DNA from: a virus
Lineage: Duplodnaviria > Caudoviricetes
IMG/VR virus record: IMGVR_UViG_3300020420_000671
Length of the DNA: 64,000 nt
Strand: one strand, 5' to 3'
Shown here: positions 1 through 64,000 of the stretch, piece after piece
Numbering within the stretch: position 1 is the first letter of the stretch
Layout: each line of letters starts with the position of its first letter
Program-made: the position numbers and the translations under genes
The notes under the pieces: generated by a model
What the model was told of the DNA's origin: nothing
Database searches by the model: none
What the model saw: only the letters and a program-made list of their open reading frames with translations

Positions 1-125
1 TCCAAGTCCTCAACGAGGTACTCAGACCCAATCTTGAACTTCCAGTAATGATTGCCGGAAGCAAACTTACCGTCTTCAGAGTGTGCTCCGTAATTTTCTA
101 AAACCTGTGTGCTAACTATAAACAT
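1..125 (-). CDS. hypothetical phage protein, 3'-truncated by window edge (MFIVSTQVLENYGAHSEDGKFASGNHYWKFKIG...)
   Basis: Manually translated; ATG at 125 preceded by GAGGGC RBS and TTGACA-17-TATACT promoter (188-160). Confidence 0.7.
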   Translation of the reverse strand, partial: MFIVSTQVLENYGAHSEDGKFASGNHYWKFKIGSEYLVEDL

Positions 126-201
126 TTATTTGCCCTCTTTTTTGTTTAACTATACTTGCAGTATAACACCCCCTTGCGAGGGTGTCAACCTTTTATTTTA
201 A

Positions 202-549
202 TTAATCTGCTCTGCTACCCATGTAGGCCTTAAAGCCATATTTCCTAAGTACCTCGGCATAGGCCTGTGCTCCGACCTCTTTACAGTCCATGCTCTGTCC
301 CGCATGTTTTGCCGGATCCCACATAGTCATCGTCTTGCTCATATGGCTCTTTCTAAAGCCCACGGAAGCAAGTGCCTTAGCCTCTTTCGAATTAGTTCTG
401 CCCACGCTCACGTCTACCCAAGCAAACCCACAATACATCGGCTCGCCATATTCGTTGCCGCCTGTCTTGCTGTTCCAGTCTGTTAAGAATTGTCCCACAG
501 CATTCTTTGCCGCTTGGGTTGCTTCTGTATGGATGTCTAGTATTTGCAT
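202..549 (-). CDS. hypothetical phage protein
   Basis: 115-aa ORF with its own promoter (613-585) and AAGGGC RBS. Confidence 0.8.
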   Translation of the reverse strand: MQILDIHTEATQAAKNAVGQFLTDWNSKTGGNEYGEPMYCGFAWVDVSVGRTNSKEAKALASVGFRKSHMSKTMTMWDPAKHAGQSMDCKEVGAQAYAEVLRKYGFKAYMGSRAD

Positions 550-760
550 TTTTAGCCCTTCTGTTAATGTTTAACTATACTTGCATTATATGATCTAATA
601 TCCTATAAGTCAACCTCTTTTGGAAAAAAAATTTCTACTGGAATTACAGGCATTGGTAGTGTTTGTCTCCGACTCTTACTTGGGAATTCAGCCGCCCTAA
701 CCCTCTAACTATATGCAGTATATGATCTATTGATAGGTCTGTCAACCCCTAATGGAAGAC

Positions 761-838
761 TGGCCTCTCCTGAGGGACTCGAACCCCCGACCCACGGCTT
801 AGAAGGCCGTTGCTCTAATCCAACTGAGCTAAGGAGAG
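761..838 (-). tRNA. tRNA-Arg(UCU)
   Basis: Cloverleaf: acceptor CTCTCCT/AGGAGAG, anticodon stem ACGGC/GCCGT with loop CTTCTAA, T-loop TTCGAGT, encoded CCA. Confidence 0.95.
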
Positions 839-893
839 ATCTCCAGTCATGCTCTGGGGGCGACTTTGCTCTGCCGCCCCCGACATCGATCCC

Positions 894-1232
894 CTATGCC
901 GTTACCGGATCTTTAGTTTCTTCTGTTTGGGTGGTGTTTGATTCGACAGCGTCAGTCACTTCTTTGACGATGTCCTTAGAACAGTTCCTTACCACGAACT
1001 CACTGATCGCACTCTGTTGTTCTTCTGATTGGAACTTAGGGTGGTTGATCAGCATCTGGCAGATCTGTGCCTTGGTCATCTCTTCACCAAGTTCAATCAG
1101 TTCAAGTTCGGTGTGACCGTTCTTAGAAAGGATTTTGATCCTCTGAACGAAGTCCTTTGCGAACCTTACCTTGACTGTACCACTTGGTAGTCTAGATGTT
1201 CCTGCTACTGAGAAAGTTTTAATTGTTGCCAT
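894..1232 (-). CDS. hypothetical phage protein (MATIKTFSVAGTSRL...)
   Basis: Start re-set to ATG 1232 behind GGAGGGC RBS and promoter at 1310. Confidence 0.8.
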   Translation of the reverse strand: MATIKTFSVAGTSRLPSGTVKVRFAKDFVQRIKILSKNGHTELELIELGEEMTKAQICQMLINHPKFQSEEQQSAISEFVVRNCSKDIVKEVTDAVESNTTQTEETKDPVTA

Positions 1233-1281
1233 ATCGTTTAGCCCTCCTTCTGGCTGTGTGTTATTGTTTATCATATAATGA

Positions 1282-1476
1282 TTATACACTCTGAACTGGG
1301 TGGTTGTCAACCTCTTTTTTACCAAAAAGTTGAGCCATCCTAGCTGGAAGAACGATGCCCGAATTACATGAATCGCAACAACGGCCTTCTCTAACAGGCT
1401 CGGCGTTATGTCCGAGATCCCATCCTGTTACTGGGTCCGGGAGGATAGGCCCCCCACATATATCACATTTCTTCAT
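1282..1476 (-). CDS. small zinc-finger-like protein (CxxC...CCxxC)
   Basis: MKKCDICGG...RCCDSCN; ATG overlaps upstream TAA. Confidence 0.7.
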   Translation of the reverse strand: MKKCDICGGPILPDPVTGWDLGHNAEPVREGRCCDSCNSGIVLPARMAQLFGKKEVDNHPVQSV

Positions 1477-1673
1477 TATTTGCTCCCTGCTTGAATTAAC
1501 ATTACGGCGCCTAAGCCCATACTTACAATCGACCCTGCCACTAATAATAGCATAAGCCAAATCGGATTTGCCAGTTCCATACACTTTCCGTCGCAGTCAC
1601 CAGCACTACCTGCCGCAACTACTATGCCTAGGAATATTAAAACTGTTCCGAATATGTTTAAAAATGTTTTCAT
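1476..1673 (-). CDS. small two-TM membrane protein
   Basis: Two hydrophobic helices around a CDGKC loop; own promoter and GAGGGC RBS. Confidence 0.75.
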   Translation of the reverse strand: MKTFLNIFGTVLIFLGIVVAAGSAGDCDGKCMELANPIWLMLLLVAGSIVSMGLGAVMLIQAGSK

Positions 1674-1746
1674 CTTGCCCTCGCTTTCTTATTATGTTTA
1701 TAATATAGCACGGAATTGGATCCTTGTCAACCCCTAATTTGGAGTG

Positions 1747-1962
1747 CTATTCGTAGCACTCCCCAAAGTCCTCCCATTCCTGCTCCCACGTAGGCTGGCC
1801 ATCATCCTCATCCTCTAGGAACCGATCGCTCAGTTCGTTAGCGTCCAGCATCTCGGCGCAGTCGTCTTCCGACATCCACTTGGCGCACATGATCACCATG
1901 TCCTTGGCATCGACCATTCCGTCTTCTACCAACTCGATCATCTTATCTCTTGAAATACCCAT
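1747..1962 (-). CDS. acidic hypothetical protein
   Basis: 71-aa ORF, own promoter and GAGGGC RBS. Confidence 0.75.
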   Translation of the reverse strand: MGISRDKMIELVEDGMVDAKDMVIMCAKWMSEDDCAEMLDANELSDRFLEDEDDGQPTWEQEWEDFGECYE

Positions 1963-2043
1963 TTTGCCCTCTTTCTGTTTCCTTATTATGTTTATACTAT
2001 AGCACAGGTTTGGACCCGTGTCAACCCCTTTTTTTAAAAAACA

Positions 2044-2229
2044 TTAACACACATAATAATGTGTTAACGTAATATCCTCCATGCTTAAATTTAATTGCTT
2101 ACTTAAATTATACTTTGTCATAAATTGCTGTCCCATAGCAAAACGTTTAGTTTTACTTTGCACAACGCATAAGTCCTGCACTTCAGCTCCGTTTACATTG
2201 TAAGTAAAGTGCACTTGTAACTGTTTCAT
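2044..2229 (-). CDS. hypothetical protein, proline-free, UC/CC-free mRNA
   Basis: ATG 2229 behind GAGGGC; promoter TTGCGT-17-TACTAT. Confidence 0.75.
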   Translation of the reverse strand: MKQLQVHFTYNVNGAEVQDLCVVQSKTKRFAMGQQFMTKYNLSKQLNLSMEDITLTHYYVC

Positions 2230-2298
2230 TTTGTAGCCCTCGTTGTTGTATTGTATTTGCATAGTAGCACAAAAAATGCTACTACGCAACCATTTTTT

Positions 2299-2502
2299 TT
2301 ATAAATGTTTAATTTTTGTGTTAGTGCTTTCAAAAACGTTTACACATTTTGCACTTGTTAAATCATAAACTAAATGTGTAGTGTATAATTTATTTTGTAA
2401 CATATACGCATTGCAATCTTGTATGTTTTCAAAAAACTGTAAATGTGTTTTATCATTTACATCTGCATCATTGTGTAGTAAATATTTGTACTGCATTTGC
2501 AT
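2299..2502 (-). CDS. hypothetical protein, proline-free, UC/CC-free mRNA
   Basis: ATG 2502 behind GAGGGC; promoter TTGACT at 2564. Confidence 0.75.
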   Translation of the reverse strand: MQMQYKYLLHNDADVNDKTHLQFFENIQDCNAYMLQNKLYTTHLVYDLTSAKCVNVFESTNTKIKHL

Positions 2503-2599
2503 TTTGCCCTCATTTTTTATTTTTATTATGTTTATAATATAACACAAAAAATCCAAAAAGTCAAGCAAAAAATTAATTTGTTTTTTTGGAAATTAATGC

Positions 2600-2628
2600 T
2601 TTACAAAACGGAAAATGTGTGTTATAGT
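2600..2628 (+). promoter_or_regulatory. sigma70-type early promoter, divergent from the 2564 promoter
   Basis: TTTACA-17-TATAGT upstream of GGAGGG RBS and ORF 2670. Confidence 0.75.
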
Positions 2629-2669
2629 GCATACATAATAAAACTTTAACATACTACGGAGGGTGCAGT

Positions 2670-3017
2670 ATGCAAAACTTTAAAACTATTACTAAAAAAA
2701 CAACTACTAAAGTGGAAAGTGTGCACGTGGATGTGTTGTACGCAGTAATTGAAAATTGCTACAACAGTTTACAAGTAGTGGAAGCAGACGGCACTAGTGC
2801 TAGTTACTTCCTAAATAGTGCTAACATTTTTGCACAACTACAGGAAGTATATGCAGAAAACTGCCATAATAACTATGTTAGTTTAGCAAGTGTTATGGAA
2901 GTTTTTGCTAACAACATAACTTACTACGACGAAGAATACGGCTTGTATGAAAGTGTAGTTGAAAATACTGCACTTGCTAAAGTTAAGTTGCAGGATTATG
3001 CTTGTTTAAGTAACTAA
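2670..3017 (+). CDS. hypothetical protein, proline-free, nearly UC/CC-free mRNA
   Basis: 115-aa ORF with GGAGGG RBS; the only plus-strand gene found in the early region. Confidence 0.8.
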   Translation: MQNFKTITKKTTTKVESVHVDVLYAVIENCYNSLQVVEADGTSASYFLNSANIFAQLQEVYAENCHNNYVSLASVMEVFANNITYYDEEYGLYESVVENTALAKVKLQDYACLSN

Positions 3018-3033
3018 CAAAAACAAAAAACAA

Positions 3034-3063
3034 AAAGACAGCAAAAGAACGCTGTCTTTTTTT
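3034..3063 (+). terminator. intrinsic, probably bidirectional terminator
   Basis: AAAGACAGC/GCTGTCTTT hairpin with T-tract between convergent genes. Confidence 0.75.
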
Positions 3064-3067
3064 GTGG

Positions 3068-3313
3068 CTACTTGCTACGGTGACAGCCGGATCCTCTGTT
3101 GTTGGTATCCAGGGCGTCGTAAGCACAGTCGTACATGTTCGCCACGATGCCATCTTTGGACAGATGCCTAGTAGCGTTAATGATCTTGATAGTGTCTTTA
3201 CCTGACAGGCCACCTACTACACCGGGGCCTCCACATCCGCTTAACATAATACAGAAGCAGATAACAACAAGGATAAACATCATTCCTGGTGGTGGGGTAC
3301 GAGGAGCAAACAT
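3068..3313 (-). CDS. putative lipoprotein
   Basis: Hydrophobic stretch followed by LSGC lipobox; ATG abuts upstream stop. Confidence 0.55.
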   Translation of the reverse strand: MFAPRTPPPGMMFILVVICFCIMLSGCGGPGVVGGLSGKDTIKIINATRHLSKDGIVANMYDCAYDALDTNNRGSGCHRSK

Positions 3314-3520
3314 TTAAGAAGCTACCTCAATCTGGTACCCGTAACTCCAATGTCCGTTGTCCATGTCAAACGTACATCTGTCCTTGTCCGCTACGAATAT
3401 CTTGTCTACGCCGATGCCATACTTCTCACCGTTCTGGCATAGCTCAATACCGGTCACCTTGGCCTCACCCCATCGTGTGTCAACCCTAGTACCGATCTTA
3501 ATGAATTTTCTGTCTGCCAT
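3314..3520 (-). CDS. hypothetical protein
   Basis: 68-aa ORF with GAGGG RBS and promoter at 3581. Confidence 0.75.
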   Translation of the reverse strand: MADRKFIKIGTRVDTRWGEAKVTGIELCQNGEKYGIGVDKIFVADKDRCTFDMDNGHWSYGYQIEVAS

Positions 3521-3698
3521 ATTACCCTCTTTGTTTGTTAATTTATACTTATATTATAACACCCTAATCTGCTCTTGTCAACCCCTCTTTTGCCAATTGC
3601 GATCTCTGTGGACCTGTTTCCGGAGGCCTTACAACGGGGCCTCGCATGTTGTATGCTTTATTATAGCACACAACACACAAGTTGTCAACCGTTTTATA

Positions 3699-4142
3699 CT
3701 ACGCCGCTACAGCCTCCTCTACGCTTAACTCCTCTATGTCCACGCTTAAATAACTTTCGTCATCTCCGTCGTGTCCCTGCATTCCCTGTTCGCTACCGCT
3801 ACAAGTTAAAAGTCCCCCTGTTAGTTCCTCTAACTTGTCTCCTATCATTTTGTCTAATGCTCCCGTGTAAGCAAGTCCGTTAGCATCCGTTCCGCCCTTG
3901 TACTTTAATTGTACAGTTCCTTCTCCACACGCAACTTCCTCGTCGTCGTATATGTTCCCATACACAAAGTGCAAGTACAGTTCGTCATTTGTAATTTCGC
4001 AATCTCCCCAGTAGCCGCCTTCGTAACTACTAGCCCAACCTGTTCCCAAGTTTATTACTACGCTGTAAAAATTAGCATCCTGCTTCTCTATAGTAACAGC
4101 AGTCCCTAGCTTCTCTTGTAGTTTATTTAAAAGTGTAAACAT
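3699..4142 (-). CDS. acidic hypothetical protein, proline-free, UC/CC-free mRNA
   Basis: ATG 4142 behind GAGGGC; promoter at 4208. Confidence 0.8.
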   Translation of the reverse strand: MFTLLNKLQEKLGTAVTIEKQDANFYSVVINLGTGWASSYEGGYWGDCEITNDELYLHFVYGNIYDDEEVACGEGTVQLKYKGGTDANGLAYTGALDKMIGDKLEELTGGLLTCSGSEQGMQGHDGDDESYLSVDIEELSVEEAVAA

Positions 4143-4217
4143 ATTTGCCCTCATGTTTGTTGTTGTTTAGTATAGTTACACTATAGCACAAGTATGCTAT
4201 AGTGTCAAGTGTTTTTT

Positions 4218-4694
4218 TTAATAACTTTCAAAAATCCGTAAACTTAAACTTAACCAGTGTTCTACTTGTTCGTCTACGTCCTTGTTAAGTAAGTTGTCGT
4301 TCCACTTTTCGTAACAAGCACATTCAAACTGTTCCGTAATACTATCCCTGTATTCCGTGTCGTAACTTTTAAGTGCCATGCCTGCATCTTCCAGTGTAAA
4401 AGTCCACTCCGCATGTGTTTCGCCTCGTTGCCAATCACCGTCGTGTTCCTTGTGTTTGCCGTACAACATATCCAAGTGTCCTAGCACTTCTCTCGCATCA
4501 CACATCCTAACAAAGCCGTCGCCTGCACGTCTGCTTTCTGTGTTCATGTTTGTTAAGCCGTCTAGCACACCCGCCATAAAGTCTATAACAAAGTCCTTTT
4601 CTTGTTGTGTAAAGCGTTGCATGTCCTCCACTTTGCTTGTGTCTGTTACAAGTACGTCCCACATGCTGTTTATTTTGCTGTAATCTACTTTCAT
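4218..4694 (-). CDS. acidic hypothetical protein, proline-free, UC/CC-free mRNA
   Basis: ATG 4694 behind GAGGGC; promoter at 4754. Confidence 0.8.
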   Translation of the reverse strand: MKVDYSKINSMWDVLVTDTSKVEDMQRFTQQEKDFVIDFMAGVLDGLTNMNTESRRAGDGFVRMCDAREVLGHLDMLYGKHKEHDGDWQRGETHAEWTFTLEDAGMALKSYDTEYRDSITEQFECACYEKWNDNLLNKDVDEQVEHWLSLSLRIFESY

Positions 4695-4757
4695 ATTTGC
4701 CCTCGCTGTTTTTAAGTTATAATGCATACTAGCACCGTTTTACCAAAATGTCAAGTA

Positions 4758-4895
4758 TTATTTTACAAAATATGTAAAATAATCCTCCATGTGTTCCGCA
4801 ATGTCGTCTGCGTTCTGCAAGTCGCCGCTAGCCTCCATCTGCTCGTATGCTCTGTTTAAAAAGTAAAGTGTAATCTTGTTAAGTAATTTCTGCAA
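4758..4895 (-). CDS. 45-aa hypothetical protein (MQKLLNKITLYFLNRAYEQMEASGDLQNADDIAEHMEDYFTYFVK), not in ORF track
   Basis: TTG start behind GGAGGGC RBS and own promoter at 4955; fills the cassette exactly. Confidence 0.65.
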   Translation of the reverse strand: MQKLLNKITLYFLNRAYEQMEASGDLQNADDIAEHMEDYFTYFVK

Positions 4896-4958
4896 TGTGC
4901 CCTCCTATTGCTTAATTGTTATATGCATATTAACACCGTTTTACCAAAATGTCAACCG

Positions 4959-5144
4959 TTAATTTTCAAAATTGCTATTAAAAATATGTTCCAGTGTTTC
5001 CTGCTCGTCATCATCCAAGTATGTAAAGTCGTCACACACCTTCGTCTCACCCGTGTCCGTGTTAGTAATCTCCAGCCTACAGCTCACGTTGCCGTTGCCC
5101 CATGTTGTAGCCTTCTCGCTTGCCGCCAATTTATAAGTGTACAT
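4959..5144 (-). CDS. hypothetical protein, proline-free, UC/CC-free mRNA
   Basis: ATG 5144 behind GAGGGC; promoter at 5204. Confidence 0.75.
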   Translation of the reverse strand: MYTYKLAASEKATTWGNGNVSCRLEITNTDTGETKVCDDFTYLDDDEQETLEHIFNSNFEN

Positions 5145-5237
5145 ATTGCCCTCTATGTTTTTTAAGTTATAATGCATATTACTACACAACACGCAGTCTG
5201 TCAAGCAAAAAATTCCAAAATAATAATAAAAAACAGG

Positions 5238-5266
5238 TTGACAAATGTGGCAAGAGGTGGTATTAT
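5238..5266 (+). promoter_or_regulatory. sigma70-type promoter firing into the non-coding region
   Basis: TTGACA-17-TATTAT; no downstream ORF. Confidence 0.7.
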
Positions 5267-6040
5267 AATAGTATAACTTGCGTAAGAGGGCAACACTGAG
5301 ACAGGTGTAGAGGGCGAGAAAAACGTAAAAGGGCTACAGGCTGGCCGAATCCTGACTAGATTTCCGCCCAAAAATCTCCAACAAAAACAATGACTTAACT
5401 GGACGAACAGAAGAACACATTCCGCACCCTCCCCGCCAAAACCGTGTTAAAAAAGCCACACCATTTCGCTCCACTAATCCAAAACAATTCCGGACCATCA
5501 CTCCGTCAAATTTCCAACGATTTCCGTCCAAAAAGCACAACGAAATCAAACACATAAAGGAGCTAGTTGAATCAATACATAAGCTCCTAGTGACCCAACG
5601 CCTTAGTTATCTGCATGCACACATAGAGTGACCCAGCTGTTATACTGTAGTGAATCCCCACTTCGAATCTGGAAAGCTGTTAAAGAGGGGCGAGCCAACG
5701 AAGAACGCTCTACGGGAGGCCCCTCAGTAGGACCAGATTAACGGCCCCGAAGGGGCCTCGTGACCACCGCAGATCAGCCTTGAAAATGGTTCAAACCACG
5801 GTGGTGACAGGGGTCTGTAGTGGTGGGTGGTGTTGCGAAAATGCCACACTCTATACGAAAACCAAAAGATCTGTAGCCAAAAAAGAAAAGGTCGAGGCAG
5901 GTGACGAGAGGCATAGTTCAAATACTCTGACCCTTTTGAACACCGTAAGACCCTACCGTGAATATACCGTTCAAACCGTAGGGGCTCATCTATCTAGAGA
6001 CCTTACAGCGGGGCCTATGCTTTATAATGATCTCCTCTAC
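5267..6040. other. long non-coding region with short repeats (possible genome terminus, packaging or origin region)
   Basis: No credible ORF; TTCCG and GGGGCCT repeats, hairpins and strong local strand skew; function is inference only. Confidence 0.45.
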
Positions 6041-6041
6041 A

Positions 6042-6128
6042 TGGTACGAGCAGTGAGACTCGAACTCACACGACCTTTCAGTCTACGGATTTTAAGTCCG
6101 TTGCGTCTACCAATTCCGCCATGCTCGC
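6042..6128 (-). tRNA. tRNA-Leu(UAA)
   Basis: Cloverleaf with ACGGA/TCCGT anticodon stem, loop CTTAAAA, long variable arm, A73 and CCA. Confidence 0.95.
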
Positions 6129-6146
6129 CATGTAAACGAACGCCTC

Positions 6147-6374
6147 TTAACCATCAGAAACGTCCGACCAACTCCTTTGCAACGGGGCCTTTGCCTTTGC
6201 TATTCTATCCACTATTAACTGATAGACATTTACGTTAGGAGTGTCAAGAGGCCAACTCAGGTCAACCGTGTCACTACCGTTCGCTCCGTCCTCTTCGAGG
6301 CTGTAGGATCTACCGCTACCGCTCTCCGAGCTATTAAAATCTATCGTTCCGCTGTCGCGGCTATTGTTATTCAT
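6147..6374 (-). CDS. hypothetical Ser/Gly/Asp-rich protein
   Basis: 75-aa ORF coupled to upstream ORF by ATGA overlap. Confidence 0.5.
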   Translation of the reverse strand: MNNNSRDSGTIDFNSSESGSGRSYSLEEDGANGSDTVDLSWPLDTPNVNVYQLIVDRIAKAKAPLQRSWSDVSDG

Positions 6375-6466
6375 CCTGTTATCCCATACACAATCGCATT
6401 CAGTATCACAGTGACTCCTGCCGCTATCAGCATTATCAATATCAGTGTCTGCCCTTCCGTGGGCAT
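6371..6466 (-). CDS. 31-aa single-TM peptide (MPTEGQTLILIMLIAAGVTVILNAIVYGITG)
   Basis: Manually found; fills gap with ATGA overlap to next ORF. Confidence 0.5.
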   Translation of the reverse strand: MPTEGQTLILIMLIAAGVTVILNAIVYGITG

Positions 6467-6473
6467 CTTAGGG

Positions 6474-6806
6474 TCATTCTCCATTGTCATCCTCCGTGTT
6501 ATCATTTGATATTACTCTGAGAGTCTTTCTCAGCTGATCCTGTGTTAGGGTCTTTCTGTCCTGTGGTTTGAACTTGATCTTAACGATCTTGTTGCCGTCC
6601 TGTTCTTCCGTTTCGTCTATCTCGATCTCAACTTCTGATCTTTCAACTTCGAATCTTTGAGCCAGTTCGTCTATGTCTCGCTGGAGATCCTCATAGGTTT
6701 CGTCATCCATCTGTAGATCAGCATATCGCTGAGCCAGATTCAACACGGTCTCAAATAGGGTCTGTGTCTCCGGATCCAGGGGTCCATATGTGATTTTCTC
6801 TGCCAA
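6474..6806 (-). CDS. acidic hypothetical protein
   Basis: 110-aa ORF, TTG start behind AAGGAG. Confidence 0.7.
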   Translation of the reverse strand: MAEKITYGPLDPETQTLFETVLNLAQRYADLQMDDETYEDLQRDIDELAQRFEVERSEVEIEIDETEEQDGNKIVKIKFKPQDRKTLTQDQLRKTLRVISNDNTEDDNGE

Positions 6807-6825
6807 TCATGTGTCTCCTTTGTTG

Positions 6826-7053
6826 CTACCCTTTGGGGTGTTCTATCCATTGCTCTTCTGGCAGGAAGCCAACGAGCCTATCGTGTGGTAGGGTTGAAAT
6901 AAGTTCTTCTATCGCTGTCTCATCACCACCCTTGATGTCCTTGCGGATCTGTTTCAGCACGGCATCTAAGAGCTTCTGCTGGGGTTCTGATGGCATATTG
7001 TTGAACATCTCCTCCTCAGCGAACTCTGACCACGTTCCCTTTTCACTAGGCAT
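6826..7053 (-). CDS. hypothetical protein (MPSEKGTWSEF...)
   Basis: ATG 7053 overlaps end of upstream gene; the longer ORF-track version is an artefact. Confidence 0.65.
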   Translation of the reverse strand: MPSEKGTWSEFAEEEMFNNMPSEPQQKLLDAVLKQIRKDIKGGDETAIEELISTLPHDRLVGFLPEEQWIEHPKG

Positions 7054-7645
7054 TTTCAACCTCCTCAAACTGATCCTGTTCGTATTCTGCCATTGATTCT
7101 CCAATGCCAAACTGTTCATCCAACTGACCCAACAGGGTGTGCCTTTCAGCATCCAGTAGGTCCGAGCTTTTATAGTCTGAGGGTGCCAAGCAGTCATCTG
7201 CTCCATCTTCCCATTCGCCCATGAAATCACAGCCACCTTCGTAATACATACAACGGATTGACACGTCTGGATTCTTTTCAATGTAGTAATCCAAAGCAGT
7301 CAGTGGGGGTGCCCAAGCTGAATCAAACCAGCCATTTATCTCAGCTTCGTCTGATCCTGCCACGTGATGATTGATCTCCAAGTGATCCACGTCAACGTCC
7401 CATTTTGTACCCCAATTGTTCACGGCCCAGTCATACCAGTTGTCATAGCCATCAACTATGGGTTGTGGCCCTTTGTAGTTGGCTGAACCCTTCTCGGGTG
7501 TGGGTGAAGTGGTTTCTCTCAGTGATTGTGGCATGGGTCTAAGTATGTCCAGCATCTTGCCCTTGCCTTTCACTTCCTGATAAAGAGCTTCGATCTTAGC
7601 CTTCGGACCCTTTATCGTTATTGAATTGTTACACCAATTTGGCAT
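7046..7645 (-). CDS. DUF1281/YubB-like ferredoxin-fold protein
   Basis: MPNWCNN start, WYDW...NWGTKWD and FDSAWAPP motifs typical of the family. Confidence 0.75.
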   Translation of the reverse strand: MPNWCNNSITIKGPKAKIEALYQEVKGKGKMLDILRPMPQSLRETTSPTPEKGSANYKGPQPIVDGYDNWYDWAVNNWGTKWDVDVDHLEINHHVAGSDEAEINGWFDSAWAPPLTALDYYIEKNPDVSIRCMYYEGGCDFMGEWEDGADDCLAPSDYKSSDLLDAERHTLLGQLDEQFGIGESMAEYEQDQFEEVENA

Positions 7646-7717
7646 ATTGCCCTCGCTTTCTTTGTTGTTTATAATACTATTATAAGACCTATAGGGGTAA
7701 AAGTCAACCCCTAATGG

Positions 7718-8230
7718 CTAACCTATGAACTGACCTTTCTTCTTCATGTCTAAAACTCTTTTCAGCATATCGATATGATCCTGTACCGCAACCTCAAACA
7801 GTGGCTTGATAGTCTCAGGCTCATTTTCATCTACATAGAACCATTCGAACTTCTCTTCATCTGCCTTCTTGCTCACATCCTTGAGAACATATAGATATTC
7901 TTCACCGCATTTGAAAGCCTCGTCCAACAGGACCACCCCATTCAGGTGCTTGTGGTATCCCACATCCTTTTCGCCTCGGTCACGGCCATAATAGACATTC
8001 TGTATGTCATAGTCCTTAGCCTTGCGATCGTCGAAGTCAATCTTTGATCCTACGGTATAGGCCCACTTGGAAGCATCTCCCAATTCAATTGCTTCTTGAA
8101 CCTTGTCGTAGTTGGTCCAATGATCGATCAGGATATAACCTAGTCCTCCTGGATAACCGTCCCAATGTTGATATGATGAAATAAATGAACCGTCTTTCAG
8201 TTCCAATGCTATTCTTGCCCTTGTTGCCAT
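7718..8230 (-). CDS. conserved phage hypothetical protein
   Basis: MATRARIA...YQHWDGYP motif; own promoter. Confidence 0.8.
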   Translation of the reverse strand: MATRARIALELKDGSFISSYQHWDGYPGGLGYILIDHWTNYDKVQEAIELGDASKWAYTVGSKIDFDDRKAKDYDIQNVYYGRDRGEKDVGYHKHLNGVVLLDEAFKCGEEYLYVLKDVSKKADEEKFEWFYVDENEPETIKPLFEVAVQDHIDMLKRVLDMKKKGQFIG

Positions 8231-8274
8231 CTTTGTGCCTTTCCTTGTTGCCTTATTATGTTTATATTATATGA

Positions 8275-8592
8275 TCAATTGAGAACTTTGTCAACCTGTT
8301 TCGACTGACTAGTTTCACCAATGATCAATGCCAATTTTAATAGTATGCCCTCCACATTCATAGGAGATAGGTTGTGAATAACATCATCAACCCAGTCCAT
8401 TTCGTTCAGTGGGTCAGGGTGGATCCCAGGTAATTGAACAAAACGACCATCCTTGAAAATAGCCAATTCATAGTGATTACCTTTGCCTGTAAGATCAACA
8501 ACGGACACTTCATATGGTCCCATTTGAACTTTGGCTTGGATCCCACCTGCCTTCACTGGGTGGGGCAAAAATTGTAAATCTGTAAATCTCAT
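8275..8592 (-). CDS. hypothetical protein
   Basis: 105-aa ORF in operon. Confidence 0.7.
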   Translation of the reverse strand: MRFTDLQFLPHPVKAGGIQAKVQMGPYEVSVVDLTGKGNHYELAIFKDGRFVQLPGIHPDPLNEMDWVDDVIHNLSPMNVEGILLKLALIIGETSQSKQVDKVLN

Positions 8593-8594
8593 AT

Positions 8595-8954
8595 CTAGCT
8601 CCCTGTCACAAGTTCTAGTTCGCCATTGTCTAGCATGGTGAAATCTTCGACAAAATAGTGCCAGTCACCTTTGGCCTTCTTTGCCTGTTGAAAGCAGTCT
8701 TCCGCCGCCTTCCATAAAGCACCTAGGGTACCGTCTTCTGCTACGGCTTTGAAAGTCACCCAGGTTGTGTCGTCAAAGGACGGACCCATCTCATCGATGA
8801 TCTTGTAGGAAACCGTTCTAGGCTTGTCTGTGAAAATCTTGAAGTCCAAAGGCATACAGCCTTGTAGATCCATATCGAACACGGTGTCATAACCTAACTG
8901 ATCCTTTAGACCATCATAATGATTACGTTCTTTAATAAAATTATCTTCTAGCAT
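8595..8954 (-). CDS. hypothetical protein
   Basis: ATG 8954 behind GGAGGG; promoter at 9022. Confidence 0.75.
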   Translation of the reverse strand: MLEDNFIKERNHYDGLKDQLGYDTVFDMDLQGCMPLDFKIFTDKPRTVSYKIIDEMGPSFDDTTWVTFKAVAEDGTLGALWKAAEDCFQQAKKAKGDWHYFVEDFTMLDNGELELVTGS

Positions 8955-9029
8955 ATAACCCTCCAAAGTTTTGTTTGCCCTAATTACTCATTTATTATAT
9001 GATCATTTTGAAGCCTTGTCAACCCCTAA

Positions 9030-9638
9030 TTAACAAGAAACTGCATTTAATCTCTTATTAATTGACTCTTTTTCTTCATCAGGTAGAACGTCCCAATATT
9101 CCATCAGTATCTTGTACGCCACTTCATATTTGTTTTCGCTCTTATATCCTGACTCTGGATCTATGTTCCAATCTCTATTTCTAGTGGTAATGGTCATCTG
9201 ATCTGGGTTTTCATAATCCTCTGTATCATACTCAATAACATCCTGCCATTCATTCATAATTTGAAATAGATATTCATTGGCATGATCGTAGTCATCACCT
9301 ATCCAGTCATATTCATTGACAGCAATATAGTCTGCCACTTCACTGTCACTCATGTTCATAAGTTCGTTCAGTTTCTTTTCGTCATTGATCTTATACATTC
9401 CGTGATCGTGAAACTCTATACAATTATAGAACCTATTGTCCTCTTGCCCAAGTTCATATTGCTTTGGCTTTTCAGAATAATTATCCCCTGGCGACATCTC
9501 TATAGTTGCTAGGATATATCTCATTCTCTGAGTGTCTTCTTGATACCAATCCTGATTGTTATAGACATATTCGCCAATGTTCTTTACATCACTGACGAAT
9601 GCTTTTTTGATTTGTTCTCTTTGTTTTATAGTAGTCAT
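9030..9638 (-). CDS. acidic hypothetical protein
   Basis: 202-aa ORF with GAGGGC RBS and long leader. Confidence 0.75.
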   Translation of the reverse strand: MTTIKQREQIKKAFVSDVKNIGEYVYNNQDWYQEDTQRMRYILATIEMSPGDNYSEKPKQYELGQEDNRFYNCIEFHDHGMYKINDEKKLNELMNMSDSEVADYIAVNEYDWIGDDYDHANEYLFQIMNEWQDVIEYDTEDYENPDQMTITTRNRDWNIDPESGYKSENKYEVAYKILMEYWDVLPDEEKESINKRLNAVSC

Positions 9639-9797
9639 TTAAGCCCTCTTTCTTTTTGTTATAAACCTGGCGTTTAGATCTCGGCATGCATCTGTTTTAA
9701 TCTAATACCTTAGCTCACCCTTATCAACCGACGGTAGCCTCTGTGAGTACCAAGTTTCTTATTATGTCTTTATAATAACATCATCTGACATAGTTGT

Positions 9798-10727
9798 CTA
9801 CCCCTGTTTCTGCCAAATGTAAATTTTATCCTGCTTTTTCTTGCCCTTTTGTTGACCTAGTTGTTGAAGCAGATTCTCTTCGCTGTCACACTCGGGTAGG
9901 CCATGCTTAAGAGCATCTTCATACATCTTAGGAGATATGTTAAAGCAGACGTTCCCACCTATCTTAATATGTTTCAAACATTTTTCAAACAGAGGCAAAA
10001 AGAAATCCTTGTAAAATAGTTCATCACTCTGCCATGGCTTCATGTGTTCATACAATTCTAAGTTGATGTAGGGCGGACTTGTAAGAACCATGTCATAGGG
10101 TATCTTTGAAAAGTCCACATCAAGACAGCTCTTGTAGATCATCTTTAATTTACTTGTCTGGGTCTCGAATAGTTCGTTATCAAGCTCTTGTTCTTTGTTT
10201 AGAAAGTCTATCATACCGTCATAGGCAGTTTTAAGTTCTTTGTTCGTGTCTATGCCTGTGTAATCTATATCAAGAGCCCAAGCACCTAGCATCCTGCCAC
10301 CCCAACCTGCTGTCGGATCTAATACATGGCTGGCTCCATATTTCTTGTAGAGATATTTTGCCGTTGTGCTTTTGAACATCACAATGGATCCAAGATTGAT
10401 ACGGAAACATTCATAGACATTACCAGCGGCAGTTCTGCCACCTCTGTTTCTCTTTCGAGTGTTTTCGATCAGCTTCTTTCGTTCTTTTGGATCATTCCAG
10501 ATGTCATAGATAGTCTTGCCCTTTTCTCTACGGCAGTTCAATAAATTCTTAAATTGAAAGTGATATAGAAATGGATTGCCATAGAAGTTATTCTTATTCT
10601 GTACGGCTTCAAACTTTCTTAAATTTTCTAAATCTTTTTGAAGTTCTCTAGTGGAGATGATTTTATGATTCTCAATGTCATTTATAGTCACCGAACTCAA
10701 ATGTCTATTTACTGGCTTCAACTTCAT
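9798..10727 (-). CDS. DNA amino-methyltransferase (N4-C/N6-A type)
   Basis: SAM-binding motif VLDPTAGWGGR and catalytic motif TSPPY. Confidence 0.85.
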   Translation of the reverse strand: MKLKPVNRHLSSVTINDIENHKIISTRELQKDLENLRKFEAVQNKNNFYGNPFLYHFQFKNLLNCRREKGKTIYDIWNDPKERKKLIENTRKRNRGGRTAAGNVYECFRINLGSIVMFKSTTAKYLYKKYGASHVLDPTAGWGGRMLGAWALDIDYTGIDTNKELKTAYDGMIDFLNKEQELDNELFETQTSKLKMIYKSCLDVDFSKIPYDMVLTSPPYINLELYEHMKPWQSDELFYKDFFLPLFEKCLKHIKIGGNVCFNISPKMYEDALKHGLPECDSEENLLQQLGQQKGKKKQDKIYIWQKQG

Positions 10728-10758
10728 ACTAATATATTATAATCAAAACCCCTTTTTG

Positions 10759-10965
10759 TCAACCAGTATTGGCCAACCCGTAATGAGTGTACCACATCTC
10801 CTTGTGATCGACATAAAAGTCAGTATCACGATCGTAATACTTTCCTTCTTGCGGATCATAATACAGAACCTTGCCTGATTCAAACATATATGGACCTTCC
10901 AATCCTTGATCACTCAAGTCCGTGTATCTTTCACGGTCAATCTGTCCTAGCACCTTATACCCCAT
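10759..10965 (-). CDS. hypothetical protein
   Basis: 68-aa ORF in coupled operon. Confidence 0.7.
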   Translation of the reverse strand: MGYKVLGQIDRERYTDLSDQGLEGPYMFESGKVLYYDPQEGKYYDRDTDFYVDHKEMWYTHYGLANTG

Positions 10966-11176
10966 TAAGAAATCCTCCTAAAAAATCTGGTTTACGGTTT
11001 CTACCCTTGCGGATCTTGATAAAGTTTCTTTCAGTGACCACACTCGGCATACCATGCCTGCCACCCATGTTCACCACCCAACCAATAGGGCCCTTCATCA
11101 CTGCCTTGCCCTTCAACTCTTTTGAGTGTGGGGTAGAAAAATAAACTGTATCACCTACCATAATATCATTAAACAT
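10955..11176 (-). CDS. hypothetical protein
   Basis: 73-aa ORF in coupled operon. Confidence 0.7.
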   Translation of the reverse strand: MFNDIMVGDTVYFSTPHSKELKGKAVMKGPIGWVVNMGGRHGMPSVVTERNFIKIRKGRNRKPDFLGGFLNGV

Positions 11177-11376
11177 TATTTGATCTCCTTTATTTCATAA
11201 AAGATTGCGTCTTTAAGGTCGTCCGTGTCGAAACTATATTCTTCACCTGAGTCCTCATCGTGAACATAAAGTTTCTGCTCTTCAGGATCGAACCCATCTA
11301 CCCTTGACCAATCGTCTCCGGGCAGTTTGATGAAAGAAGCTCTCTTACATTTTTCAAACATTACCTTGTCCATCAT
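11176..11376 (-). CDS. hypothetical protein
   Basis: 66-aa ORF in coupled operon. Confidence 0.7.
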   Translation of the reverse strand: MMDKVMFEKCKRASFIKLPGDDWSRVDGFDPEEQKLYVHDEDSGEEYSFDTDDLKDAIFYEIKEIK

Positions 11377-11600
11377 AATGATTCCTCCTCTCGCATATTC
11401 GCAAAGAGCATCAACTCTATTGAAAGTTCCTTTGCCTGCTCCCTTGTGAGTGATATGTAATCGAAGTGATTGTCTGCGGTTGTCCTAGGTGTTTTACCTG
11501 TTCTAGGTAGTGTTATTTGAACGCAGGAGCCTTTGTCTTTCCCACCAAAGAATCTAGTGAGCCAAAATGCTTCTGAATTAGTTTTAAGATCTGTTGCCAT
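11373..11600 (-). CDS. hypothetical protein
   Basis: 75-aa ORF, GAGGGC RBS, promoter at 11660. Confidence 0.75.
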   Translation of the reverse strand: MATDLKTNSEAFWLTRFFGGKDKGSCVQITLPRTGKTPRTTADNHFDYISLTREQAKELSIELMLFANMREEESL

Positions 11601-11656
11601 GTCGCCCTCTCTGTTGCCTTATTATGTTTATATTATATGATCAGTTGATCTTCTTG

Positions 11657-12025
11657 TCAACCCCTAATCATGCCCTGTTCAATTGCGGCCGCTCGAACTA
11701 TGGGTGTGAATGCTTCACTTACTAAAAATTCAACCCTGTCCCAGTTGCCTGGAAAATATTGATCTCTGCCGTAGTATTCTGGCAATGGAAGATCATCTCT
11801 TTTGAGGCCTAGTACCTTAAGACTCTTACCTCTATTGATAAGACCATTGTTAAAAATGTCATAGGTGACATTCTGTGCCTTTCGGAACTTTTCAAGACAT
11901 CTGTTCTTGTTGGCATTCTTTACCATGCCCATTGCTGGTAATTTGTCTTGGAGTGCGTCTACCAAATGTTTGACATCGTTTCTGACGCCCCATTCACTTG
12001 TGAATAATTCTGCTTGTTTGTCCAT
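11657..12025 (-). CDS. hypothetical protein
   Basis: 122-aa ORF, GAGGG RBS, promoter at 12085. Confidence 0.75.
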   Translation of the reverse strand: MDKQAELFTSEWGVRNDVKHLVDALQDKLPAMGMVKNANKNRCLEKFRKAQNVTYDIFNNGLINRGKSLKVLGLKRDDLPLPEYYGRDQYFPGNWDRVEFLVSEAFTPIVRAAAIEQGMIRG

Positions 12026-12105
12026 AATACCCTCTTCTTGTTTAAGTTATAATTGCATTATATGATCAATAAACTCTCTTGTCAACCCCTAATGAAAAAT
12101 AAAGT

Positions 12106-12199
12106 TGGTGGTCCCGGGGAGATTCGAACTCCCATCGCTCTCTAATCTGGAGACTTTGCCGAGTATAAGCCGGGTGTTTTACCATTAAACTACAGGACC
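12106..12199 (-). tRNA. tRNA-Ile(UAU) with atypical long variable arm
   Basis: Acceptor GGTCCTG/CGGGACC, loop CTTATAC, 24-nt variable region, T-stem GGGAG/CTCCC, A73 and CCA; 94 nt. Confidence 0.8.
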
Positions 12200-12207
12200 A
12201 CGGAACT

Positions 12208-12441
12208 TTAATTTAGGACAGGATCGTTAGGGCGTTCTTCTTGATCCGGATGCCAATGAGTGACATCACCGGTTAGAAAGCCATAATCATTATAAAAGAT
12301 AGACATTCCTCTCCACATTCTTCCTTCTTCATCTTCGTATAGTCCTCCATAGAAACCTCTATGGGTTCCTACGATATCAAAATGATACCAACAGGGTTCT
12401 CCTACCTCAGGTAGTCTTTCGTCAACATGAATCCATTCCAT
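12208..12441 (-). CDS. DUF551-like protein
   Basis: MEWIHVDERLPE start and VTHW end. Confidence 0.7.
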   Translation of the reverse strand: MEWIHVDERLPEVGEPCWYHFDIVGTHRGFYGGLYEDEEGRMWRGMSIFYNDYGFLTGDVTHWHPDQEERPNDPVLN

Positions 12442-12483
12442 AATAAACTCCTTTCAAATAGATTATCTTGTGTTTGATGTTTA

Positions 12484-12909
12484 TTATGATATTCGAAATT
12501 CTTCTTTGACGTATCTCTTTAGTTCGTGATCACCTACATCATCGGGCAGTTCTTTCTTGAAGAACAGCCGATAAGAATCGGAGCCGTATTTTCCAATGCC
12601 ATATAGTTTGGTGGCATCGTCTCCGTCCCAAGACATAAAGTCTTCGGTCATGCGTCGAAGTGTTCTTTCGCGTCGATTGTAGAATCCACATTCTCTAATC
12701 ACTTCTATTACATCCTCCGTCTTGCTATTTAAGAACTTCCGGGGCGTAGGCCATTTGTTTAGAAAAGCCGGTAAAGTTCTTTTCACTTGTTTTCTTCCTG
12801 TTTGGTTTAGGAAGATGACCCCCACCATATGTTGCCAGGGGCCACTTATCTGTTGTTGAACCATTCTATCCTCTTTAAGAGGAATAGACAATTTCTTTCG
12901 CTTTGGCAT
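12484..12909 (-). CDS. HhH-GPD DNA glycosylase, MBD4-like (G:T/G:U mismatch)
   Basis: PWQHMVGVIFLNQTGRKQV, KWPTP and LYGIGKYGSDSY motifs. Confidence 0.8.
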   Translation of the reverse strand: MPKRKKLSIPLKEDRMVQQQISGPWQHMVGVIFLNQTGRKQVKRTLPAFLNKWPTPRKFLNSKTEDVIEVIRECGFYNRRERTLRRMTEDFMSWDGDDATKLYGIGKYGSDSYRLFFKKELPDDVGDHELKRYVKEEFRIS

Positions 12910-13384
12910 ATAAGGTTTTATCTCCTTTGGTCAAAACTTCTAACAAGGCTTTCATCTCTTCGATGTAAACCTTTGCGAAGCTCGGATCGTTTGCCTTGAT
13001 GTCCTGTGAATTAGATATGACATCTGCCAATTTGATAGTTTGAACTTCGGCATTTTGTTTCGCCAAATGATCTTTGTCAATGGCCTTCCTTGCTTTTCTG
13101 TTGCCATCTTCTGGCTTAGAAACATCAGTCAAACCTTCTACCAAGTCGGCTACCTTTTGTGAAGTCTTATCAGCGATATCCTCTAAGGTAAAATCAGTAT
13201 CCTCCACCACGTCATGTAATAAAGCGGCGGCGATCATTTCATCTGTATGATCAACTTCCTGAACGATAGTGGCTACCTCAATAGGATGAACAATGTAAGG
13301 CAATTTAGAATATTTTCTAAACTGACCTTCATGTGCCTTGCCAGCCAACATCTTCGCTTCATTTATTAATGGTGTGTCTTTCAT
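12875..13384 (-). CDS. stand-alone RelA/SpoT-type HD hydrolase (Mesh1/SAH-like)
   Basis: AHEGQFRK...PYIVHP...AALLHDVVEDT...IKLAD motifs. Confidence 0.85.
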   Translation of the reverse strand: MKDTPLINEAKMLAGKAHEGQFRKYSKLPYIVHPIEVATIVQEVDHTDEMIAAALLHDVVEDTDFTLEDIADKTSQKVADLVEGLTDVSKPEDGNRKARKAIDKDHLAKQNAEVQTIKLADVISNSQDIKANDPSFAKVYIEEMKALLEVLTKGDKTLYAKAKEIVYSS

Positions 13385-13690
13385 TTACTCACTCGCTAAA
13401 GGATCTTTCCATTCAATCTCGTCCACGTCCCATAGATCCTCAAATGGAACAACGAATTCTCTTTTGGACTTTTCGTCCTGAAGTTTTACCAACTTCTTTT
13501 CTGTATCTCTTTGAAGCAGAATACCAAGTCCTTCATAGGTGCCTGTCTTCGCAATAGGTAAGTCGGATAAACTATATTGGCCACCTAAACGACCGAATTC
13601 GTCGATAGGCATATTTTCTAATTTGAATTTGGCCGCATAGCTCTTGCCCGGCTCAATAGTTTCGATTGTCAACATTGTTTTCTCCTTCAT
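13385..13690 (-). CDS. hypothetical protein
   Basis: 101-aa ORF behind promoter at 13728. Confidence 0.7.
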   Translation of the reverse strand: MKEKTMLTIETIEPGKSYAAKFKLENMPIDEFGRLGGQYSLSDLPIAKTGTYEGLGILLQRDTEKKLVKLQDEKSKREFVVPFEDLWDVDEIEWKDPLASE

Positions 13691-13736
13691 TGTCCTTATA
13701 TTATAAGGTCAATTATTTTAGATGTCAACTATTATT

Positions 13737-13886
13737 TTAATTATCTGAAGTTAGATCTGCCAATCCCTGTGCCGCTTGGTTAGTAAAAGCCTTCGCGGTG
13801 TTGATAAGGCCGGAAAAATCTCCGCCTGTATCATAGAGATAGTAGATACCAAAACCAATCGCAATATAGATCGCAATCTTGATCAT
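13737..13886 (-). CDS. 49-aa membrane peptide (MIKIAIYIAIGFGIYYLYDTGG...)
   Basis: Manually found; ATGA overlap with upstream stop. Confidence 0.6.
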   Translation of the reverse strand: MIKIAIYIAIGFGIYYLYDTGGDFSGLINTAKAFTNQAAQGLADLTSDN

Positions 13887-14107
13887 GCCATCGCTCCTTC
13901 CACTTGTTTCAAAACCTTTTTGGAATGCTTACAATAGCCATGCCAGCCAAAGCCGATACAATCACACTCAAAGCCTTTGTCTGTCAATTCAACAGAATAT
14001 TGATTTCCTGTTGAGCCTGTCACTGGCCATGTTATTCCTACCCAACAATGATCTTTAGGATCAAATAGATTAGGTTTTAGATATTTTTTTTGATATTTTT
14101 TAGACAT
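13883..14107 (-). CDS. SWIM zinc-finger protein
   Basis: FECDC...YCKH motif. Confidence 0.8.
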   Translation of the reverse strand: MSKKYQKKYLKPNLFDPKDHCWVGITWPVTGSTGNQYSVELTDKGFECDCIGFGWHGYCKHSKKVLKQVEGAMA

Positions 14108-14309
14108 TCCATTCAATTAAAGGCTTTCTATTCATGTTCGAATAAATTGCCTTCACCCTGTAATTATATGTGGTTTCATTTAGAGCCAGATTGGATAAAT
14201 GTTTCTTCCAAATAGATTTGTAATCTTCCGGAAGAGTTGGATTGTTCTCGAGCAGAAACCTAATGGCCTCTGCTCTTTGAAGTTGTTTATCCTCGGAATA
14301 AGGACCCAT
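14100..14309 (-). CDS. hypothetical protein
   Basis: 69-aa ORF in coupled operon. Confidence 0.7.
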   Translation of the reverse strand: MGPYSEDKQLQRAEAIRFLLENNPTLPEDYKSIWKKHLSNLALNETTYNYRVKAIYSNMNRKPLIEWNV

Positions 14310-14602
14310 TATGCTATCTCTCTAAGATGAGTGAGCATAGAAGCAGGAACTCTCCACTTCTCTCCACCAATGTGGGTCGAAACGATAACATATTTCCTAT
14401 TCACCTTTTCAACGGTAGCATTTACCTTGCCACCAGTCCTACGAGATTTGAATTGAACCATATCGCCGATTGTGAATTGTTTGATAGCCTGCTTGGCTAG
14501 ATATTGTCTTTTGAGTTGGACGGCTTCGATAACCTCTTGTAGTTGAGTGCCTTCCATTTGATAGATAAGTTCTACCGCCTTTGTAACCAAATTGTTTGCC
14601 AT
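14309..14602 (-). CDS. hypothetical protein (SH3/KOW-like C-terminus)
   Basis: FTIGDMVQF...VEKVNRKYVIV; promoter at 14665. Confidence 0.7.
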   Translation of the reverse strand: MANNLVTKAVELIYQMEGTQLQEVIEAVQLKRQYLAKQAIKQFTIGDMVQFKSRRTGGKVNATVEKVNRKYVIVSTHIGGEKWRVPASMLTHLREIA

Positions 14603-14653
14603 TGTTCGCCCTTTCTGTTTGCCTAATTATGTTTATATTATACGATCTAAAAT

Positions 14654-14872
14654 TTACTTTGTCAAGATATTTTGGTTCTTTTCATCTAACTTTATTATCA
14701 TATCAAAGAAACTTTGAAAAAACCTATCCACATCATCTACGGGTTGACCCGCAGGAATACATACTGCCTTAGGATCTTGTTCTTTCAATCCTTCCAATGC
14801 CTGTTTACAGACATCCTCACTAGGATATAATAATTGTAGATTCATGGCTGTCGCTATCAATAAAAATTTCAT
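14654..14872 (-). CDS. hypothetical protein
   Basis: 72-aa ORF in coupled operon. Confidence 0.65.
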   Translation of the reverse strand: MKFLLIATAMNLQLLYPSEDVCKQALEGLKEQDPKAVCIPAGQPVDDVDRFFQSFFDMIIKLDEKNQNILTK

Positions 14873-15051
14873 TGTTCATTCCATTTCATAATTTCTATTT
14901 CACCTTTGTGGCTTTTCTTTGTTTTAAGAAAGCCTTGATGAATTAGATTATCGATTGTTTCTTCGATAATTTTTTTAACCTTTGCCTTGGCAAAGACGAA
15001 ACCCATATAGGTTCCTAAAACATAAGACAAAAATATAAATGTCTCAGCCAT
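14869..15051 (-). CDS. small membrane protein
   Basis: N-terminal TM; coupled overlaps. Confidence 0.65.
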   Translation of the reverse strand: MAETFIFLSYVLGTYMGFVFAKAKVKKIIEETIDNLIHQGFLKTKKSHKGEIEIMKWNEQ

Positions 15052-15227
15052 TATATCTCCATCTCCATTTGAGCTTGTCTCTCCTGCTGGGTCACGAATA
15101 TATAACTTCCTAAATCATCTACTAGATTAGGAAATCTTTTATCCATCTCCTCAATGAATGTCTGCCTTTCCTCAGCAGTCATTCTAGCGATCATTTCTAT
15201 CAGCATTCTGCTCTGCATTGTGTTCAT
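15051..15227 (-). CDS. 58-aa hypothetical protein (MNTMQSRMLIEMIARM...)
   Basis: Manually found; fills gap with stop/start overlaps. Confidence 0.6.
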   Translation of the reverse strand: MNTMQSRMLIEMIARMTAEERQTFIEEMDKRFPNLVDDLGSYIFVTQQERQAQMEMEI

Positions 15228-15479
15228 TTATTTCTCCACTATGTCCATAGACCATTGGTCCCATGGCTCTGTTTCAGTTGCCTTTAGTAAATTAAAGTCA
15301 ACGGTTAAGTTTTGGTTTAGCACCTCGTCCTCCATGACCTCTTTGATTATTCTAAGGTCATCTGTGTCTTCAGTGTCGATCCACATCGTTCCATGTTGCC
15401 AAAACATATTTGGAACATCTTTGCCTATCTTGTGATAACGTTCTCTAATTTCGACGGTTGATAAAGTTTCTAATCCCAT
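15228..15479 (-). CDS. hypothetical protein
   Basis: ATG 15479 overlaps upstream TAA. Confidence 0.7.
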   Translation of the reverse strand: MGLETLSTVEIRERYHKIGKDVPNMFWQHGTMWIDTEDTDDLRIIKEVMEDEVLNQNLTVDFNLLKATETEPWDQWSMDIVEK

Positions 15480-15805
15480 TACATACTCCAGTAGGTTTCT
15501 GATGATGGTGAACAATAATATGGAGTATTGACCTTCTCCATAAACTCTTTGCCGTTCATAGCATTTTTCTTCTTAACGGACTTTTCAATAGTATTATGAA
15601 ATTTTTCTGCCTCACAGATGCTATATCTATAGAGCGGATAATTTGGATCAGTCTGTAGTAATCCGCTCGCCTTAGCAATTCTTGTGAGTCCTGCTTTGGC
15701 TGATGCCATAGTCTTATAAGATTGACTGTGGTCTGGTCTAGCAACACCATTTCTATCTGGCTTGCCTATTATATAAGTTGATGAATTTTCGTAAATGTAA
15801 AACAT
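15479..15805 (-). CDS. conserved phage hypothetical protein
   Basis: C-terminal NTPYYCSPSSETYWSM motif; promoter at 15876. Confidence 0.8.
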   Translation of the reverse strand: MFYIYENSSTYIIGKPDRNGVARPDHSQSYKTMASAKAGLTRIAKASGLLQTDPNYPLYRYSICEAEKFHNTIEKSVKKKNAMNGKEFMEKVNTPYYCSPSSETYWSM

Positions 15806-15903
15806 ATTTTAACCCTCTTGCCTTTCTGTTTGCCTAACTATATGCATATAATATAGTCACCAGAGATAATTGTCAACCTTTTTTGGTAATTTTTTTTGAA
15901 AGA

Positions 15904-16155
15904 TTAATACTGAGGAGCGATACCTGTCTTCGCTCCATATTCCCAGGTCCAATTTTGGTTTCTCTTTAATGACCTCATCGCACCGTTAGGTTCATTAGCA
16001 ATAAAGATCCAGTCACCATTCGGTGGATCATAAGGCTTCACACCTGGTTTAGTGACCCGGTCCATAAACCATTCATTAGTGATATTCATATTAGAGTGGC
16101 CACTACATGCCGTCAAAGAAATACATAGTAAGGATAATGAAACAAACTTCTTCAT
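15904..16155 (-). CDS. putative lipoprotein
   Basis: MKKFVSLSLLCISLTAC lipobox. Confidence 0.7.
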   Translation of the reverse strand: MKKFVSLSLLCISLTACSGHSNMNITNEWFMDRVTKPGVKPYDPPNGDWIFIANEPNGAMRSLKRNQNWTWEYGAKTGIAPQY

Positions 16156-16156
16156 T

Positions 16157-16252
16157 TTATCCTCCTATGGTGATCATGAAAGGTTCGCCTGTGACAGCGA
16201 TATGAATTAAATTAAAAGCAAATGCCATTGTCAAAATTTCTAGATAGCCCAC
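16157..16252 (-). CDS. 31-aa hydrophobic peptide
   Basis: GTG start behind AGGAG and promoter at 16317. Confidence 0.4.
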   Translation of the reverse strand: MGYLEILTMAFAFNLIHIAVTGEPFMITIGG

Positions 16253-16299
16253 GTGTGTCTCCTGTGTTGAGTGCCTAAGTTCCTACATATAATATAGTC

Positions 16300-16545
16300 T
16301 TAATTTTCGTTTGTCAAGTGTTTTTGGAGATGTTCTTGTAAATTATTGTCTGTACCTAACCTTTTGTTAAGGTTTTGGCATATTCTAGCCGCGAGAGCCA
16401 TAGTGGATACCTTAGCCAAAATCTGGGCATACCAGGTATCGACTATAAGAAACTTACCAATGTCATCGTTGAGTAATTGGTACCTCATAAAAGTATTTAC
16501 CTGGTATATAACAGCGGGGCCTGAGTCATAAATATTATTGTCCAA
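16300..16545 (-). CDS. hypothetical protein (start uncertain, possibly 16488)
   Basis: ORF track. Confidence 0.45.
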   Translation of the reverse strand: MDNNIYDSGPAVIYQVNTFMRYQLLNDDIGKFLIVDTWYAQILAKVSTMALAARICQNLNKRLGTDNNLQEHLQKHLTNEN

Positions 16546-16801
16546 AGTACAAATGAAAGGACAACATCACATCATGGAGAATCCAATGAAAATGCGACAC
16601 CTAGATCTTAGCCTAGCGATAGGCGATGAAATCCTTGTTGGCCAAAACAAGGCAAAAGCAAGAATCACCAAGATTGAGTTCTTTGAAAAGTCTGGAGAAG
16701 TGGTTATAGGCACCACTAGAGGTCCTAGAAAGGCCTTGACCTTCAGCATACCTACCACCAGAGAGGAGGAGTTGATGTGCACCGCAGATAAATATAGATA
16801 G
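16538..16801 (+). CDS. hypothetical protein (start uncertain)
   Basis: First plus-strand gene after a TAAATA element. Confidence 0.65.
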   Translation: MSKVQMKGQHHIMENPMKMRHLDLSLAIGDEILVGQNKAKARITKIEFFEKSGEVVIGTTRGPRKALTFSIPTTREEELMCTADKYR

Positions 16802-16802
16802 C

Positions 16803-17054
16803 ATGAAGATAGTAGAACTAAACACAGAATTAGACAGTGAGATAAACAATGAGTGGCAGGCCTCTAAGAAGCTCTGTCGCTCATCACGTCCTAACGACTC
16901 ACTAGGAGCAAGTGCCCTTGCTTCTTGTAAGTCACAAGGATTAAGAAAGAGAGAAGGAAAGAAGAGTCATAAGATTGGGAAAAGACGAGTTACCGTAGGA
17001 GGCAAAAAGATCAAAGGCAGAGATCACGGTGGCCCATTGCCTGACTGGAGTTAA
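16803..17054 (+). CDS. basic hypothetical protein, possible internal head protein
   Basis: MKIVE N-terminus, K/R-rich. Confidence 0.7.
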   Translation: MKIVELNTELDSEINNEWQASKKLCRSSRPNDSLGASALASCKSQGLRKREGKKSHKIGKRRVTVGGKKIKGRDHGGPLPDWS

Positions 17055-17055
17055 A

Positions 17056-17595
17056 ATGGAATCTAACTTCAAGGGCAAGATGCTCGTAGCAAAACCCCAT
17101 TTCTTGCGAGATCCCCACTTCTCCAACAGCGTCATCTATATCTACGAACAGCAGGAGCAAGTTGTCCTAGGATTGTGTTTAAACAAACCATCTAACCTTA
17201 CACTTGCTGATATACATTCGATGAGAGGCTACCATAACAGCGGGGCCACAGGCAAATTGTATAAGGGCGGTCCTGTAAACGAACAGTCATTACTATTACT
17301 ACACACAGATGATTGGAGCAGTTCAAACACTTTTAGGTCAAGTCATGGCAACTGTGTATCATCAGACGAGCTTATGCTTGAGAAACTTTTGTCAGGCAAT
17401 ATGCCTAGGTGTTGGAGAATGATGAGTGGAATGAGTACATGGGTAGTTCCACAACTACAAGACGAGATATACAAACGAAATGCTTGGTTACTTATAGAAC
17501 CAAGTGAGTCTATATTTTACACGACTGACGGCGATGCCCAATGGAAGTCGGCTATTGAACTTGCTAGTACCAGAATGTTAGAAACCTATTTCTAA
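17056..17595 (+). CDS. YqgE/AlgH (DUF179) family protein
   Basis: GKMLVAKP...DPHFSNSVIYI...GLCLNKP...YKGGPV motifs. Confidence 0.85.
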   Translation: MESNFKGKMLVAKPHFLRDPHFSNSVIYIYEQQEQVVLGLCLNKPSNLTLADIHSMRGYHNSGATGKLYKGGPVNEQSLLLLHTDDWSSSNTFRSSHGNCVSSDELMLEKLLSGNMPRCWRMMSGMSTWVVPQLQDEIYKRNAWLLIEPSESIFYTTDGDAQWKSAIELASTRMLETYF

Positions 17596-17633
17596 ACAGC
17601 TAAATACTTTTAACACACATAGAGGAACTTAAA

Positions 17634-18038
17634 ATGAAATTACTTTCACTCCTATTCGCGGCCCTTATCTTTTGTTCTAGTGTTACCTACGCAGAACATC
17701 TTGGAGAAGGCGCACCTAAAGAGCCTGAGACACTTACACCAGACAACAAAATCTTTGAAGACATGTTTAGATTGCCGTCTCTGATAGACTGTGGTCCACC
17801 TGAAAAAATACAGAAGATGGTAGATGACTATGGTGAAGTGCCTATAGCAGAAGGAAATACATTTATAATTAGACCTGATCTAATGATACAACCAGGACCG
17901 TTTACTTTGTATGTTAACCCAAATACAAAGACTTGGACAATGGTTGTCAAGTTCAAACCAGGTGGCTATCCTGAAATGTGGTGTATAGTTGGCGCCGGTA
18001 CAGAATTTGGTCCATCGGTCCAAAAAACATCTATCTAA
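17634..18038 (+). CDS. exported hypothetical protein
   Basis: Signal peptide; two Cys. Confidence 0.7.
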   Translation: MKLLSLLFAALIFCSSVTYAEHLGEGAPKEPETLTPDNKIFEDMFRLPSLIDCGPPEKIQKMVDDYGEVPIAEGNTFIIRPDLMIQPGPFTLYVNPNTKTWTMVVKFKPGGYPEMWCIVGAGTEFGPSVQKTSI

Positions 18039-18106
18039 CCAAAATAGGTTGACTTTTATTTGTTCTGCTCTTATAGTTAAGAGAAAGGCAACAGATAGAG
18101 GAAAAA

Positions 18107-18358
18107 ATGAACATTAAAGATAACTTACCACAATTATTCATTATATTGGTAGTAGCGTTTTCGTTTTTGTTAGTTATTAATCACGCCAAAGCAGATGAAA
18201 ACAAGATCACAACATGGTTAGTAAATGAAAAGAATGAAATCATTCAATTCCAAAAAGATAGTTGGCAGGATAGTAAAGATCAATTTGCTAGAAACAAAGA
18301 ACAAATTGGAAACTTGTTTAACAAAGTTACATCGTTTTTAAATAGCAAAACAAACTAA
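18107..18358 (+). CDS. exported hypothetical protein
   Basis: Signal peptide ending AKA. Confidence 0.7.
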   Translation: MNIKDNLPQLFIILVVAFSFLLVINHAKADENKITTWLVNEKNEIIQFQKDSWQDSKDQFARNKEQIGNLFNKVTSFLNSKTN

Positions 18359-18361
18359 ACA

Positions 18362-18369
18362 TATAAATA
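18362..18369 (+). promoter_or_regulatory. T4-type late promoter TATAAATA
   Basis: Exact consensus upstream of GGAG RBS and ORF 18401. Confidence 0.65.
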
Positions 18370-18400
18370 AAGATACACACAAACACAGAAGGAGAAGTAT

Positions 18401-18700
18401 ATGTTTAAAACACCACAAGAAATGACTGAATTCATGAAGTCATTTGCCCCACAAGTAAAATACAATAAAAACGGATATGAAATCCGTACTAAGATCCTGG
18501 AGATGGCACAGAACGAAATGTGGAACGATTACCACGCGAAGTTTGGTGCTTGGTCAACTTCTATTGCGAAGGATGGCGAAGAGATTGTTACCAAGGTAGA
18601 ATTACCTACGGTACCGGGTGTAGAAGCAGTACTTGAAACGGCTGAAAAGTTTTACAGTTTCGTTGAAGGTAAAAGCAAAAAGGATGAGAATCCGGCATAG
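18401..18700 (+). CDS. conserved phage hypothetical protein
   Basis: KNGYEIRTKILEMA...AEKFYSFV. Confidence 0.75.
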   Translation: MFKTPQEMTEFMKSFAPQVKYNKNGYEIRTKILEMAQNEMWNDYHAKFGAWSTSIAKDGEEIVTKVELPTVPGVEAVLETAEKFYSFVEGKSKKDENPA

Positions 18701-18768
18701 CCGATACATAGAACAAAAAAGTTTATAAAAGGCAACCCCTAGTGTTAGAAATGATGCTGGGGGTTAAT

Positions 18769-19026
18769 CTATTTAGGAGTGTTAATTGTATCCATTTGCT
18801 CCTGTGTCCATTTATTTGCTTTGCGATCACGTTCTTTCCAAGGTAATGGTTCGCGGTCAACATATAGGACACGTGGACACTGATATTCTTTTAAGGTACT
18901 AGCAAACTCTTTGGTCGTATCAGCACATTGATAAAAGCAATTTATATCTTCTTCTACTATTGTTTTGTGAGCTATAAAGCATTGTAACATGCCAGCCATG
19001 GCCAACTCAATTACCATTAGGTCCAA
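18769..19026 (-). CDS. hypothetical protein (Cys-containing)
   Basis: ORF track. Confidence 0.6.
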   Translation of the reverse strand: MDLMVIELAMAGMLQCFIAHKTIVEEDINCFYQCADTTKEFASTLKEYQCPRVLYVDREPLPWKERDRKANKWTQEQMDTINTPK

Positions 19027-19496
19027 GGTCTCCCTGTTACAAGTCCTCCTGAATTAGCATTGTCTATTCTATTAGCAGTTACATTATCTCCTGCCTTATA
19101 CAATGTAGGAAGGTTTGCTTTGGATTTTGTGTTAGCAGTTCTGTAATAGTTGGCATTTGTATCTGCCGCGGCCAAGCCTTTACGTTTGGTGACTGCTATT
19201 TTAAGTATTGATTCTTGTCGTTGCCTTTTGGTTCTAGTTGTTGTTCTACCTAATGGCACACATTGTACCATATCACCTTCAACTAAACCTGCGGCTGTTA
19301 GTGTATCACCGCCATTATTTGTTTGATTGATTGTTAAATTTTTAGTAGCGGCAATGTTCTCATACTCGGCTGTGGTGATCTCTTGTCCTTCTATTGCCTG
19401 TGCTAGGGCAGTTAATTGATTCATAGTTGTTGATCCCATTGTTACAGTTAAATCAAACACTACACCTGTTAGTCCTTTACATTTAATAGTTGCCAT
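19017..19496 (-). CDS. putative virion protein
   Basis: T/A/N-rich, C-terminal GLVTGRPWT; preceded by a late-type ATAAATA on the minus strand. Confidence 0.6.
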   Translation of the reverse strand: MATIKCKGLTGVVFDLTVTMGSTTMNQLTALAQAIEGQEITTAEYENIAATKNLTINQTNNGGDTLTAAGLVEGDMVQCVPLGRTTTRTKRQRQESILKIAVTKRKGLAAADTNANYYRTANTKSKANLPTLYKAGDNVTANRIDNANSGGLVTGRPWT

Positions 19497-19539
19497 ACCA
19501 AAATCCTTTTCTAATTGTATTTATCTGATAAGTAATAGC

Positions 19540-19731
19540 ATGTTTAAAAAGATCAAAGAGTGGCTCAACATGATAAACGAGTTAGAATCTGAATCAGCAA
19601 GGGCAGGAATAATTACAGTTATACACCCTTTCATGGGAGCATATACACATATTGATCAAGCAACCTATAAGAAGTATATAAATGATAGACAAAAAGCCAT
19701 TCGAAAAGATAATACAAAATCTAAAAGATGA
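19540..19731 (+). CDS. hypothetical protein
   Basis: 63-aa ORF overlapping hemA start. Confidence 0.5.
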
Positions 19732-20887
19732 AGGAAAATATCGTGTCTTTAATGACATATTGAGGGAAAGAGGTAACTTTCCTAAAGCTATCTGGTATTC
19801 ACAGTATGCTATCAAAAATATTGTAAACTGGTGCTCTAATGATTACTTGGGTATGGGACAGAACAAAGTAGTCCTTGATGCCATGCACACAGCACTAGAT
19901 CAAACAGGAGGAGGTTCAGGAGGTACTAGAAATATAGGTGGTACTAGTCATTACCACGTAGCTCTTGAACACCAATTAGCAAAATTACATAAGAAAGAAA
20001 CTTCTTTATTGTATACGTCCGCCTATGTCGCAAACGAATGGACGCTTGTCGCCTTAAGCAAGATCATTCCCGACATTGTGTTTTTAAGTGACAGCAAAAA
20101 TCATGCTTCACTTATCCAAGGCATAAGACACAGTGGTGCTAAAAAGGTTATCTGGAAGCACAATGACATGGACGACTTGGAGCAGAAACTTAAAAACGTG
20201 TCAGGTACGCCTTGTATCGTTTTTGAATCCGTGTATAGCATGGATGGAGACGTTAGTCCTATGCTCGAAGTTTGCGACTTGGCAGACAAATATAGTGCTA
20301 TGACTTATATTGACGAAGTACATGCTGTGGGGCTCTATGGTAAACATGGAGCAGGCAAACTGGAAGAGTGTGGACTTCAAGATAGAGTTGATATAGTAAA
20401 CGGCACATTAGGTAAAGCCTTTGGTGTTCAAGGTGGTTATATCGCCGGGGATAGCATTGTCATAGACGCAATTAGATCTGTTGCCTCTGGCTTTATCTTT
20501 ACCACAAGTACGTCTCCAGTAATTTGTGCTGGTGCTTTGGCCAGTATCAAATATGTTATGGATCACAATGAACTGAGGATACAGCATCAAGAACGAGCAA
20601 ACAAGTTAAAAGCTATGTTGAGAGAACAAGACATAGAAGTTCTTGATTGTGCTACAACACATATAGTTCCTGTGATGATAAGGGATGCCAAGCTCTGTAA
20701 AAAAATGAGTGACCTTCTGCTTACCGACTATAACATTTACATACAACCTATCAATTGGCCTACAGTAGACGTAGGCACTGAAAGGTTGCGTGTAACACCA
20801 ACTCCTCTTCATTCAGATGCTTTAATGCATGAGTTGGTAGATTCTTTAAGAAAAACATTTAAACGCAACCAAGAGGGGTGCGTATAA
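19682..20887 (+). CDS. hemA: 5-aminolevulinate synthase (Shemin/C4 pathway)
   Basis: [29 protein letters not shown] and PLP-lysine GTLGKAFG motifs. Confidence 0.95.
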
Positions 20888-20900
20888 TGAAAGGTATTAA

Positions 20901-21320
20901 ATGAGTAAATTTAAAAAATATATATGGATGGGGTTAGGCTTTTTATCATTAGGCATGGCATACGTTGGAGTTATCTTGCCAGGCATTCCTTTCTCTATCT
21001 TCTTAGTGTTTGCGGCATATTGCTTTGCGAAAAGCAGTAAACGTATGCATGATTGGTTGTACAATCACAAATACTTTGGCCCATTCTTAACCAATTGGGT
21101 ACAAAAGAAAGTGTTTCCTACTAAAGGAAAATATCTTATGTTAGCCGTGATGGCATCATCTCTAGCCTTTTTATGGTTCACTACAGAAAACATAAAAGCA
21201 GTTATGTGGAGTGGTGGCTTTATGGCATTGGTTGCCATATGGGCATGGAGATTTCCAGGCTCTGTAGAAGAACATAAACGCAGAGTAAAAGCTGGTGAAA
21301 AGATAGCATGGCTGAAATAA
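20901..21320 (+). CDS. ybaN: YbaN (DUF454) family membrane protein
   Basis: GVILPGIP...AAYCFAKSSKRMHDWL...FGPFL motif. Confidence 0.85.
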   Translation: MSKFKKYIWMGLGFLSLGMAYVGVILPGIPFSIFLVFAAYCFAKSSKRMHDWLYNHKYFGPFLTNWVQKKVFPTKGKYLMLAVMASSLAFLWFTTENIKAVMWSGGFMALVAIWAWRFPGSVEEHKRRVKAGEKIAWLK

Positions 21321-22067
21321 TTGTTTTTTATTTCCGCACCCTTTGGGAACTATCTTAAATTCAAGAACGCAATTAGTGTTACCGGCACTTGGACATTTAA
21401 GCCAAGGCCGGGACTCACTAAACAAATAATCAAAACATTACGGTACGTAAAGACAGACGCAGGTTGGTCTTGGCGAAACAAAATTGGCCTAAGAAACGCA
21501 GGCTTACATGAAGGTTTGCTTAGAACTTCATATGATAATGTTTTAAGCATAGCCGCATTGGAACCATTAGATTGGCACAAAATAAAATTGGCAATAAGTC
21601 CAGATAGGAATATTGAACTAAACATTAGTTGTCCTAACTTAGACACACACCAAGACACAACATCATTCGATGGCTTTGACAAGTTTCCTAATCATATGCG
21701 TGGTAAGTGGTGTATAGTAAAAATACCTCCTACTTCGAGCAACAAACTTGTTGACAAAATAGTAGATGCGGGTTATAATACAATACATGCTAGTAATACA
21801 TTAGCCACTGATAAGGGAGGACTGAGCGGTTACATACTTACTTCTTATACTCTACAATTAATAAGGTATATCAAGAAGACACATCCTCACGTTGAAGTTA
21901 TTGCAGGCGGCGGAGTATCAAAAAAATGGCATGCGGAATACTATTTAGATGAAGGAGCAGATCATATAAGCATAGGCTCGGCTTGTTTTACCCCTTGGAA
22001 AGTTAAGCCAATTTTATCTGCTACAAAGACTGTACAAGATCAGACGGAAATAAATATAATATCATGA
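21321..22067 (+). CDS. pyrD: dihydroorotate dehydrogenase-like flavoprotein (class 1, short)
   Basis: NKIGLRNAG, ELNISCPN (catalytic Cys), SNT and IAGGGV motifs; TTG start. Confidence 0.75.
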   Translation: MFFISAPFGNYLKFKNAISVTGTWTFKPRPGLTKQIIKTLRYVKTDAGWSWRNKIGLRNAGLHEGLLRTSYDNVLSIAALEPLDWHKIKLAISPDRNIELNISCPNLDTHQDTTSFDGFDKFPNHMRGKWCIVKIPPTSSNKLVDKIVDAGYNTIHASNTLATDKGGLSGYILTSYTLQLIRYIKKTHPHVEVIAGGGVSKKWHAEYYLDEGADHISIGSACFTPWKVKPILSATKTVQDQTEINIIS

Positions 22068-23215
22068 GAGCTAACGAAGTTGAAAAGATAAACACCACAG
22101 CATTTAAAGAACTGATGACTCCTGAACTTAAAAAGTTAGGCTCAGTATTCAATAAAGCTGGACATGAAATACGTTTGGTAGGTGGTGTGGTAAGAGACCT
22201 TGCTCTTAAAAAATTTCCCAAAGATGTTGACTTGGCTACTGATGCTAATCCTAAAGATGTAGTAGAACTTTTAGATAAAAACAATATAAAAAATAAGCCA
22301 ACTGGAATAGAACACGGCACCATAACCGCTATCATAAACAAAACTCCATACGAGATTACAACTTTACGAGCTGACAAAGAAACAGACGGCAGACGAGCAA
22401 AAGTACAATTTGTTAAGAATTGGAAACAAGATGCTGAGCGTAGGGATCTAACCTACAATGCTATGAGCCTTGACTTTAAGGGCAAACTATACGATTACTT
22501 TGGAGGAATGGACGACTTACAGGATAAGGTAAGTGCCTTTGTTGGAGATCCAGATGAAAGAATAAAAGAAGATTTCCTTAGGATTCTTAGATATTTCAGA
22601 TTCCAAAGCAAACTGGAAGATCCTAAATGGGATAAAAATACTATAGAAGCCATAACAAACAACGCAAATGATCTTAAAAGAATAAGTGTAGAACGCATAT
22701 GGTCTGAACTTAAAAAGATGCTAGTAAGTAGAAATGTAGAGGAAAGTTTACGTTACATGGGAGAAACAGGAGTAGCAAAAGCAATTCAACTTCCTGTTGA
22801 TAATGCACGATCTATAAAAAAATTAGCAAAGACTGACAATCCTATTGTTCCTTTGGCGGTGCTTGTGAATGATGTGACTCTTGCTGACACTTGGAAAATG
22901 AGTAACGAAGAAACACAATTATTAAGATTTTTAGTACAAAACAAAAAGAATTCATTATCAAAAGATAGTGCTATTGATTTAATACACGACGGCTATCCAA
23001 AGGAAATGGTCCTTCATTTAATTAGTTTACAGGGTAAGAAATCGTTAGATGATGTAATAAGAAATTATGAAGCACCTGATTTTCCTGTACAAGGAAGAGA
23101 TCTAATAGCAAAAGGCATGAAGCCAGGAGTTGATGTTGGAAGACAACTTGCTCAACTAAGAGACAAATGGAAAGCAAGTGGATACAAACTTTCTAAAGAT
23201 CAACTTTTAAGGTAA
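22064..23215 (+). CDS. cca: CCA-adding enzyme / poly(A) polymerase family nucleotidyltransferase
   Basis: VGGVVRD...DVDLAT, DAERRDLTYNAM and EDFLRILRYFRF motifs. Confidence 0.9.
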   Translation: MRANEVEKINTTAFKELMTPELKKLGSVFNKAGHEIRLVGGVVRDLALKKFPKDVDLATDANPKDVVELLDKNNIKNKPTGIEHGTITAIINKTPYEITTLRADKETDGRRAKVQFVKNWKQDAERRDLTYNAMSLDFKGKLYDYFGGMDDLQDKVSAFVGDPDERIKEDFLRILRYFRFQSKLEDPKWDKNTIEAITNNANDLKRISVERIWSELKKMLVSRNVEESLRYMGETGVAKAIQLPVDNARSIKKLAKTDNPIVPLAVLVNDVTLADTWKMSNEETQLLRFLVQNKKNSLSKDSAIDLIHDGYPKEMVLHLISLQGKKSLDDVIRNYEAPDFPVQGRDLIAKGMKPGVDVGRQLAQLRDKWKASGYKLSKDQLLR

Positions 23216-23282
23216 AGTTCAGTGTTGCTAAAAACGCAAGACAGCCATGCCACCTATTTCAGTGGTAGTTTTTAACCTAGCA

Positions 23283-23290
23283 TATAAATA
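23283..23290 (+). promoter_or_regulatory. T4-type late promoter TATAAATA
   Basis: Exact consensus in front of a structured non-coding segment. Confidence 0.65.
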
Positions 23291-23450
23291 CAACTGAACG
23301 CAATGTTCACACACATAGACACTAGGAAAGACTAGGGCACGGCATCAGTGCCTTACAAGCGATTGACGGGTACCAAAGGTACACGCACCGCCGGGGAAGT
23401 TCCGGGGTATTGCTTTCCTCAAGCATCCAAAACAAAAATACTTTTCTAAG
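23291..23450 (+). ncRNA. candidate structured RNA or 5' leader
   Basis: Six tandem hairpins, e.g. GGCAC/GTGCC, GTACC/GGTAC, CCGG/CCGG, TGCTT/AAGCA; no plus-strand ORF. Confidence 0.45.
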
Positions 23451-23458
23451 GAGTAAAA

Positions 23459-23635
23459 ATGGCAAAAGTTCTGAGCGACAGCCTTATGAGATTTGTTGAA
23501 TGGATGACATATAGTAATCCTGATACTGAACTCAGAAGATGGGCACAAGTAGAATATGGTAAGCAGTGGGAACTAGCTTACGAATTTATAAAATACAACC
23601 CAGGTAAAGTTCCAGTAGTAGGGAAGCACATATGA
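23459..23635 (+). CDS. 58-aa hypothetical protein (MAKVLSDSLMRFVEWMTYSNP...)
   Basis: Manually found; AAGGAG RBS. Confidence 0.7.
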   Translation: MAKVLSDSLMRFVEWMTYSNPDTELRRWAQVEYGKQWELAYEFIKYNPGKVPVVGKHI

Positions 23636-23781
23636 TGGCTTCTTTATTAAAAACTATCACTGAATTCTTTAGCTACAATCATTATAGGCAAAGAATGGTA
23701 GAGGATTATCTAGGACAATCATCTAGTTTACAAGAACTAGAAAGAAGACAACAACATTTAGCAAGGAAAGGAATATATTAA
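23632..23781 (+). CDS. 49-aa DUF3563-like small protein
   Basis: EDYLGQSSSLQELERRQQHL motif; ATGA overlap. Confidence 0.6.
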   Translation: MMASLLKTITEFFSYNHYRQRMVEDYLGQSSSLQELERRQQHLARKGIY

Positions 23782-23966
23782 TGAACGCGATTACGTTAAC
23801 TTATTGTGCATTCTGCGAGTGGCTAGCAGGTGTAGGAAGAGGCATTGTAAAATTTGCCGAAATAGCCAGTTATGCTAGAGCGGCGGCAGAGCTTACTAGA
23901 CAAGGTATGCATGCCGAAGCAAAAGCATTAATGATCGAAAAAACTAAATTACAAGGAGAGAAGTAG
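23781..23966 (+). CDS. small hypothetical protein
   Basis: ARAAAELTRQG motif; coupled. Confidence 0.7.
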   Translation: MNAITLTYCAFCEWLAGVGRGIVKFAEIASYARAAAELTRQGMHAEAKALMIEKTKLQGEK

Positions 23967-23968
23967 CA

Positions 23969-24403
23969 ATGAAGAGCTTGATTACATTAGTAGTAACAGT
24001 ATTTGCAGTAGTTTTTGTATCTAGTATGGCGTATTCCGCCGATATGTCGATTGACATGTTGAATAAACTTGGAAAAGAAAAGATGGTTTATTCAGTTGAT
24101 GTTGCTGAGATCGACGCAGGAGATACTATCACTTGGTTGCCAGCATCAAAAGGACACAATGTCCATTTCATAGCTGGTCCAGACGGATGGGATTTACCAA
24201 AGAAAAGTAAGAACAACAAAGAAGTTGCTATTACTTTTGACACACCAGGCATTTACCTGTACCAGTGTACACCACATGCTTCAATGGGCATGATAGCACT
24301 TGTGATAGTAGGTGGAGATACATCAAACCTAGATGCTATTGCGAAGGCAAAGGTAAGAGGTAAAAGTAAAAAGAAACTTAAAAAGTTACTTGGAGAACTT
24401 TAA
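23969..24403 (+). CDS. pseudoazurin (type-1 blue copper protein)
   Basis: Signal peptide; KGHNV and YQCTPHASMGM copper ligands (H, C, H, M). Confidence 0.9.
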   Translation: MKSLITLVVTVFAVVFVSSMAYSADMSIDMLNKLGKEKMVYSVDVAEIDAGDTITWLPASKGHNVHFIAGPDGWDLPKKSKNNKEVAITFDTPGIYLYQCTPHASMGMIALVIVGGDTSNLDAIAKAKVRGKSKKKLKKLLGEL

Positions 24404-24456
24404 TGTGGCCTTACACCGATGAAGAATGGGAGTTCATCAGCGGTAAACGTAAATAA
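24403..24456 (+). CDS. 17-aa peptide MWPYTDEEWEFISGKRK
   Basis: TAATG overlap with pseudoazurin stop, GGAG RBS, followed by terminator. Confidence 0.4.
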   Translation: MWPYTDEEWEFISGKRK

Positions 24457-24460
24457 ATTA

Positions 24461-24486
24461 AGCCAGGGAAACCTGGCTTTTTTTTT
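24461..24486 (+). terminator. intrinsic terminator
   Basis: AGCCAGG-GAAA-CCTGGCT followed by a T run. Confidence 0.85.
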
Positions 24487-24577
24487 GAATAAGATAAATA
24501 CCTCGACAAAAGAATAAGGTCGAATTTTTTTTGACCGAAATTTTTTTTGACTTGACAAAAGCAAAAAGGAAAAAGAA

Positions 24578-25426
24578 ATGACGCAACTAATATCCCCAAG
24601 TAAATTTACAAAAACAGTTGGCCTTTTAAGGTCATTTTTTTTGGACAAAGGATTTGAAGAAGTCCATACACAAAACAGACTATCAATACTTGCCGCATGT
24701 GAAGATCCATTCAATGTAGCAACCTACAATTACGCAGGCCAAGTGTGGCCGTTGCCGCAAACAGGCCAAATGTGGCTAGAACACGAATTACTTTCCAAGC
24801 CCGATTCAAAGGGCTTTTTTTGTGTCTCCACATCCTATAGACAGGAACCAAACGCAATACCAGGAAGGCACGATATAATATTTCCAATGTTTGAATTTGA
24901 AATGCCAGGTGACATCGATGATCTTAAAAAGATGGAATACGAACTATGTCAACACTTAGGTTTTAGGATGCCAACAGAAAAGACTTATTCCGAATGGCAA
25001 GAGGAATACGAAGTAGATGGAGAACTAACAGCTGAACATGAAACAAAGATGTTCAATGACTATGTAACAACAATGATAACCGACTTTCCGGAATTTACAA
25101 GTCCATTTTGGAACATGAGTAGATACGAAGGCGGTGCTACAAGTAAGAAGATAGATGTTATCTTAGGCGGAATGGAAACAATAGGATCAGCAGAACGTTC
25201 ATGTGATGTTAATATGATGCGTGATACATTTCATACTATCACAGGCGGAGAATATAGCGAACTACTATATAAATTGTTTGGTAAAGAAAGAGTAGAAGCA
25301 GAACTTGAAAAGTTTTTAGAGTTTGATTTCTTCCCAAGAGTTGGCGGAGGAATAGGAATGACAAGAATGATAAGTGCTTTGGATACAATACCACAATACG
25401 ATCCAAACGTACCTCCTAGCATCTAA
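24578..25426 (+). CDS. AsnRS/AspRS-like class II catalytic domain without anticodon-binding domain (AsnRS2 / asparagine synthetase-like)
   Basis: LPQTGQMWLE, SYRQEPN..PGRH...FPMFEFE (motif 2), GMETIGSAERS and RVGGGIGMTR (motif 3); only 282 aa. Confidence 0.8.
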   Translation: MTQLISPSKFTKTVGLLRSFFLDKGFEEVHTQNRLSILAACEDPFNVATYNYAGQVWPLPQTGQMWLEHELLSKPDSKGFFCVSTSYRQEPNAIPGRHDIIFPMFEFEMPGDIDDLKKMEYELCQHLGFRMPTEKTYSEWQEEYEVDGELTAEHETKMFNDYVTTMITDFPEFTSPFWNMSRYEGGATSKKIDVILGGMETIGSAERSCDVNMMRDTFHTITGGEYSELLYKLFGKERVEAELEKFLEFDFFPRVGGGIGMTRMISALDTIPQYDPNVPPSI

Positions 25427-25432
25427 TAATAG

Positions 25433-25533
25433 TCTGGGGTGGTGAAATTGGTAGACACGCACGATTGTTTCTCGTGTGATAGGTATTCCGCAAAATATTT
25501 ATCGTGGAGGTTCGAGTCCTCCCCCCAGAGCCA
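25433..25533 (+). tRNA. non-canonical tRNA(GUU), Asn-like, with 10-bp variable arm
   Basis: Acceptor TCTGGGG/CCCCAGA, G73, CCA; CACGA/TCGTG stem with loop TTGTTTC; 29-nt variable region; T-stem GGAGG/CCTCC. Confidence 0.8.
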
Positions 25534-25618
25534 ACTATTACACAATAGACAATAGCTATTAGACTTTGCTGTCTTTGTATGTTATTATAAATTAAATAGC
25601 ATTAGACAGGAGATACAC

Positions 25619-26674
25619 ATGCCACCTCGTAATCACAAGAATTGGTTGAAACAACCTAAAGTAGAATCAATACGTAGTACGGCCTATAACAGTCCAGAAA
25701 TATTTGAACAAGAACAAAAACAAATCTTTAGTAAGGTTTGGGTACCAATGTGTCACACCAGTGAGATGTATCACATTGATGACTATCGCACCACACAGAT
25801 AGCAGGTGTAAACGTAATAGCAATAAACAAAAGCAAAGGTATTGAAGCATATATAAACAACAATCCTTATATAACATCACCCTCAGGAACCATAACAGAC
25901 TATCAAGGTACACAGTTACATTGTGAAGTCAAGCACGGAGGTATGGTATGGGTAACACTTGATTCTAATCCAACGCAGAGTGTTGAACAATGGACAGCAG
26001 GTGCGTTTGATTGTATCGCAGATGCTATTGATACAGAAGAACTAGAAGTATTTCATTATCATAAAGCAGTGATAGATACAAACTATAAACTGTGGCACGA
26101 CACAAACAGTGAATTCTATCATGACTTCATGCACTACTTCAATCGTGTAACAGGATTCAACGATGAATACTTTGCTCGTAAGAACATTGCTTTTGATAAC
26201 GGACATGTAAACGTGAGTTCGTTCACAGTGAACTACACAGAGTTTGACAAAGCAGGTGACAGAGGAGAGTTAAGTTTTCCTAACCTACCACCCAACCAAT
26301 GGTACATGGTAGACCTGTTTCCAGGATTCAATTTTAATCTACGTGGAAGTGCCTATCGTTCGGATAGCGTAACGCCCTTAGGTTGTAACAAGGTCCTAAT
26401 TGAGTTTAGAGGATATGGATTGAGGAAAGACACGCCCGAAGAAAGGCAAACAAGAATCAAACACCACAACACAATCTGGGGACCATTCGGTCGTAACCTA
26501 CACGAAGACCTCATAGGTGTAACAGGACAAGGTGTTACCATGCGAGAAGGAACTGAGAACAGACACATACTACATGGTAGACATGAGAACAGAACCATAC
26601 ATGATGAAGTTGGTATGCGTCATTACTACAGCGAATGGGGAAAGTATTTGGATATGGATCCTTACTGTGGATAA
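25619..26674 (+). CDS. Rieske-oxygenase alpha-subunit homolog lacking the [2Fe-2S] motif
   Basis: YNSPEIFEQEQKQIFSKVW start and NYKLWHDTNSEFYHDFMH / EDL iron-site region; no CxH..CxxH. Confidence 0.75.
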   Translation: MPPRNHKNWLKQPKVESIRSTAYNSPEIFEQEQKQIFSKVWVPMCHTSEMYHIDDYRTTQIAGVNVIAINKSKGIEAYINNNPYITSPSGTITDYQGTQLHCEVKHGGMVWVTLDSNPTQSVEQWTAGAFDCIADAIDTEELEVFHYHKAVIDTNYKLWHDTNSEFYHDFMHYFNRVTGFNDEYFARKNIAFDNGHVNVSSFTVNYTEFDKAGDRGELSFPNLPPNQWYMVDLFPGFNFNLRGSAYRSDSVTPLGCNKVLIEFRGYGLRKDTPEERQTRIKHHNTIWGPFGRNLHEDLIGVTGQGVTMREGTENRHILHGRHENRTIHDEVGMRHYYSEWGKYLDMDPYCG

Positions 26675-26710
26675 CTTTTTTCTTGACAAGCAGATAAAAC
26701 TGTGTTAGTC

Positions 26711-26718
26711 TATAAATA
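26711..26718 (+). promoter_or_regulatory. T4-type late promoter TATAAATA
   Basis: Exact consensus. Confidence 0.6.
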
Positions 26719-26812
26719 AACTTGTAACAATAATGTTACACGCCAGGCAGTAGTCGAGCCTGGTCTAATTTGTGAGCGATGTGGTAAAGACATCAAGCAG
26801 AGGAGATAAAAA

Positions 26813-27772
26813 ATGGACGCACTCACCTTATGGATGGCTGTAGGATTCCTTTTCGCAGGATACGCAGTTATCGCAAACGATTCAGTACAAACTCTCGGTA
26901 CATGGATAGCATCAAACAATGAGAGATTCAATTGGAAAATTATGTGGGGAGCGGCTTCGGCCGTTTTGTTATGGACACTATGGTATGGTTGGTACACCAA
27001 TGGCGGTGACATCAGCTATGGCAGACTGAATAAGATTCCATTTGAAGAAATTAAGTGGTATCATGCTATGGCGCCTGGAATATTATTAATACTTACACGT
27101 ATAGGTGTACCTGTATCAACATCTTTCCTAGTGTTATCAGCATTTGCTTCTACGTTTGTTTTAGAGAAAATGCTTATGAAATCAATGATGGGATATGCTG
27201 TCGCGGCTGTGGCGGCTTATGCTATTTGGATAGTAGTAAGTAAGATACTAGATGAAGCAAAACCAGTTAAAGAAGAACACAAATCATATTGGCGTGTAGG
27301 TCAGTGGGTAACAACAGGCTTTCTGTGGTTCACCTGGCTATCACATGACATGGCAAACATAGCAGTATTTCTACCAAGAGAAATACCTTGGGATCTAATG
27401 ATTATGATCAGTGTCGTGTTTATAGCAGGACTTGCCTATATGTTTAGAGAGGGTGGAGGTAAGATTCAAAAGATTGTTTTGGAGAAACATAATACTCGTT
27501 ATGTAAGATCTGCTACAATTATTGATTGTGTATACTTCCTAATACTTTGGTTCTTCAAAGAACTAAATGACATTCCAATGTCAACAACATGGGTGTTCGT
27601 TGGATTACTATGCGGACGTGAACTTGCTATGGCAACCATTACAGGAAAAGAGAAATTTAGATCTGTGTTTCCTTTGGTTACCAAAGACTTCTTTAAGATG
27701 ATGATCGGACTTGGAGCATCAGTAGGAGTTGTATTAGCAATTCATTATGTAATAGTTCCAAACGGACTATAG
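26813..27772 (+). CDS. PiT/PHO4-like multi-pass transporter (putative phosphate permease)
   Basis: About 9-10 TMs; repeated signatures ANDSVQTLGT and SHDMAN; PMSTT. Confidence 0.65.
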   Translation: MDALTLWMAVGFLFAGYAVIANDSVQTLGTWIASNNERFNWKIMWGAASAVLLWTLWYGWYTNGGDISYGRLNKIPFEEIKWYHAMAPGILLILTRIGVPVSTSFLVLSAFASTFVLEKMLMKSMMGYAVAAVAAYAIWIVVSKILDEAKPVKEEHKSYWRVGQWVTTGFLWFTWLSHDMANIAVFLPREIPWDLMIMISVVFIAGLAYMFREGGGKIQKIVLEKHNTRYVRSATIIDCVYFLILWFFKELNDIPMSTTWVFVGLLCGRELAMATITGKEKFRSVFPLVTKDFFKMMIGLGASVGVVLAIHYVIVPNGL

Positions 27773-27871
27773 AAGGTGGGGGTGATGTGTTGACTAGCAT
27801 CACCTTTTCACTTGACAACGATATGAATTTGTTATATACTGTTACAAAATTCACCAGGAGGAAGGCTTACT

Positions 27872-28831
27872 TTGAGAATGAAAATAATCACAGGAAATGC
27901 TAATCCAAAATTAGCAACAGAGATTGCGGAACATTGTTTCGCAACACTTGTCCCTGCCAACATCAGCACCTTTGCTGACGGCGAGTCAAGTGTAGAGTTT
28001 TTGGAAAACATCAGAGGAGAAGATGTTTTTATTGTTCAAAGCACATGCACACCTGTTAATGATAGCTTGATGGAACTAATGATAATGATAGATGCGGCCA
28101 AACGTAGCTCGGCATCTAGGATTACTGCGGTGCTACCTTACTATGGCTATGCTAGACAGGATCGTAAGAGTGCTTCACGTACACCTATCACGGCAAAGTT
28201 AGTTGCCAACCTTATTACAAAATCAGGAGCAGATAGGATCTTAACTATGGATCTTCATGCTGGTCAGATACAAGGGTTCTTTGATATCCCGGTAGACGAT
28301 CTGACAAGCAGGGTGGTCTTTGCCAAGGACATTAAAAAGACAATTGGCATAATAGATGAACCTGATGTAGAACAGGTTGGTACTGTGTTTGTTTCACCAG
28401 ACGCAGGAGGAGTTGTTCGTGCTAGAAAGTTTGCGGACATGTTCAACGGAGACATCTGTGTTGTAGATAAACGTAGACCAGAAGCAGGCAAATCAGAAGT
28501 AATGAATCTAATAGGAGATGTAAAAGGCAAACATGCTATCCTAGTAGATGACATCGTTGACAGTGGTGGCACACTTTGTAATGCCGCACAGGCAATCAAG
28601 GACGCAGGTGCTTTAAGTGTTAGAGCTTACATCACACACGGAGTACTATCTGACGATGCTTGTCAAAAGGTTGAAAAGAGTGTGCTAGAAGAACTTGTTG
28701 TTACTGATAGCATTCCTGATCGGTGTCCTAAGAACTGTAAGAAAACTAGACAGGTTTCTGTTTCACAACTGTTTGGTGAAGCAATACGTAGAGTGACAAA
28801 CGAAGAGTCAGTGAGTAGTTTATTTGTGTAG
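27872..28831 (+). CDS. prs: ribose-phosphate pyrophosphokinase
   Basis: FADGES, PYYGYARQDRK, DLHAGQIQGFF and VDDIVDSGGT motifs. Confidence 0.95.
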   Translation: MRMKIITGNANPKLATEIAEHCFATLVPANISTFADGESSVEFLENIRGEDVFIVQSTCTPVNDSLMELMIMIDAAKRSSASRITAVLPYYGYARQDRKSASRTPITAKLVANLITKSGADRILTMDLHAGQIQGFFDIPVDDLTSRVVFAKDIKKTIGIIDEPDVEQVGTVFVSPDAGGVVRARKFADMFNGDICVVDKRRPEAGKSEVMNLIGDVKGKHAILVDDIVDSGGTLCNAAQAIKDAGALSVRAYITHGVLSDDACQKVEKSVLEELVVTDSIPDRCPKNCKKTRQVSVSQLFGEAIRRVTNEESVSSLFV

Positions 28832-28859
28832 GTAAATATTATTATTATGGAGAAAGTAA

Positions 28860-28967
28860 ATGAAAGTTGATAGTTTTTTAGTAGGAGCAATTATCTATCC
28901 TGCGATATTTTTTATTTTAGTAATAACAGTATTTGTTATTCTACCACTTATGGAGAAGTCTTTGTGA
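28860..28967 (+). CDS. 35-aa membrane peptide
   Basis: Manually found; GGAG RBS; single TM. Confidence 0.45.
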   Translation: MKVDSFLVGAIIYPAIFFILVITVFVILPLMEKSL

Positions 28968-29128
28968 CGGAAGTAGGCTGGTGGTATACCGGTTTATTCT
29001 TTGTTATAATCATAACTTTCTATGCAGTTGGTTTCTATTGCGGAAAAGGTTGGGAACGTACAACTTGGGAAGATAAAATAGAAGCAGAAAAGAAAAAAGA
29101 AAAAAATACTAAAAGAGCAAGAGCATAA
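28964..29128 (+). CDS. 54-aa membrane peptide with basic tail
   Basis: Manually found; GTGA and TAATG overlaps. Confidence 0.5.
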   Translation: MTEVGWWYTGLFFVIIITFYAVGFYCGKGWERTTWEDKIEAEKKKEKNTKRARA

Positions 29129-29451
29129 TGGAATTTTTACTTAAAACATTAATAGGTGGATTGATAATAGCAACTGTTAGCACGGTAAGTCAGAAATATC
29201 CTACCATTGGTGCTTTTATATTAGGGATACCGTTAGCTAGTTTTGTATCATTTATATTTCTGTATTATGCTGGAGTTGATGTACAAACATTTAAAACTTT
29301 GAGTATTCAAACTATCTATTTTGTTTTGGTCAGCTTGTTATTTTTTCCTATATTTGTTTATCTTTTACCCTCTTACGGTTTTTGGATAGCAATGGCAATA
29401 GGAACTGCGATAACAGGATCACTCATGCTGGGTTTGTACAGATTCTTGTAG
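29128..29451 (+). CDS. DUF3147-like four-TM membrane protein
   Basis: K..IGGLIIATVS...GAFILGIPL. Confidence 0.65.
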   Translation: MEFLLKTLIGGLIIATVSTVSQKYPTIGAFILGIPLASFVSFIFLYYAGVDVQTFKTLSIQTIYFVLVSLLFFPIFVYLLPSYGFWIAMAIGTAITGSLMLGLYRFL

Positions 29452-29607
29452 ACATACAAAAGTTTTATTTAAAGAGTGAGGAAAGTATAATTTCCTTGCT
29501 TTACCAGAGGTTTCACATTGAGGCAGATATTCATAAGACGCAACATGCTCTGTTTTAATAGATCCATCAGCCAAGGCTGTCACAAGTATTAGTAACCATT
29601 CTTTCAT
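29419..29607 (-). CDS. hypothetical protein
   Basis: 62-aa ORF with GGAG RBS and two Cys. Confidence 0.55.
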   Translation of the reverse strand: MKEWLLILVTALADGSIKTEHVASYEYLPQCETSGKARKLYFPHSLNKTFVCLQESVQTQHE

Positions 29608-29616
29608 TAGGAGATT

Positions 29617-30102
29617 TTATATATTGTTTTCTGTAGGTACAATTGAACTATTACCAAATAGATCAACTGCTTTCCAAGATGAATATATTTTCCAACCTGA
29701 TATTTTAGGGTCAGCATCTTTCATAGCCAACTTAAAAACTTTATCAGACGCAATTTTGGCTTCTTTGATTAACTGTTTATCTTCTTTGTCTTTCATTTTC
29801 CAACGATATTGTCTAATGCTTTTATACAATAAATCGTGGATAATTGCCGCTCTTGCTACATCAAATGGTGCTATTGCCCACCACAAAGCTCTTGGCACAG
29901 ATGCTAGATCTGTAACAAATCCTGTAGGTACTTTGATAGTTTCTGTTTTATTAGTGTCTCTTTTGACTTTTACACCAACACCTTTCAATGCTTTAATGTC
30001 TTCTACTGATAGATCTTTTGTTGTGTATGATAAATCTCTGCCCAAAATCCACTTACGTGGTGGATTAAATTCTGCCATAATCTTGGCGTTAAACTGTCCC
30101 AT
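29617..30102 (-). CDS. DUF1353 family protein
   Basis: VPTGFVTDLASVPR...AAIIHDLLY motif. Confidence 0.85.
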   Translation of the reverse strand: MGQFNAKIMAEFNPPRKWILGRDLSYTTKDLSVEDIKALKGVGVKVKRDTNKTETIKVPTGFVTDLASVPRALWWAIAPFDVARAAIIHDLLYKSIRQYRWKMKDKEDKQLIKEAKIASDKVFKLAMKDADPKISGWKIYSSWKAVDLFGNSSIVPTENNI

Positions 30103-30176
30103 GTTAAACTTTCCCCTTTGTCATTGTTTAAATATTTATCTTAAGCCAAGCTAAATACGTAGTAAGGAATATTATC

Positions 30177-30437
30177 ATGAAAAAAGTTACTAGAAGCATA
30201 CTTGATGAACTTAATAACCTTAATCTACACAAGGATAAACAGTCCCTAATAGAGAGTACAGGTAATAATCTCATCCAAAGCACAATAAATTTGTTTAGAC
30301 AGATCAACGAACAATATGATGCTGATACTGCTCTAGAACTAGAAAGACGCTTTTTGAATAGCATTAGATCAGGTGATCCAAAAAAGTTTAAAAGAGGCAT
30401 CGCAAAATTAAAAGAGAGCAAAAAGAATGATACTTAA
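30177..30437 (+). CDS. conserved phage hypothetical protein
   Basis: TRSILDELN...ELERRFLNSIRSGDPKKF. Confidence 0.75.
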   Translation: MKKVTRSILDELNNLNLHKDKQSLIESTGNNLIQSTINLFRQINEQYDADTALELERRFLNSIRSGDPKKFKRGIAKLKESKKNDT

Positions 30438-32793
30438 AGAAGGCGGTAATATATTCAAGGATGCCGATGGCAAACCTACAACGACTAGAATAAGCCGTGA
30501 CGCAGTTGATCCCACACTAGACTGGGTAGAAAAGATTACTGGACTATCATTGAAAGATGCCAAGTTAGGTAGCACAGGAATCAAAGCATCTAGTGGAGAC
30601 ATAGATGTGGCTGTAGACGCTTCGAAAATAGATAAGGAAGCAACATATCAAAAGTTGGTAGCATGGGCACAGAAGAATCATCCTAATGATAGTGCCAGAC
30701 AATGGACAGCCAAATCAGGAACTAACGTTCATTTTAAAACACCAATTAACGGAAATCCTGCTAATGGATTTGTACAAACAGATTTGATGTTTGGCAATCC
30801 ACAATGGATGAAGTTTGCTCTTAAAGGCAGTGGCGATGGAACCATTTACAAAGGAGCACACAGAATGATCATGTTGGCCAGCATAGCAAAAGCACAAGGC
30901 ATGCAATGGTCACCAACAAAAGGATTAGTCAACAGAGAAACAAAAGAAGTCATTACAGCGGATCCAGAAGAAATAGCCAGAAGACTAATTGGACCTTCAG
31001 CTAATAAACAGGATTTAGATAGTGTTGAAACAATTAACAAAGCAATAAAAATAAGAAAAGATTATAACGAATTAGTAGCAGACTTCAAAAAGAATATTGA
31101 AGCACAAGGATTGCCAATGCCAGAAAGTAGAAATATTAGAGCAGGATTATTACTTGTTGAAAAAGAAGTAGAGCCTAATTTTATACAAAGAGGAATAAAA
31201 GGATTAACAAATATAGCAAAAACTAGTAAGGCTGGTTTTGATGCTGGTAGAGCCGCAGGTGGTGGGTTTGGAGCAATGGCCCAAGCATACAAGAAAGCAG
31301 GCGGTAGTCAAACAGCGATTGGAGCAATAGCTGATAAAGGTAAAGCCTTAGGTGATAAGCTCACAGGTAATCAAATAATGATGGTTCTCAACCCGGACAT
31401 GGAAAAGCCTTTTAAAAAATTTAAGAAGGTTCCTAAAAGTCAAGTCAAAAGGTTTCAGCAGGCAAAATGGCAAGTGTATGATCCTAAGAAACATAGCACA
31501 GCCGCAGATAGAGTTGGTACAAAACAACAAAGAGTCGATGTGTATAGAAGATTTCCTACAAAGGACGGATCAGTTGCTTACGATAAAAGAACTGTTACAA
31601 AAGGAGATTTACCTAGATGGATTAAACAGGGTTGGTCAAGTAAAAAGCCAGCAGATGCTATTGAAAGCACATTAGAAAATATTAATGAAAATGCTAGGAT
31701 ACAGCATATAGAAGATTTAGTATTTTATGAAGGTTCCAGAGGTGCTATGAGAGCATTATCAAGTTTAAGAAATATGGCAAGTGGAGGACATAAAGATGTT
31801 ACTATCAAATGGGATGGATCTCCCGCAGTCATTTTTGGCCGCGATGAAAATGGAGAGTTCATACTTACAGACAAATCAGGCTTTGGAGCTGTCAAAACAG
31901 ATGGTAGAGCCAAAAGCCCAGAACAACTTAAAGACATTTTACTTAACAGAGGCGGAGGAAAAAACAAGGACGATCCAGGACGCATAGCATTCGCTGATAA
32001 CATGGCAGGTATATTTGATATTTTTAAACGTGCTGTTCCAAAAGATTTTAAAGGATTTTTCAAAGGAGATTTATTATATTATAAGACTCCTAAAGTAATT
32101 GATAATAATTTTGTGTTTAAGCCTAATCCAGGGGGTGTTGAATATGCTGTAGATGTGTCAAGTGATTTAGGAAAACGTATTGCTAATTCACAAACAGCAG
32201 TGGTCATTCATAGAATGGTAGACATAGATGGAACTGAATCAGCATTAAAAGACTTAGGTATGTTCCAAGGAAATGATTTATTAGTAGTACCTCCAATGAG
32301 TGTAGAAACTCCACCAGAAGTTCCTAATGCTGAAATAGATAGATTAGCACAAATAATAAAAAGTGATAGTTCTGATCTTGATAGTTTGTTAGATAAAAAT
32401 AAATTAAGAACAATGAAGCTAACTAATTTTTCAGATATTTTATATAACTATGTAAACCAAAGTGTAGATAGAGGTACTTTAGATAGTATCGGAAGAGATT
32501 TTATGAAATGGTTGATGAGCCACGAAAAGATAAGTGATGTAAAGAAAAACAAAATAGCAGATTATATTAAACAGAACATGAAAGCATTTAAAAGTTTATG
32601 GGAAGTAGTTGGTGGTATTATGAAAGTAAAGAATAATATAATAGCACAACTAGATTCACAGTCAGGATCCGTAAAGGCAACCACAGCTGGTAAGCCTGGT
32701 GGAGAAGGTTATGTCCTAGCACACCCTGGTGGGGATATGAAACTAGTAAATAGAGCAGGGTTTACAGCGGCCAACAGAGCCGTACAACGATAG
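30427..32793 (+). CDS. two-domain protein: Pol-beta-like nucleotidyltransferase plus ATP-dependent RNA-ligase-like domain
   Basis: LGSTG...SGDIDVAV and VQTDLM; C-terminal TIKWDGSP, KGDLLY, GEGYVL and MKLVNR ligase-type motifs. Confidence 0.65.
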   Translation: MILKEGGNIFKDADGKPTTTRISRDAVDPTLDWVEKITGLSLKDAKLGSTGIKASSGDIDVAVDASKIDKEATYQKLVAWAQKNHPNDSARQWTAKSGTNVHFKTPINGNPANGFVQTDLMFGNPQWMKFALKGSGDGTIYKGAHRMIMLASIAKAQGMQWSPTKGLVNRETKEVITADPEEIARRLIGPSANKQDLDSVETINKAIKIRKDYNELVADFKKNIEAQGLPMPESRNIRAGLLLVEKEVEPNFIQRGIKGLTNIAKTSKAGFDAGRAAGGGFGAMAQAYKKAGGSQTAIGAIADKGKALGDKLTGNQIMMVLNPDMEKPFKKFKKVPKSQVKRFQQAKWQVYDPKKHSTAADRVGTKQQRVDVYRRFPTKDGSVAYDKRTVTKGDLPRWIKQGWSSKKPADAIESTLENINENARIQHIEDLVFYEGSRGAMRALSSLRNMASGGHKDVTIKWDGSPAVIFGRDENGEFILTDKSGFGAVKTDGRAKSPEQLKDILLNRGGGKNKDDPGRIAFADNMAGIFDIFKRAVPKDFKGFFKGDLLYYKTPKVIDNNFVFKPNPGGVEYAVDVSSDLGKRIANSQTAVVIHRMVDIDGTESALKDLGMFQGNDLLVVPPMSVETPPEVPNAEIDRLAQIIKSDSSDLDSLLDKNKLRTMKLTNFSDILYNYVNQSVDRGTLDSIGRDFMKWLMSHEKISDVKKNKIADYIKQNMKAFKSLWEVVGGIMKVKNNIIAQLDSQSGSVKATTAGKPGGEGYVLAHPGGDMKLVNRAGFTAANRAVQR

Positions 32794-32802
32794 GAGAACG
32801 TT

Positions 32803-33222
32803 ATGAAAATGACAGAAATGATGGACAGCGATCAGTTTGGTACAATAAAAGCTGATATGCCGTTAGAGGCTATGCCTGCTAAAGGTGGCAGTCCATACGA
32901 TATGACAGATAGTCAAAAAAAATACGCAAAGATGGGTCAACAAATTAAAGCATCATTGAGTCCAAGAAGCAGTGATATAAAATGGCCTGATGATCAACAA
33001 TGGTTAGATGCTTTGAAGTTTTCAGAAGCATTGATAGACGCAGGACCAGAAGATAAAATCGCAGATATTATGCGAAAAGTTCCACAGTTAAGTCCTGAGG
33101 GAGCAAACGAAATCATTGAAAAAGTAAAAGCAGGTAATGTTGATATAACTAAATCAGTTCCAGATCCAGATGGAGATTCAGATGGAATTGACAAATTGGC
33201 ACAAGCGATTAAAAAAGCCTAA
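32803..33222 (+). CDS. hypothetical protein
   Basis: 139-aa ORF, AGGAG RBS. Confidence 0.7.
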   Translation: MKMTEMMDSDQFGTIKADMPLEAMPAKGGSPYDMTDSQKKYAKMGQQIKASLSPRSSDIKWPDDQQWLDALKFSEALIDAGPEDKIADIMRKVPQLSPEGANEIIEKVKAGNVDITKSVPDPDGDSDGIDKLAQAIKKA

Positions 33223-34094
33223 TGGATTTTATCAAAGAGATACACGAAGCACGTCTGACAAGAGGTAACGGAGTAAGATCCCTAACCTATACAGACTGTT
33301 GTGAGAGAGCTTATCTTACAATGTTAGTGCTGGAAGTTCTTAGAAAGTTTCCAGGTACTACTCCTATCGTACAGCAATACGCAAGGAATACTTCAGGATA
33401 TGATAGTTACAAACATTTTAGATTAAGTGGCTCAGACTTATATAACTTCGTGTATTTCATTGTAGGTGATGAAGACGCACATAAAAAACTAAAGGATCCT
33501 GGTGCGGCAAGAAAAATGAGAGAACGTACACAATTTCCTTTGATGAACTTTAATCGTTATATTGAAAGATTAAGATATAACAGATCTCCTCAAGCCGATG
33601 ATCAAAATCTTTTTATAAGACTAGAAGGTGTTCTGAGAATTACCAACTCTGATTACAAAACTGTAAGAAGAAATATTTTTTCTTTTCAAAGAATCTCTAC
33701 TAGAGAAAAACAAAGTACCATTACTAGATTACTATTAGCCGCAAGAGCTAAACTTAGAACCAGTGACGTGATAGGTTATATAGAAGAATTAAGTGCACTT
33801 AAAGACTTAGAAATATTTAAGGTAACAGATCCTGAACCTAAAGTTAGTGTGCCTGATATTGATGTTACAGGTAAAGACTTAGGTGGATATCGCTACCTTG
33901 TAGGTGCTAAGAACCTTTTGTTAACAAAAAAGTTTTTAGAATTAGCAAAAGATAATAAAAGTATACCCGCTAATGTGGTACAAGCATACATTCCTGCTAT
34001 AGCAACTATAGATAATATAGTTAAAGCAGGCCCTGGTTTCGTACAAATGCTTAGAACACTAGAAAATCGAGCCAAAAAACACCCTAAAAGCTAG
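33222..34094 (+). CDS. conserved phage hypothetical protein
   Basis: 290-aa ORF, MDFIKEIHEAR start. Confidence 0.75.
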   Translation: MDFIKEIHEARLTRGNGVRSLTYTDCCERAYLTMLVLEVLRKFPGTTPIVQQYARNTSGYDSYKHFRLSGSDLYNFVYFIVGDEDAHKKLKDPGAARKMRERTQFPLMNFNRYIERLRYNRSPQADDQNLFIRLEGVLRITNSDYKTVRRNIFSFQRISTREKQSTITRLLLAARAKLRTSDVIGYIEELSALKDLEIFKVTDPEPKVSVPDIDVTGKDLGGYRYLVGAKNLLLTKKFLELAKDNKSIPANVVQAYIPAIATIDNIVKAGPGFVQMLRTLENRAKKHPKS

Positions 34095-34175
34095 TTATTT
34101 TCCTGTTTTGGTAAATACATATAACAACTTCTTAGAGTAAAGAAGTATGTCATTAAGAGAAAATAGGAGAAAACA

Positions 34176-34520
34176 ATGGCAGGAATAACAAAAGTAAACC
34201 CAACAGCAACTACATTGGGTTATGAAGTAATTGGTAAAGACGCTCAGTTCTTTACAGTTGATTACATTAACGCAATCAATGGTTCAGCAGGACCAAACGG
34301 CGCACAAAAAGCAGTATTAGACACAATCTCTACTACAGCTACAATTTTGTCAGCAGGTCCATTAGGTAACTCAAACACAGAGCAGACTTTCATGACTGAA
34401 GGTACAGACTCAGTGGTTGCGGCTACTTTACAAGCGGCTATCAGAGCATTAGGTACAGTTGACTCAGTTGACTTATCAGGCGCTACTGTAACAGCAAAAA
34501 CTTTATACATTGCTGTATAA
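34176..34520 (+). CDS. putative virion structural (head decoration-like) protein
   Basis: A/T/G-rich, follows a late-type promoter and AGGAG RBS, strong terminator downstream. Confidence 0.6.
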   Translation: MAGITKVNPTATTLGYEVIGKDAQFFTVDYINAINGSAGPNGAQKAVLDTISTTATILSAGPLGNSNTEQTFMTEGTDSVVAATLQAAIRALGTVDSVDLSGATVTAKTLYIAV

Positions 34521-34553
34521 TAACAGTAATTAAGTTTTTTACTAAAACAATTA

Positions 34554-34588
34554 AAAGGGCTCATTCACATTGTTTGAGCCCTTTTTTT
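34554..34588 (+). terminator. intrinsic terminator
   Basis: AAAGGGCTCA/TGAGCCCTTT hairpin with T tract. Confidence 0.8.
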
Positions 34589-34606
34589 ATGACCGGTAAA
34601 TAGAGT

Positions 34607-35014
34607 ATGCTCAAAGTATACACATTAATAGACATCACCGAAACAAAGAGCTATAGAAGTGCTGATCAAAAATTAAATCACCAGCAGGCAAACTTTATGA
34701 CTTTTCTACAGACTTTGATGTTGACAATGAACTTTTTTTATGATAAAGCACCTACTTTAATTGAGTGCGATGAAAAAAAATTAAAGGAGCTAGGCTTTGG
34801 TTCAGATTACAAAGGAAGCCATAACGTGTGGTGCCTAGAAGCAAGGGTTGACGAAGGCAGACAGATACCTGATGTCGAAACTTTACAAAATGATTTTGAT
34901 TTAGTACCGGTGATACCAAACCTTAATGAGACTATATTGATAAATAATAATGTATTTAGAGCAAAAGATAAAAAGGCAACGAACATAACATTTAACAAGG
35001 CAAACATTACATAA
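34607..35014 (+). CDS. hypothetical protein
   Basis: 135-aa ORF, YTLIDITET start. Confidence 0.7.
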   Translation: MLKVYTLIDITETKSYRSADQKLNHQQANFMTFLQTLMLTMNFFYDKAPTLIECDEKKLKELGFGSDYKGSHNVWCLEARVDEGRQIPDVETLQNDFDLVPVIPNLNETILINNNVFRAKDKKATNITFNKANIT

Positions 35015-35069
35015 TCAGGCAGAGATTAAAGGCCCCTTCCGAGAGACAAGAGGAATGGAGATTTAGATT

Positions 35070-35306
35070 ATGGCAAGAGCCACAAAATTAGAGCGTGAGA
35101 GCTTAGAAGCACATGTTGATTTGTGTGAACAGCGTTACATTAATTTAGAAACACGCTTAGAAAAGATTGAAGTAAAAGTTGAACACATTCATGCTGATAT
35201 TACCAGCGGTAATAAAGCAATGATGAAGGTAGTTCTTGGTGCTACCGGTACCATCGTAGCTGGTTTGTTGTCAACTATAGTAGTCCTCTTAATATCATTT
35301 AACTAA
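35070..35306 (+). CDS. coiled-coil protein with C-terminal TM
   Basis: ESLEAHVDLCEQRY coiled coil then a TM. Confidence 0.65.
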   Translation: MARATKLERESLEAHVDLCEQRYINLETRLEKIEVKVEHIHADITSGNKAMMKVVLGATGTIVAGLLSTIVVLLISFN

Positions 35307-35315
35307 AACAATCTA

Positions 35316-35323
35316 TATAAATA
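35316..35323 (+). promoter_or_regulatory. T4-type late promoter TATAAATA
   Basis: Exact consensus 5 nt before ATG 35329. Confidence 0.6.
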
Positions 35324-35328
35324 CTGTT

Positions 35329-35613
35329 ATGCTAGTAACAGACATCACATCTACGGACCTAAACGAAAAACAGATCTGGGGCAGACGAGGTAAAAAACTT
35401 GTCAGAAAGTATAGATGTACCTCTGGACGTCGTAAAAATAGGATCGTCGCTAACATGTCTCAGTGCTTTGCCGCACCTAATATGAAGGCAAGGATGTCAA
35501 TGAAAAGAACCAGAGCTAGACTAGGCGCAAGGATTGTTAGAAAAGCACAGAGAACGAAAAGAACAAACCCAGCATCAATAGCATTAAAAAGACTTAACAG
35601 GAGAATCAAATGA
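35329..35613 (+). CDS. highly basic protein, paralog 1
   Basis: QIWGRRGKKLVRKYRCTSGRRKNRIVA..SQC. Confidence 0.75.
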   Translation: MLVTDITSTDLNEKQIWGRRGKKLVRKYRCTSGRRKNRIVANMSQCFAAPNMKARMSMKRTRARLGARIVRKAQRTKRTNPASIALKRLNRRIK

Positions 35614-35930
35614 TAATTTCCGAAATAGTTGATGAAGGTGCTGTACAGATATTCGGTAGGAAAAAAGGAAAAGTTGTTCGTAAATATAGATGTACCAGTG
35701 GACAGAAAAAAGGCAGAATTGTCGCAAAACCACAAACCTGTAGTAATCCTATAAGGGTTTCGAGCAGGATAAGTATTAAAAAGGCAAAAGCTAGACGTAG
35801 TCCGTTAATTAAAGTAAAAACAAGATTCACTAAAAGGACAAGTCCTACAAGTCAAAGGTTACAAAGATTAAATGTATCTAGACTTAAACCAACAAAGCGT
35901 TCTATCAAAAAAACAAAGAGAATGAAATGA
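35610..35930 (+). CDS. highly basic protein, paralog 2
   Basis: QIFGRKKGKVVRKYRCTSGQKKGRIVA..QTC. Confidence 0.75.
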   Translation: MIISEIVDEGAVQIFGRKKGKVVRKYRCTSGQKKGRIVAKPQTCSNPIRVSSRISIKKAKARRSPLIKVKTRFTKRTSPTSQRLQRLNVSRLKPTKRSIKKTKRMK

Positions 35931-36418
35931 GATTGAAAGAATTCAAAATAGATGAAAGACAATATCTAAAAGAAAAATATCCTCATTTGACTGAAGAACA
36001 ATTGGACGAAATACTTCCGGCAATAGGAGCCGCGGCAGGAATGGCAGGAAGATTAGCTGTCAAGGGTGGCATGGCCGCAGGCAGATTGGGAGCTAAAATG
36101 GGTAAAGGAGCTCTTTCATATGCTACAAAAGGAGCCGGTAAGTTACTTACAAAAGGAACTAACCTAGCCAAACAAGTAACAAAAAATGTTACCAAGGCTG
36201 GACAACAAATTGCCACTGATGTAGCAGACAAAGCCGGACAAACTATGCTTAAAGTTGGATCACAGATACCTATCGGAGGACAGACTGTCAAAGTTGATAA
36301 GTTACAAGGTGACGAAGTAACCTTTGCTGATCCTAAAAAACCAGATGCTCCTAAAACCGTAGTAAAGAAAAATAGTCCTATTGTAAAAGCGGCGTTGAAC
36401 GCCTTGATTCCAAGATGA
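35927..36418 (+). CDS. G/A/K-rich hypothetical protein, possible internal head protein
   Basis: MRLKEF...LDEILPAIG. Confidence 0.7.
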   Translation: MRLKEFKIDERQYLKEKYPHLTEEQLDEILPAIGAAAGMAGRLAVKGGMAAGRLGAKMGKGALSYATKGAGKLLTKGTNLAKQVTKNVTKAGQQIATDVADKAGQTMLKVGSQIPIGGQTVKVDKLQGDEVTFADPKKPDAPKTVVKKNSPIVKAALNALIPR

Positions 36419-36624
36419 AAATAAACGAATTAATTACAAGTTTCGAAATACAAAGAAGCAACGAAGAAAAAAGAGTATTAGAAAAATGCTCAAAACAACC
36501 AATACCAATACGTAATTTCGCTGAGAGAGATAGATTCATATTAGATGGCCTAATCCGAAAGGCATTAGTAAGTAAAATAATAGAAGATGATGGATCTGTA
36601 TTGGTAATTGTTAATGAAATATAA
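36415..36624 (+). CDS. hypothetical protein
   Basis: MKINEL start; coupled. Confidence 0.7.
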   Translation: MKINELITSFEIQRSNEEKRVLEKCSKQPIPIRNFAERDRFILDGLIRKALVSKIIEDDGSVLVIVNEI

Positions 36625-37042
36625 CCCACTTTACGTAAAACAGCTAGAAGAAATAATTAGTGCTGGATTAAAAGAAGTTCCTATTCCTTATCAAAAGGGG
36701 AACAGTATTAGAATAAAGCATATGATTGTTAGAAAACATACGAATGGATACAGAGTGTTTGATTGTAGATGTAATAAACATATTGAGACAGTATTCTGTA
36801 AAACTGCGGCTGTTGCTATAGCAAAAGGCCTAGCTGAAAACAAGAATTATCGCATTGATCCTGTGTTATCATTAGATCATCAAGTATCTAAACACTACAA
36901 TGACGCTTTATATGCCAAAAGATCTATGAAAAACGCCGAAAATGAAGATACTAAAACTACAGCAGAGATTAAATACGATATAGCTGTTGATAAGGCTTGG
37001 TCCTGTTTAGACCAATTAGAAAAGTTTATCTTTGATAAATAA
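36614..37042 (+). CDS. hypothetical protein
   Basis: IPYQKGNSIRIKHMIVRK. Confidence 0.7.
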   Translation: MKYNPLYVKQLEEIISAGLKEVPIPYQKGNSIRIKHMIVRKHTNGYRVFDCRCNKHIETVFCKTAAVAIAKGLAENKNYRIDPVLSLDHQVSKHYNDALYAKRSMKNAENEDTKTTAEIKYDIAVDKAWSCLDQLEKFIFDK

Positions 37043-37071
37043 ATATGTAGTTGCAATACAAGGAATAAAAC

Positions 37072-37857
37072 ATGCTAATAAATGAGTTTTCAAAACCAGT
37101 CACGCTTGAATCCTTAAATGAGAATCTAGCACAAAGATTTGGACAAAAAATAGATGTATCTAAGTTCACACGTGAGCAACTTGAAGATGCCCGTAACAAA
37201 CTTAGAACACAAATATCACAAATAGAAACTAACGAAAGTTATGAAGCTGTAAACACAGACTCATATCAGAAAAGCAAACTATTCCTTGATATCATAAATC
37301 AAGCAATTGATGAAATGGACAGCTCATCAGAAAACACAACTCCTGAAACAGAAGAAAAAATAGTTGAAGGCGCAGAGGAACAATCAGCTCTTGTTATGGC
37401 CGCAAAGGACATGGTAGACAGAGTTACAGGCTGGATGGAAGACACAGCAGAAATGCAGACTGAATCTATGCTAGAAATAGGCGATAAGATTAGAGATGAA
37501 TATGGCATTGACAAATCCGAAGAGTTTATTAATACGGTAAAACCGGCACTCGAAGGATTGTTTACTTCATTGGAAAGCACTAGAGACTCCTTGACAGGTG
37601 GCGTAGCTATTTTGACAGGAGAAGGCGCACCACAAACAATGGGCGATGAAGTTCCTGCGGAGGAACCAGAGATGGAACCTACAGTAGATGATGAAGCAGG
37701 AGCGGAAGCAGAAGACCCAGTAGGCGACGAGTTTGGAGCATCAGGCCCAGCGGCAGGTGAGGACGAAGAGGCGGATAGGCCCAAACGAGAAAGTGTAGAA
37801 TTAAGTAAAAGATTAGGTTTGCTCTTAGCAGACTCAAAAAAAAAGGCTATAGATTAA
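37072..37857 (+). CDS. acidic coiled-coil protein (scaffold/core-like), frameshift-upstream product
   Basis: 261 aa, E/D-rich, ends just after an A9 run. Confidence 0.75.
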   Translation: MLINEFSKPVTLESLNENLAQRFGQKIDVSKFTREQLEDARNKLRTQISQIETNESYEAVNTDSYQKSKLFLDIINQAIDEMDSSSENTTPETEEKIVEGAEEQSALVMAAKDMVDRVTGWMEDTAEMQTESMLEIGDKIRDEYGIDKSEEFINTVKPALEGLFTSLESTRDSLTGGVAILTGEGAPQTMGDEVPAEEPEMEPTVDDEAGAEAEDPVGDEFGASGPAAGEDEEADRPKRESVELSKRLGLLLADSKKKAID

Positions 37858-38150
37858 GCGAAGACGTCAAAGACAATCTTACCCAGATATTACATCTTAA
37901 GCACAAAGAAGGCGCAACCAGTATAAGCTGGGATGACCTAAATAATTTCCTAGACAACGTAGGCAGTGAACATTACGACAGAGAAAGTTTTGTCAAGGCT
38001 TATAACAATGATCCAAGAGTACAGGAATTGGTATCAAGTTTTGATGAAAATGGTGTGGTGCTTAAAGGGGGCGAAGCACCACAGTCAGAACCAGAAGACG
38101 ATACAGTGGACCAAATGGCTTCAAGAGCCGCAAAATCAGCTTTAAAATAA
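37845..38150 (+). CDS. start-less -1-frame ORF (GYRLSEDVKDNL...SRAAKSALK), probable frameshift extension of 37072
   Basis: 101 open codons; no ATG/GTG/TTG between the in-frame stop upstream and the slippery A AAA AAG at 37839-37845. Confidence 0.7.
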   Translation, partial: GYRLSEDVKDNLTQILHLKHKEGATSISWDDLNNFLDNVGSEHYDRESFVKAYNNDPRVQELVSSFDENGVVLKGGEAPQSEPEDDTVDQMASRAAKSALK

Positions 38151-38199
38151 CACTTGACAATTAAGATAAATTAGTGTAGTATCTTAAAAGAGAAATATA

Positions 38200-38487
38200 A
38201 TGAGCGAACGAACAAAAGAAGAAATAGTAGAAAATATTAATTTCATTGTAGATAAACATATTCAACCTGCTGTAGCACAGCATGGAGGAGTGGTCAAGCT
38301 AGAAGATTTTGATTTGGAAACAGGCGATGCCCTTATGCTTTTATCAGGTGCCTGCTCTGGTTGTGCCAGTAGCAGTATCACACTCAAGTTAGGTGTTGAA
38401 AATATGTTGAAGCATTACATTCCAGAAGTTCAAAAAGTCACTGGTATGGACGATCCAAATTCTACAGTAGATCCTTATTATGTTTAG
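38200..38487 (+). CDS. NifU/NfuA C-terminal domain protein
   Basis: IQPAVAQHGGVV...LSGACSGCASSSITLK. Confidence 0.9.
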   Translation: MSERTKEEIVENINFIVDKHIQPAVAQHGGVVKLEDFDLETGDALMLLSGACSGCASSSITLKLGVENMLKHYIPEVQKVTGMDDPNSTVDPYYV

Positions 38488-38501
38488 AAGTAGGAACATA
38501 A

Positions 38502-39110
38502 ATGGCTTTAATAAACAAAGTAAATGACATAGAGTTTTATGCCGTGCCAAATCAGCATTGGGTGGTATCGGCTTTTTATCCTGACTATAAGGATTTAGAA
38601 AAGTTTTTTGATTTCACAGATATAGATATCAGTGAAAAGACTGCTACAGTAAATGGCCTACAGCGTCCTATCAAGAACGAAGAATGGACCGAAGAAAGAT
38701 CCAAATATATGGATTGGATCTTAGATACATGTAAACAAGCACAAATTCCTGTAACTGCTATTAAAGAAAGACAAAGCAAAGACCAAAGTGGTTGGAACTC
38801 TGCTTGGACTATTAATTATTTTCCAGGCGGTTGGCAGGCAGGACATTTTCATTCTACAGATAGAGCGGCACAATCTAACAAACGTTTTATATCAACAGTT
38901 ATGTTTTTTGATGACATAAAACCTACAAAAGATAATCGTTGGAATGGATGCTTGTATACCTTATTACAAAATCCTTATGGATATACATATGATCATAAGT
39001 TTCACCCAAAAGCAGGACAAGTAATAATGATGGATGATAGGGTATGGCATGGAACTTATCCTACAGAAGACAATCGTAGAGTTTTTGTAAGCGATTTTGA
39101 TGTAGAATGA
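38502..39110 (+). CDS. 2OG-Fe(II) oxygenase-like protein
   Basis: WQAGHFH...VWHGTYP double-stranded beta-helix motifs. Confidence 0.7.
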   Translation: MALINKVNDIEFYAVPNQHWVVSAFYPDYKDLEKFFDFTDIDISEKTATVNGLQRPIKNEEWTEERSKYMDWILDTCKQAQIPVTAIKERQSKDQSGWNSAWTINYFPGGWQAGHFHSTDRAAQSNKRFISTVMFFDDIKPTKDNRWNGCLYTLLQNPYGYTYDHKFHPKAGQVIMMDDRVWHGTYPTEDNRRVFVSDFDVE

Positions 39111-39289
39111 CAAAATTAGTTTTTATATTGATGCTTATGAATGGAACCGAAGTTGAAGGGGAAAAGCAATATCCCAGTATGCAAAAGTGTAGTTGGTATG
39201 CTAAAAGTATTAATCAAGAAAGTGATAGATTAGCAGGAAGATATTCTGCTTGGTGTAAACCAAAAATAGTAACAGTGAATGAAAATTAG
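39107..39289 (+). CDS. hypothetical protein
   Basis: 60 aa, two Cys, coupled. Confidence 0.6.
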   Translation: MTKLVFILMLMNGTEVEGEKQYPSMQKCSWYAKSINQESDRLAGRYSAWCKPKIVTVNEN

Positions 39290-39527
39290 ATATTACAAAG
39301 ATTTAAGTGGTTTAAGATGGGTTGGATTTGCTTTGGCAATGATCGGTGCTTTTATCTTATCAAACGCAGATGTGAATACACAATGGATGGGTTGGGCAAT
39401 AGCAACTATGTCTTGCTCCATTTGGGTTTACATGGGAATGAGAGACGGAGACATTCCAAGAGCATTAATGGAATTTTGTTATCTCTGTCTTGCTCTTAGA
39501 GCAATTTATAACTGGGTGTTAGCATGA
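39279..39527 (+). CDS. three-TM membrane protein
   Basis: Hydrophobic helices, Trp-rich. Confidence 0.65.
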   Translation: MKIRYYKDLSGLRWVGFALAMIGAFILSNADVNTQWMGWAIATMSCSIWVYMGMRDGDIPRALMEFCYLCLALRAIYNWVLA

Positions 39528-40201
39528 CATTAATTAAAAACAAATATGACTATCAAGAGATCAAAAAGAAAAGTGTTGAAGGCAAAAGACTATATGCTTG
39601 TCCAGATGGCAATGCAGTCGCGAGTGTCACAACAATATTAGATGCTACTAAAGATAAAACACATCTTATAGCATGGCGAAAGAGAGTGGGCGAACAGAAA
39701 GCTAAGGAAGTAGTTACAGAAGCATCTGGGGTTGGTACAAGAATGCACAAGTACCTAGAAGATTATGTTGAATCAGGAAACTGGGGGCAACCAGGATCTA
39801 ATCCTTATGCGAAACAAGCACACAGTATGGCAAAACAAATTAAAGATAATGTAATGAGTGATGTAGAAATATGGGGGAGTGAAGTACAGCTTTATCATCC
39901 AAAGATTTATGCTGGCACTACAGATTTAGTTGGTACATATAAAGGACAACCAGCAATAATGGATTTCAAACAAACAAACAAACCTAAGAAAGAAGAATGG
40001 GTTGAGGATTATTATCTACAGCTTACAGCATACGCCCTGGCTCATAATGAGCTCTATGGTACAGAAATAAAAGAAGGACATGTATTCATGTGTTCTAGAG
40101 ACTTACAGTACCAGCAATTTGATCTATTGCCAGAAGACTTTGCTAAATGGGAGTCTAAATGGTGGGATAGGGTTTATGAGTATTACGACAAATACGCATA
40201 A
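39524..40201 (+). CDS. PD-(D/E)xK exonuclease (phage exonuclease V/Cas4-like)
   Basis: SVTTIL, GTRMH, YAGTTDLVG..IMDFKQT and YYLQLTAYA motifs. Confidence 0.85.
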   Translation: MTLIKNKYDYQEIKKKSVEGKRLYACPDGNAVASVTTILDATKDKTHLIAWRKRVGEQKAKEVVTEASGVGTRMHKYLEDYVESGNWGQPGSNPYAKQAHSMAKQIKDNVMSDVEIWGSEVQLYHPKIYAGTTDLVGTYKGQPAIMDFKQTNKPKKEEWVEDYYLQLTAYALAHNELYGTEIKEGHVFMCSRDLQYQQFDLLPEDFAKWESKWWDRVYEYYDKYA

Positions 40202-40226
40202 ATACTATTGAATTAAGGAGTATACA

Positions 40227-41846
40227 GTGGCAGTCGTACAGATATCCAGAATACAAGTAAGAAGAGGACAAAAGAATCAAGGTTCAGGTGTCCCTCAACT
40301 ATCTGGCGGTGAATTTGGTTGGGCAGTAGATTCAAGAGAGTTATATATAGGAAATGGATCAGTTGCTGAAGGATCACCAGCGGTAGGTAACACAAAAATA
40401 ATTACAGAGCACGATGATCTTTTTACATTAGCTAATACATACACGTATTTAGGAGGACAGACTGTACAAACAGGACTTACTTCTACATCACCTGTAAAAA
40501 GAACATTACAACAAAGATTAGATGAACTTGTATCTATAAAATCATTTGGAGCTCCTGGTGATGGTTCAGACCAAACCATAGCAATTCAACGTGCTATAGA
40601 CCAACTGTATATTAATAGCTCTACAAAAGGCACAGAAGAAAGCAGAGCGACACTTTACTTTCCTCCAGGAATATACAAAATTACAGCAACTATTTACATA
40701 CCACCGTTTGCTACGATAGTAGGAGCAGGTAAAGATAAAACAAAATTTAATGTAACAAACAACGTTGTAGCATTTCAGACAGTAAATGAATCAAGCACAC
40801 CTGGTAACTATGCTAACGATAGTTCTAGCACAACAGTAAACCAACCAAGACAAATTGTATTGAAAGACTTTACAGTTGCCACTACACAAACAACACAACC
40901 CGTATTAAAATTACAGAGTTGTAAAATGAGTAATTTTGAAAATATAAGAATCACAGGACCTTGGACGACAGGAACAGCTATTACCCGAGCAAACGCAGGT
41001 TTAGAATTAAGTTCATTAAGTACAGTGGTTTGTACACAAGAAAATAAATTTGATCATGTAAGTGTAAATGGAATGAGTGTTGGTGTTGTCAGCGACGATG
41101 ATGCTTACAATAATCATTTCCATTGTTGTTACTTTACAAACTTAGGACAAGGTGTTCAATTTGGACAAAACACTACACTTGGTTCCCAAGGACAAACAAC
41201 AGGTCCAAGTAAAAATAAATTTGGATTCAGTGAATTTAAGAACATAGATAGAGAAGCCATTGCTATTCAAAATGGCTCAAACAATTTCAGCACCCATAAT
41301 AATTTTGAAAGCGTGGGTAATGTTGGAGGCACAGAAGGCAACGCTCAATATAGTGTTATTGATTTTGTTGTTCCTGGTAATTCTTCAGTTGAAGATTCAT
41401 TTACAAGGACAGCAGATCTTTCCTATGGACAAACTTTTATAACAAACAAACCGTACATTTCTGAAATAAAAGGTTATGTCAACGCAACTTTAGGCGGGTT
41501 TCATAACTTGGAAGTATCAGAAACTTCTAGCTACACATACTTTTTCAGGCTACCAGGCGACTATACTAGGACTTATGAAGTGGATTACTTTTACAACAGC
41601 TCATTGGTAAACGCACAACGAAGTGGTAAAATGACTTTTCAACTAGATCAATCTACTAGTTCTGTAAATTTTATAGATGACTACGATTACCAAGGAGATA
41701 GCAATTACGAAACTGCTATGAAGTTTCAAGCTAGTTTGGTAAACACAGATGGCATATCTTCGGTTGACACAATCGTGGTTTCTGTGTTAAACTCTGTTAC
41801 AAATGATACAGGAAGATTCACTTTTAAGATCAAAGTATTGGGATAG
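40227..41846 (+). CDS. virion structural protein with beta-helix (pectate-lyase-like) region
   Basis: MAVVQISRIQVRRG, QLSGGEFGWAVD and VSIKSFGAPGDG...LYFPPGIYKIT motifs. Confidence 0.7.
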   Translation: MAVVQISRIQVRRGQKNQGSGVPQLSGGEFGWAVDSRELYIGNGSVAEGSPAVGNTKIITEHDDLFTLANTYTYLGGQTVQTGLTSTSPVKRTLQQRLDELVSIKSFGAPGDGSDQTIAIQRAIDQLYINSSTKGTEESRATLYFPPGIYKITATIYIPPFATIVGAGKDKTKFNVTNNVVAFQTVNESSTPGNYANDSSSTTVNQPRQIVLKDFTVATTQTTQPVLKLQSCKMSNFENIRITGPWTTGTAITRANAGLELSSLSTVVCTQENKFDHVSVNGMSVGVVSDDDAYNNHFHCCYFTNLGQGVQFGQNTTLGSQGQTTGPSKNKFGFSEFKNIDREAIAIQNGSNNFSTHNNFESVGNVGGTEGNAQYSVIDFVVPGNSSVEDSFTRTADLSYGQTFITNKPYISEIKGYVNATLGGFHNLEVSETSSYTYFFRLPGDYTRTYEVDYFYNSSLVNAQRSGKMTFQLDQSTSSVNFIDDYDYQGDSNYETAMKFQASLVNTDGISSVDTIVVSVLNSVTNDTGRFTFKIKVLG

Positions 41847-42272
41847 ATGCTAGGAAACAAGTTAGAAGATAAGATAAAAGTCTGGAAAAATCTAAGAAAC
41901 AAATTAGAAGACCATCCAAGACCATTTGATGCTTTGGTACAATATTGTAACAAGCTACATGTTTCTGCTAAGAAAACTAATGCCTGGGATCCAAAGGCGA
42001 AGATAGAACCTTGGCACTTGATAGAGAAAGATGAATTTACTGAGTATGAAATCGCACAACTTATGGCATATACTTTACAGTTAACCGATAGGTTTAGTAG
42101 TGCGAACATTGAGATACATATCAGTAAGGATACACAAAAAGACAAATTGGTGTACCTTGTATATCTAGACAGAGGAATTATTTTGGGATACTACAACGAA
42201 GCAATTACTGTTGATGAACTTCCAAAACATGTTGTCTCACAAAAGATATACAAGTTGCCACCGCTCCACTAA
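41847..42272 (+). CDS. hypothetical protein
   Basis: 141-aa ORF. Confidence 0.7.
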   Translation: MLGNKLEDKIKVWKNLRNKLEDHPRPFDALVQYCNKLHVSAKKTNAWDPKAKIEPWHLIEKDEFTEYEIAQLMAYTLQLTDRFSSANIEIHISKDTQKDKLVYLVYLDRGIILGYYNEAITVDELPKHVVSQKIYKLPPLH

Positions 42273-42298
42273 ATATTTTTTATTATGAAGGAAGTATA

Positions 42299-44638
42299 AT
42301 GAAGGAAGATATACATATCAAAAAGCGAGACGGAAGCAGAGTTCCGTTAGATATACAAAAGATTCACAAGGTTGTAAATTTTGCCTGCGAAGGATTAGCA
42401 GGAGTATCAAGCAGTTTAATACAAATGAACGCAGGTATACAATTTGCTGACGGAATGACATCAAGAGAAATACAAGATTTATTAATAAGATCAGCAAACG
42501 ATCTAATCACATTAGAAAATCCCAACTATCAATATGCCGCGGCAAGATTATTATTGTACGGAATTTATAAAGATGTGTTTGGTGGATTCGAAAAGATTAC
42601 ATTATATGAAATGGTTACAAGAAATATAGAAAGAAAAGTTTACGACTCAGCTATTCTTGATATGTACACAGAAGAAGAGTTTGACAAGATGGAAAAATAT
42701 ATCCATCACGGAAGAGATGAAAACTTTACCTATGCTGGACTTAGACAGATAGTAGATAAGTATCTTTGCCAGGATAGAAGTTCATCAGAGATATATGAAT
42801 CACCGCAACACATGTATATGATGATTGCCGCTACATTATTTGCTAGGTATCCTAAGGAGGATAGGTTACACTATGTAAGGAGATATTATGACGCGACCTC
42901 ACTTTTTAAAATTAATATCCCAACGCCAGTCATGGCCGGTGTCAGAACGCCTATTAGACAGTTTGCTTCGTGTGTCCTTGTTGACAGTGACGATACCCTT
43001 GATAGTATCTTCGCAAGTGATATGTCGATTGGTAGATACACGGCACAGAGAGCAGGCATTGGAATCAACGCAGGGCGTATCAGAGGAATCAACTCTAAGA
43101 TCAGGGGAGGAGAAGTAGCACACACAGGAGTAGTCCCGTTCCTAAAAAAGTTCGAAGCTACTGTAAGGTGTTGTACTCAGAATGGTGTACGTGGAGGAAG
43201 TGCTACAACTCATTTTCCTTTTTGGCATCAAGAAATTGAAGACATCCTAGTCTTAAAAAATAACAAAGGCACTGAAGATAATAGAGTACGTAAGTTAGAT
43301 TATTCTATTCAGCTTAATAAAACTATGTATGAGAGGTTGCTCAACCAGGGCGACATTACTCTTTTCTCGCCACACGATGTGCCAGGCTTGTACGAAGCAT
43401 ACTTTGGAGATGCTGATGAATTTAAAATTTTATACGAAAAGTATGAAAAAAATACAAAGATAAAGAAGACAAAGATCAGTGCTATGAATTTGTTTTCAGC
43501 ATTGGTAAAAGAACGTGCTGAAACAGGACGTATCTATATTATGAATGTTGATCATGCCAACAACCATAGTTCATTTAAAGATACTGTATACATGAGTAAT
43601 CTTTGTCAAGAGATTACACTTCCAACCAAACCCTTACAACACATCGACGATGAGCAAGGTGAAATAGCACTTTGTATTCTATCAGCAATCAATGTAGGTG
43701 TAATTAAAGAGTTAGATGACATGGAGGATCTTTGTGATCTAGCAGTAAGAGCATTAGATGAAATTATTGATTATCAAAAATATCCTGTAAAAGCCGCAGA
43801 AATATCTACAAAGGCAAGAAGAAGTCTTGGGGTAGGATACATTGGTTTAGCACACTATCTTGCGAAGCATGGATGTAAGTATTCAGATAAGAAAGCATTA
43901 ACAAAAGTACATGAGCTTACAGAAGCATTTCAATACTATTTGTTGAGAGCAAGTAATCAATTAGCACAGGAAAAAGGTCAATGTGAGTATTATGATCGCA
44001 CTAAATATAGTGATGGCATACTGCCTATTGATACATACAAAAAAGAATTAGATGATATATGTTCTATAACATTAAAATATGACTGGGATGATCTTCGCAA
44101 GAGCATTGGACTTTACGGCCTTAGGCACTCAACATTGTCCGCACAAATGCCATCGGAGAGCAGTTCCATTGTGTCGAACGCAACCAACGGAATCGAACCA
44201 CCTAGAGGGTTCTTGTCCGTTAAGAAGTCAAAAAAAGGGCCTCTTAAGCAGATTGTTCCACAGTATACTACGTTAAAGAATAACTACACATTACTTTGGG
44301 ACATGCCAAGCAACGATGGTTATATCAATATAGTAGCAGTAATGCAAAAGTTCTTTGATCAAGCTATTTCAGGAAACTGGAGTTATAATCCTACACATTT
44401 TGATAATAATGAAGTGCCTATGAGCATAATGCTCAAAGACTTGTTAAATACATACAAGTACGGTTGGAAAACTTCTTACTATCAAAACACTTACGATTAT
44501 AAGACTGATGGTGATGTAGAAGAACCACAACATCCTTTGGGCTGGCACGACAACGTGAAAGAGAATCCAGTTGAAAGGACAGAATTTAACGGTACCGATG
44601 AGGAGTATGAAGAATATTGTGACAGTTGTGCTATTTAG
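42299..44638 (+). CDS. nrdA: class Ia ribonucleotide reductase alpha subunit with ATP cone
   Basis: IKKRDG ATP cone, FASCVL, SNLCQEI, AQMPSESSS; uninterrupted. Confidence 0.97.
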   Translation: MKEDIHIKKRDGSRVPLDIQKIHKVVNFACEGLAGVSSSLIQMNAGIQFADGMTSREIQDLLIRSANDLITLENPNYQYAAARLLLYGIYKDVFGGFEKITLYEMVTRNIERKVYDSAILDMYTEEEFDKMEKYIHHGRDENFTYAGLRQIVDKYLCQDRSSSEIYESPQHMYMMIAATLFARYPKEDRLHYVRRYYDATSLFKINIPTPVMAGVRTPIRQFASCVLVDSDDTLDSIFASDMSIGRYTAQRAGIGINAGRIRGINSKIRGGEVAHTGVVPFLKKFEATVRCCTQNGVRGGSATTHFPFWHQEIEDILVLKNNKGTEDNRVRKLDYSIQLNKTMYERLLNQGDITLFSPHDVPGLYEAYFGDADEFKILYEKYEKNTKIKKTKISAMNLFSALVKERAETGRIYIMNVDHANNHSSFKDTVYMSNLCQEITLPTKPLQHIDDEQGEIALCILSAINVGVIKELDDMEDLCDLAVRALDEIIDYQKYPVKAAEISTKARRSLGVGYIGLAHYLAKHGCKYSDKKALTKVHELTEAFQYYLLRASNQLAQEKGQCEYYDRTKYSDGILPIDTYKKELDDICSITLKYDWDDLRKSIGLYGLRHSTLSAQMPSESSSIVSNATNGIEPPRGFLSVKKSKKGPLKQIVPQYTTLKNNYTLLWDMPSNDGYINIVAVMQKFFDQAISGNWSYNPTHFDNNEVPMSIMLKDLLNTYKYGWKTSYYQNTYDYKTDGDVEEPQHPLGWHDNVKENPVERTEFNGTDEEYEEYCDSCAI

Positions 44639-44696
44639 AGATTGACATATAAGTCTTATGATAGTATAGTAGTTACACACGTAGAGGAAAATAAAA

Positions 44697-45800
44697 ATGG
44701 CAAAAACAGTATTTAATAAAGAAAAAGTGGATTTCACAAAGAGCACGATGTTCTTTGGTCCTGACCAGAACACACAGAGATATGACGTATTCAAGTTTCC
44801 AGAGTTTGATAAACTTAACCAAACCATGTTAGGTTACTTTTGGAGACCTGAAGAAGTTTCATTACAAAAGGATAGAGCAGACTTTGCTAACTTTAGACCG
44901 GAACAAAAACATATCTTTACTGCCAACTTGAAATACCAAACTTTATTGGATAGTGTACAAGGAAGAGGACCTAGTCTAGCATTCCTACCTTATGTTTCAT
45001 TGCCTGAGTTAGAAGGTTGTATTGTTACTTGGGACTTCTTTGAAACAATCCATTCACGTTCATATACACATATTATAAAAAATGTATACTCAGACCCAAG
45101 TGAAGTATTTGATACAATATTAGATGACAAAGAAATTTTGAAACGTGCTCAGTCAGTAACTAAAAACTATGACAGTTTCACCCTAGCGGCTGATGATTGG
45201 TTTCATCGTAAACAAGGAACTATGTATGATGTTAAGAAAAAACTTTTCTTAGCTATGATGAATGTAAACATACTAGAAGGTTTACGTTTTTATGTATCAT
45301 TCGCTTGTACATTTTCTTTTGCTGAATCAAAAAATATGGAAGGCTCAGCTAAAATTGTTTCACTCGTAGCTAGAGACGAAGCAACACATCTAAATTTATC
45401 AACACATGTTCTTAAGAACTGGATCAAAGGAAACGATGACCCAGACATGAAAAAAATTGCTCGTGAATGCGAAGACGAAGTTTTAGAAATGTGGAGAACC
45501 TGCGTTGATGAAGAAAAGGCCTGGGCAAATTATCTTTTCAAAGACGGAGCAATAATTGGTTTGAACGAAGAACTATTACATCATTATGTAGAGTTCATTG
45601 CTAACAAAAGACTGAAAGCATTAGGATACAAAACCATTTATGACCGTCCACTTAACAACAACCCGTTACCTTGGACACAACATTGGCTTTCGAGCTCAGG
45701 ACTTCAAGTAGCACCACAGGAAACAGAAGTAGAAAGTTATATCATTGGTGGTATTAAACAAGATGTTGACAAGGATGTACTGAAAGGTTTCAAATTGTGA
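44697..45800 (+). CDS. nrdB: class Ia ribonucleotide reductase beta subunit
   Basis: FWRPEEV, ETIHSRSY, LEGLRFY, RDEATH and APQETEVESY motifs. Confidence 0.97.
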   Translation: MAKTVFNKEKVDFTKSTMFFGPDQNTQRYDVFKFPEFDKLNQTMLGYFWRPEEVSLQKDRADFANFRPEQKHIFTANLKYQTLLDSVQGRGPSLAFLPYVSLPELEGCIVTWDFFETIHSRSYTHIIKNVYSDPSEVFDTILDDKEILKRAQSVTKNYDSFTLAADDWFHRKQGTMYDVKKKLFLAMMNVNILEGLRFYVSFACTFSFAESKNMEGSAKIVSLVARDEATHLNLSTHVLKNWIKGNDDPDMKKIARECEDEVLEMWRTCVDEEKAWANYLFKDGAIIGLNEELLHHYVEFIANKRLKALGYKTIYDRPLNNNPLPWTQHWLSSSGLQVAPQETEVESYIIGGIKQDVDKDVLKGFKL

Positions 45801-46072
45801 TGAAAGCATTAATCTATAGTAAAACTCATTGCCCTAGTTGTTTAAAGGCAAAGGCAGAGTTTAAGAAATTGGGTGTCGAATATGATGAAAAACTTATTGG
45901 AACTGACATCCAACCTCAAGAATTGTTTACCATTTTCGAGGAAAAAGGATTAGCACAGCCAAGAACAGCACCGCAGATCTTTATAAGTGATACTTATATA
46001 GGAGGATATGAAGCATTGTTGAAATATATTGAAGATACAGGCTTCAACGGAACAGGAGCGTCAGTAGGCTAA
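45797..46072 (+). CDS. glutaredoxin
   Basis: CPSC active site and RTAPQIFI. Confidence 0.9.
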   Translation: MMKALIYSKTHCPSCLKAKAEFKKLGVEYDEKLIGTDIQPQELFTIFEEKGLAQPRTAPQIFISDTYIGGYEALLKYIEDTGFNGTGASVG

Positions 46073-46365
46073 TGTTAATTGAAAAACCATACGGTATTGG
46101 AGATACCGTTACGTTTAAGACTGGGGCCGGCGAAGAAGTAGTAGCCAGAGTCACAGAAGTAAAAGATGATTCTATAAAGGTTAGAAAGCCCATGGTATTG
46201 ACTATGACGGAGAAGGGAATTGGAATGGTTCCTTATGCTTTGACAGTCAGCATGGATACTGAGATGCTTATTAATTTAGCTAACATAGTATTCATTGCTA
46301 AGACAAGTCCAACAACCTCCAAGCAATATGTAGAATCAACGACAGGACTAAAGGTAGTCAACTAA
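46072..46365 (+). CDS. conserved phage hypothetical protein (small beta-barrel)
   Basis: GDTVTFKTGAGEEVVAR...QYVESTTGL. Confidence 0.7.
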   Translation: MLIEKPYGIGDTVTFKTGAGEEVVARVTEVKDDSIKVRKPMVLTMTEKGIGMVPYALTVSMDTEMLINLANIVFIAKTSPTTSKQYVESTTGLKVVN

Positions 46366-46375
46366 AGGAGATAAT

Positions 46376-46555
46376 ATGTCAGATATACACGAACAAATAA
46401 AAGCTCATTACGAAGCATACTTGGCTGAGGCAGAGTCTTTTGATACAAAAGGTGTAAAGGCCGCGGCCGCTAGAGCAAGAAAAGCTCTTGGCGAAATGGG
46501 CAAATTGGCAAAAGCTCGAAGAGCTGAGATCCAAGAAAAAAAGAATAATATGTAA
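46376..46555 (+). CDS. histone H1-like (Hc1-like) 59-aa protein
   Basis: Manually found; KGVKAAAARARKAL motif; AAGGAG RBS. Confidence 0.65.
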   Translation: MSDIHEQIKAHYEAYLAEAESFDTKGVKAAAARARKALGEMGKLAKARRAEIQEKKNNM

Positions 46556-46606
46556 ATAAATATAGTTAAGGAGGAGAAATCCTCCTTAATCTTAGAAGGG
46601 CAAACT

Positions 46607-46825
46607 ATGGCACAACAAGGTAAGCTAAAATGGTATAATCATGTCAAGGGGTACGGCTTCATTTCAAGAGAAGAAGACCAGAAAGACCTCTTTTGTCACG
46701 TGTCTGAATTTAGAAAGTCAGGCATCAAGAAAGTTAAAGAAGGTATGATTATTGAATATGAACTTTCAGACCATAATGGCAAACCAGTAGCAGTCGATAT
46801 CAAAGTAGTTCACATTCCAGAATAG
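46607..46825 (+). CDS. cold-shock domain protein
   Basis: GKLKWYNHVKGYGFI...LFCHVSE RNP motifs. Confidence 0.9.
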   Translation: MAQQGKLKWYNHVKGYGFISREEDQKDLFCHVSEFRKSGIKKVKEGMIIEYELSDHNGKPVAVDIKVVHIPE

Positions 46826-46834
46826 GAGAGGTAG

Positions 46835-47203
46835 ATGGCGGAAGCCATGTTGTTATTCATGTTGGTTATAAAACATGCCCTAGCTGATCTGGTACTACAG
46901 AGCAGACTTACTTCTGGAGACAAAAGCAATCTAAAGAGTTGGAAAGGTTACATACACGCAGGAGACCACGGCCTTCTTACGTTCGTTGTTCTCTTGTTCT
47001 TTACTACCTTTGAAAATTCTGTAATCATAGGCATGTTGGATTACGTGCTTCATTTCCTTATAGACTATATCAAAACTGTATTAGTAAGACGTTTTGGTGT
47101 AGTACAGAATAGCCGAACATTTTGGATTGTACAAGGTGTTGATCAAATAGCACATTATTCTTGTTATTTTCTTTACGTTCTTCTCTTGACAAATCTATTA
47201 TAA
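46835..47203 (+). CDS. DUF3307 family membrane protein
   Basis: KHALADLVLQ...HFLIDYIK...DQIAH. Confidence 0.8.
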   Translation: MAEAMLLFMLVIKHALADLVLQSRLTSGDKSNLKSWKGYIHAGDHGLLTFVVLLFFTTFENSVIIGMLDYVLHFLIDYIKTVLVRRFGVVQNSRTFWIVQGVDQIAHYSCYFLYVLLLTNLL

Positions 47204-47216
47204 GATGCTATAAATA
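47186..47216 (+). promoter_or_regulatory. overlapping sigma70 (TTGACA-17-TATAAA) and late (TATAAATA) promoter for tmRNA
   Basis: Both consensus elements visible. Confidence 0.7.
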
Positions 47217-47220
47217 ATAC

Positions 47221-47283
47221 TACAACGTTGAAGCAATTCAAACGCTGGACAGGACCTGGGGGCAGTACCCAGCAGGTCCACCA
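47221..47283 (+). ncRNA. ssrA: two-piece tmRNA, acceptor piece
   Basis: T-arm CTGGG-GGCAGTA-CCCAG (alphaproteobacterial-type T-loop), 3' acceptor strand CAGGTCC-A-CCA; 5' end approximate. Confidence 0.85.
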
Positions 47284-47296
47284 TAAGGACATTGCT

Positions 47297-47485
47297 ATGG
47301 AAGTCATTTGGCATATTCTACTTACGGTTTGTTTAGGTTCGACCTGCCTAGAGCAAGACGTACAAAGGTTTGAGTCCAAGGTAGAATGTTACAAAGTATT
47401 GAAATACTATGAAACAACACCAGCAGATGGTCGTTGGGACACAGTAGAATATATTTGTAAGCCAGTTGGCTCAGTGTCTTTATGA
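47297..47485 (+). CDS. 62-aa hypothetical protein inside the tmRNA intervening segment
   Basis: AAGGA RBS, MEVIWHILLTVCLGSTC..., four Cys; stop just before the coding piece. Confidence 0.65.
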   Translation: MEVIWHILLTVCLGSTCLEQDVQRFESKVECYKVLKYYETTPADGRWDTVEYICKPVGSVSL

Positions 47486-47486
47486 T

Positions 47487-47706
47487 GGGCCTGAAATAGG
47501 ATCGACTGACGGATTAGTAGAAGAGTGGAGTTGTCCGGATGTAAGCTCGGTTAACGCGAACAAACGTTATAAATGCAAACGATAATGCATCAAACGTATT
47601 TTCTTTCGTAGATTTTTCTAACGCGAGAAAGTACGTGAATGAGGATTTCGCCTTAGCGGCTTAATCGCTCGGGGTTGGCAACTTACCTAGCAACAGAAAA
47701 GTTGCT
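47487..47706 (+). ncRNA. ssrA: two-piece tmRNA, coding piece (tag ANDNASNVFSFVDFSNARKYVNEDFALAA)
   Basis: 5' GGGCCTG pairs with CAGGTCC giving G3:U70; AAATAGGATCGAC D-region; TAAAT-GCA resume codon at 47575, stop at 47664. Confidence 0.9.
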
Positions 47707-47723
47707 TTTTTATGGGAGCTAGT

Positions 47724-48554
47724 ATGAATATTGGAGTTAGAGGTAGCAAACTAGCAATTGAATATGCTAAACAAGTAGAAGCACAATGTTTTAACAGTTT
47801 CCATACCAATCTCATTACAATCAAAACAGACGGTGATATCTTTGAGAATAAAAGCATACAAGACATAGGCGGCAAAGGTGTTTTTGTTTCTGCTATTGAA
47901 CAGCAATTATTAGATAAAAAGATAGATGTTGCTGTACACTCTTTCAAAGATCTTCCTGCGGTAATGGATTCAAGATTAGAAATATCAGCAGTATTAGAAC
48001 GCAATGATCCGAGAGATTGTTATATTGGAACGTTGTTTCCGAAAGCTAAAGTAGGTACAGGTAGTCCTAGACGTATTGCCCAACTACAAACAAACTTCAA
48101 TGTAGACTTTGATATACAGCACATAAGAGGCAATATAGATACTAGAATAAAAAAGCTAGAACAAGGAAAGTATGACGCTATTGTTTTAGCAGTAGCAGGA
48201 CTAGAAGCATTGGGTTTACAACACAAAATTACAAAGATATTTCCATTTGATAAAATGTTGCCTTGTGTAGGACAAGGAGTAATAGCAATACAAACTAGAA
48301 AAGGATCATCGCATAGTGAGGTTGCGAAACTAAATAATCACTGGAATACATACTATTCTGTGATGGCTGAACGTGCTATGTTACAAGAGATAGACGGAGA
48401 CTGCCATACTGCCGTAGGTGCTATTTCTACTCTAGTTGGAGGCTGTATAAATTTAAAAGCAATAAATTATAATACAGGAAAACAGTTTGAGTCAACCAGT
48501 AAACTGTTAGAGTATAAATTATTAGGTGAGGAAGTAGGTAAACAGTTAAAGTGA
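47724..48554 (+). CDS. hemC: porphobilinogen deaminase
   Basis: GVRGSKLA, KTDGD, GGKGVFV, AVHSFKDLP, VGTGSPRR and IRGNIDTRIKKL motifs. Confidence 0.92.
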   Translation: MNIGVRGSKLAIEYAKQVEAQCFNSFHTNLITIKTDGDIFENKSIQDIGGKGVFVSAIEQQLLDKKIDVAVHSFKDLPAVMDSRLEISAVLERNDPRDCYIGTLFPKAKVGTGSPRRIAQLQTNFNVDFDIQHIRGNIDTRIKKLEQGKYDAIVLAVAGLEALGLQHKITKIFPFDKMLPCVGQGVIAIQTRKGSSHSEVAKLNNHWNTYYSVMAERAMLQEIDGDCHTAVGAISTLVGGCINLKAINYNTGKQFESTSKLLEYKLLGEEVGKQLK

Positions 48555-49531
48555 ATAAAAAATTTGAAAACGCCTGTAATAGGAAGAGCCAAAAAGTTCC
48601 TCCTATTTGGTTTATGCGACAAGCAGGTAGATATCATTCTCATTATAGAGATCTTAAAAAAGTAAACACATTCGAACTTTTATGTAAAACTCCGGAACTA
48701 GCCGCTGAAGTGGCATTAGGTCCTATAAAAGAATTTGATTATGATGTTTCAATATTATTTTCTGATATACTATTTCCTTTGGAGGGACTAGGCTTACCAT
48801 TAAGATTCGATCCAGGACCTAAGTTTCAGTTTAATCTTAGCAAAGATAATGTTAAACATCTGAGAGATGTTGATAAAGCAATTGAATTCCTTTCGTTTCA
48901 GAGAGATGCTCTTATAACAACAAGAGCAATACTGCCCAAAAGAAAAAGTCTAATTGGTTTTGTTGGAGGACCTTGGACATTAATGAACTATGCTTGTGGA
49001 AAAGCAAAAGTAACAGATAAGTTTAAATTAGATTATATGAAGTCTACTCTTATACCGTTACTAAAAAGAAATATAGAGTTACAGATAAATGCTGGTGCTG
49101 AGAAGGTTATGATTTTCGATAGCGGACTTCAAAACATGACGACTAAATTTTTTAATTCTAAATATTCTCCTTTATTGATGTCTTTGGCCATGCCACAAAC
49201 TGCTTACTATAGCAGAAACCTGCCCAGAAAATGTATCAATAAAGTAGTAGAAGGAGACTGGGGTGGCATAGGCGTTGATAGTAAGATAGACATAATAGAC
49301 TGTTTAGAAACTGTAGATAAAGGTTTTGTTCAAGGAAACTTTGATGAACGTAAAATGCTTTTACCTAAGTACAAGTTTATGTATGAAATAGAAAGATACT
49401 GTGACGATATTAGAAAATCAAAAGTTGACACAACAGGTTGGGTATGTGGATTGGGACATGGTATAGATAAGACGACTCCGGAAGAACACGTACATTTATT
49501 CATAGAAACTGTTAGAAACAGATTCTCATAA
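48551..49531 (+). CDS. hemE: uroporphyrinogen decarboxylase
   Basis: PIWFMRQAGRY, ILFSDIL, IGFVGGPWT, VQGNFD and LGHGI motifs. Confidence 0.92.
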   Translation: MNKKFENACNRKSQKVPPIWFMRQAGRYHSHYRDLKKVNTFELLCKTPELAAEVALGPIKEFDYDVSILFSDILFPLEGLGLPLRFDPGPKFQFNLSKDNVKHLRDVDKAIEFLSFQRDALITTRAILPKRKSLIGFVGGPWTLMNYACGKAKVTDKFKLDYMKSTLIPLLKRNIELQINAGAEKVMIFDSGLQNMTTKFFNSKYSPLLMSLAMPQTAYYSRNLPRKCINKVVEGDWGGIGVDSKIDIIDCLETVDKGFVQGNFDERKMLLPKYKFMYEIERYCDDIRKSKVDTTGWVCGLGHGIDKTTPEEHVHLFIETVRNRFS

Positions 49532-49660
49532 TTTCTTTTTTTTATTCATGCCCATGTAATGCTCAGATGGTTCGTAATCCCATCTTTTGCCATGGTGGCC
49601 ACGTATGTCTGCGTACCACATTCTCATTCGGACAATGAACTTTCTAAGTCCAAGACTCAC
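49526..49660 (-). CDS. 44-aa basic peptide (..MRMWYADIRGHHGKRWDYEP..)
   Basis: Manually found; GTG overlaps upstream TAG. Confidence 0.45.
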   Translation of the reverse strand: MSLGLRKFIVRMRMWYADIRGHHGKRWDYEPSEHYMGMNKKKKL

Positions 49661-49857
49661 TAGATGCTCCTATAAGATTTAGGAATACCATCCCTTCCGC
49701 GTATCATTTCACCTGTATCAGAATAAGCACCACACATTCTACCGTTTGCTCCAGGTCCATAATATCTTACTGGCTTTACTTCAATCGCTTCTCCATCTCT
49801 CATTGCTGTCTTTTTATGATTGACGGATATTACTCCTCTTTGCTTTATGCCAGCCAT
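49660..49857 (-). CDS. hypothetical protein
   Basis: 65-aa ORF. Confidence 0.65.
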   Translation of the reverse strand: MAGIKQRGVISVNHKKTAMRDGEAIEVKPVRYYGPGANGRMCGAYSDTGEMIRGRDGIPKSYRSI

Positions 49858-49858
49858 A

Positions 49859-50062
49859 TTACTTTCCTATCTTCTTAGATCTTCCTAATGGCAACTTTAT
49901 CTTCTTAGTCATGTCTTTACCTTTTTTACCGATCCAGCTTACAACAGTTTCAGTAGCTTTGGCTCCTCCTTGGAATGACTTTACAGCCTTCTTCCAACCA
50001 AGAGCTGTGACTTCCTTGATTTCTTCCCCATTAGTGAATTTAAATATACGTTTTTTGGACAT
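49859..50062 (-). CDS. basic hypothetical protein
   Basis: 67-aa ORF behind late-type ATAAATA. Confidence 0.65.
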   Translation of the reverse strand: MSKKRIFKFTNGEEIKEVTALGWKKAVKSFQGGAKATETVVSWIGKKGKDMTKKIKLPLGRSKKIGK

Positions 50063-50128
50063 AGTATTTCCTTTTGGGTTTATTTATATGTATTTAATAA
50101 ATATACGTATATAATATGGAGGAATACA

Positions 50129-50272
50129 ATGGCAAAGATGTTCACTACGTCAACTCATGAAACTACCAAGAAGAAAACCAGCATTGGTAATAAGAAATCC
50201 ATGACGAAGACTAGCTCTATGAATAAGAGCAAACGCAGAAGCTATAAAGTATATCGCGGACAAGGGAGATAA
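50129..50272 (+). CDS. 47-aa basic protein ending YRGQGR
   Basis: Manually found; GGAGG RBS. Confidence 0.6.
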   Translation: MAKMFTTSTHETTKKKTSIGNKKSMTKTSSMNKSKRRSYKVYRGQGR

Positions 50273-50274
50273 AG

Positions 50275-50706
50275 ATGTATGAGTATAAATGTAAAATATT
50301 AAGAGTGGTCGATGGTGATACAGTAGATGTTGATATAGATCTAGGATTTGGTATGTGGATGCATAAGGAAAGAGTACGCATCATGGGAATTGATACACCA
50401 GAGTCTAGAACGAGAGATAAGATAGAAAAGAAGTTTGGTTTGGCAAGCAAGGCAAGACTAAAAGAACTTTTACCCATAGGATCTAAACAGGTTTTACACA
50501 CTCAAATAGATAAGTCTGGAGAAGATAAAAAAGGAAAGTTTGGACGCATTCTAGGAGACTTCATGATAGACACAAAATTTGCTACTAGCATTATGATAGA
50601 TGAAGGATATGCTGTAGCTTATAACGGCCAAAACAAAGACGCAGTTGAACAAGCTCACTTAAATAATAGGGAACGTCTTATAAAGGAAGGAAAGGTCCAA
50701 GTATGA
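50275..50706 (+). CDS. thermonuclease (SNase-like) family protein
   Basis: RVVDGDTVD...VRIMGIDTPESR...GKFGRILG. Confidence 0.85.
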   Translation: MYEYKCKILRVVDGDTVDVDIDLGFGMWMHKERVRIMGIDTPESRTRDKIEKKFGLASKARLKELLPIGSKQVLHTQIDKSGEDKKGKFGRILGDFMIDTKFATSIMIDEGYAVAYNGQNKDAVEQAHLNNRERLIKEGKVQV

Positions 50707-50999
50707 ATGTAGCATACATTTTTCTAGCAACAATTTTTTATATCGCAACTCCAAACATTCAAGAAAACTTATACAGTTGGCAAATATCGTTTAATAGTTT
50801 TGAAAAGTGTGAACAGTTTTTTGATCTATATGGAGCTAGTTTGATGAATGGTGTCATAGATCACGGAACAAACAAATATGGACAACAAGTAGGATTGGAT
50901 TATCTAGCTTGTGCCAAAGTAACAATAGATCCTCAATCTTTAATAGATGGAGATACACATCCAAAAATTTTAGATCAACGGGTCATGTATAAAAGGTAA
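50703..50999 (+). CDS. exported hypothetical protein
   Basis: Hydrophobic N-terminus, two Cys. Confidence 0.6.
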   Translation: MNVAYIFLATIFYIATPNIQENLYSWQISFNSFEKCEQFFDLYGASLMNGVIDHGTNKYGQQVGLDYLACAKVTIDPQSLIDGDTHPKILDQRVMYKR

Positions 51000-51005
51000 A
51001 AATAA

Positions 51006-51266
51006 ATGAAAGTACTAATAGTAGCTTTAATGGCAATAACTATGACAGACGGAAGTAGAGATATTTTCGTATTTACAAAACCACAATTCCAAAATACAAC
51101 TCAATGTGTCGAATATGTACAACAAAACTCACGAGCATTGATGTATAGATTGTATAAAGAGTATCCTGGAGATAAATTGGACAGAATTATGTGTATTCCT
51201 GAAGAGAATGTAGAGAAGATACTTGAGATGTCTGTGCCAAAATCCAAACCTGAACTAGGTGCTTAA
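51006..51266 (+). CDS. exported hypothetical protein
   Basis: Hydrophobic N-terminus, two Cys. Confidence 0.6.
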   Translation: MKVLIVALMAITMTDGSRDIFVFTKPQFQNTTQCVEYVQQNSRALMYRLYKEYPGDKLDRIMCIPEENVEKILEMSVPKSKPELGA

Positions 51267-51379
51267 CCAAAACACTTGACAGAACCTGCACTTTATTATA
51301 TAGTGTTACTATGTTTATAAAAGATAAACTTAAAACAACTAGAGTTCTTTTGAGCTCTATTTTCAATAAAGGAGGCCCA

Positions 51380-51640
51380 ATGATGGCAACAATAAACAAA
51401 GGTTCTACTTACTATAGAGTAGGTTCACAAAACCAACAAATCCTAGCAAACTACTGGGGTACTGGTAAAACTTTCACCTTAGAAGGTTTGAAGGCTAAAT
51501 TAGACATAGCATCGCCAGGTGCTAGAATCTCTGAATTAAGAGAAAATGGTTTCAACGTAAAAGCAAAACCACAAAATGATGGTAACGTTGGAAGACCAGT
51601 TCTTGAATACCAAATTTCAAGAAGAAGAACTTTTGCGTAA
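51380..51640 (+). CDS. winged-HTH DNA-binding protein
   Basis: SPGARISELRENGF; ATG behind GGAGG. Confidence 0.7.
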   Translation: MMATINKGSTYYRVGSQNQQILANYWGTGKTFTLEGLKAKLDIASPGARISELRENGFNVKAKPQNDGNVGRPVLEYQISRRRTFA

Positions 51641-51714
51641 TTAACCAAAAGAACTTGACATTTGCGCCTGTGAGTGCTATAATATTATATATTAATTAGG
51701 CAGGAGCAGGCGCA

Positions 51715-52164
51715 ATGACAATGCATTTACAAAGAGGACTTACGACTCTTAATACAAAAAAACGTAAAGCATCTAAAAGAAAGCCAGACAGTCACTATAT
51801 GGATGGCTGGCGTAAACAAAATAAGTTTTACAAACAAAAAAATCTTCCTACAATGACACTTACAGAATATATTGATTATGTTCACGGTGTGTACAAACCT
51901 AAGACTGAGCCTCGTGCGATATCTACGCCATGGCATCATGTGGATTCAACCTACAGAAGAGAAACTCCTAATGTTCCTAGTTCTAATAGTGAACATAGTT
52001 TTGCTCCTGCTACAAAGAAAGAGTCATTACAATACACGGGAGAGAGACGACTTGTTGGTATAGCAATGATGCATAAGAGTAATTTGGTTCCTGTATTTGC
52101 TGATGATGACGATAAGACTGGTTCAAAGCAGGCAACAGAGATAGCACAGATGAGGAGAAACTAA
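51715..52164 (+). CDS. conserved phage hypothetical protein
   Basis: YTGERRLVGIAMMHKSNLVPVF; sigma70 promoter upstream. Confidence 0.75.
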   Translation: MTMHLQRGLTTLNTKKRKASKRKPDSHYMDGWRKQNKFYKQKNLPTMTLTEYIDYVHGVYKPKTEPRAISTPWHHVDSTYRRETPNVPSSNSEHSFAPATKKESLQYTGERRLVGIAMMHKSNLVPVFADDDDKTGSKQATEIAQMRRN

Positions 52165-52784
52165 TGTTGGAGTATTACAATCTCATTAACCAATTTAAAT
52201 ATTATATGAAACTAGTATCTAAATTCTTTCTTACTTTAAGTTTAATCTTCATAAGCATTCCTATGTCGTTTGCTTCTGCTATTACATTACAGAACGCAGT
52301 TGAAGGTGAATTATACACAGAAAAATCACAACCAGAATTATATTGTATGGCTATGAACATTTACTTTGAAGCCAAATCAGAACCAAAGGCAGGACAATAT
52401 GCTGTCGCTGACGTTACTTTAAATCGTGTAAATGATAGTAGATATCCTAATTCTATCTGTGAAGTTGTATTACAAGGACCTACTCGTGAGAGTTGGAAAA
52501 CAAGACAAAACGAAACTCTAACAGAAGACGAAAGAAAATTTTATCCTGTAAAACACAGATGTCAGTTTTCCTGGTATTGTGACGGTAAAGCTGATAAAGT
52601 TAGAGATGGAGATGCTTGGAGGAAAGCACAGGAGTATGCCTATAGAATTGTTGTAGAAGGCAAGTATAGAGGTATTACTGAAGGAGCGACTCACTACCAT
52701 GCCACTTATGTTAGTCCCAAATGGGCACCGCAATTGGATTTGGTTGGAAGAGTAGGAAGGCATATATTTTATAGATGGCCATAA
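52164..52784 (+). CDS. cell-wall hydrolase, SleB/CwlJ family
   Basis: CMAMNIYFEAK, VTLNRVNDSRYPNSICEVV, CQFSW, ATHYHA and HIFY motifs. Confidence 0.9.
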   Translation: MLEYYNLINQFKYYMKLVSKFFLTLSLIFISIPMSFASAITLQNAVEGELYTEKSQPELYCMAMNIYFEAKSEPKAGQYAVADVTLNRVNDSRYPNSICEVVLQGPTRESWKTRQNETLTEDERKFYPVKHRCQFSWYCDGKADKVRDGDAWRKAQEYAYRIVVEGKYRGITEGATHYHATYVSPKWAPQLDLVGRVGRHIFYRWP

Positions 52785-53458
52785 AACTTTGGAAAAAAAT
52801 TCCGCAAAGAATAAGAACCATATTTTTATTGACCTTATTTTGGCTCGTTACGGTTAGTGGAGCCTACATGATAGGCACTACCCAACCCAATAAATGGGTA
52901 GTAGCTGATATTACCAAAGCAGTTCAAAATGATGTTCAGTCTGAATGGAAAGAGTACGGATTCTTTGAACCAGACATGAGTTATAGTAATAATACTAGCT
53001 TTATAAAAGCAGTTACAAAATGTATTGACTATGTGAATCTTACAACTCCTGTTGAACTACGAGTACCACGTGAAATAATAGTAGCAATGGCTGTATTAGA
53101 AACTGGGTACGGATCAAGTAGATTTGCTCTAAAAGGAAATAATCTCTTTGGGATTAGAACTTGGAACAAAGATGAAGCACAACTGAAACCAAAAGACAAT
53201 CCTGACGTAGAATGGGGCGTAAAACAATACATTACTAAATGCCAATCTGTAAAGGATATGGTTTCTATTATTAATAGGTTACCAGTTTATGCTGATTTCA
53301 GAGAAGCAAGAGCAGAACAATTGAAGACCGGTGATCGTGATGTGTTTGCTCTTGTGCCTCTTTTGAGTGAATGGAGTACCAATCCAAACTACTCAAACCT
53401 AATAATATCAAAGGTTAAAAAGATTCAAAAGATTTTGGCAAAAAAAGTTTCCAAATAG
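52775..53458 (+). CDS. glucosaminidase (GH73-like) with N-terminal TM
   Basis: AMAVLETGYGSSRFA..GNNLFGIR and WSTNPNY motifs. Confidence 0.85.
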   Translation: MAIKLWKKIPQRIRTIFLLTLFWLVTVSGAYMIGTTQPNKWVVADITKAVQNDVQSEWKEYGFFEPDMSYSNNTSFIKAVTKCIDYVNLTTPVELRVPREIIVAMAVLETGYGSSRFALKGNNLFGIRTWNKDEAQLKPKDNPDVEWGVKQYITKCQSVKDMVSIINRLPVYADFREARAEQLKTGDRDVFALVPLLSEWSTNPNYSNLIISKVKKIQKILAKKVSK

Positions 53459-53541
53459 TCTTGACATTTGCACTTTATTATCGTATAATGTAATTATAAA
53501 TGTAACTCGTTCACAATGAACGCAATGAAATGGAGGCTTTG

Positions 53542-54054
53542 ATGAAAGGCATTTTAAAAATAGGCGCATTAGTAACAATAGTAGGTATGCTACAGGCATG
53601 TTCAGGTATGGTTACAATCGCTGAACGTGAAGACTATGCTCAACCAAAATGGTACGCCAACTGTGTTGAGAGTGGAACTACTGGCTGGTTCTGGTGGAAA
53701 GAAGAATATGCTTATGCTTGTGGAGCAGGTGAAAGTGTTTTCCAACAAGCCGCAGAAGAGCAGATGTATGCTATAGCAATGAATAATTTTGCTAAAAGAA
53801 TTAACAGTGAAGTAAATTCTAACACTAAACTAAAGTTTGTAGATAATAACGGCAAAGAATCTAGAGCAACAAGCACTACGATTTCTTATGTAGTTAAAGA
53901 CACAACTATTAGAGAGCATATTGCTAAAGAAACAGGTACTTTTAAATACCAAGGTAAAATGTTTACCTTTGTAAAACTAAGGATGCCAAAGACTATCTTT
54001 GACGAACTCATCCAGGAGGCAAAAAGTGCGAAAGTTTCAGTGGCAACTAATTAA
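53542..54054 (+). CDS. lipoprotein
   Basis: LQAC lipobox, QPKWY. Confidence 0.7.
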   Translation: MKGILKIGALVTIVGMLQACSGMVTIAEREDYAQPKWYANCVESGTTGWFWWKEEYAYACGAGESVFQQAAEEQMYAIAMNNFAKRINSEVNSNTKLKFVDNNGKESRATSTTISYVVKDTTIREHIAKETGTFKYQGKMFTFVKLRMPKTIFDELIQEAKSAKVSVATN

Positions 54055-54379
54055 TCCAATAATTATCGTAGGAGCAGTCATGGCTTTGAGTGCCTGCTCT
54101 TCGCACAACAAACCTGTGATGTCACAGTTCCAACCACAGTATTGCCATACAGATAGCAATCACACATTGGTTGACGGGAACAAAGCATCTAGCAGAGTGG
54201 ATGTCAGATGTACTGATAATCCTAAGGATAAACACTTCTTGGCTTACAGTGGTATTGCCAAGACATGTAGGGAGCATTATTATGAAATTTGGCTTAACGG
54301 AAAGGCTGTTAAACAACGTGGCTTTGTATGTCAAAAACTCGACGGTAGTTGGGAAATCGTTAATCATCCTTACAATTAG
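54026..54379 (+). CDS. lipoprotein
   Basis: GTG behind GGAGG; LSAC lipobox; several Cys. Confidence 0.7.
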   Translation: MRKFQWQLINPIIIVGAVMALSACSSHNKPVMSQFQPQYCHTDSNHTLVDGNKASSRVDVRCTDNPKDKHFLAYSGIAKTCREHYYEIWLNGKAVKQRGFVCQKLDGSWEIVNHPYN

Positions 54380-54782
54380 TTTATTTTTGACTGCTTGTGG
54401 GGCGACATCCCAACAATATTCGTCCACAAGTATAAGCACAGGAGCAAGTACGGCTCAATACTATCATTCAAAAAACAGTATGCTAGGATTGGGTATAAAT
54501 TATTTTAAATGGACCTATCATATGATGGAACCTTATGATAGGGAGCAACAACAACATGCGATATTCTTCGCACTTAACAATCTACAAAACGGCGAAACAA
54601 CACGTTGGTATAATGGAAATACTGGCGCCAAAGGTGCGGTTCAAGTAGCAATGACTTATCCGCAAGGAAGTGGTTATTGTAGGGTTTTAATGAGTCAAAT
54701 CTACTATAAAGGTAAGCAAAGAGACTTTAAAGAGACAGCTTGTATTAACTCTGTTGATAACACCTGGCGTTTCGTCCGATAA
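54318..54782 (+). CDS. lipoprotein with 17-kDa surface antigen-like domain (start uncertain)
   Basis: LTAC lipobox; TTRWYN...GYCR...ETAC. Confidence 0.65.
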   Translation: MALYVKNSTVVGKSLIILTISLFLTACGATSQQYSSTSISTGASTAQYYHSKNSMLGLGINYFKWTYHMMEPYDREQQQHAIFFALNNLQNGETTRWYNGNTGAKGAVQVAMTYPQGSGYCRVLMSQIYYKGKQRDFKETACINSVDNTWRFVR

Positions 54783-54806
54783 ATATTAAATTAATAAAGG
54801 ACGATT

Positions 54807-56807
54807 ATGGCATTAGGTATATTAGTATTATTATCTGCTTTAAGTATTTCAGCAGTAGCGATTTATTACAGTATAGCAGGACTCGTAGCAATATTTGCCG
54901 CGGCCGCTATTCCCATCATGGTTATGGGAACTGTATTAGAAGTAGGTAAACTTGTAACCGCGGTATGGTTACATAAGTATTGGGGTAAGGCAGTATGGTG
55001 GCTGAAAACTTATTTAAGTGTTGCCGTTGTCGTCCTTATGTTTATTACAAGTATGGGTATCTTTGGATATCTATCAAAAGCACATATCGAACAAACATCA
55101 GCAAGTATTGAAACAACTGAAAAAATAACACAACTAGAAACAGAGATTGCTCGTTATACAGGAATTGTTGAAAGAGCAGAACAAAAGATTGATAAGGCTG
55201 AAAACGCCGGTGCCAATAAAAATGATACAATACAGGATCAAATAGATAGAGAACAAAAACGTATTGATACTGCCTACGATAGAATACAACCTTTAGTACA
55301 AGAACAACAAAACCTAATACAACAGGAAATTATTAGAAAAGATAAGAAAATAGAACCTTATCTTGCCCAAGTGTCTAATATAGATGCTGACTTACAAACA
55401 CTTTCAGATTTGCTTAATAGACGTGATAGGGAAAGTATTAGACGTTTACAAAGTATTGTTGGAACTAGAGTGGATGGCACATATGGTAGTAGAACTGCTA
55501 AACAGGTTGAAAATTATAGAGATGGCCTTATCGCTAAACGTGAAAGCATACTAGAAACAATAGCCCAATTAGAAGAAAAAGATTCTCCTATTATTACTGC
55601 GGCAAACGAAGAAATAAAAAGATTACGTAACATTGCTGAACAGGAAATAGCAGATTCAAATAAAGTTATTAACAAATTAAGAAGTGAGATTGGCAATGTT
55701 GTTACTACTGACAGCACAGATTTTATAGATGCTGAATTACTTAAAATTAAAAATGCTAACGTAGAAATAGAACTTCTTACAGAAGAAAAGTATAAAATAG
55801 AAGCTGAGTATAGGAAACTAGAAGCTGAAGTAGGTCCTATTAAGTACATAGCTGAATTTGTATACGGTGAAGAAGCCGATAGAGATTTATTAGAAGAAGC
55901 CGTAAGATGGGTAATAATTTTAATTATATTTGTATTTGACCCATTGGCTGTTTTGTTGTTAATCGCAAGTCAATATACATTTGACTTTGCTAACCCTAAA
56001 CGCAGGGGGTTAGCCTGGCGTGAGTACGAACAAGCCAGGGCTAAAAAAATTATGGAGAATGTAAATGATACATCAGATACTACAGTACCAGTTCAAGAAT
56101 CTACAGATGATGGACCAGATGATGGGGACGAAAAACGAAATGATCTACAAGAAATTAATGTGGCAGATAATGAACGAGATGGAGAAGCCGGTAATGAAGC
56201 AGATATTCAGTCAGGGCCGGAAGTGGAGAAGATTGAAGAACAAGTTCCTGACACCGAAGTAGAATCAGACACTATCGAAAAAAAAGATACCGCATCATCG
56301 GAAGAGTCAAAAACAGATTTAGATAATTGGAATGAATGGGTAGAGGCCGCAAATAAAGAAGCTGAAAAAGAAGTAGAAAAAGAACCAGAAGTAATCACAG
56401 GTATAGGAGCAGTGAAAGGTACTTTCAAACAAGCAGAAGTAGAAAAACAAAAACAAGAGGAGATGTTGGCCGGTGACGACAATCCTAAAAAGACAGAAAT
56501 AAAAGAACGGGCTTCACTTGTACAAAAGTATGATCAAGATAATGCTTGGTCTGAGGCGAAAAGAATATGGAAATCTAAGAATCCAGAACAAAACATTAAA
56601 GATTGGAAACATGCTTTCATTTCAGGCAGGATACATGAATTACCATGGCAACAATACTTAGATTATCAAGATAAAGAAGTACAAGACGCATTAGAAAGTA
56701 GAATCAAGCCCGATTTAACCGAAGTAATTGAACCAGATGGATACAAACAAAATGCTGAACAAAGTGATAAGTCAGTATGGAGCAAGATACGTGACAATGA
56801 AAAATAA
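54807..56807 (+). CDS. large membrane-anchored coiled-coil protein with peptidoglycan-binding-like motif
   Basis: Three N-terminal TMs, long coiled coil, LQSIVGTRVDGTYGSRT, a further TM, acidic tail. Confidence 0.7.
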   Translation: MALGILVLLSALSISAVAIYYSIAGLVAIFAAAAIPIMVMGTVLEVGKLVTAVWLHKYWGKAVWWLKTYLSVAVVVLMFITSMGIFGYLSKAHIEQTSASIETTEKITQLETEIARYTGIVERAEQKIDKAENAGANKNDTIQDQIDREQKRIDTAYDRIQPLVQEQQNLIQQEIIRKDKKIEPYLAQVSNIDADLQTLSDLLNRRDRESIRRLQSIVGTRVDGTYGSRTAKQVENYRDGLIAKRESILETIAQLEEKDSPIITAANEEIKRLRNIAEQEIADSNKVINKLRSEIGNVVTTDSTDFIDAELLKIKNANVEIELLTEEKYKIEAEYRKLEAEVGPIKYIAEFVYGEEADRDLLEEAVRWVIILIIFVFDPLAVLLLIASQYTFDFANPKRRGLAWREYEQARAKKIMENVNDTSDTTVPVQESTDDGPDDGDEKRNDLQEINVADNERDGEAGNEADIQSGPEVEKIEEQVPDTEVESDTIEKKDTASSEESKTDLDNWNEWVEAANKEAEKEVEKEPEVITGIGAVKGTFKQAEVEKQKQEEMLAGDDNPKKTEIKERASLVQKYDQDNAWSEAKRIWKSKNPEQNIKDWKHAFISGRIHELPWQQYLDYQDKEVQDALESRIKPDLTEVIEPDGYKQNAEQSDKSVWSKIRDNEK

Positions 56808-56815
56808 GTATTAGG

Positions 56816-57205
56816 ATGACTGATACTCTTATTAATTTGATCACATATCCAGATAAACTTTTTAATGATAACAAAAGTCTAATATTTGTTAACCCTAGCG
56901 ATATTTTAAAAAACCATTTTAACGAATTAGCTAAAGATCTAAAAAGTCCTATAAATGTATATCTATATGAAAACAATAAGGACGAAATAGAATGGTTACT
57001 AGATGTAAGCCAAAACGTAGATAATATCATATTAGATATTGATAATACCAAAATAGAACAATGGGTAATTGGTTATCTACTTAACTTTGGCAAAACTTTT
57101 TACTTGACAAACCAGGTGAGTATGCCTTATAATATAATTAATTCAAATAGAATATATGAGTTAAAACAATTTATGGAAGGAGTAAAATATTTTGAGATAC
57201 AATAA
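56816..57205 (+). CDS. hypothetical protein
   Basis: 129-aa ORF. Confidence 0.7.
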   Translation: MTDTLINLITYPDKLFNDNKSLIFVNPSDILKNHFNELAKDLKSPINVYLYENNKDEIEWLLDVSQNVDNIILDIDNTKIEQWVIGYLLNFGKTFYLTNQVSMPYNIINSNRIYELKQFMEGVKYFEIQ

Positions 57206-57458
57206 ATTTAATAGAAGGCATGACAGGAATAAAGAAAAAGAAATTGGTAAAGGCATATATGTAGAAGTACGTGGCGGTGATGCTACAAAAGCTATTAGAA
57301 TTTTTAAAAAGAAAGTTCAAGACGCAGGCATTATACAAGAATATAGAGAACGACAGTATTATGTCAAGCCCAGCGAGAAGAAGAGAAAAGCCAAACAAGC
57401 TGGTAGAAAACGTTGGGAAAAGAAACAAGAAAAAGATAAATTAGAGCGAGGATATTAA
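57192..57458 (+). CDS. rpsU: ribosomal protein bS21
   Basis: VEVR..DATKAIRIFKKKV..AGIIQEYRERQYYVKPSEKK. Confidence 0.9.
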   Translation: MRYNKFNRRHDRNKEKEIGKGIYVEVRGGDATKAIRIFKKKVQDAGIIQEYRERQYYVKPSEKKRKAKQAGRKRWEKKQEKDKLERGY

Positions 57459-57461
57459 TCA

Positions 57462-58037
57462 ATGCCACTAAAGGCAGAAGCATGGTTTCCTAGTCTTATC
57501 TGGTCTGGATTACTAGACAATACTCATAACGACAAAATCAAAAAATTTGCTTATGAAAGAAAAGAGCAAGACGAAGGGGTTGAGTTATCTAACTACATAG
57601 GCTGGCAAAGCAGTTCTATTAGGCAAGGAGATAATGAAACATTTGATAGACTAGTTGAATCCATATCTTCTAATGTTGAAGATTGTAGAAACCTAGTTGA
57701 ACTTCCTGAATTACAACTTTATAATATTTGGATTAACATTAACACACCTGGAGCATATAATGCCTTACACAATCACCCAGGAAGTGTTTTAAGTGGTGTT
57801 TACTATGTAGAGAGTACTGAAGAACAAGGTAACATATTTTTTGAAAGAGGTGATAATGCTGAATATTTTTTACCTCCCGTGAAACAAACTAATTACTTCA
57901 ATGGTACTGCTACGTCATATAAAGCTATAACAGGTGCTATGTATGTGTTTCCTAGCTGGTTAAAGCATAGTGTACAACCTAATAAAACAGATAAAGATAG
58001 AATATCAATATCATTTAACTACGGAGTGAAAAAATGA
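57462..58037 (+). CDS. 2OG-Fe(II) oxygenase (TIGR02466-like)
   Basis: HNHPGSVLSGVYYV, FPSWLKHSV and RISISFN motifs. Confidence 0.85.
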   Translation: MPLKAEAWFPSLIWSGLLDNTHNDKIKKFAYERKEQDEGVELSNYIGWQSSSIRQGDNETFDRLVESISSNVEDCRNLVELPELQLYNIWININTPGAYNALHNHPGSVLSGVYYVESTEEQGNIFFERGDNAEYFLPPVKQTNYFNGTATSYKAITGAMYVFPSWLKHSVQPNKTDKDRISISFNYGVKK

Positions 58038-59083
58038 GAATCGAACAGGATATTAAATTAGATTACCAAGACGTGCTTTTTAAGCCAAAGCGATCTACTT
58101 TAACATCAAGAAAAGATGTAGATCTTACAAGAACATTTAAATTTTACAATAGCGGAAAAGAATGGACAGGCATTCCTATCATGTCAAGCAACATGGACGG
58201 AGTAGGAACATTCGCTATGGCTAAAGTTTTACAAGAACAAAAGATGATTACTGTGTTGAGAAAACACTACACACTAGACGATTGGAAAGTAGCCATAGGT
58301 GACGGTGTAAAGATGAAGTATCTTTCTGTGTGTACAGGTACAGGCGTGATATGGGATAAAGATGCTTTAGATTATAACACTATGAAAAAGGTATTAGAAA
58401 AATATCCAGATGTGCCTTTTATCTGTGTTGACGTAGCAAATGGCTATCATGAAAATTACGGTGACTTTATAGAAAAATTAAGATACGAATACCAAGATAA
58501 AACAATTATTGCTGGCAATGTAATCACAGCCGAAATGACTGAGGAACTGATCCTACGAGGTGCTGATATTGTTAAATGCGGAATTGGTCCTGGATCTGTA
58601 TGTACAACTAGATTAATGACTGGTGTTGGTGTTCCACAATTATCTGGTATTATTGAATGTGCTGATGCGGCCAATGGCGTAGGAGGACACATTATTGCTG
58701 ACGGTGGTTGTGTGTATCCAGGAGATGTAGCAAAGGCATTTGGAGCAGGAGCACACTTTGTAATGCTAGGAGGCATGTTAGCAGGACATGATGAAGCAGA
58801 AGGTGAAGTTGTTAATGGCAAGGTACAGTTTTATGGCATGAGTTCAAATGCGGCAATGTCCAAGCACGGATCACGTAAAGACGGTTATAGAGGTGCTGAA
58901 GGTAAAGTTGTAGAGTTGCCACATAAAGGACCAGTAAGAGATACAGTTACAGAAATACTAGGCGGTGTTAGATCAGCGGCAACATATATTGGTGCTAAAC
59001 GTATAAAAGACATGCCAAAATGTACTACCTTTGTACGTGTGAACAATGTAGTAAATCAGGTATACAAATCATTTGAAGCATAA
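58034..59083 (+). CDS. guaC: GMP reductase
   Basis: KLDYQDVLFKPKRS, SSNMDGVG, VDVANGY and GIGPGSVCTTR motifs. Confidence 0.95.
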   Translation: MRIEQDIKLDYQDVLFKPKRSTLTSRKDVDLTRTFKFYNSGKEWTGIPIMSSNMDGVGTFAMAKVLQEQKMITVLRKHYTLDDWKVAIGDGVKMKYLSVCTGTGVIWDKDALDYNTMKKVLEKYPDVPFICVDVANGYHENYGDFIEKLRYEYQDKTIIAGNVITAEMTEELILRGADIVKCGIGPGSVCTTRLMTGVGVPQLSGIIECADAANGVGGHIIADGGCVYPGDVAKAFGAGAHFVMLGGMLAGHDEAEGEVVNGKVQFYGMSSNAAMSKHGSRKDGYRGAEGKVVELPHKGPVRDTVTEILGGVRSAATYIGAKRIKDMPKCTTFVRVNNVVNQVYKSFEA

Positions 59084-59246
59084 ATTGGTTAAAAACATAG
59101 GAAAAATCACTTGACTTTTAGCCTAATCATGCTTATATTAGTATTAGTATGATAAATACTATTGTTGAAGATATGCCAGGGTTGGGTATTTTCAATAGGG
59201 CATGTAGCCCAAATAACGTTAACTTGCTTAATATAAGGAGAAAACA

Positions 59247-59687
59247 ATGACAAGAGTAACTACACTAAACCTACCCACTTTTCACAGATCAATGATTGGC
59301 TTCGACAGCTTGTTCGATGAGATGGACAGAATGTTCGAAAACAGTTCTAATGGATCAGGTGGATACCCTCCATACAATATTGCTAAAATCAACGAAGATG
59401 AGTTTATGATCTCAATCGCAGTTGCTGGCTTTGGTATGGATAACCTAAAGATTGAAAAGGACAAGAATGTGCTTACAATCGAAGGAACACAGCCTAAAGG
59501 CGTTGATGAAGTAAACTATGTTCACAGAGGTATTGCTGGACGTAACTTTACTAGACAATTTACATTAGCAGAACACGTTGATGTAAAATCAGCTAAACTA
59601 GAAAAGGGCATGTTAAATGTTCACCTAGTTAGAGAAGTTCCAGAAGAACTTAAACCAAAAACAATTGATATTGTTGAGGCTGAGTAA
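59247..59687 (+). CDS. small heat-shock protein Hsp20 (IbpA-like)
   Basis: IGFD..FD, YPPYNI, IAVAGF, HRGIA.RNF and GML motifs. Confidence 0.95.
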   Translation: MTRVTTLNLPTFHRSMIGFDSLFDEMDRMFENSSNGSGGYPPYNIAKINEDEFMISIAVAGFGMDNLKIEKDKNVLTIEGTQPKGVDEVNYVHRGIAGRNFTRQFTLAEHVDVKSAKLEKGMLNVHLVREVPEELKPKTIDIVEAE

Positions 59688-59736
59688 CAGAGGTAAGTTT
59701 AGGGGGTGAAAACCCCCTAGACAGACAGGATTTATT

Positions 59737-60051
59737 ATGACTGAGATTATTTTAGAAAAAGAAATAAACGTAAAAGAGCAGATTGAAGAAGTTACTAAAG
59801 AACCTTCAAAGTATAAGGTCATATTTATGAATGATAACGAAACTCCTATGGACTTCGTTGTTGCTCTTTTAATAGAAATATTCAAACATTCAGAAAAAAC
59901 CGCCCAAGAGTTGACCATGAAAATACATGCTGATGGTCAGGCAATAGTAGGTATATACTCGTTCGAAATAGCAGAACAAAAGGCAGTAGAGGCCACTAAA
60001 TTATCACGTGAAAATGGCTATCCACTACAGATAGCAATAGACAAAGAATAG
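59737..60051 (+). CDS. clpS: ClpS N-degron adaptor
   Basis: YKVIFMNDNETPMDFVV..L and IHADG..IVG motifs. Confidence 0.9.
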   Translation: MTEIILEKEINVKEQIEEVTKEPSKYKVIFMNDNETPMDFVVALLIEIFKHSEKTAQELTMKIHADGQAIVGIYSFEIAEQKAVEATKLSRENGYPLQIAIDKE

Positions 60052-60094
60052 CATAAATACTTTGTTGAATGATAATTTTTACAAGGAGTAAAGC

Positions 60095-60676
60095 ATGAGT
60101 TTAGAATCTTTAACACAAGCGGCAAAACAAAATGCTGACAGAACGGAATTTGCTCGAGTAATGACAGCAGGTAATCTATCAGAGGACAAGTATAAAACTT
60201 TCCTTTGGAATGCTTATTTGGTGTACGATATCCTAGAAGATGTTGCGGCAAGTATGGGTGCATTTGCGCCTATGGATCCTTCAATGCCAGCTGATGATTT
60301 ACCACTTGATGGACTTAAACAAGCAGATGATATATTAGCAGACTTTGTTGAACTAGGTGGCGATCCAGATAATCCTCCAGCAGTAGTACAAGCTACTGAG
60401 GATTACAGAAGTCACGTCGTGAAAAATATACAACACGACAAGCAGAAGCTTATAGCTCACTTATATGTTAATCATATGACGGACTTAACTAACGGACCAA
60501 CATTAGAGAAAAAAGTACCAGGTTCAGGAAAAATGTACAAGTTTGAAGAAATGTCTCACTCTATCGAGGAGATGAAAGAACTTGTTTCAAGACGTTTTTC
60601 TGATGATGATGCTATTGAAGCTAACATTGGTTTTGGTTACAGAACACAACAGTACGAACAGTTAAACGCACTATAA
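60095..60676 (+). CDS. heme oxygenase (HemO)-like protein with divergent active site
   Basis: HO-type layout (KLIAHLYV, KKVPGSGKMYKF) next to pcyX; proximal His and GDLSGG are not conserved. Confidence 0.7.
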   Translation: MSLESLTQAAKQNADRTEFARVMTAGNLSEDKYKTFLWNAYLVYDILEDVAASMGAFAPMDPSMPADDLPLDGLKQADDILADFVELGGDPDNPPAVVQATEDYRSHVVKNIQHDKQKLIAHLYVNHMTDLTNGPTLEKKVPGSGKMYKFEEMSHSIEEMKELVSRRFSDDDAIEANIGFGYRTQQYEQLNAL

Positions 60677-60677
60677 G

Positions 60678-61361
60678 ATGATTTGGGACAAACTGGTTGA
60701 ATGCCAGGACCAAATCATTAAACTGTTCGATCATCATGGGACTGAGATAAATGAACCAGGAATGGATCATTTTAATCAACCCGGAAGCGGATGGATTAAC
60801 AGAGTCTGGGCAAACGACGACATCAGAAGAGCTCACATAGACGTGGTAGATGCTAGAGATACAAAAGGTCTCTGGATGATGCACGTTTGTGTTTTACCTC
60901 AACTTAACAACGATGGACCTATATACGGCTTTGATGTTATAGCAGGTAAAACAAAAATGACAGGAGCATTCCACGATTTTTCAGCAAGTTCAGGTGGCGA
61001 AGACCATCCAATGGTTCAATGGTATCAGGATGAGGTAAAAGATTTTATTCCGGAGAAAAAAAGAGAACTTCCGGAATGGGCAACAAATATTTTTACTCCT
61101 AGCATGATTGCGGCAAGTAATGTCAAGGAAGAAGAAGCATCAGTTATCATTCAAATAGCTCTTGATAATCTTTTCGAGTATCTTGATACCATTGGTGAAT
61201 ACACAGGACAAGGCGATAGAGATCTAACTCTAGCAAGCCAAAATTATTATTGTCATAATCAGCAACAGAACCCACATACGCCTAGAGTTATGAAATCCTT
61301 AGGATTAAATGAAGCTGACGTAGAAAAGTTCTGTACTGATATGTTATTTCCGAAAAGTTAA
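60678..61361 (+). CDS. pcyX: ferredoxin-dependent bilin reductase, PcyX-like
   Basis: RRAHIDVVD, MMHVC, PIYGFDVIAG, GAFHDFS, RELPEWA..IF and QQQNPHT motifs. Confidence 0.85.
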   Translation: MIWDKLVECQDQIIKLFDHHGTEINEPGMDHFNQPGSGWINRVWANDDIRRAHIDVVDARDTKGLWMMHVCVLPQLNNDGPIYGFDVIAGKTKMTGAFHDFSASSGGEDHPMVQWYQDEVKDFIPEKKRELPEWATNIFTPSMIAASNVKEEEASVIIQIALDNLFEYLDTIGEYTGQGDRDLTLASQNYYCHNQQQNPHTPRVMKSLGLNEADVEKFCTDMLFPKS

Positions 61362-61870
61362 TTAGCCTTTACAGGATTATTCAATGGATTGTCTAATGCT
61401 CTCTGTATCTTAAGATCTAACTGTTCTTCAAGTTCATCGATCTTCTTATCCAGTCTATCTAGTTTGCTATCCATTCTTAATTCAAATGTATTGATAACAC
61501 CTCTAACTGTGTCAACATTAGCCCTGTTTCTTTCGTCCTGTTTGTCCATGCTGTCATGTAAATCTCCTACATCATCTTTGAGTTCTATCTTTATATCATG
61601 AACATCACTTTTTGTATCACCTAAAGTCTCTTTGAACATACCTATTTCGTCTTTCATTAAGATATAGTCCTCTTTAAGTATTGCTAGGTTTTTATCAAAT
61701 TCGCTAAGGTCGGGAGCCACATAAGCATCTATCTTTTTCTCCATCATAAGATATCTGTTATAAAGTTCAAAGCCTCCCCAAAGTCCACCGATAATGGTAC
61801 CCACTAAAGGAATGACAAGTAACAATTTACTGCCGCCTACTTTGATACCTTTATATTCTATTTCTGCCAT
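61358..61870 (-). CDS. membrane-anchored coiled-coil protein
   Basis: N-terminal TM then heptad repeats; ends ALDNPL. Confidence 0.7.
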   Translation of the reverse strand: MAEIEYKGIKVGGSKLLLVIPLVGTIIGGLWGGFELYNRYLMMEKKIDAYVAPDLSEFDKNLAILKEDYILMKDEIGMFKETLGDTKSDVHDIKIELKDDVGDLHDSMDKQDERNRANVDTVRGVINTFELRMDSKLDRLDKKIDELEEQLDLKIQRALDNPLNNPVKAN

Positions 61871-61893
61871 GTGTTTCTCCTATTAAATAGTAT

Positions 61894-64000
61894 TTATTGT
61901 AAACCAAGTCCATATCCTGGTTTATACTGTTCATTTATCATATCGTTCATCAGGTTGTCCTGTGCTGAACCAAATAAAGCACCGTATGGATCGCCCAACA
62001 TCTGTTGATCTCTGTACACTTGTTCATCAGAATACCACATCAAAGCGTCTTCATTCTGTTTTTGTATGTATTTTTTGTAGTTTTCTGTATCGGCTAAAGA
62101 CTGTATTAGGGCTATTTTAGTTGTTTCATTAATAGCACTATAAGTATCAGCCATAGCACTTAAAATTCTGTTGGCTATTTTTTGTTTAGCCTTTGCTATT
62201 TCGGTCTTAATTCTTTCCTTAGTCTGCTTCGATTTTGTGCCGGACTTAGATTTTTTATTTCCTCCTTTTTCTTTAGCATCTGTTTTTTCTCCTCCAGACT
62301 CTTCTCTCCCGACATCATCTCCATCTTCCGCATTGGTCTCATCTGTTCTGCTATCTCCGGCTTCGGATTCGGCTTCTGATTCACTGGTATTTTCTCCAGA
62401 ATCAGAGTCTCCATCGGACTCTGTCCTAGATTCTGTTTCAGTGTTATTTTCTTCCACTGACTGTTCAGCATTACTATCGGACTCTTGTACACTTTCTTGG
62501 TTAGACTCAGAAGTGGACGAATCTGTACTGCTTTCGGTTTCGGAAACTTCCGCTTCCACACTGGCATTTTCTGTTGCTCCCTCTTCTACAGTATTTACTT
62601 CAATATCAACTGTGGCTTCTGTTGTTGGCTCTACGTTAACTTCCATTTCAACGTTTGTAGAACCTGCGTCAGCAACCTCTATGTTAGTGTCTGGCATATC
62701 TATTTCTATTTCTATTTCACCAACAGCATCTGCTACCGCTGTATCAATTTGTGAACCAATGTCTGCTTCTATTTCTGCTACAGTAATTTCTGGAAGTTCT
62801 GTTGGACCTACATCTAAGTCAAAGTTTAGATCTATTTCAGCAATAGTTTCTACTTGTACAACTCCTGTGTCTAAGTTTGTTGAAGCCATTTCAACTGTAG
62901 TAACATTTGATGTTTCGTCTACTTCTACTGTAAACTCCATTTCAATACCGCCGCCTGTTTCTTCGTTTACTATTTCTATCTCGAATGAATCAACTTCTGT
63001 GTAATCTATAGGCTCAACTACTATTGTGTCTTGTATAGGATCACCTATGAACACACTTGTTAATGTATCTTCGCTGGTATTATAAACTGTTGTTTGGTTG
63101 CTTAATATAATTTGTGTTATTGTTTCTGTAATAGTTGTTATAGCATCATAAGTAAGTGTCATAAAAGGATTACTAAACACAGGACCATAATAACCTGAGT
63201 GGTATCCTGCATCAACTCCCCACAGTTCCATCTGTCCCCATACTTCTGTTATAGAATTGGTGCTTAATGTTTGTGCCAAGATATCCTGCGTGAATGAATG
63301 TGTTTGTGTGCCGTTGTAAGTAAGTGTTACGGTATTTGAATATTCAGCAAAGTTGGTTATATTATTACTTGGACCGCCATAAAGTCTTGTAGTGATTCTA
63401 AATACATCTTTACAGTCACCATTGGTGTTGGCACATAAAGGCACAGAAGTATTTGATTTGTGTGATTGTACATCAACACCATAGTTTAGTGTCATGCCTG
63501 ATTGTATCTCCGCTATGGTCAAGTCGTGTGTCATTTCAAATCGTTCTGAAGTTATTTGTCCGCCACCCAATGCCGTGAAGTTATAATTATTACCATCTTG
63601 GATAAGACTGTTATTGTTATTGTGTTGGTAACCTGTACAGGCTTGACCTGCACCAACAGTTGCATTTGATCCGCCTGTTCTACATTGTGTTTGACCTTCT
63701 AACTTTATTCTACCTTCAGTTGACCAATCACTTGAATTAATAGTTGGCACAAAGTTTGAAGTTGTTGTGGCTGTTATCTGTGATGTTTGTTGTGTAGTAG
63801 TTGTAGATGTGGCAATCTCTTCAACCACTGTTTCAGTCCAGTTAGTTGTAACTGTCGTATCTTCGAAGCCACCATTGAGTGTTACCTCTGTATTTGTAAC
63901 AACAGATGTGACTGTGCTGGAGGTTACAGTACCTCCGTTAGGTCCAGTATCGCCAACGTTATATTGTTGTGTGTATGCTTCTAATGGATTAGAGTAAGAA
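61894..64000 (-). CDS. large acidic T/E/S-rich protein, probably exported; 5'-truncated by window edge
   Basis: Frame stays open from 63828 to the edge (...SYSNPLEAYTQQYNVGDTGPNGG...). Confidence 0.75.
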   Translation of the reverse strand, partial: SYSNPLEAYTQQYNVGDTGPNGGTVTSSTVTSVVTNTEVTLNGGFEDTTVTTNWTETVVEEIATSTTTTQQTSQITATTTSNFVPTINSSDWSTEGRIKLEGQTQCRTGGSNATVGAGQACTGYQHNNNNSLIQDGNNYNFTALGGGQITSERFEMTHDLTIAEIQSGMTLNYGVDVQSHKSNTSVPLCANTNGDCKDVFRITTRLYGGPSNNITNFAEYSNTVTLTYNGTQTHSFTQDILAQTLSTNSITEVWGQMELWGVDAGYHSGYYGPVFSNPFMTLTYDAITTITETITQIILSNQTTVYNTSEDTLTSVFIGDPIQDTIVVEPIDYTEVDSFEIEIVNEETGGGIEMEFTVEVDETSNVTTVEMASTNLDTGVVQVETIAEIDLNFDLDVGPTELPEITVAEIEADIGSQIDTAVADAVGEIEIEIDMPDTNIEVADAGSTNVEMEVNVEPTTEATVDIEVNTVEEGATENASVEAEVSETESSTDSSTSESNQESVQESDSNAEQSVEENNTETESRTESDGDSDSGENTSESEAESEAGDSRTDETNAEDGDDVGREESGGEKTDAKEKGGNKKSKSGTKSKQTKERIKTEIAKAKQKIANRILSAMADTYSAINETTKIALIQSLADTENYKKYIQKQNEDALMWYSDEQVYRDQQMLGDPYGALFGSAQDNLMNDMINEQYKPGYGLGLQ

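Follow-up and report, generated by a model that had tools for sequence, protein, structure and literature searches.

An AsnRS-derived core enzyme with a linked tRNA in marine phages: a probable new enzyme of early pyrimidine synthesis

The locus described here lies in a 64,000-nucleotide stretch of viral DNA (IMG/VR record IMGVR_UViG_3300020420_000671; Duplodnaviria, Caudoviricetes), which we analysed as a whole and refer to as the window. It encodes a protein that we call enzyme X, derived from the catalytic domain of asparaginyl-tRNA synthetase (AsnRS), and a tRNA gene that directly follows it. These two genes and their neighbours are:

21321..22067, + strand: divergent member of the dihydroorotate dehydrogenase (DHODH) family, 248 aa (PF01180, E 2e-10), 2.5 kb upstream of X
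22064..23215, + strand: CCA-adding tRNA nucleotidyltransferase (PF01743, PF12627; NF009814, 221 bits)
24461..24489, + strand: GC hairpin GCCAGG...CCTGGC followed by a T run, read from the sequence, just past the plastocyanin gene
24578..25426, + strand: open reading frame of enzyme X, ATG start, TAA stop, 282 aa; AsnRS-derived class IIb catalytic core without an anticodon-binding domain
25433..25533, + strand: type-II (long extra arm) tRNA with anticodon GUU, 101 nt, starting 6 nt past the stop codon of X
27872..28831, + strand: PRPP synthetase (Pfam PF13793, PF14572, PF00156)

The hairpin at 24461–24489 is terminator-like in its sequence and may set the upstream boundary of a unit consisting of X and the tRNA. 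The NCBIfam matches of the DHODH-like ORF are all to DHODH models, at approximately 50 bits and under their cut-offs, and on a related contig (L237) a DHODH-like gene 55% identical to that of the window, X and the tRNA stand directly in a row. PyrE and PyrF were not detected in the window with the queries used, and the DHODH-like ORF there is short and divergent. The CCA-adding enzyme, which maintains tRNA 3' ends, sits between the DHODH-like gene and X, whilst the PRPP synthetase, the source of the PyrE co-substrate, belongs to the same nucleotide-supply neighbourhood.

A sequence-only reading of the window had described X as a 282-aa class II core lacking an anticodon domain and ending at 25426, and the ORF, the PF00152 match and the AsnRS alignments all agree with this. 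PF00152 (the class II D/K/N core in Pfam) covers residues 12–268 (E 1e-14), and X is a member of PHROG 29758 (E 1e-130), a family of 'unknown function'; in an earlier survey the gene is merely listed as 'tRNA ligase', T4-GC 194 (Sullivan et al. 2010). The protein begins at the motif-1 helix: the N-terminal OB fold is absent, and AsnRS alignments start at approximately residue 130–250 of the full-length enzymes. With an AF2 model of X (pLDDT 94), the top structural matches are AsnRS catalytic domains (P. horikoshii 1X54, human 8H53 and T. thermophilus 9SH8; Z 26.8–27.7, rmsd ~2.1 Å over 246 residues), the closest being true AsnRS in Asn-AMP-bound forms, with archaeal AspRS (Z 26.4), archaeal AsnA (23.9) and the EF-P lysyl ligase EpmA/GenX (23.8) lower; a profile search against the PDB gave E 6e-15 for AsnRS, 2e-7 for AsnA and 7e-5 for GenX. 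The GenX matches are weaker than those to AsnRS in both comparisons, and it is with AsnRS that the pocket motifs align: QMWLE, FEFE and SAER of X correspond to QLYLE, VEAE and GGSMR of AsnRS, with agreement in the residues that serve ATP and the Asn side chain (Leu and Glu of QMWLE, Glu of FEFE, Arg of SAER), whereas the AspRS counterparts (QLYKQ and LDVE) differ. Class II motifs 1–3 are present together with this Asn-type pocket, the adenylate-forming residues are all intact, and the AsnRS-type active site is identical across all clades of the X family. X nevertheless differs from AsnRS in more than the loss of the OB-fold anticodon domain and hinge: identity is only ~20%, which places X under the cut-off of the asnS model (a TIGR00457 search gave no match at E up to 1), the family has invariant residues of its own (C41-E-D-P, W57, W178-N179, K191, R238 and R254), and its genes are associated with PyrD/E/F, in cells where an AsnRS is already present. 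Five members of the family carry C-terminal extensions, in which no Pfam match was found.

A stand-alone core recalls archaeal AsnA (AS-AR or 'AsnRS2'; 3P8T, 1NNH) and bacterial AsnA, metabolic adenylate-forming enzymes in which tRNA charging has been lost, and the sequence-only reading had pointed to AsnRS2-type asparagine synthetases. X would then produce free asparagine from Asp, ATP and ammonia, and X and the tRNA together would boost Asn decoding in an AT-rich phage. The size and domain make-up of X are those of archaeal AsnA, the structural similarity amounts to Z 23–24, many X carriers are low-GC viruses, and there is a weak match to the archaeal AsnA model NF005055. This match, however, has 16.3 bits where the cut-off is 389, four related virus records give no match at all, AsnRS is closer both by profile and by fold (Z 27.7 compared to 23.9), and an asparagine synthetase would explain neither two independent fusions of X (to PyrD and to PyrF) nor the complementarity with PyrB and PyrC described below. 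The context of X is one of pyrimidine genes, not of asparagine supply, and in one clade a tRNA is attached, unlike in the AsnA enzymes; X is a separate family, and we consider a free-asparagine synthetase highly improbable.

For the tRNA, the earlier description (101 nt, 6 nt behind X, with GUU, U1:A72, G73, U37, a Leu-like D arm and a 10-bp extra arm) is borne out by fold and covariation. The MFE structure of 25433–25533 is a cloverleaf with an acceptor stem of 7 bp, a D stem of 3 bp, a D loop of 11 nt, an anticodon stem of 5–6 bp whose loop UUGUUUC places GUU at 34–36, an extra arm formed by GAUAGGUAUU/AAUAUUUAUC, an unremarkable T arm and a CCA end that is part of the gene. In its D arm it is similar to the tRNA-Leu(UAA) of the same phage, which is also the runner-up in the window with covariance model R1 (56 bits, compared to 108 bits for the GUU tRNA). 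The fold is kept in 52 distinct homologues: 97.6% of cells are paired, the acceptor, D, anticodon and T helices each being 100% paired, and compensatory changes occur at 18 of 30 pairs, a covariation reached by none of 500 shuffles. The cloverleaf is not a chance fold. With the Rfam tRNA model the window copy stays under the gathering score and its relatives reach 41–52 bits. We set aside the ARAGORN labels, that is Glu-CTC for the window tRNA, which is built on a weaker alternative anticodon stem, and Asp-ATC, Ile-AAT or '???' for its relatives, in which the covarying stem gives GUU everywhere.

Across 113 distinct linked tRNAs, GUU and G73 are invariant (113/113), U1:A72 is present in 112, and every copy has an extra arm of 5–11 bp. 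At position 37, 94 of these tRNAs have U, 14 have A and 5 have C, and at position 33 six carry C or G in place of U. The traits of a canonical elongator tRNA-Asn are hence divided: cloverleaf, GUU, U1:A72 and G73 are present, whilst the short (type I) variable loop is missing and neither the purine at 37 nor U33 is kept throughout; to our knowledge, nearly all decoding tRNAs have U33 and a purine at 37. CCA is encoded in all four tRNAs of the window, the other three being Arg-UCU, Leu-UAA and Ile-UAU. As the extra arm is long in the Ile-UAU tRNA too, the unusual body of the GUU tRNA may be a habit of the lineage, not an adaptation to X. The U1:A72 pair is the bacterial GatCAB determinant, and an additional D-loop nucleotide in tRNA-Asp acts as an antideterminant (PMC1635274); by analogy, the large Leu-type D loop of the phage tRNA might impede GatCAB.

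The linkage between gene and tRNA extends across phage genomes: the tRNA stands behind X in about 80 of 85 related loci, and when 118 loci were found by the tRNA pattern alone, X lay upstream in all 111 that could be tested, the other seven being too short to judge, so that the tRNA without X was encountered in 0/111. The dependence is one-sided: the tRNA relies on X, and most of the X family has no such tRNA. The unit is intact in the unrelated genome contexts of the phages P-SSM2, P-SSM5 and P-SSM7 and of hundreds of marine contigs; it provides the sole tRNA of P-SSM2 and P-SSM5 (252 kb each), whilst P-SSM7 has the same further tRNAs as the window phage (Arg-UCU, Leu-UAA, Ile-UAU). Other tRNAs of these phages change place, yet the linked tRNA is never found away from X. 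The cultured carriers infect Prochlorococcus, which leaves an earlier remark on indirect Asn-tRNA formation in alphaproteobacteria without support. The tRNA-linked X proteins group together (SH-aLRT 98), and the sister of this single clade is a PyrD-X fusion. On the contigs L020/L024 and L070 a terminator hairpin takes the place of the tRNA behind X; these contigs are incomplete, and both loss and relocation are possible. The huge phages LR756501 and LR756508 also carry X, and the covariance model picks up nothing in them but ordinary Leu tRNAs and a single normal tRNA-Asn. Contigs from RNA libraries span the 3' end of X and the tRNA, with ends and strand not readable from the contigs and DNA carry-over possible.

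The X family is wider than this phage clade and usually tRNA-less, with members in giant-virus MAGs, huge phages, Chlamydiota, Chitinophagales and CPR/DPANN MAGs. Relatives at 50–60% identity are fused or adjacent to PyrD, PyrE or PyrF: PyrD-X fusions occur in P0125 (7 contigs) and L268, an X-PyrF fusion in P0137, and on a giant-virus MAG contig X adjoins a PyrE-PyrF-PyrD triple fusion. In two Chlamydiota contigs (L304, L299) X forms an overlapping cluster with a DHODH-family gene (59 bits, under the equivalog cut-offs), PyrE and PyrF; in a 3.2-Mb Chitinophagales chromosome the gene immediately upstream of X encodes a bona fide quinone DHODH (431 bits), and PyrD adjoins X in 4/5 X-bearing Chitinophagales genomes. 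For the majority of viral X genes and for many cellular ones, no pyrimidine gene lies within 4–8 kb, and a scan of the genome collection with a distant bacterial member (P0234) gave no match.

The distribution of X among cellular genomes is complementary to that of PyrB and PyrC. In a sample of 201 Chitinophagales genomes, seven of which carry X, PyrB is present in 0/7 X-bearing genomes but in 176/194 others (Fisher p 2e-7, kinship ignored); PyrC above the cut-off was found in 0/6 X-bearing and 5/5 X-less genomes, and PyrD and PyrF are retained in all five X-bearing genomes examined. Eighteen Chitinophagales genomes are devoid of both X and PyrB, genome completeness being uncontrolled in this count. 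Two Chlamydiota genomes gave no match to the PyrC models and no PyrB above the cut-off (one match of 100 bits lay below it), and among Chlamydiia PyrF is found in just 2/5 X-bearing genomes. A separate full-length canonical asnS (457–632 bits) is present in 4/5 X-bearing genomes, which indicates that X is not the AsnRS of those cells. The PyrB/PyrC criterion is inapplicable to phages, where the host provides the remaining pathway; in the genus of the cultured hosts, an asnB-pyrB2-pydC cluster is present in a fifth of HLII Prochlorococcus genomes (PMC10119275). As the relatives of X appear to replace two missing pyrimidine enzymes, X is probably a new metabolic enzyme to which a tRNA has become attached, as opposed to a tRNA charger, and a role in the early pyrimidine pathway appears very probable to us. 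A literature search for X, the X-tRNA pair or an alternative route to dihydroorotate returned nothing relevant.

From the window itself a co-evolved private enzyme-tRNA pair had been proposed, in which the enzyme might recognise the long arm instead of the anticodon. A conserved, jointly moving unit is indeed found; X as its dedicated charging enzyme is not supported, as the tRNA-linked clade is derived within a tRNA-less family, the active site does not differ between clades, and relatives accompany PyrD/E/F in PyrB/PyrC-less genomes that have a canonical AsnRS. X could still be a minimal AsnRS that charges the linked tRNA with Asn, perhaps beside a metabolic role, which would make the two a private decoding pair independent of the host AsnRS or GatCAB route. 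Its AsnRS-type pocket with intact adenylate-forming residues, its nearest structures and the one-sided dependence of the tRNA would fit with this, as would U1:A72, G73 and CCA, acceptor-end marks that a core-only enzyme can read, and the substitutions specific to the tRNA-linked clade in the motif-2 segment (89, 93, 100 and 101) and at positions 45–47, which we take to be the elements contacting the acceptor end in class IIb complexes. However, the proteins of this clade are the more acidic ones (pI 4.7, net charge about -20) and have lost basic residues (Lys, Arg) at seven positions instead of gaining them, the X family as a whole functions in pyrimidine operons and without such a tRNA, X-bearing cells already possess AsnRS, the anticodon loop is poorly suited to decoding, and the invariant GUU would be needless for a core-only enzyme unless decoding were intact. 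A charging role is, in our judgement, decidedly unlikely.

Whereas the anatomy of the locus, its conservation, the one-sided linkage, the fusions and operons and the complementary gene distribution are observed, we infer the product and the substrate of X, from genomic context and pocket residues, and also its chemistry and the role of the tRNA. The family would work just before dihydroorotate dehydrogenase and there replace PyrB and PyrC: X takes their place in the pathway, occurs where both are missing and adjoins the enzyme that consumes their product. Its fold and chemistry are unrelated to theirs, being class II adenylate-forming as opposed to those of a transcarbamoylase and a zinc amidohydrolase, and it would presumably be driven by ATP and need no carbamoyl phosphate. 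That asparagine is the substrate is close to an even call. The likeliest reaction would start with the unchanged first half-reaction of AsnRS (L-Asn + ATP to Asn-AMP), CO2 or bicarbonate would then be caught on the alpha-amino group, and the side-chain amide nitrogen would close the ring, formally via an N-carboxyanhydride, affording L-dihydroorotate. In phages X would thus be a nucleotide-supply gene that circumvents the regulated early pyrimidine steps of the host.

Within one clade of T4-like cyanophages, X would have gained, immediately downstream, a tRNA remoulded from a phage tRNA-Leu, which retains precisely the marks by which the host reads tRNA-Asn (GUU and G73 for AsnRS or a non-discriminating AspRS, U1:A72 for GatCAB) and is relaxed at anticodon-loop positions important for decoding. 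Our leading reading of the tRNA is that of an asparagine carrier: host enzymes would charge it with Asn or form Asn on it, and X would then remove the activated Asn from the CCA end, which amounts to aminoacylation in reverse. That the linked tRNA feeds X in this manner we consider rather doubtful, and the full proposal of a pyrimidine enzyme working from Asn with the tRNA as asparagine carrier is a tentative one, held at somewhat less than even confidence. Unlikely, though conceivable, is its most specific form, in which the tRNA serves as a dedicated scaffold, kept off the ribosome, on which the host's ND-AspRS and GatCAB build Asn, with X and CO2 then affording dihydroorotate without carbamoyl phosphate, PyrB or PyrC. 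There is precedent for a tRNA as the handle for a metabolite in ND-AspRS/GatCAB-dependent Asn synthesis and in the use of Glu-tRNA for tetrapyrrole synthesis, and the phage tRNA resembles the ND-AspRS/GatCAB substrates in keeping the identity marks for ND-AspRS/AsnRS and GatCAB, its metabolic link being here a proposed one. We know of no tRNA linked to pyrimidine synthesis, nor of a phage in which the gene of a metabolic enzyme is followed by a tRNA gene dedicated to it. The loss of positive charge in the tRNA-linked clade also speaks against the carrier idea.

Alternatively, X could be a pyrimidine enzyme whose tRNA is an ordinary, host-charged decoder of AAU and AAC remoulded from tRNA-Leu, which stays behind X only because the promoter of X transcribes it and the pair is too close to separate. 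The other tRNAs of the phage serve AT-rich codons and recur as a set in P-SSM7, there is nothing non-canonical in the T and D arms, the CCA end is part of the gene as in the other three tRNAs of the window, the Ile-UAU tRNA is also long-armed, RNA-library contigs bridge the two genes, and X has gained no basic surface: all of this would fit with such a decoder. It is less easily reconciled with a pyrimidine at 37 in 99 of 113 distinct tRNAs and an occasional C or G at 33, with two 252-kb phages that have this tRNA as their only one, with a tRNA that never leaves X though others relocate, and with transfer of the unit as a whole between unrelated genome contexts. Phage tRNAs that escape the anticodon nucleases of the host also show unusual loop positions (32, 33, 37 and 38) with an unchanged anticodon; those, however, are free-standing decoders in tRNA clusters, whereas the X-linked tRNA is tied to one gene and its body type has changed. 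An ordinary decoder is a possibility that we take seriously, though not a probable one.

If X makes dihydroorotate, a pathway regarded as universal would have another entry, unrelated to the known one. Its users would include free-living Bacteroidota, Chlamydiota, ultrasmall bacteria and giant viruses, as well as ocean phages that are among the most abundant, with at least 8000 metagenomic clusters at 90% identity. The genome-based prediction of pyrimidine auxotrophy would change, and X would represent a new kind of viral metabolic gene. Being permanently tied to such an enzyme, and the only tRNA of two large phages, the linked tRNA would be the first one known to have been recruited to nucleotide metabolism; otherwise, it would show that a natural tRNA can still decode with a pyrimidine at position 37. 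Cultured Prochlorococcus phages allow a direct test of both outcomes.

The open reading frame and the tRNA gene reported by the sequence-only reading were both confirmed as described:

24578-25426, + strand, enzyme X, open reading frame of 282 aa
25433-25533, + strand, type-II tRNA with a GUU anticodon and a cloverleaf fold

Judged by its sequence, X is a class IIb synthetase comprising the catalytic core only, with a Pfam match to PF00152 over residues 12-268 (E 1e-14) and membership of PHROG 29758 (E 1e-130), a phage family of unassigned function. True AsnRS is its nearest relative both by profile (E 6e-15 vs 2e-7 for archaeal AsnA) and by structure (Z 26.8-27.7, with archaeal AsnA and GenX at 23.9 and 23.8, respectively). 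Alignments contain two positions that discriminate AsnRS from AspRS and X sides with AsnRS at both: QMWLE resembles QLYLE of AsnRS rather than QLYKQ of AspRS, and FEFE resembles VEAE rather than LDVE. X also retains the arginines of motifs 2 and 3, the Mg/ATP acids and the side-chain arginine.

Linkage of enzyme and tRNA was analysed in both directions. The Prochlorococcus myophages P-SSM2, P-SSM5 and P-SSM7 encode enzymes 65-67% identical to X, annotated as 'tRNA ligase', and by our own parse each is followed within 7-9 nt by a type-II 'tRNA-Asn' of 85-88 nt; the three pairs sit in three different genome contexts, and the complete P-SSM2 and P-SSM5 genomes have no other tRNA gene. The deposited P-SSM2 record (AY939844.2, our locus L001) places its tRNA-Asn feature PSSM2_199 at 164094-164179, within another CDS, while the true position is 162083-162168, directly after the 'tRNA ligase', so the record appears to have kept outdated coordinates. 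Among 80 IMG/VR loci with enzymes 82-92% identical to X, the tRNA lies 4-10 nt past the stop codon in nearly all and 64-172 nt away in a few, and three loci (L020, L024 and L070) exhibit a terminator hairpin in its place. In the reverse direction, a pattern built from the tRNA alone retrieved 118 IMG/VR loci: the enzyme lies directly upstream in 111 and the other seven are too short to judge, so that no tRNA without the enzyme was seen in this set.

In the predicted cloverleaf, the anticodon loop UUGUUUC gives a GUU anticodon and U37. The D stem has 3 bp and closes an 11-nt loop, the extra arm is a 10-bp helix, and the acceptor end shows U1:A72, G73 and a gene-encoded CCA. That CCA is no distinguishing mark, being encoded in every one of the window's four tRNAs. 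The tRNA body is similar to that of another tRNA of this phage, tRNA-Leu(UAA), which is the next match in the window to our covariance model (56 bits, against 108 bits for the tRNA itself). The window copy scores below the gathering threshold of the Rfam tRNA model; ARAGORN calls it Glu-CTC, a result rejected because the tool picks a weak alternative anticodon stem. Contigs from RNA libraries join the tRNA to the 3' end of X with 0 mismatches, which is not proof of transcription or processing. Across 52 distinct homologous sequences the common cloverleaf shows 97.6% pairing overall and 100% in each of the acceptor, D, anticodon and T helices, with compensatory changes at 18 of 30 pairs and a level of covariation reached by none of 500 shuffles. 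A survey of 113 distinct sequences from 197 loci found GUU and G73 to be invariant; pairs 2:71 to 4:69 and all anticodon-stem pairs covary, while U1:A72 stays fixed in 112 of the 113. Across these sequences the extra arm is 5-11 bp long. Positions 33 and 37 are important in decoding. Here, position 37 is U in 94 sequences, A in 14 and C in five, and six sequences have C or G at position 33, indicating that both are under relaxed constraint.

The X family extends well beyond these phages. An exhaustive profile search yielded ~670 clusters at 50% identity, including homologues at 40-60% identity in huge phages, giant-virus MAG contigs and 76 cellular-MAG contigs (Chlamydiota, Dependentiae, Patescibacteria, DPANN archaea, Weeksellaceae, Chitinophagales, Aureispira and Alphaproteobacteria), some of megabase length; the type-II tRNA was not found with any of these three groups. 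The family is wider than the tRNA-linked clade and mostly lacks the tRNA: the tRNA is dependent on X, and X is not dependent on the tRNA. The maximum-likelihood tree groups the tRNA-linked enzymes in a single clade (SH-aLRT 98), within which the three tRNA-less loci nest and to which a PyrD-enzyme fusion is sister. Catalytic and pocket residues do not differ between clades. Proteins of the tRNA-linked clade are more acidic (pI 4.7 vs 5.3, net charge ~-20 vs -13) and have lost Lys/Arg at positions 16, 45, 100, 110, 168, 181 and 241, which is unlike an enzyme newly evolved to grip a tRNA by a new surface; comparison of sequence and charge revealed no new RNA-binding surface in this clade.

The gene context of X points to pyrimidine synthesis. 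X is fused to a pyrimidine enzyme in two independent cases, PyrD-X (661 aa, on seven contigs and also at locus L268) and X-PyrF (588 aa). On a 116-kb giant-virus MAG contig (L098/L103), the gene after X encodes a 758-aa PyrE-PyrF-PyrD triple fusion; adenylosuccinate synthetase and lyase lie a few kb upstream, and together these genes form a viral nucleotide-synthesis island. Two Chlamydiota carry a cluster of overlapping genes for X, a DHODH-family protein (59 bits, under the equivalog cut-offs), PyrE and PyrF; in Chitinophagales, the gene immediately upstream of X on one 3.2-Mb chromosome encodes a bona fide quinone DHODH (431 bits). By crude queries, 11 of the 76 cellular-MAG loci have pyrimidine genes no further than 4 kb from X; beside most viral copies no pyrimidine neighbour is present.

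Gene content is complementary. In 201 Chitinophagales genomes, taken whatever their completeness, X is carried by seven; PyrB (E <= 1e-40) occurs in none of these and in 176 of the 194 without X (Fisher p 2e-7, kinship ignored). PyrC above cut-off is likewise found in 0/6 X-bearing and 5/5 X-less genomes: the former possess only a PyrC paralogue of 205-244 bits, which the latter carry alongside true PyrC. PyrD and PyrF are kept in all five X-bearing genomes tested, with PyrD adjoining X in four, and a separate full-length AsnRS is present in 4/5 X-bearing genomes. In the two Chlamydiota genomes nothing matched the PyrC models and nothing reached the PyrB cut-off; one of them has a 100-bit PyrB match below it. 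PyrF (OMP decarboxylase) was not detected in three of five X-bearing Chlamydiia (G250, G256 and G289), either through incomplete assembly or because X is used outside a PyrD-E-F context. Taken together, fusions, neighbourhoods and complementary gene distribution suggest, as the simplest reading, that X makes dihydroorotate, the substrate of PyrD, in place of PyrB and PyrC. A search of the accessible literature found no account of the X family, of the X-tRNA pair or of an alternative dihydroorotate route.

Given its AsnRS-type profile, structure, pocket and retained catalytic residues, X would form Asn-AMP in the same manner as AsnRS. CO2 would then be captured on the alpha-amine, formally as an N-carboxyanhydride, and the side-chain amide nitrogen would attack that carbonyl and close the six-membered L-dihydroorotate ring, leaving the alpha-carboxylate free. 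Candidate residues for the second step are the family-specific invariants C41-E-D-P, W57, W178-N179, K191, R238 and R254. Alternatively, X could drive the cyclisation of N-carbamoyl-aspartate with ATP, although the loss of PyrB fits this less well than it fits synthesis from asparagine.

Further features of the window are as follows:

12106-12199, - strand, tRNA-Ile (UAU), 94 nt, ~21-nt extra arm
21321-22067, + strand, divergent DHODH-family open reading frame (family match)
22064-23215, + strand, CCA-adding enzyme (family match)
23969-24403, + strand, plastocyanin-family gene just upstream of X
25619-26674, + strand, homologue of a ring-hydroxylating oxygenase alpha-subunit, just downstream of the tRNA
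27872-28831, + strand, PRPP synthetase (family match)
47182-47708, + strand, permuted (two-piece type) tmRNA gene (Rfam alpha_tmRNA and tmRNA_permuted, ~91 bits each)

These surroundings fit a role of X in nucleotide supply, and in the related contig L237 a DHODH-like gene, X and the tRNA are consecutive. The start of the CCA-adding enzyme overlaps the stop of the DHODH-like frame by 4 nt, so that a tRNA-repair gene appears to be translationally coupled to a pyrimidine-family gene. Plastocyanin-family and ring-hydroxylating oxygenase genes are typical of cyanophage accessory regions. The tmRNA gene, with a ~190-nt insertion and an ARAGORN-predicted tag ANDNASNVFSFVDFSNARKYVNEDFALAA, is unusual phage cargo. 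Related IMG/VR contigs (G001, G006 and G212-G214) of 69-187 kb have CheckV completeness of 19-51%, implying genomes of ~350 kb, jumbo for T4-like marine phages.

Any explanation of the tRNA must cover its one-sided dependence on X, its being the sole tRNA of two large phages, the invariant marks, the relaxed positions 33 and 37 and the lack of a new RNA-binding surface on X. GUU, G73 and U1:A72 are marks for AsnRS or a non-discriminating AspRS, and for bacterial GatCAB (PMC1635274). The co-evolved private charging pair proposed from the sequence alone now seems improbable, ranking below two other readings. One is a plain decoder riding on the transcript of X, in keeping with the other phage tRNAs, which form a set for AT-rich codons, and with the second long-armed tRNA of this phage, tRNA-Ile(UAU). 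The variable loop of tRNA-Ile is normally short; the 94-nt gene is also present in the related contigs L011, L017 and L050 and is a second 'wrong-bodied' tRNA of the lineage. About equally likely, and our tentative leading reading, is that the tRNA serves to carry asparagine, which host enzymes would either attach to it or synthesise on it; X would then remove the activated Asn from the CCA end, a reversal of which the AsnRS active site is capable.
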